A stretch of 43,356 bases of DNA, from contig JAHLWZ010000628.1 of assembly GCA_020536535.1 (NCBI GenBank), positions 1 through 43,356 of the forward strand, read 5' to 3'. The notes beneath the pieces were generated by a model that worked only from the letters and a program-made list of their open reading frames with translations, did no database searches and was not told the origin of the DNA. Position 1 is the first letter of the stretch, and each line of letters starts with the position of its first letter. Origin of the DNA: Pelomyxa schiedti. Its lineage: Eukaryota > Protista > Evosea. The translations under genes and the position numbers were made by a program. Below are positions 1 through 43,356 of this stretch, one piece after another.

Positions 1-5243
<5,243 letters not shown>

Positions 5244-5671
5244 ATTAAACTTGAGGCTTCCTTTATGGTGTATTTATTTGGACCAGACCCACAACATAAG
5301 CGACTTGCTGCCAATGAACTCAACTCGGTTGCCCGATTCCATACATTTTCCCTTGAGGTCACTTTGCGAAAAATAATTTTTCCCTACATTGTGGCTTTAA
5401 TAGAGCACCCTTGTCGCACCAGGTTGCTGTGTTGTTACCTTCCTTTTTCAGAACCAAATTAGTCCACAAAGTTGCCTTGGTCTGGTTTTTCCAATTCTCA
5501 AACCTTTTAGAGCTTAGACACTTGAAAAGTTGGAACCAACCAACAACCTCAGAGTGTTTACCACCGGCTTTGCGCAATTTTGGGTTTGCTGCATATGATG
5601 ATGTTTCAAAGGATCCAACAAAATTTGGCTGCCCATTTGCTGTTGCCTCCCCAGACTTAGAGAAGTGTGGT

Positions 5672-5931
5672 CAGGATGAGAGATTATGTCACTCTTGCAG
5701 CTCCAGAGAAGAATAAGTTGTGATTTCAAATAAGTCCTTAAGCTGAGAGCTGGTCAAAGGTCTCAAACCAGGCTCAACTTCTGATACTGACATCACGTAC
5801 AAGAACCTGGTTGCCTGAAGCAAACATGGGATTGATAAGTGTTAAACAAATTAATTGTTTCAAATTAATTACCCTTCCTGTAATCTTGGCCAAAGATTGG
5901 AGCTGCCAGAGTGACATAATCTCTCATCCTG
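5672..5931. repeat. 34-bp inverted repeat (5672-5705 and 5898-5931, one mismatch) with a 192-bp spacer
   Basis: caggatgagagattatgtcactcttgcagctcca at 5672-5705; the reverse complement of 5898-5931 is caggatgagagattatgtcactctggcagctcca. Confidence 0.9.
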
Positions 5932-6393
5932 TTCCGGTGCACAGTGATGATGCTCCTCAGTATTGGTGGCTTACACTGTAATTAACCGCAATGGCACAAT
6001 TGCATGAGCTTCCTTAAGTCAAACTGGATCCAGTTTGGCAGCTGGGCCCAAATTGTTAATTGTTTGTTTTTCCCAATTTTTCAACCTCCACCCACTGTTA
6101 TTGCCAAGTCAACTTGTGTACCTCCCTAGGAGCAACACTTTGCTGAGTTTCCGCAGCTGAGATCCTGTTTAGGTTCGTTGTGACATACGCCCAAAGGGCG
6201 GGCGTTGCAACATCTACAATATTTACCGGAATTGCTCTCCTTCCAGTAATAGTGGGTGTGAATAGTAGTGGAGGTAATATATGTTGGTGATATTATAATA
6301 GTGAGAAAGTAGCACTCTCTAATAATGTACCCAGAAATGAAAAAAAAAAAGGGAATTTGGATGCGTTGCTTCTTTTTTCCCTTTCTATCCAGC

Positions 6394-7348
6394 TCATAGC
6401 TCTTTGAAACCATGTGCAACATAAACTTCCAATTCAAACAGAGACGAGATGGTAGTTTGCTCACAGACAACATGTGACACACCAAGTACGGACTCTGGTG
6501 TGACTTGTCTGTGCGACCTGATGTCAAATGCAGAAGGAGAGTTGCCCAATGAAAGTGCATGGCAGTGGGTTGTGAATCCGCTGTTATCGTTGGTGTGTGG
6601 GGACCCTGGATGGTTGTAGAGAAACCTAGAGAGCTGCGGTTTGGTGAATTCCGGGTGTGATTCTGTAACAGTTCCAATGCATCCCACAAGCGCAGTCATG
6701 CAATTTGTCTCAATGATTGGGGGCCGGGAGTAACCAGGACTGGTGAATATGTTCTCTCCGTAGATTGGTGGTTTTGATACAGCAGTGGATGTGAATTTAT
6801 CAAGTGAAGCAACGCCACAAAAAAGTGCAGGGAAATCACCAACCATTCCTCTCAGTGTATTGTCTAGCAGAGATGACAACAGCATAGGCTCTCTTGGTTC
6901 TGTGCAAAAATTGGTTCCACACAGATAGTGGCAAAATAAAAATGAAACAATCAGTGTATGAAAACTATCCTATATCAATTCCATCGTCATCCATCCATCC
7001 CACAATACCAATTTGGATCCTGTAGTCCGGAGTAGCTCCCAACCCCACAAAGACCCCAAACGAGGTGTTGAAAGTGGGGCCGTTCGCCACACCACGGCCG
7101 CCAACCGCAGTTATGGGTCCACCCTGCACTGCATTCGTCGGGCACACATAAGTGACGCCGTTCAAAGTGACCATCTCGCCCAAAGAGCCCCAGTCAGAAT
7201 CCACAGTGCCGGTGCCCAGCCCACACACCAAGTCGGTGGATCTCAGAGGAACCTGGGATTCCACACCACCAAGTAACCCGGCAACCACATTGGATACCGA
7301 ACCCCTCACCAAAGCTTCACTGTCACGCTTCCCTGTATTGTTCATCAT
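6394..7348 (-). CDS. Alpha-acetolactate decarboxylase-like (AldB/BudA fold) protein, divergent; start uncertain (7348 or 7427)
   Basis: Exon 1 (SVSNVVAGLLGG...GLGTG...SLGEMVTLNGVTY) resembles ALDC STxxALMAGLYDG...GLGTFxxLDGEMIxLDG. An intron at about 7009-6900 joins it in frame (QI|EPREPMLL) to ORF 6885-6394, which has TAVSKPP, ALVG, THCHA (HxH) and a later GVSHV, like the Zn-binding HxH...H signature. Confidence 0.55.
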
Positions 7349-7522
7349 AGAGGTCAAAATTAAATCTGTACGGAAATTGATCCAGACCTGTGACAAGTTT
7401 GGTTTTGAAATGGAGGTTCTCTACCATTTAAGAATGTGGTTGCAGCCCAGGCCAATTGAACCACATTCAGAAGCAACCACTTTCCTTGTTTCTCGAGAAA
7501 CAACAGTCGAGGAAAACAAAAA

Positions 7523-9161
7523 ATGGCAGCGAGCGGCGTAGACGATGCAATGGTCGGAGACGCTGTAGCGAGTGGTGCTAGTGGGAGTGGCAGTAGCGAG
7601 GGGGCTGCCGCCACAGTAGCAGCCGCCACCACCGCCGCGACCACCAGCACGACCAGCACGACCAGCAGCAGCAGCAGCACGACGGCCCCCGCCGCGGCGG
7701 CCACCACCACGACCACGGGGGGGCTGGGGCTTCTGCCCGAGGCGCAGGGGGACAGGGTGCGCCCGGGCGACGTCCTGATCGCGCTGGTCAGGAAGGGCGA
7801 GTACGCGGCGGTGCACGTGAGGCACGGGGGCCTGTTCAACTGCGCGTCGGGGTCGTACCTCCATGACAAGCTCATCGACCAGGAGTACGGTTCCACAGTG
7901 TGCGCCAGCCCAATTACCACTTTATTTTATTTTTTTTTTTTTTTTTGGGTTTTCCTAGTTGGGAACTGGACCTAGATATTGCTGTTTTTATGTTAGATAC
8001 GAGATAATAAAGCGTGATTGGCAAGGGTGGTTATTAACTTGGGAAAAGGTGCCATCCTCTAAGAATGAGGGTTCGATCACGTTGCTCAAATTTAGTCCGG
8101 TTTTGTGGACCAAGGCTCTCACTCATCGCACCCAGATTTTGTACGGCCCAGACATTTCTCTTATTATTCAAGTTCTGGGTATTCGGCCAGGTTCACTTGT
8201 GATTGAGTCAGGTTGAAAGGAATCTTGAAACTTAATTTGGCTCATCTTTGTGCACCAAGGAACGGGGAGTGGGTCTCTTTCAACTTCGCTGGCTACGACG
8301 GTTGCACCACATGGCCATCTTTATACATATGACTTTCACCCAAACAGATCCTCACAAGCCAAGTACATTTCAGTGACTTAAATTTTTGTGGGTTTATTTC
8401 TTTTTTCAGGGAGGAATTTGTACGTAATGGGATCATTAATATCACTGCAACTGAGCGAGATGTATGCCAATACGGGTTTGACTTAGATTCTATTGACTTG
8501 AAAGGAAAGGTATTCTCACCCCTTGCTGACATTTTTTTTTTAAGAACTACTTTCTCCCCAATATGTTCAAGACAGATTGATGCCGTGTTTCTTGATTTGC
8601 CTACACCCACAAAAGCTATTCCTCATGCCTGCAAAATGTTGCGGCCCTTTGGATCCGTATGGAGAGCCGAACAGCTATTGCCTGACTTACTTTGAAACCC
8701 AGATTTGTACATTCAGTCCATGCATAGAACAAGTTCAAGGCTCCCACCAAACTCTCGTAGAGAACGGTTTTGTTGGTACCTCCCCACTACGAAGCCAAGT
8801 TTCCGGACTAATTCTTTTCCCTCAAATAGAAATACAGACCGTGGAGTTCCTGGATAGACCCTACAACATCTTCCCATATCGTTCGACCGTACTAGATACT
8901 ACCCCAGCAGCACCCACTCCCACAGAACCAAGCGCAACAAGCACAGGCACCACCGCTACAAACAGCAACAACAGCACAACACCGGCCAAACCCGGCACAA
9001 AGCGAAGCAGAGCAAATGACAAATCCGCTGTGGCATCATCCTCGCGCATAGTATGTGCTCCTGTATCCGACATATCTGGTCATACAGGCTACCTCACCTT
9101 TGCCCACAAGTCCCCATCACCACTCACAACTCCTCCCCCATCTTCTGCTTCCTCCTCCTAG
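7523..9161 (+). CDS. TRM61: tRNA (adenine58-N1)-methyltransferase catalytic subunit (Trm61/Gcd14), multi-exon
   Basis: WTKALTHRTQILYGPDISLII, PGSLVIESG|TGSGSLS, DAVFLDLPTP, CTFSPCIEQVQ and C-terminal HTGYLTFA are Gcd14/Trm61 motifs. Confidence 0.95.
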
Positions 9162-9398
9162 GCCTCATTCATAATTATTCTCCAATAAAGCTCCAAAACC
9201 CAGACACTGCAAAAGGTTCTTTGGAATCCATCCAAAGTTTTGCGTGTGCTTTGGTGCGCTCTGTTCTATTCTAAACGAGAAGGAAATTTTATGTTTCGTC
9301 GCTTCTCGTCCACCACTCTTGTTCTCTTCTTTAATCCAGATCTACGAAGAGCCGAAGTATTTTTTTAAAGAAATAATACAAGGCAAGGCCGGGTCAAG

Positions 9399-11146
9399 AT
9401 GGCGAGTGGGTTCCAAAAGCACGTTGCGGCTGTCACACGCGACTACATCATTAATCCACGTTTGGGTATGCTGTTTCTCCCCTTTGTGTACCGTACTTTT
9501 TTTTTTTTGACTCGTCAAATAAGACTATCGCACTGTTACTGGTGTGAATGGACCACTGGTTATTCTGGAAAACATCAAGGTAGAAATGGTCGTTTGAAAT
9601 CCGTCAATTTAACTTGCCCTCCAAGAGACCACAATTTGCCGAAATCGTGAACTTAACACTGGCTGATGGCTCTATCCGCAAAGGTCAAGTGCTGGAAATT
9701 GCAGGCAATAAGGCCGTCGTGCAGGTTTTCGAAGGGACATCAGGAATTGATGCCAAGCATACACACTGTGAATTTACTGGTGATATTTTGAGACTTCCTG
9801 TGAGTGAAGATATGCTTGGAAGGGTTTTCAATGGTTCAGGCAAACCTGTAGACAAGGGTCCCAATGTTCTCGCAGAGGACTTCTTGGATATTCAAGGTGT
9901 CTATCCTTGAAATTGTGAAGCGACCTTACTTGTGTAGGTCAACCCATCAACCCCTATTCGCGTGTTTATCCGGAGGAAATGATACAGACTGGCATTAGTG
10001 CCATTGATACAATGAACAGCATTGCCCGTGGCCAGAAGATTCCCATCTTCTCTGCTGCCGGTCTTCCTCACAATGAGGTGTGTTTTTATCAGTAAACCAC
10101 CTTTTTTCACCGTGCCAAGATTGCCGCTCAAATTTGCAGGCAAGCTGGTCTAGTGAAACACAAAGGAAAGGGCACCTCTGACCACTCAAATGAGAACTTT
10201 GCCATTGTTTTCGCCGCTATGGGTGTTAACATGGAGACTGCTAGGTTCTTCAGGCAGGACTTTGAGGAGAATGGTAGTATGGAGCGTGTGACACTGTTCC
10301 TGAACCTTGCAAACCACCCAACCATTGAGCGTATTATTACACCCCGACTTGCATTGACAACTGCCGAGTACTTTGCATACACCTGTGACATGCACGTGCT
10401 TGTCATTTTGACCGATATGAGTTCTTACGCTGATGCACTTCGTGAGGTAATTTTTCTTAAATCCGACCACAATGTGATGAACTATAGGTATCTGCCGCCC
10501 GTGAGGAGGTGCCTGGCCGACGTGGTTATCCAGGTTATATGTACACGGACTTGTCAACCATCTATGAGAGAGCTGGACGTGTAGCTGGAAGACCTGGGTC
10601 CATCACCCAGCTTCCAATTTTGACCATGCCTAACGATGATATCACTCACCCAATCCCCGATCTTACCGGCTACATCACGGAGGGTCAAATTTATGTCGAT
10701 CGTCAACTCCACAATCGACAGATTTATCCACCCATCAACGTGCTGCCTTCATTGTCCCGATTGATGAAAAGTGCCATTGGTGAGGAAATGACCAGAGAAG
10801 ACCATGGCGAGGTTTCCAACCAGCTTTATGCCAACTATGCCATTGGCAAAGACACCCAAGCCATGAAGGCTGTGATTGGTGAGGAGGCTCTCTCACCAGA
10901 GGACAAGATGGCCCTTGCCTTCCTTGACAAGTTCGAGCAAAAGTTTATCAGCCAAGGCCACAACGAAGCCAGAGACATCTTCCAGGTTGGTTTGCGTTTA
11001 CCCGAAATTTCCTCTCACCATTGCAATTACAGTCCCTGGAGCTTGCTTGGTCCCTACTTCGTACATTCCCCAGGGACATGCTAAAGCGTATTTCTGACAA
11101 AACCCTGGATGCCTACTATCTCCGCGAGAGGAAGGGTGATGTCTAA
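9399..11146 (+). CDS. VMA2: V-type proton ATPase subunit B, multi-exon
   Basis: [106 protein letters not shown]; last exon ends ...RKGDV* at TAA 11144-11146. Confidence 0.98.
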
Positions 11147-11183
11147 AGTGTGTTGTGATATGTGATAAACAGACATTTACAAA

Positions 11184-12576
11184 CTATAATTCGTTTTTCT
11201 GGTGCAGCCATTCATTGGCTAGCCCAATTGTAGCCTCAATAACATGCCCTGTGGGGTAACAACACAAGCCTTTATCTACTCCTAGACTGCAAGGTGATTT
11301 TGCCTTCACAACTAGTTGAGCCTGGTCCCATGCCGTGTCTGGCATTTGTTTTCCAGTAATTTCCTGTAAAATGGTTAGAGCAAAAAAAAAAAAAAGCTCA
11401 GTAACCTCCCACTTGGCTTGGGCAATTTCTCTGAATTGTGCACAAGGCATAACGAGAGGAAACATTACAAATGTCCACTTGACACCCCAGGCATTTGGAT
11501 TCACATTTCCTTCATTCAGTCCAATGGCACGAGAAACCAGCTCAGTGATATTTTTCTGTAAGTATCCCACGCAGCGCTCTATAGCTTCTGCAACTTGGTA
11601 GTATGGTGCTGTGGTCATTGAGCTTGTGACACCACTTTCAGCAAAGCAGATTTCAGCCTGATTTCGGGATTCAGTGGTTTCAAGGGCATAGTCATTTGCC
11701 GTTATGATAACGAGACCCTCAAATCTTTGGGTTGTTTGTGTGTGTTTTTAGGTTGCGGTCAGTTCAGAAAACAAAGAGGTTTAAAGAAATACATCAGAAC
11801 GCACTTAAAATATTCCGTCGCACCTTCTTTCGGGTATGGAATTAGTCCCCCTTCGAGTAGCTTTTGAACCACAAACATGGAGTTGATGGAAGTTACGTTT
11901 TTCCCCAGTCCCAAGTCGTCTATAATGACCACAGCCATTGAACACGACTGAGTGGCATCTGCAATTAATCGTAGGAGCCAATTTGGATCATCGACACTTG
12001 AAGCCGAAACAAAAACCTAGGTGCATTCATTAGGGAAAAAGTGGAAATAGAACCCTCTGGGCTAGAGTGGGAAAAAAAGAAAAACCTTGCCATTTTTGAC
12101 TTCGCACTGAGCGTTATTGCATCTCCCAACATTCCTTCCAGAGCTCTTCAGCAGTGCATCAGCCAATATGTTGGCGGCTGTTGTTTTTCCTTGTCTGTGT
12201 GCCCCAACCAGAAACAATCCCCTGTGCCCAACACCCCTTGCTGCCTCCCCCAAAAACTCTTCAATTTGCATTCTAACAATCGGCGTGAGAGTGTTCTTCG
12301 TCAGTGCTAACCAAAAAGTTAAAAAAAAAACCCCAACGCAGCACATCATCATCATCCTCTGTTCATCATATATTGTTCAAACGCGGGCACACAATAACAA
12401 ACAAACAACAACACACCATCACGAGCCACAGCCACGTCGTCCATGGATATTCCTCCTGCACACACGTGCACGAATGGCACGTGCTCTCGCCACTTCACCC
12501 TACGTCCCTCTACCTCCCCTCCCATAATCATCACCCATACAAGTACCACTGCCGCCACTACCCCCAGGCCCCTCAT
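11184..12576 (-). CDS. Signal-peptide-bearing AAA+ P-loop ATPase, torsin/ClpB-D2-like, about 5 exons
   Basis: A hydrophobic N-terminus (MRGLGVVAAVVLVWVMIMGGEVEG) splices in frame (RD|ALTKN) to Walker A GLFLVGAHRQGKTT. It is followed by NWLLRLIADATQSCSMAVVIIDDLG (Walker B) and GLVIITAN (sensor-1). Confidence 0.65.
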
Positions 12577-12648
12577 TTTAAGGAAAAACACAACAATCTG
12601 TTATCTAATGTTTCGTAATGATTCGCAAACACTTAATTGTTCTTTTCT

Positions 12649-14960
12649 TCAGTCTTTGGTGCTGGGTGAGGTTTGGTCTTTGATGCACACAATGCCAGCA
12701 AAGTGGGGGAGCTTTCCTGGTTCTTTCTTGATTTGGATTCCACCACATACTCCGTGGATAGTGACTTCGTCCAGGGAGTACAGGCATATCCCACCACCAG
12801 TGTGGATGAATTTTCCTGTGGATACGGTGTCACAGAACACCCAGCAGTATTTTTCCCTGCCGTTGCGGCGGTATGTGCTCCACCCGGTGACTCCTAGGTA
12901 CGCGTGCTGCTTGTTGCATTTGTGCTTCACTGCCTCAAATTCGGACAGCGATGCCCAGTGGAATCCTTCCGGGGGTTGGAATTGCTTCTGGAAGTCCCAG
13001 ATATGGTCTTTTGCCAGTGCGAGCCACAGTGGGGACTCGCCCCATTGCCGGAATCCATGGCATCCATCCTCTGTGTCCATCCATATTGCTGGGTAGTTAT
13101 GATACTTAGATGCGAATCGTGGAGAATGATCTTACAAACCGGGAAGTGATGCCGTTAGTTCAAGAAAAAGTTCTGGGCTTCTTTTGCTGACAAAGTGCTC
13201 GCTTTCAGCTCTGACGGAAATAATGTAAGCACACCCAAATTCCAGGTTGACGGTTGCTTGACAGTTTGTAAGTGCAGGGAGAGACTTCTAAATGTTGAAG
13301 TAAGCAATCACTCGAACCGTAGAACTCAATCCCATTGCATGCCTCTAATTCGCTATTATTGGCTCGGTAAAAAAGTGTGTAACTCGTGGGTTTCGGAGAA
13401 TGCGAACTGGGGCACTCAGGTGGGCTCCATGAAAAACGGGTTGCGGTATTCTTTACGCAAGCTTCGACTATAGGTTTTCCCGGTGGCAGAATGCACCCTG
13501 GTGGCAGGGCCACCCCCATGTGGTCCAACCCACTGAGGATAGGTCCATCCTCTAGGGTGGTAATGATCTCACTCTCACAGGTCTTCCATTTTGGTATGGA
13601 AACAAAATCCTTTTAGAAGAATTCAAAGTTGCTTTAGTACAGAGAAAAGATATTCATTTTTGAGATAGTACTGGATGAAGTTGGCTGGCCAATGAACAGG
13701 AGTTACATGTTCCGTGGGTATCCCCACCTTCACCCAGAGAGTGAGCCATAAGTTCCATGATCTTCATCCTTGTATCAAGGTTCCTCGCTGATATTATTAG
13801 GGGCTGTGGTTAAATAGGTGTTAACAAACAGAGTGTCGTATAAATTCTCGCTTCTTCTGCTAGAAGTTCGCGACACCTTGACTGGACCCGGTCGACTAGT
13901 CTATTTTCTGTGCGTTTCACTAATGTCACAAATGCATCGTGCCGCTGCAATGAAATTATTACTGTCAGAAACACGTATATATACATTATTCACTTCGGGA
14001 ATGGATTGTAGTATTGCGTCAATTGAGGACTGTATACTTTGCTTTATTGTAATTCTCCACCCTTCATCGTTTGTGTTCTCTGTTTGTGGGCTTGCCTTGT
14101 TTTAGATGAATGGCAGTTACGGGAAAGATGGGAAGTTTTCTCACTGAACAAGATGTGGCATCAGGGCAACTCATACTGCATTCATTACATGAGCACTCTG
14201 GGAGCAATAAATAGCCAAAAAAAAACTGATTTAATGGAGACTAACCAAGTATTCCACTACACGAAGACGAGCTCCGGAAGGGACTCTTTACATGCCGAAG
14301 TAGAGAAGGTCTATTGTGCGCGAGAACCCAACATTCGTCACACAAATGTACATCACACATGGAACAAAAGGCCGTGGCACTTCTAGTGCTGCAGTCCACA
14401 CACATGACAACTGATTTTACAGGAATGAATTACTCCATTGGGTGAGGGGCAAATTAAAAAGAAAGGTGCACAAGAGTATACAAGCCACACCTGGCGAAAT
14501 TTCCGAGCCACGAGAGTCACCCCCACTGCTAGCAGAAACAGAAACAGCAGAGGTGATTTTTCCATCATAATCGAGAGTGACCTTTGTAAGGTAATGGCAC
14601 GTGGGGCACTCTGCGTCCCAAGGCCGTGGCACAAACATATGACAGTGATCGCGGGGCTGCGAGATAGTACGAAGGGCATCAACCAGGCCCCGAGACGCAC
14701 ACAGAGCTGCGCACGATCCACTGCACACGCAGTGCCCGCACTACTCAATTGTGGGAGTGAACGAAGTTGAGTCAAGGTTAAAAAAAAAAAAAAAACAATG
14801 AAAAATACGAACGATACGATGCAAAACACACCCCCAAGCAAAGAGGTTTTTGATCGCCTTGAATGTCACAACGGCACACACAACAACATGAACTAGGCGA
14901 GGAGCGTTCTGCACCAGGCGCCGTAGAAGGGTCGGTCGTTGGGGTGTGGTTGCAGCTCAT
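12649..14960 (-). CDS. TRIM-like protein: RING finger, B-box-like Cys/His motifs, coiled coil, FN3-like domain and an unrecognised C-terminal domain; multi-exon
   Basis: CCVC...KPLCLG|CGHCMCSGSC...ECPTC (RING); CHVC...AFCSMCDVHLCDECWVLAH (B-box); helical segment at about 13800-13970; FSWSPP...TSYTLFY (FN3-like); terminal exon 13080-12649 with GFHWAS...GWSTY...FAGIVCIKD. ATG taken at 14960 (MSCNH). Confidence 0.7.
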
Positions 14961-15046
14961 AGTTCTATCTGGATCAAATATCAACACTTCCTGATCGACG
15001 TTTCTCTCATAGGCGGCGAAAGCATCCACGCAGGAAAAAAAAAAGG

Positions 15047-18036
15047 ATGTCGTCGATTACCCCCTCCTACACTAGTAGTACCGAGAGCTCCTACGGCGAT
15101 GGCGCTGAAACCAGCGAGGGAGGGGTCGTGGGTGTGATGGAATGTACAACCACTGCGATGGCCGTGGCGTGTGTCACTGTTTATCTGTCAATTTGGCTTC
15201 CTGAGGCTCTCAAATCTCCCGCTGTTGTTATGTTTGTTCTGGGTGTGCCCTGTTTTTTTTTCCCCCTTTCTAGCCTTTCTGACATAACTGATTCATTGGT
15301 AATACCGTTTAGCTTTGATTTTGGGGACAATTCCATCTGTTTGGGAGGCAGCTGATGCTTTGGACCCAAACGTGATTTTGTTGGTGTTTCTTCCTCCTGT
15401 ACTTTTCCAAAGTGGGTTGGAGATAGACTTTCACGTCTTCAAAAAAGTGGCATTACAATCAATTATACTCGCTGGTCCTGGTATGATCCCCAATCCATTA
15501 CAATGTTCACTAACGTGAATGTTAAGGGGTACTTGTAAGTGCCGCTGTAAGCACAATAGCTGCATATTACTTGTTTGTGGATTATAACTGGAGTTGGACA
15601 GAGTCCTTATTGCTGGTTTGCAACTGCATTATGCAGTAGAACGCTTATACAAAAAAAAAGGGTGCTGCCCTATCAGCAACAGATCCAGTTGCTACAATAG
15701 CAACTATCAAAAAGTTAGGGGCATCCCCAAAGATCAGTGTCTTAATTGAAGGTGCTTAGTTCCTTTGAGTTACTTTGACTTCCTTAAACCTGGCAGGTGA
15801 GGCTTTGCTTAATGATGGCTCGGCCTATGTTTTATTTGTGGTAGTCTACAATATTATTGTTACAAACAAATTTTCAGCCGCTGTTGTATTCCGTCAATTT
15901 TGTCAAGTGAGTGTACATATGATCTCGCAAATTCACTTATTCTTATTGTAAAAAATAGCTGACTCTAGGAGGCCCTCTTTTTGGACTTGCATGTGCATAT
16001 GTAACTTATCTTTGGCTGCGGTCTATTAGCAGGTTTCCTGTTCTAGAAATTTCGATAACCACTTTGGCTATCTTCGGAGCCATGCTCATTTCAGGTATAT
16101 CTATTCAGAGGAAGCAAGTTAATTGTTATCAGAACTCGTCAATATATCTGGAGTACTAGCTATAGTCACCTTTGGTTTATTCATGGCTTACAAGGGAAAA
16201 TATGGGTACAGCCCTGGAACAAGTGAGGTCTTTTTTTAAACAAAAATTACCTCTTTCACACACCACCCACATAGCCGAATTCTATTTTTTGGAATCAACT
16301 GGAATTTGGCATTAATGCCCTTATATTTTTTTTTGCTGGCCTTATTGTAATGGAGGAATTGATGTCTTCATACAAACCCGAATTTCTTAATATCTTTACT
16401 ACTTATGTGGCTCTTCAAGTTTGTTGGGTTGACTCATATGGCATCCTCTAACTTCCTCAGGTTGGAAGAGGTCTTGCCTTACTGTTACTCCTTCCTATTC
16501 TTGTACATACTGGGTATGGCTTTAGTTGGAAAATGTTTCTCCTTGTTTGGAGTGCAGGGTTGCGTGGGGGGGTTTCCCTATCATTAGGTTTGATTGCATC
16601 TCGATCACATGATTTGACAGAGCCATTCAAGGGACAATTTGCAACCCAGGTGAATACATACAACTGGTTGTTCTGTTAATTTTCCAAGGTTGCAGGAGCG
16701 GTTTTGTGCACATCAGTTATCAATGGCTTGTTATCCAAAGTTATATACCCTCTTCTCCACTTCGAGAAGAAATCTGAAAGCTTACTGGGGCTATTTGAAC
16801 ATGCCGTCTCTGTTGTGGAGCTGTATGCAATTCTAAATTGAGGGAAACTCACGCAAGGACAGGAAAACTGCCGAATTCGTTGAAGAATTACATAAGGATA
16901 TTTTTCTTCGCAACTGCGATTGGGAAATGATTGGATCTGCATTACCCGTTCTTGTCAGGCACACTGAGTCATCTCAAATATCCCTAAATACGGCAGGGGG
17001 ATGGACCAGGATATGGTTACACCACTTGAGAGATATCACGTCCACCTCTTTGCACGACCCCACTCTGCCCTCCACATCCATGCCGCCATCTGGTACAACA
17101 ACTGATTCAGCTCCATCTGAACCCTTTCAAGAGACACAAGAAGAGCAGGGTTGCCTTGAAGTGAGTACACAAGAAGCAAACTCTGTCTCACTACCTTAAT
17201 AGGCACTGCACATGTTTATCAATACAGTTAAAGCAAACTATCTGGAGCAATTTGAGGGCTCCTCTCACCTCGACCCATCCAGTGTGGCCTCACTTGTTGC
17301 TATAACAGATCAGGCAGCGGAGAAGAGTCACACGTTCTTTGACCTTTCACACACAATCTTTTCACGTGAACTACTTGCAACAAATAAAGCTTGTTTATGC
17401 AAGCACTTCTATCACTCTAACTCCTCATCAGATTGTCACTGCCTTACTGAAGGTGCCTCTGCTAAAGTACCTTGGAACGTACCTTCTATATAAACAGATA
17501 TACCAAGCAATCAGATGCTCTCATAGCCTCTTCGCTTGTTACTCCCAAGCAACAAAAACTGTTTTGGAAACTACCTCTGTATGTAAATGCCTCCGGTTAT
17601 GGTCTGATTTGGGTCCAGGTATCCTTTGCCAAAGATGTTGCAGCTGTTCAGAACAACATAATGAGCACACTCTCTGAGCTTCGGAAAGCGTGGCCTACCG
17701 CATATGCCCTGGCACAGCACTCTCTTGCTCTTAAGATGATCATGTACCACAAGGGAACCCTCATCAGGCATGTCTACCGCGAGGGATTCATCGATTCCAA
17801 GACCAAAGATCACATATTATCCAAGCTCAGCACAATGATACACCGTAGGTTTCGAAGTGGAGCTCTCCTGCCACTCACTTCTAACTTTATTCACAGGTTT
17901 TGGTGCTTTTAAGATGGTGTGGATGTGCAGAGAGTTACTACTGATTGTGGACTCCCCCTATCCAGTTTCACTCCCGAACACTGAGGAGATTCCCACGAAC
18001 CAAGTCCCCTTGCTCGAAATAGCGGATGGAGCCTAA
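15047..18036 (+). CDS. CPA1-family Na+/H+ antiporter, SOS1/NHX7-like, multi-exon
   Basis: DPNVILLVFLPPVLFQSG, IILAGPG, GAALSATDPVA, SVLIEGEALLNDGSAYVLF, SGVLAIV, WSAGLRGGVSL, followed by a cytosolic helical tail. The 3' end (18036 vs 17912) depends on the last splice donor. Confidence 0.92.
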
Positions 18037-18151
18037 TTGTTAAACCAGCAAAATAGCATAAAGCCCACATTTCCTTGTTCTAACTGGTTAACCAGTATTT
18101 TTTCCCCAAAGTGAATTACCGATCGTGAAAACTTCTTGTTTCCAACCAGAA

Positions 18152-18833
18152 TCACCCAAGTGCACGAGGTTGAAACCAGTTAGCCATGCAGTATTCACAT
18201 GTCAACAAAGCGGTAACTATGGAATTTAGTTCCCAAAAAAGCACTGCCAAATAGATGACATTCCTGGCAGCTTATTATTACATAGGAAAGGGATGGAAAG
18301 GAGGTTACTTTGAACAGGCTTTTTCGACATTAAGAAGGTCCTCAAAGTGTGGTGGTTAATATCTCGCGTTTGAAAAGAATGTGGGGGCAGAGATTCTTTC
18401 GGACAACCAGGAGCAATGAACACAACAACTGCAGCAACGTGGGGCCATTAATTAAGAAAGAGAACTAAAAAAATAAAGAAAGAGCGGAACACGAACCACG
18501 AGTGTCGAGGCCACACAAGTCGTCGATCTCTGTCCTCGAATATTGACCACCCATTCCCCTGACGCTCACGAGTTGCTGCGGCGCCACGTCGACCGGAACA
18601 GGCCGCACAATGATCTCTGCGTTGTATTTGTTGTCTTCGAGTTTCACGCCTCCCATGTTTTCCAGAGTGTGTTGCAACTCTGTGAGCCACTCCGACGGCC
18701 GGAGGCCGTACGTGTCCACGAACACCCTCAACGGTGGTGGGGAAGAAGGGTCGGGTGAAGACGGTTCGGGACTTACAAGCCGCTGCACAGAGCGGTAGAC
18801 GCCCGCTACAACATCGGTGCTTGATGCCGCCAT
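18152..18833 (-). CDS. Small TIR/DUF4062/NDT-like (flavodoxin-fold) protein with a hydrophobic C-terminal segment, copy A, 3 exons
   Basis: LRVFVDTYGLRPSEWLTELQHTLENMGGVKL fits the betaA-alphaA pattern of TIR. It continues AEIIVRPV and YSRTEIDDLCGLDTR|VVVFIAPGCP (helix Glu followed by a hydrophobic strand). The third exon (TARNVIYLAVLFWELNSIVTAL) aligns with copy B. The gene is supported by its paralog; the fold call is inference. Confidence 0.6.
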
Positions 18834-18971
18834 TTTGAAGAGGCGGTCTTCTTCGGTTCTGAAAACAAGGTGGCTTGACACAAGTTGGTTCCGGCCAAGT
18901 TTGGGGCTCTTCCCAACTTGTTCTTGCCAAGTTTTAAGGTTGCCTCTCTTTTAACAAAAAAAAACATTCAA

Positions 18972-20238
18972 ATGGCCGCTTCCTGCACGACAACTTCAAG
19001 TTCTTGTCCCCTACCAGAAGTCACCAAACTTTTACTGGTGGGGAGACATGGATGCGGAAAAAGTGGGACAGCTGGTTCGATTTTCCACTACCTTTCTGGT
19101 GAACGAACTATGCAATTCACAATTGGTGACGGATGCCAACTACATACAACCCGGCGTCCAGAGCAAGCAAGGATTTCTGTTGTAAGATCAGGAAAGGTGA
19201 GGACCTACGAAATCACTGATAGCCAAGGTTCTTCTACTGGGCTTCGTTATGCTTGTCTCTAATGAGTCCTAGGACTGGCGCCTACTTCTTCGAAAGGCTC
19301 TCTGCTTGAGTATTGGTGGTACTTGAGGGATCTCGTGAAAAGGATTGTAGGGCATCTTGACTATTGAATTCAATTAACTTTACTCGTCCTGTTAAAGAAT
19401 CCACATTTTGTAATACTGGTTACTTCTGCTCAAGATTTTAGAGACTCAGCATGTGCGGAAGCTGCGTACGCACGTCGATTCCTACGGAACATTCGAAATT
19501 TACAGGGACTTAAGTTCTGTTGTGTGTTTCTCATTAAGAATGAATTTATTTCTGAAAAATGTGGCAGCATCACCAGTGCCTGTGATAGTCACCCATGTGA
19601 CAGAGCTACTGACACGAGATCTCAGTGCGGCCGTTCCAGTAGTTGAACAAGCAATGAGGTCCCTCCATATTTCAACAAATGTGTACCCAGGTACCGCTGG
19701 AGTGTTCAACCAACGAACTCACAAATCACAGTGGAAAATTATGGAAGAGAAGGAGGCCCTGATCCACTTAAAGCCACTAATGCTACCTTTGACAGGCTCT
19801 TTACTGACTTTGATAATTGGCTGGGTCATGCAGTCCCAGTGTGTTCCGTGCCTTCCTTCAGTTAGAAGTGAGATCCTTCTTTTCAGGTGGCCCAAGGCAA
19901 TTTTCCCTCTTTGCTCACAATTGTGCGAGCTTGGTATGGCTATGACCAAGAGAATACTGCCTATGGGATGGATGTCACAAGACAGATCCAGGATTTGGTG
20001 CAGGGCTCCAGTCAACTGCCACCAACAAAGGCGACAAACCAGCTCTTTAATAAAGGTACTTTGTTAATGATAGGTACGTGTCTTACATTTTTTAGATCCC
20101 TGCCCACATTGGGCCAAGAAACTCTGGATCAGGTACAGATACAACTATGATGAGGAAAAAAGTCTGGTGTGCGCGGAGGGCCAAGTGTGCCGGATTCCAG
20201 AGACTCAGGGGGACTGGCCAATTTGGGAGAATGAGTGA
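18972..20238 (+). CDS. IFI44/AIG1-like P-loop GTPase fused to a C-terminal DUF3395/SUEL-lectin-like beta domain, copy A, multi-exon
   Basis: G1 LLLVGRHGCGKS, G2 HTT, G3 DSQG, G4-like VIVTHVTE, then YP|VENY (IFI44 has LLTHVD and VxNY). C-terminus IVRAWYG...DVTRQIQDLV...NQLFNK|DPCPHWAKKLWIRY...LVCAEGQVCRIP...WPIWENE*. Confidence 0.78.
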
Positions 20239-20320
20239 GTTTCCTCCAAAAATCAAACCCTGAAAGATAATCATACGTTTATAAAATACGTATTTTAACG
20301 ACGTTAACGTCTCTACGTCA

Positions 20321-23247
20321 ATGCGGCGAAACGGTGCCGGGCGCAAAAGGCCCTCGTACGACGAAGACGAGGGCCAGTGCCATGACGACGATGAGGACTA
20401 CGTTGAGGAGCCCGTAAGTACGCGCAAAGGCTCTGGGCACCGCCAGCACTCGTCGTCCACCACGACAGGTAGCAAAGGGGCTCTATGTACGACCACGGCC
20501 ACGTCGGGCCACGAGGCCAGGGCCCACAGCAGCGGCAGCGACGACGAAGGGGACGCATGCCGAGGACGAAACGGCGCGGGGCGGGGCACGGCCACGGCGG
20601 AGTCCGCAGGGGGCGCGGGTGGGGGGGCGGCGGCGAAAGTCACCAGAATCAGCGAGGCCGACGCCATTGTGGTGCACAACGCCCTGCACGACGTCGCCGT
20701 AGCGCCCCAGTCCGCCCGCGGGTCAGGCAGCGGCACCAGCGAAGACGAGGGGGCGGAGGACGAGGGGGCGCTGGGGCAGCGGGTCGAGAGGGGCGGAAGT
20801 CACGGCGAAAAGCCAAGGAAGAAGAGAAGACCCAAAAAAACCCAAACGCTGGAGACTGTGTATGTAATGGGCAGGGAATGGCCTGTGGAGTGGTCCTCTG
20901 CGAACTCCTACAGGTAGTCCTACCTCTTCCTTGAATTTTTTTTTTTTCTGGTTTTGAATTCACGTTCAAAATTGTTAGGCAAGTCGTTTTTAGTGATGAA
21001 TTGAAACTGGCTACTCAGGTTAGGAAAATCACCTCAGTGTACTTAAGTCTCACTTGAAGAGTACAGAACCCAAAGAAAGAAAATCATTGGGGAGAGATGG
21101 CAAAAAAGGGATCCAAAATAACTTGGTGTGCATGATGAAAGGCACTATTGTTCATCTTATAGACTAAAGGATTCAATGTCCAGACCGGTGGGGATGTGTT
21201 CTAGATGGAGTTATATTTAAGGTCCACCCCACCCACTCGATGTTGGCCATTATTCTCTGTTCTAATAGCAAGCATAGAAATGTAAAGCTCTTATCTCTGC
21301 CGCGAATGGCACTGAGCATGCTCCGCGTAGGGAGCCCAGTTCTCTAAATGCTATCAGCAGTAGCACTGGTGAGGAAGAATTAGAACATTCGCATGTGGAA
21401 TCTGGAACCCCGCTTGTGCAACCTTCACAAAAGAGAAGTAGGACTGACCAGAGTGTGAGCTTGCCATCATAATAAACTGGACAACTTATTTTCCATTGTT
21501 CGGGACACAACTGTTCAAATAGCCAACAACCTGTCGGATTGAGGCCACAACCATACTTCCTAGTACTACTGCAACACACTGTGACACTTCTGCAAGTGTA
21601 TCTGATACAAGGTCAAACATACATTTATGTCTACGGTTGTTCTCACCCTTTAACATAGACCAATGTGTATCTATGGAAATATGTGCTACAGGAAAAATCC
21701 CGAGCACTTACAGAGATTCCAGCACCCAAAGAAAATTGAGCACCCCAGTTTACCAACTTTGACAACCGATCTGAAGCCCGTCAAAGAAAATACCTGTATA
21801 TCTTTTATTTGCGCATTCCTATATTAATACTTTGATTTCAGCTGCTGTGCAGGAGGCCGACTTCAAGCCCTTTCCAGATGTCTATATTATCAAACCCTCT
21901 GACATAATAACGGGAGAGAAGCTTGGTGCCGGCTCTTTTGGGGAGGTAGTTGAACTCTGCGTGCATTGTGAAAATTTGACTGCAGTAGGTTCGGAAAGCT
22001 ACATGGAATCACCGTGATGTGGCAATAAAGATCATGCACAAGCAAGACGAAAAATCCAAGGCAATGTTTCTCAAAGAGGCTGCATTAATGTGGTATGTTC
22101 TCCACATTGTATTCCATAATATCAACAACTGTTGGAAAAGCAAATGCAAACATATAAATATTGTGCGTTGTCATGGCGTGTGCACTGAACCCACTTTATC
22201 AATTGTGATGGAATACCTGCCTCAATCACTTATCAAAGTGGTAAAAAATCTGGGGGATCGACTGTTGGGGACCTCAGAAGTTTTATTTTTTGCATGTGGA
22301 ATAGCACAAGGTGTTGAGTACTTGCACTCTTTGCATCCCCAAATTATTCACAGGTCTTTTTTTAATTTTTCCGCTTATTTTTTATTGATTTCTTAGGGAT
22401 TTGAAGGTAGTCTTTTCTTTTGAACCAAAAGAAATCAATTATAATGGTATTCTTCAGCCTGATAATATCCTTCTGGATGATCACAACACACCCAAGGTTT
22501 CCTTTTTCTTGTCGTTTTTTCTTTTGGTGCAAATCTACAGAGATTGACCTTCTTTCCAAAAATCGATTTAAAGTAGATTTGTGATTTCGGTTTTTGACTT
22601 CAAGGTTTCTCTCTATACTCATCAGACTCCTCAGGTGTGTCTCGAGAAAGAGCAGAAGAAGACCTTACAATGACAAAAATTGGGACTCCTCTGTACTGTA
22701 TAGTTTCCCTGTGGTGGTTTTTACACTAACTTTTGTTAGGTGCCCCTGAAGTGATGACACTTGGAAAATACAATGAAAAGGTTCATCGAGAGTGGTAATT
22801 GTACATCAATCATTTTTTCTCAAGGCCGATGTATACTCCTTTGGGATGCTTTTATTCTTCATGGTTACTGGAAACCACCCTTTTGCATCTGAAGGTTTCT
22901 AAAAGGAGTTGCACAAATGCTAACACACGTTTTCTGTAACAGGAGTACTCTCTGGTTATCAGATAATGCTCAAGGTACCCCAATGAAGAACACATTTAAC
23001 TTTTTCCCTTTGAATCCGCTCATTTTACATGCAGGTTGCTGTAAACCACCAAAGACCTGAAATTCCCACCACCTGTGACCAGTTCCTTGCTTCCCTGATA
23101 CAGAAATGTTGGGGTATGCAGACGCACAAAAATCCACATAATATTACTTACCCCTTTCAATATACAGACAAGGAGCCCAACACCAGGCCCACTATGACAC
23201 AAGTCAAACAACAACTCGAAGAGTTTTCTGTACCCTTTAAACACTGA
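20321..23247 (+). CDS. Tyrosine-kinase-like (TKL) Ser/Thr protein kinase with an upstream PBZ (PAR-binding zinc finger) and a low-complexity/NLS-like N-terminus; multi-exon
   Basis: LGAGSFGEV, VAIK, FLKEA, IIHR|DLK|PDNILL, ICDFG, TMTKIGTPLYCAPEV, ADVYSFG, RPTMTQV. The exon from 21659 reads RPMCIYGNMCYRKNPEHLQRFQHP (PBZ). KPRKKRRPKK is a basic cluster. Confidence 0.88.
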
Positions 23248-23316
23248 ACAACACCGAAACGAGAGCTAATTTCAACCTTCAATTTATCTTCTACCACTCC
23301 AACTCAGGAAAAACCA

Positions 23317-24800
23317 ATGAGCACGTCGTATCAGGAGTGGTTGCAGCGGGATCGAGGGAGTTTGGAGGCACGTGTTGCTGAGGCGTATCGAATATGGGAC
23401 TCGTGTGTGATGTGTGGGAGACGATGTGGTGTCAATAGATTAAATGGTACATAAGAAACTGAAACCTTTTACTACCCCACTTACTATTTTATTCTTTTTC
23501 CTTCATAGGGAGCATGGGATATTGTAAGGCTCCTCGAAATGCCTTTGTGTGCCATATTTACTATTTGGTTTTGGCTTTTCCTTACGAGGGGATAGCTTTG
23601 TTCATGGAACCCTCACTATGGAGAAGAACCCCCTTTGGTTGGCAGATATGGCTCAGGAACGGTATTTTACCTATTTAAAAAAATTAAGTCTAACTCCTCT
23701 CAAGATATTTTTCAGTTCATGCAATCTTCTATGCGTTTTTTGCCAAAATGATGACATATCCCATGGACGTGAGGGTAAAGAGTATACTCCTGCGCAGCTT
23801 GCTGATATTGTAAGTACTTCACAAGAAAATACAGCTCAAAATCGCAAAATGACACCTCAACAAAAAACCTATTTGTGTGTTTGGCAAAAGTTGTATTTTG
23901 TACCAATGCACCTTTAGATGCTTTCATTGCAAAATCAAAGGCGATGCCACAACATCAATTTAGTGACCCCGTCTCATCAGTTGCCTCCCATTTTGGAAGC
24001 CATTGTTATTGCCGCTAAAGTAAAATGTTACTCGTTCATTTTAACTCTAACAGTTTAAGGCTGGTTTGGATATTCCAATTGTTTGGAATTGCGGTGGTTA
24101 TGAAAGCATGGAAGCTATGCACCTCTTAGATGGAATTGTTGATGTTCGTCTACCCACTTCTTCCCATGTTGGGGCTAATAGAGTAAAGATATATATGCCC
24201 GATTTCAAATTCTGGGAATCAGATCCTGCCAGAAGATTTATGAACACCCCTGACTATCGTGAGGTGGCCTGCACAGCAATCAAGGAGATGCATCGGCAGG
24301 TTAATGACATGGAATTGTGGCTTTGCTCCTAATGGCCCACAGGTGGGCGTGTTGAAGCTTGACTTCTCTGGAATCGCCAAAAGAGGCCTGCTTATAAGGT
24401 TTCTGGGAGTGCGATTGTTAGCAAACTTGGGAGTTTATTGAAAGGCGATTACAGGCATTTGGTCATGCCCAATGGTCTTGCGGGGACAAGACAGCTTGTC
24501 CAGTGGATTGCAGCTGAGCTGTCACCAAAGACGTATGGGAGAACCCAACAAATAACAACCAACAACGAATGAAACCGGCACCAAACCCCTAACCATTGAA
24601 CTCCAGTTGGATCAACGTGATGGGACAATACCGGCCTTGCTTCAGAGCCTCAGATTTTGAGGATATTGCCCGCAGGTACTTCCTCATTTCACTAGAAACA
24701 CACTTGTTTATCTCATGACATCACCAGGCCGTCGGCACGTGAAATTACTGAGGCAATCACCTATGCCAAAGAAGCAGGACTCCACCTTGTACATGACTAA
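23317..24800 (+). CDS. pflX: PflX-like radical SAM Fe-S protein (putative pyruvate formate-lyase activating enzyme family), about 11 exons
   Basis: CVMCGRRCGVNR, HYGEEPPLVG..GSGT|IFFSSCNLLCVFCQN (CxxxCxxC), CHNINLVTPSH, IPIVWNCGGYES, LLDGIVD|IYMPDFK, GLLIR|HLVMP, NVMGQYRP; TAA at 24798-24800. Confidence 0.93.
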
Positions 24801-24880
24801 AAATAAAACAAGAGAGATACTTTGAAGTAGGTTTTTGCTTTTACTTCAAAAGGTGTGGAGTGTCTATTTTGAGTACTGGG

Positions 24881-27800
24881 TCAAGGCAATGGTTTCATGC
24901 CCCGTAATTGACATGTGCTTAAGTACAATTGACGAGCAGGGGAGGGTGTGTCAACTAACATTGAGCCAGGGACTGGTTCCCAGTTGACTTTATCTGTGTA
25001 GTAGTACAATGCAAACCGTTCCTTCCTGTTGTGCATGAGTTCTGTGTTTATAAGTTGTCAGTACATCCGATGTAGTAAGGTAGATCACTTACGCCAGACG
25101 GAAGCTGTCGTGGCGTGGAGCTGGAGTCGTAGTATACTTCCATATGGATCTGTTTGCATCACTTGGCCTATGGGACCTAGTTTTTCCTCTACGAGATAAA
25201 GCCGACTTGGTTCAACAATGACCACTACGTCCATCATCGGAACGATAAACTGCGGTTCGGCAGCTGATTCCAAGCTGCTGAACAGCGGTCTCAGGGCGCC
25301 GTGGACTTGTCCCATTCCTATATGTGTTTGTTGAAAAAAAAACAGGAAGTGAAGGAGGGGACTGGCTGTACCTCGATGAATGGAATCAGAATGGAAGGTG
25401 CAATGGGTCAAAGTAAGCAGAAGGCCAGTGATCTTGGTAAATTTGGTGGATCACATTAATGCCATGGTGGGATCTTATGGGAAACTCACTCGAGAACCAC
25501 ATAGCTGCTCTGAGGTACACAAGATCGGGAAACTGGCTTCAAGGCAAGAGGCTATTTCTCTAACATTCAGGGAGGGTTCCACCGCCAATACGTTGTCCTC
25601 GAACACACAGAGAATCCTCAACTCGGATACATTTAGCTCACGACATTTTTCGTTCAGACTCTTGATGTCGGAACCCTTGTGACAAGAGATAACTGCGACA
25701 TGTTACGTGCAGATACACGCCATTATGCACATACAGGAAAGAAATTCCGGTGACAGAGGGCTTGCTGTAAATGTGAAATCGTTGTGACGATTGGGTGACT
25801 TGCCAGAGACTGTGGCAGAGCGAGTGAGCCGTATTTGTGTGAATATGACTGGTCGCTCCATCTAGGAAAGGGCAGAAGTAATGAAAGTGATGAAGTTGGG
25901 GAGCCTTACATCAAAAAGCGATTCGTTAGGACCCGGCTCCATCAGAGAAGGGAACAACAAGGGACGCATATCCTCGGGCTCATGAGAGAGTGCCTGGAAT
26001 AATAAGGTGGGGCAAGGGGTAAAAGGCTGCTTTATTTCATCTGAGGGTAATTTTAATACACACACCATATGCAAACTAGAAAAGATATTGCACACCACAC
26101 AGCAGCTTGTCACTGGCCAATATCATCGGCTTTTCGACGTCACCAGAAGACCAATTGACTCCAACAAAAGCTCCACACCCGGCTACAGTCAAAGTTTCAC
26201 ATCTCGTTCCATTCATGGCAATGATGCGTCTAATGATGCGTGGTTTCTTGAAACCGTAAGGGGAGAAAAAAAGTATTGATGGGGAAGTGGCGCACCTCAC
26301 TTTGTCTGTAGAACATTGGAATAGAGTCGTGCATGGTTCCCGATAGGATTCGGCACATGGTTGTATTCTTGGATGGGAATGGGTAGACTGATTGCAAGTA
26401 TATAACAAGAGGACCACTGGCAGAGCAGTTATGTATGGCTGCCTCAAGCTGGAAAATGTGGGAAACCATAATAAAAGACGAGACGAGTTCCTACCCTAGC
26501 ATTTGAGGACTGGAGAAACTCTTTAGCCCTGTATTTTTGGGCTTCCACTGGTGAAGGAATATTTGCTTTCACCATGGAAAGAAGGGAGCGCTGAAGAAAC
26601 AAGAAGTTTCCTAGCAGTTGCTTCCGCAGGGGTCGCAAAGTAGAGTCTCTCCTAGAACGTTTTAGTATTGATAGCAGTTGGTTAAGTCAATCTTACTCTA
26701 GTTCCAGATTTAAGGTTTTGCCAAAGCGCCTGAGGTCTTCTTCTGTGGCGGTTGTGTAGATTTTGACAAGAGGCTCCAAAACATATTTCTCAAAGCCAGT
26801 GACAGAAGTACCTTCTTCACCTTTCTAATTTTATGAGAGATCAGATATCACTCTCTGAGTGGAGGTGCCCAACCTTCAACCAACGCGAGTGAGGGACGTC
26901 CCAGCACCAATTTCCCCACAATTTTTCGACTAATTTGTCTTCCTCTATTCCTAACTTCTGTGCGTACACTCTTGCAAATGTGGGCAAAGTGAATCCCCAA
27001 TTTTGCAGTCCACATGAAAACAAGACGTTTCCCTTTATCTTTTTCAGCAAGGGAATCAAAAGGGAGCCTATTACACACTCTGTCGGGTCTGGCGTTCAGG
27101 TCTCCCATTGTAGAATCACCCTTCAGGTGATAGGCTACAACTGAGTTGAACTCCTGTACATGGGCATATATCCTGTTGCTGAGCTCGGAAATGGTACAGG
27201 TCGTGTCACTCAACAGTACATCTAGCTTGTTCACACAGAGAAGTGGTTTAACTTTGTGTTTAATAGCTTTTGCAATGAGCATGTGCTCAGTGGGACCAAA
27301 GCCATCCTGGACAGTGGTTACGAGTAAGCAGCCGTCGATAACTGTCCAGACACTGGAAATTATCAGAAGGATCAAATATTAAAAATGACGTGTACTTCTC
27401 AAGGAAGAATTCCCTATGAAAGTTCACACATGTGATTTCCCCCCTTTCCTGGTGCAAAAGAGGCACTACTCGCGGATTTATTGTGATCCCTCTCTACAGG
27501 TAACCATTAAACAAGTCGTGGAAATATGAGTGCAAAGTACCAATTGTTCATCTTGTCGGGTATCAGTATAACGCATTTCTCCAGCGGGCTTCGCCCATAA
27601 AGCTAATCGAAGGTGAGAAAGGGAATTGTATGGGGTAGACTTAAACTTTACCAGAAGGTGGTACCACCGCTGGAATTCCAGAAGCCGTAGTTGTCTCGGT
27701 GATGCTTGTTGCTGCTGATGGAATTTCAGAAGATGTCATACTTTCAGAGACAGCTGTTTCACGTTTTTGAACTGCCACAAAAGATGTGTACTTGGACAGT

Positions 27801-29991
27801 AAAGAATGTCTGAAAGAAATTTGAGCATATACAAGAGGTCAATCAAGAGCTTCTCAACTTTATTCCAAGACTGATAATGAGAGACTGTGCTTCTGCGCCT
27901 GATATCCCTGAAATAAAGCCCATCTCGAGGTCTCTAATGTACCTTCTGGCAGAAAGCTTGGAAATTTGATTTCCTGTCTGGAAGTGGTTGGCCGAATCTC
28001 GTTTTGGAGAAACTTACAGAGGTAATTTGGGCAAGATCTAAAGCGACAGTCCATGATTGCTCCTTTCCAGTGCTATCTGTGCCACAGAGTGTAACACTTC
28101 CCCGACTAGAGTTTGAAGCAGGAAACGAGGCATAGGCAACCAGATTTCCACCAGAAAACACAGGGGGTAAGGTAGAGGGTATGCACACAATTGGGGTAAT
28201 CCCTGTGTCGAATTTTAGGCTGAGATTCACTAGAGCAGGCTGTAGGGCATTAGACATCTGTGAAGTTGCCTCCTCTCTTAAACTTGAATCACCAAGTACC
28301 ATGACATGTGTTCCATTGCCTTTGTTGAAATTTTAATTTTGGTGCTTAGTGATAGGGGAGTTAACCTGATTTGGCAAGATTTTCAGCAAGTTCCTTGGAA
28401 GCAGGACCAATCCCAAAGCTGAAGATCCGGATGGTGCCTGCTCGATTGTGCACAGCCATGAGTACTTCTTGTGAATTTGAAATTTCTCCATCCTTTCAAA
28501 TTGTAAGTGGAAAAAACCTCAATACAGTGCACATACAGTAAAAACCATAATCTGTCTCGAGGCACCTGGCTTTAACGGTTGAGAAAAAATGGACTCCAAG
28601 GGTTGCAGTATTTCAGTGCCTGTGACGACTGTTATTTTACCGTTGTTGAAAAAAAAAGGGCACCTCCGAGATCAGCTTCCATTGCCCAAACCCGGGGTGT
28701 TGCCTCTGAAATCTGAGTTGTTGAGGCAATGACTGGAGAAGGGTAAAAAGACTCATATGTCGAACCAAAGCGCACAATGTCTGCAAAGAGTCAAAAGAGG
28801 AACAAAAGGAAAACATGCACCTACTGAAGAATACATTTGATGGAAGGAGTCCAAGACACGAACTTAAGGTCGATCGAGTGGTAGCAATCCTGCTTCCAGA
28901 CATGCCTACATTTGGTAAGCTGAACTCGACTCAAAGATTGATACTTACTTCCTGAACAATCTACCAGGAAAATAAATTCTGTGTTAAGCAGAGCCGAAGC
29001 TGTGTCGAAAAGGGGATTGAACGTGATCATTGCAGTTTTGCTAGGTGATTGGTCTGCAAACTCCACCCAGACATTTGGCTCATGTATGCCAGCATATGAA
29101 ATAAGTAAACGGAAATCGCTTTTCAACGACTCCGCCAGCTAACAAGTAACATAAGAGCACGACTTTTAAAACTGATATTTACATTCAGAGATACTGTTGC
29201 CTTACTGCCAGAGAGTGTGCTAGTGCACATGGGGTGAGATGGAGATGAGATGTGTGATATTTCGGAGGCCATGCTTATACTGATTGAAACGCTACAGGTT
29301 GGTGACGGAAAACCTTTGGAGTGTTGGAATACAGCTAGGTTTCACTTGCAAAACTGTTACCAAGGTGCGATGGAGTGATCTGTGTGGGTAAACAAAACTC
29401 AATACTGTTGTGTTCCTGTGGATCCACGGGTAATTCCTAGTCGGTGCTTAGATAGCTAGCTTTTCAGGTGGGAAATGCCTGTGTGTAGTGTATCTTTAAA
29501 AGAACTTTCTCGGTTGGGAGAACGTTTCCACAAGACGCGCGGAAAAAAGAAGGACCAAGCTGTTCTATTAGAAAAGCACTGTGCCCTTGTTTTTTTAAAA
29601 AAAGTTAGTTAGAACTACTTCGAGTCACTCTAAAAGTGGGAGTACCTGAGGCAATCGAGTCATCATACTTATTGGCAGCAGTAGTTTTCTCCATGATTTG
29701 TGCTTGAATGACCCTTTATCATAATGAGCGCCGGATAAAAATGAACTATGGGAAAGCAAAAGCAAAAGCAAAAGCGAACTTGTTTGTGGTCACGACAGTG
29801 ACACCATAGACAGCCGCCGTTGCAGGCATCTGAAAAGTAACGAAGCCCTCCACGGGCCCCGCTGTGTTATTGACATACTCCTGCTCCACCTCTACGTCGC
29901 AGCTCCACCCCTCGATTCTCGCCGCCACCGCGACGCGCGTAAAAGCCAGGGGAGGCATCGTGCCGACTTTCGGAATTGTGGGTGTCGCCGC

Positions 29992-30033
<42 letters not shown>

Positions 30034-30189
30034 GGCCGACGTTGGCGGCGGGGTGGTCCGTGCGTACGGGGGCCCCCCAATCAGGCAATCCTGCAACGTA
30101 GTGCACCCCCTGTCGAAATCCCCAACTACAACAATGTGCCTCATCGTGGCAGCACCGCCTTCGAGCTCGCATGTCACGAACTTCTCCAT
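24881..30189 (-). CDS. Chimeric eEF2-like pseudo-GTPase with a VIT + vWA module (VWA5A/PARP4-type) inserted in the G domain; multi-exon
   Basis: Degenerate G1 (RHIVVVGDFDRGCTTLQDCLI), then VIT (CDVEVEQEYVN..PVEGFVTF; KYDDSIASG), vWA (EFIFLVDCSGSMSG; IFSFGIG) and SKYTSFVAV. An in-frame splice (intron 27603-27651) leads to eEF2 segments: AGEMRYTDTRQDEQL|RGITI, IDGCLLV, KPLLCVNKLD, GNVLFSCGLQNWGFTL, KLWG, IPSPVEAQKYR, GKSPNRHN, FHSDSIHR|GMGQ, AEP, WEPVPG...LRGMKPLP*. Confidence 0.8.
29993..30031. repeat. (GAC)13 trinucleotide microsatellite encoding poly-Ser on the minus strand
   Basis: Perfect GAC run at 29993-30031, in the linker between the degenerate G1 motif and the VIT domain. Confidence 0.95.
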
Positions 30190-30453
30190 CGTGAACGAGA
30201 CGCGATTTTTATTTCTTTGACTTGTTTTCGGCAAACATCAGCGATACGCACCATCACACCGGTTCAGGAGCCATTCCAGGAATCGTTCCTGCACCGGATT
30301 TGAGGGAGAACGGACCCAAGAAAAAAGGTACGAAGAGAGTGTGATGAAACGAAACTGTTCTGACGGCGGAACGAAGACAGGAAAGGGTGAAAGTGTAGTT
30401 TGGGGTTGTCTGGTTTAGGGAACACACCCAAAGTGCGGGGATTTAGTTTAGTT

Positions 30454-32946
30454 CTAGGGGAATGAGAACTGTGCCGGGGATGGTGGTGCGAAACGGAAGG
30501 GAATTTGTGTGGTGGTGGTTGGTGTTGGGTCCACAGCTTGCTCCTCTGATGCCGGAAGGAAGAAGTTGTCCATAAGGCTCCGTGCTTTCTCAGCAACAAA
30601 CTCAGACGGGTGCTTCAGAAAAAGTTAGAAAGTGGCACACCAGATTTAATAGATACCGAGCCAAGGATGTGCTCTAGTTTTTCGGGTACATCAGCATCCT
30701 ATGGGGGGTAAGAGGTAACTTGGGTACAAGTATACACTATTTAACACCTCAAGCTTGACAATGAGCGGGTTCGGTTTTTCGCCTTCGCCTGTTTGAAGAA
30801 TGGCTTTAAGTGAATCGAGAATTGCAGCAACTAGCTTGATGTCGTTAGCGTCTAATAGCTGAGCCATATTCGCTGACTAGGAGTAAGCTAAGTGCTAAAC
30901 CACAAAAGCGGATACCTAGAATATTGCATCTCAGCAGTATGGCAACTTGCTCGGGAGAACTTGATGTTATAGCATTGCATATTGCCCAGCAGCATTCTTT
31001 CTTTATTTCGAAGTCTTTCACATTATTAGTATGGGAAGTACTAAGCACTCCGCCTACCTGCAGTCGTAAACTTGTCACACAATGCAGCAATGGCGCCGTG
31101 TTTAAAAAGTTCTGCGAGTTGACCCCTATTTCTTTGAGAAGTTTTCCAGGAAATTACTACATACGACGTGCCAGCACAAATATTACTCAAAGCCCAGCAA
31201 GCCTCTTTTTGCTGAAATTTTTTTTCACTTTCCAACAGGCCCATGAAAAGTTTAATTGCACCTGCTTCAATAGCTGCATTTGTCTGTGCGTGATTCCCAC
31301 TTACAGCCTACAGAAGGTGAAAAAAGAAAAGGAAAAGACAAGTGACATTTCCAAAAATCCTAATGAGAATAAGTTGGAAACATTAGAATAGAATAAAGCT
31401 CACCTAAAAGCCGGTATTTGCAAATTGATTTTCCCGGTGCGTGCGAAGTTGGCAACATGCGGGAAAACGCCAGCTTTAATTACGGAATCTAACTACATAA
31501 ATTAGGAGGATATTGCAAATGTCAGGCAAGTACAAATTCTTCCCCACAGTCAGAACAATAGACTGTACACCTGTGTTACCCAGGGTAAGAGACGGAAAAG
31601 AGCAGTAATAATAATAAAAAAAGTATCAACGTGCCAAAGTGCATCTACTTGTACATCGGGATCTGGGTACTAGTCTCGGTCAATGTAGAATATATTATTA
31701 ATAAAGAGTTAAAATTTTCTTCAGATAAGACTCACCACAAGCAATGACGGTAAAAGGGCAATGGCACCCTTTACCATATCGAATTCTGGTGCTTTTTGTT
31801 TTGTTTACTGATGCAAACAATTGAGTGGTAACAAACCAGGATTCTTGTGTCGGAAGATGTTTGATAGAGTCCTAATGAATACGATTAACAAAATAAATGG
31901 GATAAAAAAGACAACCAAGTAGAGTTCTTAATAAGGATAGGCAAATTGATGTCAACTGTTAGCTGGAAAATTAGGAATAAGAAAAAGAAAAAAAAGAGTG
32001 AGAAGAAAGGGGAATTAAAGAAAAAAAAAAATACAATTCTCAACAAAGGTTGCATAATTCCCATGTACACAACAGCATTTCTATGCTCGTTGTTATCACC
32101 TGCAATATTGCCTAAAGCCCATATAGTCTGTAAGGGAAAGCCCATCAGTTTGGCAAAAACGCTCAATTTATAGACCTGGACACGCAAATCTGGACCTCCC
32201 ATTGACAAAGAACTGATTAGCACAGGAAGTGCCCCACTTTTGATTACTTCCTCTATGTTGGCTGAAGTGCCACTTGCAACTTGCTTGCTTTTGAGCAAAG
32301 ACGGTAATAATAAGTCAATTACCATTAGTAAGAATCCAAGCCGCTGAAAAAGGTAAATACATCATAAGAAAGAAGGAACACAGAAAGCAGAGTTACCTTC
32401 TAACTGCAATTTAGGGTGATCCATCTAAAAAAAAAAAAAATGAATATAATCTTTACAGTTAAGCCCAAGAACCATAGTTAAAAATTTGGTAATGGTGGGT
32501 AGTATCCCGGTAGCAATAAGTTCATCAATTGGAGCATTTGATTCTTAACAACACATAGTTATGAAGTTGCATTGTGAAGGGAAGAGCTATACCAACTGAC
32601 AGTACTTTACGGATTTCAGTGGCCCCAAGGAGACACATTTCATAATTGGGGCTCCTGCAAGCATTAGCCATCTCTTTTATGCTCTTTCGAAGATGAGACT
32701 CCATGGAAAACCCGGCCAAAAAAAGAAGAAAAGAATTACAGAGAAGGCAGCAGGGGCCGACGAACGTGCAACGATGTTTCTCCTCTTGTTTACCGTCTCC
32801 TCTCGCTTGTTTTTCCGTACTGTGACGACAAACTCCTCCCGCTTCTTCCTGACATCATCGGGATCTACGCCGTGTGCCTTTACAGCATCTCTGTGTGTTG
32901 AAGATGTCGTCTGTGTTCCCTCCGTAGGTGTTGCCGAGGCGCTCAT
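30454..32946 (-). CDS. KPNA: Importin subunit alpha (karyopherin alpha), multi-exon
   Basis: IBB domain DDVRKKREEFVVTVRKNKREETVNKRRN; ARM repeats with IRKVLS, LQLEAAW, VASGTS, IWALGNIAGD, KEACWALSNICAG, KKECCWAICN; C-terminal ...QFSFP* ends at 30454. Confidence 0.95.
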
Positions 32947-33154
32947 CAGATCTCGCAGTACTTCAAGTTTTGTTTATTCTTTGGAGATCTAATTTGGCAT
33001 TAGCACCTAAAACAGGATCATCTCTGGTGGCAAGTGCGCCGGGGTTTTATGCACTCTTGTATGTCAAACCAGTACCAAGAGTCTGAGCTCTTAAGCAGGA
33101 ATTCGGTACTTCTTCTAATCTCCCGCTAAAAGACACCAATTTTGTGCCGACAAC

Positions 33155-33250
33155 AATTGGCTGAATAAAATAATCAACAGACCGGAACGCTGTCGTTTTC
33201 GTGTCATCGCCCAGTCTCGGCGGTCTGGTGTTTTTTTATTTCAGCCAATT
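33155..33250. promoter_or_regulatory. Imperfect hairpin of about 96 nt in the divergent intergenic region, with CCAAT boxes facing both directions
   Basis: aattggctgaataaaataatcaacagacc (33155-33183) pairs imperfectly with ggtctggtgtttttttatttcagccaatt (33222-33250). ATTGG and CCAAT lie at the outer ends. The element sits between importin-alpha (-) and the 33362 gene (+). Confidence 0.55.
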
Positions 33251-33361
33251 TATTCCACTTTTCCTGCAACGAAATTTTCGTCTTCGACACTAACCGCACC
33301 GTGTATTGCACTTCGACGCGTCGTCAACGTCAACGTGAACGTGGCTACACCTCCCACAATT

Positions 33362-36300
33362 ATGAACAACAAGGCGACGGGCAGCGGATTTGCTGCCCCC
33401 GTACCTGATCCCCAGAGCCGGGCGCCTCCCCCAGCGGCATCTGACCCCGGCGTATCTCGCGGCCCTCCTATGACCTCAGCCGCGTGCTCCTACGACCGAG
33501 TCCAGGCCGCGGCGCAAGGCCCTGGTCACGTCTGGGGCCCGGTACACCCGTGGGACACATCGTCATCGGGCCCCAAGTCGAAGCCAAAGTCAAACGGGGC
33601 TGCCTTATTCCTACCTTCGGGAATGTGGGACATGGAAGGAGTCGGAGGCGGCGGGGATTACGAGAACGAGGGCGTGGGCGTGGGCGTGGACGCGTACGCC
33701 GAGGCGGACGACGAGGGCCCCGACGAGAACATTCCCAGATGCGGAGGCGAGAGCGCCAACATGGGCGAGCCGAAGCGGCTCTCCCCGAAGAAACCAGCCC
33801 CGCGCGGATTTGGGCTGGGGATGGGATTCGGGCTGGGGTGGGCTGAGGGGACTGGCACAGGGAGCGGGAGCGGGGACGAGGGCGACGACGGGGGGAACGT
33901 GATGATGGAGGGCCTGGTCAGCGGGATCCTGGGCGAGACCGACGACTCCGGGGCCTCCGAGTCGCAGGGCGGCAGCTCGGGGGGCAGCGGCGGGGGCACC
34001 CACGTGTCGGAGGGGCTGGGCGTGGTCATAGCCTCGGCCGGGGGCGGGGCGCCGGAGGAAATCGGGGATTATTTCGGGGTGCCCGCCGAGCCCCCGCAGT
34101 GTGGCTTCCACTGTGGGTGGAACGAGTCCTGCGAGGCGAGTTCTCCCGAGGGAATGTTTCTGGCACCTTCGCACCTTGTGGGTTCTGATTCTGCTGTGGA
34201 TGACAAGGGGTACACTTCCAAGTGTTGCCAGCCTGCCGAGCACTGGGTAACCCTCACCTCTTTTTTTTTTCCCCCTAATCTCCATTTGTACACTTTCAAA
34301 TACCTATTCTTTATTTTCCTTTGTGTTCCTGAGAACATTGTTTGACATAAACTTCTTCTTAGATACATCCAAATGGACATGAAAGCCCTAGTGCCATGGC
34401 CAATAGCAGTATTAATCATCCGGCAAACCAAACTTCTAATTTCAAACCTCCCAAACTTCAAAATGCTCCACCAGTACTCTTGTACAGAAAAAGTACGGAA
34501 TACCCAACCAAACAAGCAAACTTTTGTACAGCACCACCACTCAATATGGCACACACTACTTCGCAAAAATTGAAGTCTAAATGCCTTGACTACGCACACC
34601 CAAGTCCCCCTGCACTACTTTCAAAATCAGTAACAGCCAAAGATAGTTGCCTATCCCCGGTACTCAAATAATGCCAATAAAGTAATCAAATAACACAGTT
34701 AATTACCTAACAATGAGGTCTCGAAAAACTGACTAGATTTCTAATAAATGATTATAATTTGCTGCAGAGAAACCAAAGAGGATGGGAGAATATTACACCT
34801 CCGAAATCTGGTAATAAAAATGGGGCACATTTTCAGTCTCCACCTAGATTCCGTCCCTTTCCTGGTTGCTCTCAGGGAGCTCCATTAGGTTGAGTTTAAC
34901 CATCATTCTTCCTCTTACCCCTGTAGGCATACCAAGATTCAGCACTGCCTATGAAGGTCAAACCTACTACACAGGTACTGGGTACACCAAGCCACTTGGG
35001 TATTCCTTACAAGAAGCATCAAGTCTCCCAAAATCACCTCATCCAAACTTTGCTTCTCAGACCTACAATTACAGCCGATTTCAGCAATCATATCCCCTGC
35101 ACTTTCCCAATGTCCCAACCCACTACAACGAGCCTGTCGGGACGAACTATCGCCATCGCTCTCACAGTCACGAAAACTTGTACTTCACAGTGAGGTACCC
35201 CAACTACCACAATCCTAGACCGTCATCGTCTCCTTCAGTTCCGTCGTCACCAAAATCGTCTTCTACACCTTCCACACCGCGCCTATCTTCACCTCAACTT
35301 CCCCCTGTTCGCTCTTCCTCACTTCCATGTACCCCTCCCTCATCACCCTTGTACATAGCTGAAGAAGTACCCCGATACAAGAACAAGAAGTTTTCACACC
35401 TGGATCCAAAAAAGGCAAAGTCACGCAAAACAACAACTACTACAACAACCCATACAACAACTCGTACAACAACACATACCACAACGAAAACAAAAACTAC
35501 AACCAAAACCAAAACAAAAACTTCGTCCACACCTGCAGCAAAACTACGTAGTACAACTCATGAGTCTGAAAGTAGCTGTGAAATTGCTAGTTCAAGTGAA
35601 GAACTCAGTAGTGATAATGAGACGTCTGAAGAAGGTTCAGAGCTTGATCTAGAAGAGGTGACCAGTGAAAATGGTGATACGGAACAAGAAAAATCTTCTG
35701 ACGCTGGTGAGGAAAACACAGATAATCCAACACGCGAGAGGGGGAATGAACAGATAAAAAAGGGGGAGCTGTCATTACTAGCTTCAAGACAAAAGTGCAA
35801 CAATCCAATAACCGCGACATCCACCAAGTCGGAGCCAAGTTTCCAAAAGAAGCCAGCAGTTACAAACAAGAAGGCTTGCACCTCTTCCACTCTACCACTT
35901 GTCCAGTCTACTTCTCAGCCATCCCCAAAAGTCAAATCTAAACCCAGAGAAATGACATCCAAGTGCTGCAGGCAGCACGTTGTGCGCATTGTTGTGCTAT
36001 GCAGCGTTGTAACAGTTGTCACCTTTGTGACCCTCTTTTCCGGCCCCCCGCGCAGCCCACAGCTACTTGAACCCCATTCACCACCTGTAAGGATAGTGTC
36101 AGCACATCATCCCCCAGTAGTTCACTCCCCCAATGCATTCATGAAGTATAATCCAGACATTCTCGGCCCAGCGGAAACATCAGAAGAACAAGTTGAAGCC
36201 CTTGTGCAGCGGGCCGCAGCTGCCCTTTCTGATTTCAAGCTTCTTCCAACATCAGCAGAAAATTTCCCACCACCTCCGCTTCCTATGGGTTCCCCTGATG

Positions 36301-36497
36301 AACTGCATGACCACATACAGTCTGCATCTCTGACCAAAGTCACAGCAGTAACATGTGTCTGTGTTGTGATGTGTGTATTGATGTTCCTCCAGTCATACAA
36401 CCTCATCCGCGGATGTTTGTATCCGAAGGCCGCGCACCCACAAGTCACAATGACAACCAAGTCCCACCCTCATAGACGAACAGCGATTAGAGCATAA
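33362..36497 (+). CDS. Uncharacterised low-complexity (Gly/Ser/Thr/Pro-rich) protein with 1-2 C-terminal transmembrane segments; multi-exon
   Basis: Long GC-rich first exon (ORF 33335-34345) splices in frame at HW|IHPNG. The terminal 543-codon ORF has hydrophobic stretches IVVLCSVVTVVTFVTLF and VTCVCVVMCVLMFL. No family recognised. Confidence 0.6.
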
Positions 36498-36751
36498 TCC
36501 CCATCCCAGAGTCTGGCAACTGCTCATTTTCCGATACCAATCCCATTTCAGGCACAGCATATATATTCACTAGTCCCCATTGAACTGGCCTATTGTAAGC
36601 CTCCTTTGTAACCTAAGAAGAAATACATGTAATACCCCAATGTCCTTGTGCTGTTCAATCTGATGAAACAAAAAAAAAACCCAAAAACACACAAATCCCT
36701 GATCAACATCGAAAAGGGAGTTCAGAAAAGTTTAAAAAAAAGTGGGTGGTG

Positions 36752-37803
36752 ATGGGTAACTGCTGGTACGGAACGGCCAACGAGGCATCGGCGCACCCTA
36801 CGGCAACTAGTAGTGTCCATCTATATCTCCGTGTTTTCTTTCCACTCAGTTGGCTTGTTTTTTTGCTTTTGGTTTTTTGTTTTTTTTCTTTTTTGTCGCC
36901 AGTCGCCGTGGATCAGCAGCAAAATAGAGAAGAGAATGCACTCAAGTTGGTGCTTTTGGGTGACAAGCATACTGGGAAAACGACGTTAGTCTTGCGATTG
37001 ATAAAAAACGTGTTCGAGTCTACCGTCACGACTGTTGGGTGTGCTTTTGCCTGTTAATCTCAAGATTACCTGTAGTTTTGAGTAATTTTGGTTTTTTTAC
37101 TTCCTCCTACCTACAGAGTTTCTTTTCAGACTCACAAAATGGTTGTGGATGGTCACAATGTAACTTTACATGTACTGTCCTATTCTGGTTGGTGGCTCCA
37201 GTAAGTTTTCTAACAGAGATAGATATGGGATACTGCTGGTGAAGGTGGCTATGACATGTTCCCTTTTTCCCCCCCATTTCCGAGGAACTCACTCAGAAAC
37301 AGAGAAATTCCACAGCCTCACGGCTATGTACTATAGAGGTGAGGTTTTACTACATCTAACTTTCACTAAACTTCTACGAAGGTGCTTCTGCTGCACTAGT
37401 TTGTGAGTAACCAACATAAATATTGATTGATTAATTATTGCCACTTATGTCACTTGGGTGCAGTGTATGACGTTTCCTCGAAGGTTTCTTCTTTTAGTGC
37501 TTTTATCCTGTCATTGATCATTTTGCTCCACAACAGGGATCATTCGATGCCATGCAAAGATGGGTGGATGAAATTCAACAGCATGCTCCTGGTGTAGTGA
37601 TAGCTCTTGTTGGGAACAAAATAGACCTGGAACGAACTGTGACACCAGAAGAAGCGCAGCAGTACGTTGAACAATTGCGCAGTACAGGAATAGACCCCCT
37701 GTATACTGAGATCAGTGCTCTTACTGGAGAGAACGTGCTCCCCCTATTTACTTCTGTATGTAGATATCTGTTAGCAAAGGCAAATACTGGTAAAAAGATG
37801 TAA
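36752..37803 (+). CDS. Rab5/Rab20-group small GTPase with an N-terminal MGNC acylation motif and no C-terminal prenylation cysteines; multi-exon
   Basis: KLVLLGDKHTGKT, STVTTVG, IWDTAGE|EKFHSLTAMYYR|GA, VYDVS, IALVGNKIDL, EISALTG; ends NTGKKM*. Confidence 0.88.
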
Positions 37804-37842
37804 TGTAAAAACAAAACATTTTGATATGTAATTATTCAACAA

Positions 37843-40094
37843 CTATGGTGTATTTTTGCGTGATTTCTTGGTTTTAGAGGGTTTTCGTTGGGCTAGAGGC
37901 TGGAAATTAGGGTTCAGTTCTGCTTCCCCACTAAGTACAAAAATTTTGATTAGTTGGGGGTGGCGTTTGGGAGTGAGTAACACCTTGTTATTTGTTCCTG
38001 CTTCCACAGTTTTATTCTCTCTAACTTTTGTTGCTCCAGTTTGGCCAAATCCGGGGGTTCTTCATCCTTCTGTTCTCGCTTTACTTTATCCTGTACGGTT
38101 TTCCATTTGTTCATGAGCGCTGTCTGTGGGGGGTTAGAGAGAAGATTAATGCGGCAGAATAACCATTGCTTTTTCAGGTTTGGTAGAGGTTGATACAAGA
38201 GGGGTTCGCAGCTTAGTAGGAGGCAGTAATGTAGTAATTGGTTGTTGAACTGGAGGTGATGGTTTTAACGCCGCTGTTACATTGGCAAGTCTGTCAGGAT
38301 GAACCTGACCAATACCTATTTTATATTAGCTCACAAGTCATAGAAAGAGCTCGCCAATACAAACTGAAAGACTACTCTATTGAATGTACCAAACACCACT
38401 GTTGCACACAAAAAAAAGAGTTACCCATAGGAACAACTTCTTCAGGTAATTGCTCGGGGTTGTTTTGCGGGACTTGCTTGTCTGGTAGAGAGTTACTTTC
38501 CATGTGGTAGTAATCATTGACACACCTAAATCAGCTACCTGTCTCCCATGGGCACAGTTTTCCTTAGAATTAGGTTTGCAGGAGAGGGCAGCGTCCAAAG
38601 AGGTATCCACCCTATCTGAATCAAATTGTTCCCCAGTCAGACCCATACTTCCAATGGTTCCCTCCCCTACTATCTCTGTTAATCGGCTGGAGGCTGAAGC
38701 GTTTCTCAAGGATCGGTATAGTTCGATTTTCTCGTTCAGTTGACGGAGTCGAAACAGAAAGAAAGCATCACTGAGGCCGCCATCAGCCCAATCACGGGCA
38801 CGTACAGCCAGCTCCACCCGCATGACCAACAAGTTTAATCGCACAGCACTCAAATTCTTTTCAGAGGTAGAATCATATGAAAGTAATTCAGATGCAGGTG
38901 CATCACGATCACATTCGAGGATGATATCGGTTGGTGATTTCCTGTCCACAGAGAGCAGATCTCTCAAGCTGCGATCAGCTCTGTTGAACAAGAAGGGAAG
39001 GAAGTAATGAGTAAAAGAAAATGGGCACTGTGTATGAGAAGATAAGAATTGCTATACATGTTACACATTTGATCACCATTTACGGTGTTATGGCATGCCC
39101 TTTGAGTTAGGAGAAAGACACACAAAAAATAAAAGAAAAAATTATGCTTATTATGTATCTGGGAAAAAAGGATCTAGTTTTGAACATAGTGTAAATGGTA
39201 GGGGAAGGACTGGTACAAAACCAATAATACCTTTCAGTAAGTTCAGCAATCTCCTTTGTATGGAAAATAGTAGAGTCTGGAAAATCCGGCTAGAAGAATT
39301 TAAGCATGACTACAGTGCATATCTAACATACTGGTGGCGTATTTGTCTCCAGCCTAGGCCTCTTAGCGTGTGGCTGTTGAGGTCGTTGTGCATCTTGCCC
39401 TGTAACCTAAGCGGCCAATTAGTAATTATTGCAACAAGCCAGGGGACTAACCGGAGAGTGATCAGAAAGCTCACATTGTAGAGTAGATAATGGCGGCGTT
39501 GGAGAAGCCGGGGGAGTGGACAAAGTGTGCGGGGAGGGTACTTTATGATGAGAGTTGGTAGTGGGGGTTCCACTTAAATCACGTGCATATGCCTCCAGTA
39601 GCTCAAGGGGATCCGAGGGATTCCCTTCACCATTCGTGCGATTATCTGATTGCAATACATTCTGTTGACTGCTAGCAGAATTTTCTGAGCTTCCTTCTAC
39701 AGTAGCCTTTGGTGGTACATTTGCCGAGGTAGTATTTGTCTCCTCACGTGGGAGTTCCCAAGAAACTGCTCCCGTATGCGTATTCCAGTAGTAGTTGTAT
39801 CCCGTGTTTGGATCACTCAATACTTGCCACACCGCGAGAGAGTTTTGTTGCACTGCTGTAGGGGGTGCATCGAGAGCTACTGAAACATTTTCGCCAGGAG
39901 TTTTGCAGGGAGTCGAAGTTGGGTGAGAATCAGTAATCGTAACACAAAGCCCTTTGGGTGGTTTTGCTGGAGGAAATGTTTAATAACACGTTAGATCTTG
40001 GAAAAAAGAAAGTATTGCCTGTAGGGGCAGCGGTAACGTCTTCAGTCTCAGGTTCATCGTAGGCACCCAACAAACTGTGTAACGCGTTGCTCAT
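37843..40094 (-). CDS. FNBP4: Formin-binding protein 4-like WW-domain protein, multi-exon
   Basis: N-terminal LLGAYDE; WW domain WQVLSDPNTGYNYYWNTHTGAVSWELP; ELAVRARDWADGGL; C-terminal LMNKWK...RIKLWKQEQIT|SGEAELNPNF, typical of FNBP4. Confidence 0.8.
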
Positions 40095-40231
40095 ATCGCC
40101 TGTTTATTTGCGTAATACCAGTAGATCGCGTCTGAGTTTTTTTCGCTTTTCCTCTTTGGCGTGCGATTTCTTTTTCCCTTCTCAAAGACAACAGAGCCGG
40201 GGAAGTCAAGCATTTCAAAACACAATACGAA

Positions 40232-40711
40232 ATGATGCAAGCGGCACTCGGCGTTTCATCCCACAATTCGCAACCGCTTGCACCCCCGGCCCCCATTCCA
40301 TTCGCTGACCACAAGTTGGCGCCACCAACTGGTTTGTCGACTGGACATGGCACTGCACCCCCCTCCTCCGCGCCGACGACGACGTCGTCCACGTCGTCCG
40401 CTTCCTCGACGTCGCTGTCGTCGGCCGCCGCGTCCCTGGCTCCCCTGAGCCCGCCGCACCCGCCGTCCCGCACCCACTCGCAGCCCCGGTCGCTGCAGCC
40501 CCCGCCGCAGCCGCTGGGGCCCGGCCCCGTGGCCCTGCCCATGCCCATGCCAATGGCAATGCCCGCGGCCAAGCCCACACGGCTGCAGCAGGTCTCGTCG
40601 GCCCCGCCGCCGTCGTTCCCTCGCCCCGTCGCCGTGCTCATCGGCGCCCCCGTAGGGCTCGGCCTGCCGCCCTACGCCCCGGGGCCTCTCCCCTTCGGCG
40701 TGCCCTTCCGC
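40232..40711 (+). CDS. 5' fragment of a Pro/Ser-rich protein, truncated by the assembly gap
   Basis: An ATG-initiated GC-rich open frame, divergent from the FNBP4-like gene (137 bp between start codons), with the same first-exon style as other genes here; it runs into the N gap. Confidence 0.6.
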
Positions 40712-40811
40712 NNNNNNNNNNNNNNNNNNNNNNNNNNNNNNNNNNNNNNNNNNNNNNNNNNNNNNNNNNNNNNNNNNNNNNNNNNNNNNNNNNNNNNNNN
40801 NNNNNNNNNNN
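40712..40811. other. Scaffold gap (100 N, placeholder of unknown true length)
   Basis: Run of 100 N. Confidence 0.99.
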
Positions 40812-41085
40812 GCCACGTCGACCGGAACAGGCCGCACAATGATCTCTGCGTTGTATTTGTTGTCTTCGAGTTTCACGCCTTCCATGTTTTCCAGAGTGTG
40901 TTGCAACTCTGTGAGCCACTCCGACGGCCGGAGGCCGTACGTGTCCACGAACACCCTCAACTTTGGTGGGGGAGGAGCAACCGGAGGGTAATCTAAAACA
41001 AAGTCAATGGTCACTACGGAGCAGTTTGGAAACTTTGGTAGTCCCTATTGTATTCACGCGCCTCCGAGTTTGTTGGCCACAACAT
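40812..41085 (-). CDS. TIR-like protein copy B, 5' part
   Basis: Predicted MLWPTNSEA|LTIDFVLDYPPVAPPPPKLRVFVDTYGLRPSEW...; the core is near-identical to copy A at 18487-18732. The first exon is inferred from splice phase. Confidence 0.6.
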
Positions 41086-41201
41086 TCATGACAGTTTTCT
41101 TTGAATCCAGACAACCTCGCCACCAAACTTTCGGTTACAAGTTGGTTTTTTTGTTTCTCTTTTGTCTTTGTTCTTGGTGAGGAAGTGGAAAAAAAAGAAC
41201 T

Positions 41202-42513
41202 ATGGCCGCCACTACACATGCCAACAAGCCGGAACTCATCAAAATACTGTTGCTCGGGAGACAGGGATGTGGGAAAAGTAGCACAGCCAACACAATGGAA
41301 CAATTACTTTCAGGGGAGCCAGTACCAACAATGCCGTTCACAGTCGGTGACGGTGGACAACAGCACACCACGTCTCATGTGCGGCAAGTCTATGTTCCTG
41401 TTGAACGTTCTGGAAGGGTGACAACATATGTCATCATCGATACACCAGGTAATCGCCACTGAGCTTTTCGGTATCAAATTAATTGGTGCTAGGACTGGCG
41501 ACAGGTTCATCTGAAGCTGTAGTACGCAAATGGTGGATCGATTTGAAAACTGTAATAAATAAACATGTATTTTGCCAGTAATCCATATTTAGTGTGATAA
41601 CATTCACCAGAATCCAGATGTGGTAATGGTGGTTGCGGCGGCTCAAGATTTTGGAAATCCAAACAGTCCCCAGGCCACTTCCGCTCGTAAGCTAGCGCGG
41701 AACCTCGGAATTGTACAGGGATATAATTTCTGCGGTATGTTTCCCATCAACTAGAGACATTTGAATTAATTTCAATTGTACAGCATGTCCAGTTCCGATA
41801 ATCATCACCCATGTGTCCGAACTGACCACAAGTCTTTCTGCAGGAGATGCTGTTATAGCGAAGGCACTAAAGGCAATACGAATTTCTACAAACTTCTATC
41901 CAGGTGAGACTGGAGTACCCCCCAAACAGATTAACAGATCATCACAGTGGAAAATTATGGAAAGGAATTAGGTCCTCCCAGAGTCGATGCAACAAATGCT
42001 TCACTTGGAAGGTTATTTAATGCCATTGATAAATGGAGAATGAGCAAAAAGACAGAAGAAGCACTAGGCTTGCACGCTGCACAAGATGCTAATGCGGCAC
42101 GTTCTTTCTCTTTTCATCAGTGATTACTAACACCTCTCTGAAGGTGGTTGAACCTGAATTTTACTGTCAGCTTACGATTGCTCGAGCTTGGTGGGGCTGG
42201 GACAGAACCAATCCTGCCTACGGAATGGACGTAACAGCGTTCATCCAGGGGAAAGTCGAGGGCTTGAATACTTTGCCTCCACTAAAACCGGCCACTGTGG
42301 GCTTTGAAAGAGGTTCCTTTTGTGTTTCCCTAAACACTTTCTGGTTACAGTGTAAAAGATCCATGTCCACACTGGAGAAAGAAACTTTGGATTTCTTATC
42401 GGTACAACAATGACAATGCAGAACTGGAGTGTTCACAGAATGATGTGTGTTGCATTCCAAAGATCCCATGTAACTGGCCAATATGGGACGACCAACCTAT
42501 GAATGTGGAATAA
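41202..42513 (+). CDS. IFI44/AIG1-like GTPase fused to a DUF3395/SUEL-lectin-like domain, copy B, multi-exon
   Basis: ILLLGRQGCGKSS, HTT, IIDTPG, IIITHVSE, YP|VENY, IARAWWG...DVTAFIQGKV...|DPCPHWRKKLWISY...WPIWDD; intron positions match copy A; TAA at 42511-42513. Confidence 0.8.
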
Positions 42514-42742
42514 AAAATATCTTATTACACAAGATTCCGACTCCTGTGAAGGGAAAAAAATTCTGGGACACGTTCTGTTTCATGGTCTTTCCAGCCTCTG
42601 AGCACAACATGGCCAGACCCAAAGACCCAAAAAATAAAAAGTGTGAGTCCCAAATATTTATTTTTTTTCAGCTATGTTACAAGTATCAGCAACCTCTCTC
42701 ACTGCACGTCCCTTTATTTCAACGACGCAACACATCAAGCTG

Positions 42743-43356
42743 TCACATTTTTGTTACTGAGAACATGTATTCCAATCTCTTGGCAAAATACACATTCAAC
42801 ATGAATGCCGAGGCCCAAATTGACTCAGTAGTAAGGCAAACAAATGGCACCGGGGTATTTGATAATGCAGAAAACGACAGCTCCAAGTCCCACCAGGGTG
42901 ACAATATTACTGCATACTTCCAAGTTGTTACTATCAAGGATGTAATGGATCAGGTGTTTACCTGGTTTGACTGGTCTACAGACTTGGAGTCTTCGTGACA
43001 TCAAGAAGTCCCTCAAGTAATCCTTGCCGAATTCGCGTATTTGAAAGGAATTGTGTGGAAGACTTTCTTCAGGGCATCCAGGGGCAATGAACACAACAAC
43101 TGAAGGGGATGTTGGGAGAACTGTTCAGAGAAAAAGAACGAACACGAACCACGAGTGTCGAGGCCACACAAGTCGTCGATCTCTGTCCTCGAATATTGAC
43201 CACCCATTCCCCTGACACTCACGAGTTGCTGCGGTGCCACGTCGACCGGAACAGGCCGCACAATGATCTCTGCGTTGTATTTGTTGTCTTCGAGTTTCAC
43301 GCCTTCCATGTTTTCCAGAGTGTGTTGCAACTCTGTGAGCCACTCCGACGGCCGGA
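42743..43356 (-). CDS. TIR-like protein copy B, 3' part (continues the 40812-41085 fragment through the terminal repeat, or is the next tandem copy)
   Basis: QHTLENMEGVKL...YSRTEIDDLCGLDTR|VVVFIAPGCPEESLP...KP|VTTWKYAVILSPWWDLELSFSAL...*; same two intron positions as copy A. Confidence 0.65.

Follow-up and report, generated by a model that had tools for sequence, protein, structure and literature searches.

A small orphan gene and an AIG1/GIMAP-like GTPase gene form a duplicated head-to-head pair in Pelomyxa schiedti

Two divergently transcribed genes, a small gene on the minus strand (S1) and a P-loop GTPase gene on the plus strand (G1), stand head to head in a 43,356-nucleotide stretch of Pelomyxa schiedti DNA, the whole of which was analysed and is called the window here. 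A preliminary description of the locus read the pair as an immune module, with a TIR-like enzyme set against an IFI44-like GTPase that carries a lectin domain. The locus raises the question of whether the two genes belong together and whether their products are of the kinds proposed. The features on which the analysis rests are listed in Table 1.

Table 1. Positions of the paired genes and of associated features in the window.
Feature	Position	Strand	Remarks
S1 small gene	18152-18833	minus	start codon 18833
S1 exon 1	18497-18833	minus	from ORF and frame
S1 exon 2	18309-18428	minus	from ORF and frame
S1 exon 3 (predicted), with stop	18152-18270	minus	from frame homology with S3 and P0004
S1 intron 1	18429-18496	minus	from RNA contig joint; CT..AC ends, GT..AG on the minus strand
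Homogenised tract of S1	18487-18748	minus	PPLRV codons in exon 1 to 11 nt into intron 1
Putative bidirectional promoter	18834-18971		138-bp intergenic region between S1 and G1
8-mer CAAGTTGG in spacer 1	18881-18888 and 18913-18920	plus and minus, respectively	
G1 P-loop GTPase gene	18972-20238	plus	start codon 18972
G1 exons (7)	18972-19227, 19273-19346, 19398-19521, 19568-19690, 19732-19838, 19887-20055, 20096-20238	plus	
S2, 5' part of small-gene copy	40812-41085	minus	start 41085; 3' part lost in N gap 40712-40811
G2 paralogous GTPase gene	41202-42513	plus	start 41202; 7-exon layout like G1
S3 (Pelo_8009, P0003)	42825-43356	minus	tail-to-tail with G2; 5' end cut by contig end

We found that the start codons of S1 and G1 lie where the preliminary description had placed them, 138 bp apart, and that the pair recurs at the end of the window as described, with 116 bp between the starts of S2 and G2. 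Within the window, pair 1 is the only complete one, as S2 adjoins the N gap and the contig ends inside S3. Over its last 121 nt S3 has the same sequence as the start of S2, and these two may be a single gene of a collapsed tandem unit. A whole-genome search brought the number of intact pairs to three, the additional one lying on contig C1338 (S start 4624, minus strand; G start 4739, plus strand; 114 bp between), and the same contig also holds a pair at 7288-7670 from which both 5' ends have been deleted and one solo S copy (6286-6881). One S copy, P0004, lacks a GTPase at its head, and a G fragment truncated at its 5' end was found on contig C1485.

Likewise, the description was correct in giving the duplicated pairs the same introns: exon order is kept and the exons match those of G1 one by one in both G2 and the C1338 G copy, and the S intron that follows the ...DTR codons has a position common to all S copies. 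In S2 a 41-nt intron lies between the first exon and the core, and at its loose end the X2 RNA contig has ...GGAGGGTAAT joined to TTTGGTAGT, as in the spliced form of this copy. The GTPases are indeed diverged: identity is 50% between G1 and G3, about 41-59% per exon between G1 and G2, and 72% between G2 and G3 over exon 1. Since all copies of the pair are in one genome, they do not sample a kept pairing independently. The genes that neighbour the cassette are housekeeping genes. The idea of S as a mobile or repeated exon in use elsewhere was also weighed, and it was rejected, as protein and DNA searches of the genome matched these arrays alone. We conclude that S and G almost certainly make up a cassette of two genes that is confined to Pelomyxa schiedti and that segmental or tandem duplication has multiplied into at least three intact copies, besides decayed ones.

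RNA contigs at 100% identity confirm three of the G1 introns (19521>19568, 19838>19887 and 20053>20094), and the 68-nt S intron is seen spliced in an RNA contig. The S and G families were each seen in a different RNA run of one sample, which does not amount to co-regulation. The dN/dS ratio is about 0.2-0.3 for exons 1 and 2 of S and for exon 1 of G, and in G exon 7 dN is well under a dS that is high or saturated. We are nearly certain that the genes of the two families are expressed as spliced transcripts and evolve under purifying selection.

The copies of S do not diverge evenly along their length. The tract of S1 that is given in Table 1 matches S3 (43140-43356) at 99% identity and S2 (40812-40977) at 97%, and identity drops sharply at both of its borders; the comparison of S1 with S3 gives dS values of 0.044 for exon 1 and 1.36 for exon 2. 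Over this same tract the S copies of C1338 reach only 72-73% identity. The core exon of S has almost certainly been homogenised by gene conversion between copies that lie 22-24 kb apart.

The protein encoded by G1 has 331 codons and is equal to the NCBI model Pelo_8000 (P0005). An AIG1/GIMAP-class P-loop GTPase domain spans residues about 15-230 and is followed by a DUF3395-like beta domain at residues 238-309. AIG1 (PF04548) is the best Pfam family of the G domain and scores 30 bits on the paralog P0006, 23.6 bits on exon 1 of G2 and 19.3 bits on G1 itself (P0005), against a cut-off of 27; the match covers profile positions 2-99 of 212, and the AIG1 profile also matches in bacterial control genomes. 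MMR_HSR1 reaches 23.4 bits on P0006, where the cut-off is 21.9. By profile, the best PDB matches are GIMAP5, 7, 4 and 1, and nearly all of the nearest language-model feature clusters are AIG1 and/or MMR_HSR1. A TLDc domain gave no Pfam match in the GTPase.

At the level of motifs, P0005 and P0006 share an invariant P-loop (GxxGCGKS), followed by T-A-N/G as in GIMAPs, and an invariant G3 motif (DxxG). The canonical NKxD (G4) is absent, and an invariant T-x-A-Q-D at the expected G4 position of the two proteins may be its counterpart. AIG1/GIMAP members of animals and plants are associated with immunity, and the preliminary description is borne out as far as a GTPase of a defence-associated class goes; it had named IFI44, and the family nearest by profile is AIG1/GIMAP. 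G1 itself falls below the AIG1 cut-off. G further differs from AIG1/GIMAP proteins in that the profile match stops after about 100 of 212 positions, in lacking a canonical G4 and in its added C-terminal domain. As for the arrays, AIG1 genes of the related archamoeba Entamoeba histolytica likewise lie in recombining tandem arrays (PMC5884625). The structure model of the GTPase has low confidence (pLDDT 41.4). Taken together, G is very probably a P-loop GTPase, soluble and nearest to the AIG1/GIMAP (TRAFAC, paraseptin) class, and is fused to a C-terminal DUF3395-like beta domain.

The C-terminal domain had been described as a SUEL-type lectin, and this assignment did not survive comparison with PF11875 (DnaJ-like_C11_C/DUF3395). 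PF11875 scores 27.1 bits on P0005, which equals its cut-off (E 3.9e-6; residues 238-309, profile positions 41-123), the two exons of the domain each match consistent parts of the profile separately, and the database's precomputed annotation of P0005 includes it; on the paralog P0006 the score is 11.5 bits, below the cut-off. A six-frame genome scan with PF11875 returned nothing at E <= 0.01, G genes included, but such a scan misses the domain in the G genes, where an intron interrupts it. SUEL (PF02140), in comparison, scores 15.4 bits on P0005 (E 0.025) over the 25 residues 275-299, against a cut-off of 31.4, and no SUEL structure or lectin chain was matched by sequence in a PDB search. G1 does have the motif DPC-x-x-x-K-x-L-x-[VI]-x-Y near its C-terminus in common with SUEL lectins; however, residues 228-331 of P0005 contain three Cys, so that the SUEL Cys framework is missing, and there is no signal peptide. 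With the DUF3395 of DNAJC11 and TbJ31, G1 shares the A-W-Y-G, DVT and DPCP..KKLWI.Y motifs and a cytosolic setting, whereas DUF3395 is joined there to a J domain and in G to a GTPase. A role in protein-protein interaction has been suggested for DUF3395 (PMC10432679, PMC4128653).

The small gene S1 has about 191 codons, counting the predicted third exon. Its protein opens with a stretch rich in Pro and Ser, continues with an alpha/beta core (~95 aa) and ends in a hydrophobic tail. That the protein is membrane-associated, as had been put forward, agrees with this tail, whose mean Kyte-Doolittle hydropathy is 1.91 over 19 aa in S1 (in an exon predicted by homology) and 2.42 in S3, where the segment is strong. 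The residues YPGAI after the tail are conserved in P0003 and P0004. No clear membrane segment was seen at the end of the NCBI model for the C1338 S copy. Across an alignment of the four family members there are invariant Cys in the LCGL and PGCP motifs.

We searched S1 and G2 exon by exon and otherwise used the full-length database models P0002-P0006. In Pfam scans of the S sequences at E<=10 or E<=1, exons 1 and 2 of S1, P0002, P0003 and P0004 gave no match to the TIR, TIR_2, DUF4062 or ThsB-type families (PF01582, PF13676, PF08937, PF13271); the PADLOC defence models gave nothing at E<=10 and NCBIfam nothing useful. The weak matches that do occur are to UPF0004 (E 0.13) and a MiaB-like TIGRFAM (E 0.013), both on residues 12-51. 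The structure model of S has a generic flavodoxin-like alpha/beta fold, which is tentative because the confidence of the model is low (pLDDT 58.8). With Foldseek, the TIR domains of SARM1 and RPS4/RRS1 appear among many flavodoxin-like matches (E 1e-3 to 2e-2, TM 0.38-0.45), and CheY, B12-binding and MiaB-N domains score equal to or above TIR against this low-confidence model. In an exhaustive structural search the best neighbours were B12-binding, MiaB N-terminal and CheY receiver domains, and no canonical TIR domain was among the top 50 matches.

S as modelled has in common with TIR domains (SARM1, plant RPS4/RRS1, bacterial ThsB-like) the flavodoxin-like three-layer alpha/beta topology, and it differs from them in matching no TIR sequence model and in having no conserved catalytic Glu. 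The Glu of YSRTE in S1, which had been put forward as catalytic, is not invariant among the four members and is absent or shifted in P0004, which reads YSRT--DD there. Of the proposed TIR/flavodoxin fold, a core compatible with the flavodoxin-like class that includes TIR stands, subject to the low confidence of the model; a TIR-like enzyme finds no specific support.

An exhaustive HMMER search of 1.84e9 representatives returned only four P. schiedti proteins as homologues of S, and a feature search of the ESM Atlas gave no usable match. Relatives of G in a word-indexed search were P. schiedti proteins only, and alignments of both S and G found nothing in metagenome contigs. S is thus an orphan protein confined to Pelomyxa schiedti, of about 150-190 aa, with a C-terminal hydrophobic tail and a core that is tentatively modelled as flavodoxin-like.

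We then compared the spacers of the three intact pairs. The 8-mer CAAGTTGG of spacer 1 recurs in pair 2, whose 116-bp spacer has it at 41138-41145, and in the C1338 pair, where it lies on the minus strand of the 114-bp spacer (L015 4681-4688); beyond it the three spacers show no alignment. Its count in the whole window is 5 against 2.6 expected, which is not significant; its placement in 3/3 spacers is the notable point.

A potential explanation for the kept arrangement, which we regard as a fair possibility although not a probable one, is that the soluble GTPase has tail-anchored S as its partner at the membrane in a lineage-specific cassette. S and G would be driven from a shared bidirectional promoter, with the conserved 8-mer as a candidate element, and S would act as anchor or regulator of the GTPase, in the manner of soluble and membrane-anchored GIMAPs or of Toc GTPases. 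The cassette would resemble GIMAP/Toc systems in combining a soluble GTPase with a membrane-anchored component, but here that component is an unrelated orphan and not a GTPase. The DUF3395 domain could serve as a protein-protein contact module, and the cellular setting may be organelle or endosymbiont membranes, or defence. An explanation that would not need to invoke any joint function, and which we hold to be only slightly less likely, is that S and G are unrelated, independent neighbours in a compact genome that were co-copied by segmental duplication. Every copy lies within two or three arrays of one genome and the pairs descend from one duplicated unit, no ortholog was found elsewhere against which retention could be tested, there is a solo S copy, the arrays are in decay, and the S and G trees conflict, G2 being nearest to G3 yet the S1 core almost identical to those of S2 and S3. 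However, in three pairs both genes remain intact, spliced and under purifying selection despite protein identities of ~50% (G) and 60-65% (S) and saturated dS, the spacer length is held at 114-138 bp with one 8-mer kept while the remainder has diverged past alignment, and the decayed pair lost both 5' ends in a single deletion.

The remaining readings concern what the proteins would do. That S is a minimal TIR/DUF4062-like NAD+/nucleotide glycohydrolase and G an IFI44-like GTPase with a glycan-sensing SUEL lectin, the two forming a sensor/executor immune module, draws on the SARM1 and RPS4/RRS1 matches, the immunity-associated class of G and the sub-threshold SUEL match on the DPCP...KKL motif; we consider it very improbable in view of the failure of S to match any TIR-type or defence model, the structural neighbours that fit at least as well as TIR, the inconstant YSRTE Glu, the better fit of PF11875 to a domain with too low a SUEL score, three Cys, no signal peptide and no matching SUEL structure, and the housekeeping gene context. 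MeaB-type G proteins dock on B12 domains, and by analogy S might be a degenerate flavodoxin-like cofactor or phosphate domain of UPF0004 (methylthiotransferase N-terminal), B12-binding or CheY receiver type, acting as a small-molecule or redox regulator with the GTPase as chaperone or output. The coincidence of the UPF0004 and MiaB-like matches on one segment of S and the invariant Cys of LCGL and PGCP would fit this, but it is unlikely: all of the matches are below threshold, the S model has low confidence, two of the three UPF0004 cluster Cys, the DxHxxG B12 motif and the CheY acidic pocket are not evident in the S alignment, and G is a TRAFAC GTPase whereas MeaB belongs to SIMIBI.

Pelomyxa schiedti has permanent bacterial and archaeal endosymbionts (PMC10579272). 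An extended form of the membrane-partner reading, which we think improbable, is a functional, co-regulated GTPase/receptor module of the Pelomyxa lineage in which S would recruit or switch the GTPase on endosymbiont-vacuole, organelle or phagosome membranes, with gene conversion keeping the S core identical across paralogous pairs while the GTPases diversify. Such a module would correspond, in a protist, to the GIMAP/IRG-type control that cells exert autonomously over intracellular microbes. Nothing that we found ties the pair to immunity, and the more exciting claim, that of a new immune system with TIR and lectin parts, lacks support. If S and G do work together, they would provide a lineage-specific way to place an AIG1/GIMAP-class GTPase on a membrane, and DUF3395 would occur in a second setting in addition to that of DNAJC11. 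For now, the locus is an annotated curiosity that combines an orphan gene, a divergent GTPase and clear, exon-limited gene conversion.

The window, which spans the entire contig C628, carries two head-to-head pairs of a small orphan gene (S) and a GTPase gene (G), S1/G1 and S2/G2, whose start codons are separated by 138 bp and 116 bp, respectively. G2 can be matched to G1 exon by exon, with order kept and at 41-59% identity, and the preliminary description of a divergent pair duplicated with the same introns is thus borne out. Every G with an assembled 5' end (G1, G2, G3 from contig C1338, and a truncated one) faces an S across 114-138 bp; one S copy is solo. The head of S3, the S copy at the window's end (Pelo_8009, P0003), lies beyond the end of the contig. 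In the decayed pair on C1338 it looks from the sequence as if a single deletion took both 5' ends together with the promoter, and the whole 5.6-kb contig C1485, which holds a G fragment, has no S copy. A run of 100 N cuts S2 short, and the 121 nt of S2 next to it match without a difference the 121 nt at the contig end, which belong to S3. Pair 2 (40712-43356) may therefore represent a tandem array collapsed into a single unit of 2,424 bp. In run X4, which like X3 behaves as genomic DNA, a unitig specific to pair 2 has about three times the depth of a G1-specific unitig, a ratio that amplification bias could affect.

The three S/G spacers can no longer be aligned with one another, yet all of them retain the 8-mer CAAGTTGG, in this form or as its complement, and a near-copy, CAAGTTGC, sits upstream of the solo S. 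The number of occurrences of the 8-mer over the whole window was not significant, and we regard it as a candidate shared cis-element or promoter element.

Positions of S and G copies, spacer elements and neighbouring features
Feature	Contig	Position	Strand	Remark
S1 start codon	C628	18833	minus	pair 1
G1 exons (7)	C628	18972-19227, 19273-19346, 19398-19521, 19568-19690, 19732-19838, 19887-20055, 20096-20238	plus	start codon 18972; exon sum equals the 331 residues of NCBI model P0005
S1 tail exon	C628	18152-18270	minus	predicted from frame homology with S3 and P0004, 38-nt intron; without RNA support
S2 and G2 start codons	C628	41085 (S2), 41202 (G2)		pair 2
N gap in S2	C628	40712-40811		100 N
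S3	C628	42825-43356		extends past contig end
Third intact pair	C1338	S start 4624, G start 4739		114 bp between; genome-wide six-frame search
Decayed pair	C1338	7288-7670		S retains residues ~94-115 onward; G begins at residue ~46
Solo S (P0004)	C1338	6286-6881	 	start 6881; no GTPase at its head; adjoins decayed pair
Truncated G fragment	C1485	246-737		5' end missing; exons 5-7 only
8-mer CAAGTTGG or complement	C628	18881-18888, 18913-18920, 41138-41145		in each spacer one about 48-57 nt from S start
8-mer CAAGTTGG or complement	C1338	4681-4688		about 48-57 nt from S start
GCD14-type tRNA methyltransferase subunit	C628	8577-9158		housekeeping
V/A-type ATPase subunit	C628	10509-11081		housekeeping
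EF-Tu-type GTP-binding exon	C628	26851-27375	minus	housekeeping
Low-complexity open frames	C628	20321-20917, 40232-40711		GC 56-57%

Both families are transcribed. Contigs from the single-cell RNA run X1 align to G1 at 100% identity and splice out three of its GT..AG introns exactly at the model junctions (19521>19568, 19838>19887 and 20053>20094). A contig from X2, a second RNA run on the same sample, is an S-family transcript from which the 68-nt intron 18429-18496 has been removed, and outside the common core it has the spliced 5' exon of an S2-type copy. Being contigs, these data report on transcription and splicing, not on levels or co-regulation. Exon 2 of the X2 transcript is unlike that of every assembled copy (7 of 43 positions differ from S1 exon 2, 18386-18428, and the sequence beyond differs from S3 too), and therefore at least one further expressed S copy is probably absent from the assembly.

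By per-exon Nei-Gojobori estimates, dN/dS is about 0.2-0.3 in G exon 1 and in the first two S exons, while in G exon 7 dS was high or saturated and dN far lower. We conclude that S and G are both under constraint. In exon 1, G2 shares 76% identity with G3 over the aligned part and 56% with G1, and is thus nearer to G3. At the DNA level the S1 core tract (18487-18748) shares 97-99% identity with S2 (40812-40977) and S3 (43140-43356) but only 72-73% with the C1338 copies, and identity ends abruptly at both of its edges. When S1 is compared with S3, exon 1 has a dS of 0.044 and exon 2 one of 1.36, even though just the 68-nt intron lies between these exons. The pattern is one of gene conversion confined to the S core exon, acting between copies that lie 22-24 kb from each other. 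The tract is not an assembly artefact of C628, because in independent unitigs of a public DNA run it appears as one higher-depth piece with several flanks attached.

The P-loop GxxGCGKS and the DxxG motif are invariant between G1 and G3, and no canonical NKxD was seen in that comparison. The best Pfam family for G is AIG1, with G3 (P0006) scoring 30 bits against a cut-off of 27 and G1 (Pelo_8000) and G2 scoring below it; in G3, MMR_HSR1 also exceeds its cut-off. Among solved structures a two-sequence G profile matches GIMAP5, 7, 4 and 1 best, though weakly (E 0.008 and above), and of the ten Atlas feature clusters closest to G nearly all consist of AIG1 and/or MMR_HSR1 GTPases (0.86-0.88), which is a lead only. 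The C-terminal 100 residues had been read as a SUEL lectin. It can be seen that the SUEL model, whose cut-off is 31.4, reaches only 15.4 bits over 25 residues, whereas DnaJ-like_C11_C (DUF3395) scores 27.1 bits, exactly its gathering score (E 3.9e-6); sequence searches with the domain matched no lectin structure, it contains three cysteines, and the protein lacks a signal peptide. The lectin identity is not supported, and DUF3395 is the better fit; the DPCP..K.L..Y motif is common to both families. The AF2 model of G is of low confidence (pLDDT 41.4), and the AIG1-class and DUF3395 assignments rest on sequence. DUF3395, a domain of unknown function, occurs in DNAJC11/TbJ31, a J-protein of the mitochondrial outer membrane, where a part in protein-protein contacts has been suggested (PMC4128653, PMC10432679).

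S belongs to no family in Pfam, NCBIfam or PADLOC, and when 1.84 billion representatives were scanned exhaustively with HMMER, only four proteins came back, all from P. schiedti. The family has a variable N-terminus, an invariant block (IIVRPVP-DVAPQQLV...GGQYSR...LC-L-TR, then VVVFIAPGCPEE) and a hydrophobic C-terminal segment (mean hydropathy 1.9 in S1, 2.4 in S3 and 1.5 in P0004). The AF2 model of P0002, an S paralog encoded on C1338, has a beta-alpha-beta-alpha-beta pattern at low confidence (pLDDT 58.8, pTM 0.51). With this model Foldseek returned mixed flavodoxin-like domains at TM 0.38-0.48, among them CheY receivers, the TIR domains of SARM1 and RPS4/RRS1, B12-binding domains, nucleoside deoxyribosyltransferase and MTH538; sub-threshold matches of residues 12-51 to UPF0004/MiaB-N agree with this mix. 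TIR is thus one of several classes, and the proposed catalytic Glu is not conserved in P0004. The modelled fold is therefore compatible with TIR in a broad sense only, and the suggested role as a TIR enzyme is left without support.

The layout of the pairs and their anatomy are nearly certain; their function is inferred. We tentatively favour, at somewhat below an even chance, a partnership in which a soluble AIG1-class GTPase (G) and a tail-anchored partner (S) would be made from one bidirectional promoter, with S acting as membrane anchor or regulator of G and DUF3395 as a putative contact module. Soluble and anchored GIMAPs, likewise Toc159 and Toc34, operate at membranes in an arrangement that resembles this, but there the anchored component is a GTPase, and S is not. 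Alternatively, the pairing may be inherited adjacency and nothing else, which we consider only slightly less likely. Every pair goes back to one duplicated unit within a single genome, and protein searches and metagenome contig scans detected no relatives of S or G outside P. schiedti; both genes have nevertheless been kept intact at about 50-65% protein identity, which argues mildly for coupling. The immune module of a TIR-NADase with a lectin sensor, for which the flavodoxin-like matches and the DPCP motif might speak, is very improbable given the domain results. Arrays of AIG1-class GTPases have been described before in Archamoebae (Entamoeba; PMC5884625); the new elements are the fusion to DUF3395, the orphan partner and the exon-precise gene conversion.

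The organism name was verified through the NCBI names of proteins encoded on C628 and C1338 (Pelo_8000, Pelo_8009, Pelo_17415 and Pelo_17416), all hypothetical proteins of Pelomyxa schiedti. This species is an anaerobic archamoeba whose genome was obtained by single-cell genomics (PMC8887013) and which is inhabited by prokaryotic endosymbionts (PMC10579272). The genes flanking the pairs are housekeeping genes, and the surroundings are not a defence island. Two GC-rich, low-complexity open frames, Gly/Arg/Asp-rich and Pro/Ser-rich and matching no Pfam family, adjoin the pairs: one begins immediately behind G1 on its downstream side, and the other lies across the N gap from S2.

Follow-up and report, generated by a model that had tools for sequence, protein, structure and literature searches.

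Gene structure and transcript evidence

Within the 43,356-nt stretch of Pelomyxa schiedti DNA analysed here (hereafter, the window), the minus strand carries one gene encoding a protein of 1352 aa, interrupted in our splice model by 26 introns of 40-66 nt, in which eEF2-like parts and a VIT-vWA module are combined (Table 1). Splicing was modelled by an anchor-guided procedure and checked against the deposited protein (P0001; KAH3760179.1, named "von willebrand factor a"). The latter begins at Met78 (ATG 29956-29958), and therefore misses the G1 piece; our model corresponds to 77 aa followed by the deposited protein, with an exact match over residues 78-1352. Two other models were dropped, namely a minimum-intron model of the 5' half, which read through real introns, and a low-penalty model, which introduced too many splits. 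A first look at intron positions suggests that these apparently differ from those of the canonical Pelomyxa eEF2 genes.

Half of the introns (13/26) are confirmed by RNA contigs from three single-cell libraries, all from one study. One of these, a spliced contig of 809 nt (X1 record 3), reaches from 28173 to 27156, and so places switch I, the G3 remnant and G4 on one RNA with SKYTSFVAV and the C-terminal region of the vWA. The 49-nt intron proposed by the first-pass annotation is spliced in this contig and is real. That annotation had also set beforehand that transcripts from two separate genes would overturn its model; what we found is a single transcript bridging the vWA C-terminal exons and the eEF2-like exons. 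At the DNA level, an independent contig spans 24600-29976, and the Logan contigs are interrupted at the poly-Ser repeat (29977-30042). From 30237 the reading frame stays open as far as the first donor, with no stop in 30237-29749, and the G1-like segment and the start of the VIT domain share exon 1. Because RNA cover of 28174-30189 is absent, we infer translation of the first 77 aa from the open frame and from the orthologue described below.

Table 1. Features of the eEF2/VIT-vWA gene, with positions given in the window
Feature	Residues (aa)	Position	Strand	Remarks
Whole CDS		30189 to 24881	minus	27 exons, 1352 codons plus stop at 24881-24883
G1-like piece	16-37	30079..30144	minus	beta1, degenerate P-loop GDFDRGCT, helix alpha1 TTLQDCLI
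Linker 1	38-84	29938..30078	minus	Pro/Ser-rich, poly-Ser run, includes Met78; from sequence
VIT domain (exons 1-3)	85-193	29485..29937	minus	Pfam VIT, E 1.1e-23 at P0001 8-116
vWA domain	319-476	28282..28976	minus	Pfam VWA_3 7.7e-22, VWA 1.1e-10
SKYTSFVAV	609-617	27770..27796	minus	Closing strand of VIT-vWA unit (putative VITpt2)
Linker 2	618-662	27586..27769	minus	Ser/Thr-rich, interrupted by intron 13; low pLDDT
49-nt GT-AG intron		27603-27651	minus	Joins insert and linker to switch I exon; joint 27602/27652 in RNA contig X1 record 3
Rest of G domain and G', to IPSPVEAQKYR	663-938	26528..27585	minus	Pfam GTP_EFTU 2.5e-9; pLDDT 85-95
Switch I, AGEMRYTDTRQDEQLRGITI	663-682	27479..27585	minus	Aligned to eEF2 from residue 46-49 on
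G3 remnant VNFHREFF		27404..27427	minus	DSPG (DxxG) segment deleted; alignments
G4 motif NKLD		27220..27231	minus	Retained; alignments
Domain II	939-1056	26024..26527	minus	12-column deletion (alignment); folded in model
Domain III remnant	1057-1095	25859..26023	minus	36/79 columns deleted; pLDDT <50
Domain IV	1096-1243	25262..25858	minus	phmmer alignment to eEF2; Foldseek eEF2 E 3.1e-42
Domain IV tip loop KSPNRHN		25781-25801	minus	
Domain IV tip loop HSDSIHRGMGQ		25307-25393	minus	Split by intron 25318-25371; includes diphthamide-position His
Domain V and shortened C-terminus	1244-1352	24884..25261	minus	Last ~10 eEF2 residues missing (alignment)

A VIT-vWA unit nested in a split G domain

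In the eEF2-derived G domain, the VIT-vWA unit is nested in the loop that links helix alpha1 to switch I. In the first 44 aa, GTP_EFTU is the sole Pfam family reported (profile positions 3-24, E 0.063), and the part after the insert supplies the complementary profile positions 41-176. A profile built from the N-termini of both family members falls on residues 19-48 of eEF2 in a comparison over 873 columns (hhalign P 6e-4), and phmmer matches to eEF2 in the PDB begin at eEF2 residue 46-49. Approximately residues 1-45 of eEF2 thus precede the VIT-vWA unit and residues from 46 onward follow it, in the same order as in the variosean Cavostelium apophysatum, so that both the eEF2-like nature of the N-terminus and its reading as a nested insertion, not an end-to-end fusion, were borne out. 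A search for homologous proteins with exon 1 returned no match, and a complex predicted between the first 44 aa and the rest of the G domain (score 0.20, mark 0.34) counts neither for nor against this arrangement.

The insert is a module of ~530 aa held between two flexible linkers of ~45 aa each, and it is complete, as P0001 residues 11-545 align to PARP4 628-1183 (E 9.1e-46). Together with the Pfam matches, this alignment agrees with the order described at first pass, from poly-Ser through VIT, vWA and SKYTSFVAV to a Ser/Thr linker. The MIDAS is intact, with DCSGS (28904-28961, split by an intron), GGT and TDG, and its residues are also intact in the Cavostelium protein. The SKYTSFVAV strand is common to the latter and to a stand-alone Pelomyxa paralogue (contig C238). 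A C-terminal strand is described as completing the VIT sandwich (PMC10539598); this would place both ends of the unit close to each other, an arrangement suited to a nested insertion. At least 30 VIT loci, plus stand-alone VIT-vWA genes, are found in the Pelomyxa genome.

The hydrophobic beta1 strand and the amphipathic alpha1 helix of the G domain are retained in the Pelomyxa protein. In place of the P-loop consensus GxxxxGK[ST] we found GDFDRGCT, and the alignment agrees with the previously noted replacement of the P-loop Lys by Cys, this residue being Val in Cavostelium. The reported absence of a DxxG also held, although as a deletion and not a mutation: Pelomyxa has a deletion of the five-residue DSPG segment at G3/switch II, which Cavostelium lacks as well. 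With the P-loop Lys replaced and DxxG deleted, GTPase activity has very probably been lost. The NKxD motif of G4 is present in Pelomyxa and reads NQLD in Cavostelium; as the Pelomyxa protein still has NKLD and the threonines of switch I, residual nucleotide binding may persist.

Uneven retention of the eEF2 body

The reading frame resumes at switch I and continues through domain II-, IV- and V-like segments, as had been proposed. Domain III, which had not been found at first pass, is not wholly gone: a disordered stump of 39 aa is left of it in Pelomyxa, and in Cavostelium it is full-length but diverged. The diphthamide loop with its target His is recognisable by sequence in both species, the Cavostelium version being TSDAIHRGPGQ. 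The proportion of eEF2-invariant positions kept differs greatly among domains, amounting in Pelomyxa and Cavostelium, respectively, to 71/90% in G', 55/71% in domain IV, 44/30% in G, 26/50% in II, 8/19% in III and 13/27% in V. As judged from these sequences, G' and both domain IV tip loops are selectively kept while domains III and V erode. When the domain IV-V piece was searched against 1.84 billion representatives, the gene's own product was the sole match, and the ESM Atlas gave no usable match.

Origin within eEF2 and a second family member

Homology to eEF2 extends across G, G', II, IV and V, with a phmmer E-value of 1.2e-48 against eEF2 in the PDB vs 1e-28 for Snu114 and 1e-26 for EFL1; Foldseek likewise matched the fold to eEF2, at 3.1e-42. 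In the phylogeny that had been suggested as a check, the Pelomyxa protein falls within the eEF2 clade (SH-aLRT 92) and is separated from Snu114/EFL1 (90), which supports an eEF2 origin. Affinity to Snu114 or EFL1 was rejected on the weaker E-values and this exclusion, and Pfam found no match in P0001 to PF16004 or PF25118, used to test for the extensions characteristic of these two proteins. Pelomyxa has its own Snu114-like gene on contig C76 and its own EFL1-like gene on C310.

No second Pelomyxa copy was found when the genome was searched with two exons of the eEF2 part. Other eEF2-derived pseudo-GTPases that have likewise lost DxxG do reside on contigs C408/C2665 and C943, and show that such proteins arise repeatedly in this genome. 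These differ, however, in being recent branches within Pelomyxa's own eEF2 clade (support 100) and in having NNVD as G4; they are 22-28% identical to the VIT-vWA-bearing gene, with no special similarity to it, and tblastn found no VIT-vWA match at their loci.

Searching for other eEF2-like proteins with an insert at the same loop, a further proposal of the first-pass annotation, yielded a second member, a 1414-aa protein of Cavostelium apophysatum (P0123) from an independent complete transcript. It matches the Pelomyxa protein in one collinear alignment (BLASTP E 2e-113); its insert interrupts the G domain at the same point and its G1 is likewise dead. The N-termini are 44% identical, and the G1-like segment is equally far from Met1 in both. 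The EF2 parts of the two proteins are sisters (support 97), as are their inserts (93), and support for the pair is down to 68 in the tree with Snu114/EFL1. Both members have very long branches, of 2.6-4.4 changes per site, and their grouping could reflect long-branch attraction. The collinear Cavostelium orthologue implies that the family is older than the split between Archamoebae and Variosea, and that its design is old and under selection. We are highly confident of this anatomy and of the family assignment, with two members known. As we found no published description of an eEF2/VIT-vWA protein, these define a conserved, apparently undescribed protein family.

Possible function

The first-pass inference of a non-catalytic eEF2 mimic that has taken on a new function is, in our view, fair. 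The explanation that accounts best for the whole is an eEF2-derived static adaptor with a nested MIDAS vWA, to which we assign a probability of roughly 0.4. The Pelomyxa protein would not perform GTP-driven translocation, and would most likely act as a static, nucleotide-independent adaptor of eEF2 shape. Its retained domain IV tip and G' would engage partners of eEF2, most likely the ribosomal factor site and the A site, and the metal-ion site of the tethered vWA would there hold a ligand by an acidic residue, such as a ubiquitin-ligase partner, as for Dictyostelium Vwa1, which binds the F-box protein FbxwD (PMC10539598). That the adaptor is directed to the ribosome is, taken alone, a somewhat more tentative proposition. 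Placed where switch I begins, the insert might collide with the small subunit. Furthermore, the seating of eEF2 on the ribosome relies partly on domains III and V, which are the most decayed parts of the protein. A bolder version, which we regard as rather unlikely, would see in these proteins ancient amoebozoan pseudo-translocases, where an eEF2 body that does not cycle GTP has its tip parked in the A site, or serves as a diphthamide-modified stand-in, and the nested vWA recruits a ligase or tether.

The decay of domains III and V is better accommodated if the protein works away from the ribosome, as a cytoplasmic scaffold of VWA5A/Vwa1 type for which the eEF2 body is a platform for oligomerisation, autoinhibition or localisation. 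The complete insert with its intact MIDAS, and the abundance of VIT loci and stand-alone VIT-vWA genes in the genome, are in line with this idea, which however leaves unexplained why the domain IV tip loops, G' and, in Pelomyxa, switch I should stay eEF2-like after about 3 changes per site, and we consider it improbable, if no more so than the pseudo-translocase version. Slightly less likely again is that the pseudo-eEF2 is a decoy or sensor, modified with diphthamide or bound by the diphthamide machinery or by eEF2-targeting bacterial ADP-ribosyltransferases, which would soak up such factors or report an attack through its VIT-vWA, like an integrated decoy. Conservation of the tip loops, with the diphthamide-position His, in both species amid decay of catalytic motifs and domains III and V would fit, as would the intron-bearing Dph1/Dph2-type genes of the Pelomyxa genome and the life that Pelomyxa leads with bacteria, on which it also feeds (PMC10579272). 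Contact with the ribosomal A site, however, would equally preserve the tip loops, retention of G' is left unexplained, decoys are usually close in sequence to their model whereas this protein is just 25-30% identical to eEF2, and both modification and toxin are purely hypothetical for Pelomyxa.

A functionless duplicate in decay, still expressed, might be suspected from the very long branch, the lost motifs and the truncated domain III, but it is hard to reconcile with 1352 codons that are still open and correctly spliced over 27 exons, an architecture kept in another class of Amoebozoa, and strongly uneven retention among domains, and is highly improbable. Weaker still is an artefact, with two neighbouring genes merged in the assembly or the annotation, or the G1-like stretch being an untranslated 5' leader upstream of a start at Met78: the start of the deposited protein, the absent RNA cover upstream of 28173 and the contig breaks at the poly-Ser repeat would allow it, but the RNA contig joining both halves, the independent DNA contig, the open frame and the complete Cavostelium ORF with its matching, equally placed N-terminus leave it hardly any room.

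Paralogue lineages of eEF2 are few, chiefly EFL1 and Snu114. The present family would add one more, set apart by a G domain that holds an entire multi-domain module and has lost its GTPase chemistry, with an architecture that current annotation hides behind a vWA name and an omitted N-terminus. The retention of the domain IV tip loops and G', set against the loss of G1, G3, III and V, would amount to a natural experiment on which eEF2 surfaces can matter without translocation, and would make approachable the questions of ribosome occupancy by an eEF2 mimic, of diphthamide on a protein other than eEF2 and of the ligands of cytoplasmic VIT-vWA modules. If the pseudo-translocase reading were true, the protein would represent a novel type of ribosome regulator, or else act as an integrated decoy for toxins that target eEF2.

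Comparison with known systems

eEF2 is the best match in both sequence and fold, with the order G, G', II, IV, V in common and with switch I, NKLD, KSPNxHN and the HxDxIHRGxGQ loop recognisable in the Pelomyxa protein. The latter differs in its G domain, which is split by the module and has lost the P-loop Lys and DxxG, in its truncated domain III, eroded domain V and shorter C-terminus, and in a branch about 10-30 times longer than that of canonical eEF2. EFL1/Ria1 and Snu114 offer earlier cases of eEF2 bodies put to uses other than translocation, some of them with sizeable insertions or extensions; these, however, keep their GTPase motifs, carry the additions elsewhere and lack VIT-vWA. With VWA5A, Dictyostelium Vwa1 and PARP4 the insert has in common the VIT, the MIDAS vWA and the closing SKYTSF strand, with 30-35% identity to VWA5A proteins and full-length coverage by PARP4, where the VIT-vWA is likewise combined with an unrelated scaffold of catalytic type. 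In those proteins, however, the unit is stand-alone or joined end to end, whereas in Pelomyxa it is nested inside another domain, and the ~100-aa C-terminal domain of VWA5A/Vwa1 (PMC10539598) is replaced by a 45-aa Ser/Thr linker, followed by switch I.

Gene structure and transcript evidence

Open reading frame fragments on the minus strand switch frame every 60-300 nt across the gene. The sources for the region were three single-cell RNA libraries, all from one study, and one DNA run, and the RNA contigs placed on it define 13 GT-AG introns of 40-57 nt. A single spliced contig of 809 nt (X1 record 3) connects the C-terminal region of the vWA domain and the motif SKYTSFVAV with switch I, the G3 remnant and G4, and because it spans from the insert into the eEF2 parts, with the intervening intron removed, the key junction is a genuine mRNA splice, as the first-pass annotation had proposed. 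In the stretches devoid of RNA cover, splice sites were scored between peptide anchors, and comparison with the deposited protein served as a check. The resulting model has 27 exons; of its 26 introns, one is GC-AG. It translates into 1352 amino acids, residues 78-1352 of which are identical to that deposited protein (P0001; KAH3760179.1, "von willebrand factor a [Pelomyxa schiedti]", 1275 aa). Since P0001 starts at Met78 of the model, the public record is without the G1-like piece and the poly-Ser linker. Database searches were performed with single exons or with P0001, while the joined model was used only for the splice check and for tblastn run locally on loci from the Pelomyxa genome.

The GC-AG intron (42 nt), outside the RNA-covered part, is required by the deposited model, and no GT-AG alternative preserves the conserved VIT segment VLLKIHYTQ. 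A 54-nt intron falls within the diphthamide loop, directly after IHRG; being in frame and stop-free, it would insert 18 residues at the tip of domain IV if retained, but it was spliced out in the RNA contigs seen.

Coordinates of features in the gene region (window positions)
Feature	Position	Strand	Remark
Gene under study	24881-30189	-	
Region on which RNA contigs were placed	24600-30400		
X1 record 3	28173..27156		
Intron	27978-28017		spliced out in X1 record 3
Intron	27810-27858		spliced out in X1 record 3
Intron at insert-to-eEF2 junction	27603-27651		spliced out in X1 record 3
Intron	27494-27540		spliced out in X1 record 3
Intron	27353-27395		spliced out in X1 record 3
Stretch without RNA cover	28174-30189		
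Stretch without RNA cover	26346-26946		
GC-AG intron	29437-29478		
Diphthamide-loop intron	25318-25371		
Poly-Ser coding repeat	29977-30042		independent contigs break here
Dinucleotide microsatellite	29714-29779		inside intron 1

A VIT-vWA unit within a split G domain

In P0001, Pfam identifies VIT at residues 8-116 (1.1e-23), VWA_3 at 242-391 (7.7e-22) and GTP_EFTU at 589-739, the last covering profile positions 41-176 only. In residues 1-44 of the open exon, GTP_EFTU is the sole Pfam family at E <= 10 (profile positions 3-24, E 0.063), and a profile built from the N-termini of the Pelomyxa protein and its Cavostelium apophysatum counterpart (two sequences) aligns, against an eEF2 profile (20 sequences, 873 columns), to eEF2 residues 19-48 (P 6e-4), which correspond to beta1, the P-loop and alpha1. 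In the PDB, matches to the sequence downstream of the insert begin at eEF2 residue 46-49. The break therefore lies in the alpha1-switch I loop, and both the nested arrangement between G1 and switch I and the assignment of the N-terminus to eEF2, put forward from the DNA at the outset, hold. In the G1 piece, beta1 is still hydrophobic (IVVV) and alpha1 still shows T-L-x-D-x-L, while the catalytic Lys is gone; judged from sequence, this would fit a segment that still packs into the G domain.

The insert (P0001 11-545) aligns to PARP4 628-1183 (9.1e-46) and shares 30-35% identity with VWA5A proteins across 92-100% of its length, with the MIDAS residues DxSxS, T and D all intact. It ends in SKYTSFVAV. 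In the ITIH1 structure, as relayed by a paper on Dictyostelium Vwa1 (PMC10539598, section 22), the VIT sandwich is completed by a strand from the C-terminus, and we take SKYTSFVAV to be its equivalent here. Start and end of the unit would then be near each other, which suits insertion into a loop.

The eEF2 part

The remainder of the protein scores 1.2e-48 against eEF2, compared with 1.2e-28 against Snu114 and 1.7e-26 against EFL1. An AlphaFold2 model of P0001 560-1275 (46 homologues) has a mean pLDDT of 78.5, with G, G', II, IV and V confident, and its top Foldseek match is eEF2 (3.1e-42). Domain III, earlier reported as not found, is indeed largely lost, but a remnant is present (model residues 422-462, pLDDT < 50). 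Alignments bear out the replacement of the P-loop Lys by Cys (GDFDRGCT) and the lack of DxxG, the DSPG segment of G3 being deleted; switch I is well preserved, G4 reads NKLD, the domain IV tip loops KSPNRHN and HSDSIHRGMGQ are retained, and the C-terminus is shortened.

Retention of positions with a conservation of 90% or more across 20 eEF2 sequences
Domain	Pelomyxa	Cavostelium
G'	71%	90%
IV	55%	71%
G	44%	30%
II	26%	50%
III	8%	19%
V	13%	27%

A counterpart in Cavostelium

A search with the VIT-vWA region retrieved P0123, a complete Trinity ORF of 1414 aa from Cavostelium apophysatum (EukProt EP01114), which also carries EFG_IV (1.2e-16, domain IV). Its order is a G1-like N-terminus (Lys to Val), VIT (83-193), vWA (328-494), SKYTSF, a linker, a degenerate switch I, a G domain with NQLD and without DxxG, domain II, a full-length domain III, domains IV and V, and an eEF2-type C-terminus. 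BLASTP aligns it to P0001 in a single collinear alignment (1277 columns, 28% identity, E 2e-113), and the N-termini of the two proteins are 44% identical. Their eEF2 parts are sisters in trees (SH-aLRT 97 in one, 68 in another), as are their inserts (93), which are mutual best matches at 36% identity. Both are long branches, and this grouping may reflect long-branch attraction; the shared insertion point and the collinearity do not depend on any tree. Within the phylum Evosea, Pelomyxa is a member of Archamoebae and Cavostelium of Variosea, and a single fusion predating the split of these groups is the simplest reading. With the junction spliced in mRNA and the same arrangement in a second species, that the gene is an artefact or a pseudogene is unlikely. 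P0123 was absent from the results of either protein search using the eEF2 part, and further family members may therefore exist unseen.

A Cavostelium eEF2 with intact motifs (P0003, 841 aa) is only 46-58% identical, HSP by HSP, to the canonical Pelomyxa genes; its branch in the tree is fairly long, and Cavostelium, too, may have more than one eEF2 type.

Related genes in the Pelomyxa genome

No second copy of the gene was found in the 52-Mb assembly, although eEF2 relatives form a large family there. At least five canonical eEF2 loci (C434, C1237, C792, C803, C149; L022-L025, L036) have G1, G3 and G4 intact, and some may be alleles or recent duplicates; a Snu114-like gene lies on C76, an EFL1-like gene on C310, and intron-bearing Dph1/Dph2-type genes are present. 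Two further eEF2-derived pseudo-GTPases, on C408 (L034; near-copy C2665, L037) and C943 (L035), no longer have DxxG and carry NNVD as their G4, the diphthamide His being Arg in the former and kept in the latter. They branch inside Pelomyxa's own eEF2 clade and thus arose independently. Upstream of these three loci, tblastn gave no match to eEF2 residues 1-92. Among other eEF2-like paralogues, which the first-pass annotation suggested searching for inserts, P0123 has one; at C408, C2665 and C943, tblastn gave no VIT-vWA match.

VIT loci number at least 30 (53 exon-level matches on about 40 contigs), a large expansion of VIT-domain genes. Among them, C238 (L029) holds a stand-alone VIT-vWA gene ending in SKYTSFVCV, without an eEF2 part and about 30% identical to the insert. 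On C841 (L026 3383-7282), an intron-free 1300-aa ORF has vWA (176-338) ahead of VIT (697-804), opposite to the common arrangement; here two units may have been read as a single one.

Possible function

P-loop GTPases need the P-loop Lys and DxxG for their cycle, and with both missing in both species the eEF2 GTPase cycle has very probably been lost. In eEF2, the tip loops of domain IV extend to the decoding centre and bear diphthamide. As far as conservation patterns tell, selection has retained G', both tip loops and a vWA that is MIDAS-competent and carried on two long tethers. Because these were kept while the GTPase cycle was lost, we tentatively favour, at a probability of about 35%, a static eEF2-shaped adaptor that would deliver a ligand of its vWA to the partners of eEF2, of which the ribosome is the most likely. 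The decayed state of domains III and V makes the canonical ribosome seat less likely and keeps two alternatives alive: a VIT-vWA scaffold acting independently of the ribosome, which we consider doubtful, and a decoy or sensor for factors directed at the domain IV tip, which appears less probable still.

Comparison with known proteins

Against 1.84 billion representative proteins, the domain IV-V piece matched P0001 alone. In the full-text literature, we found no paper in which VIT and von Willebrand domains occur together with elongation factor 2, nor an eEF2 decoy or pseudo-GTPase paralogue of this kind, and a VIT-vWA-bearing eEF2 form is missing from a survey of translational GTPases published in 2015. 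The section of the Vwa1 paper on VIT/vWFA protein evolution (PMC10539598) names PARP as the added domain and leaves the eEF2 combination unmentioned. We rate the gene as a new eEF2 paralogue lineage carrying a nested module, and this module differs from VWA5A and Vwa1 in being without the C-terminal domain that both of these have.
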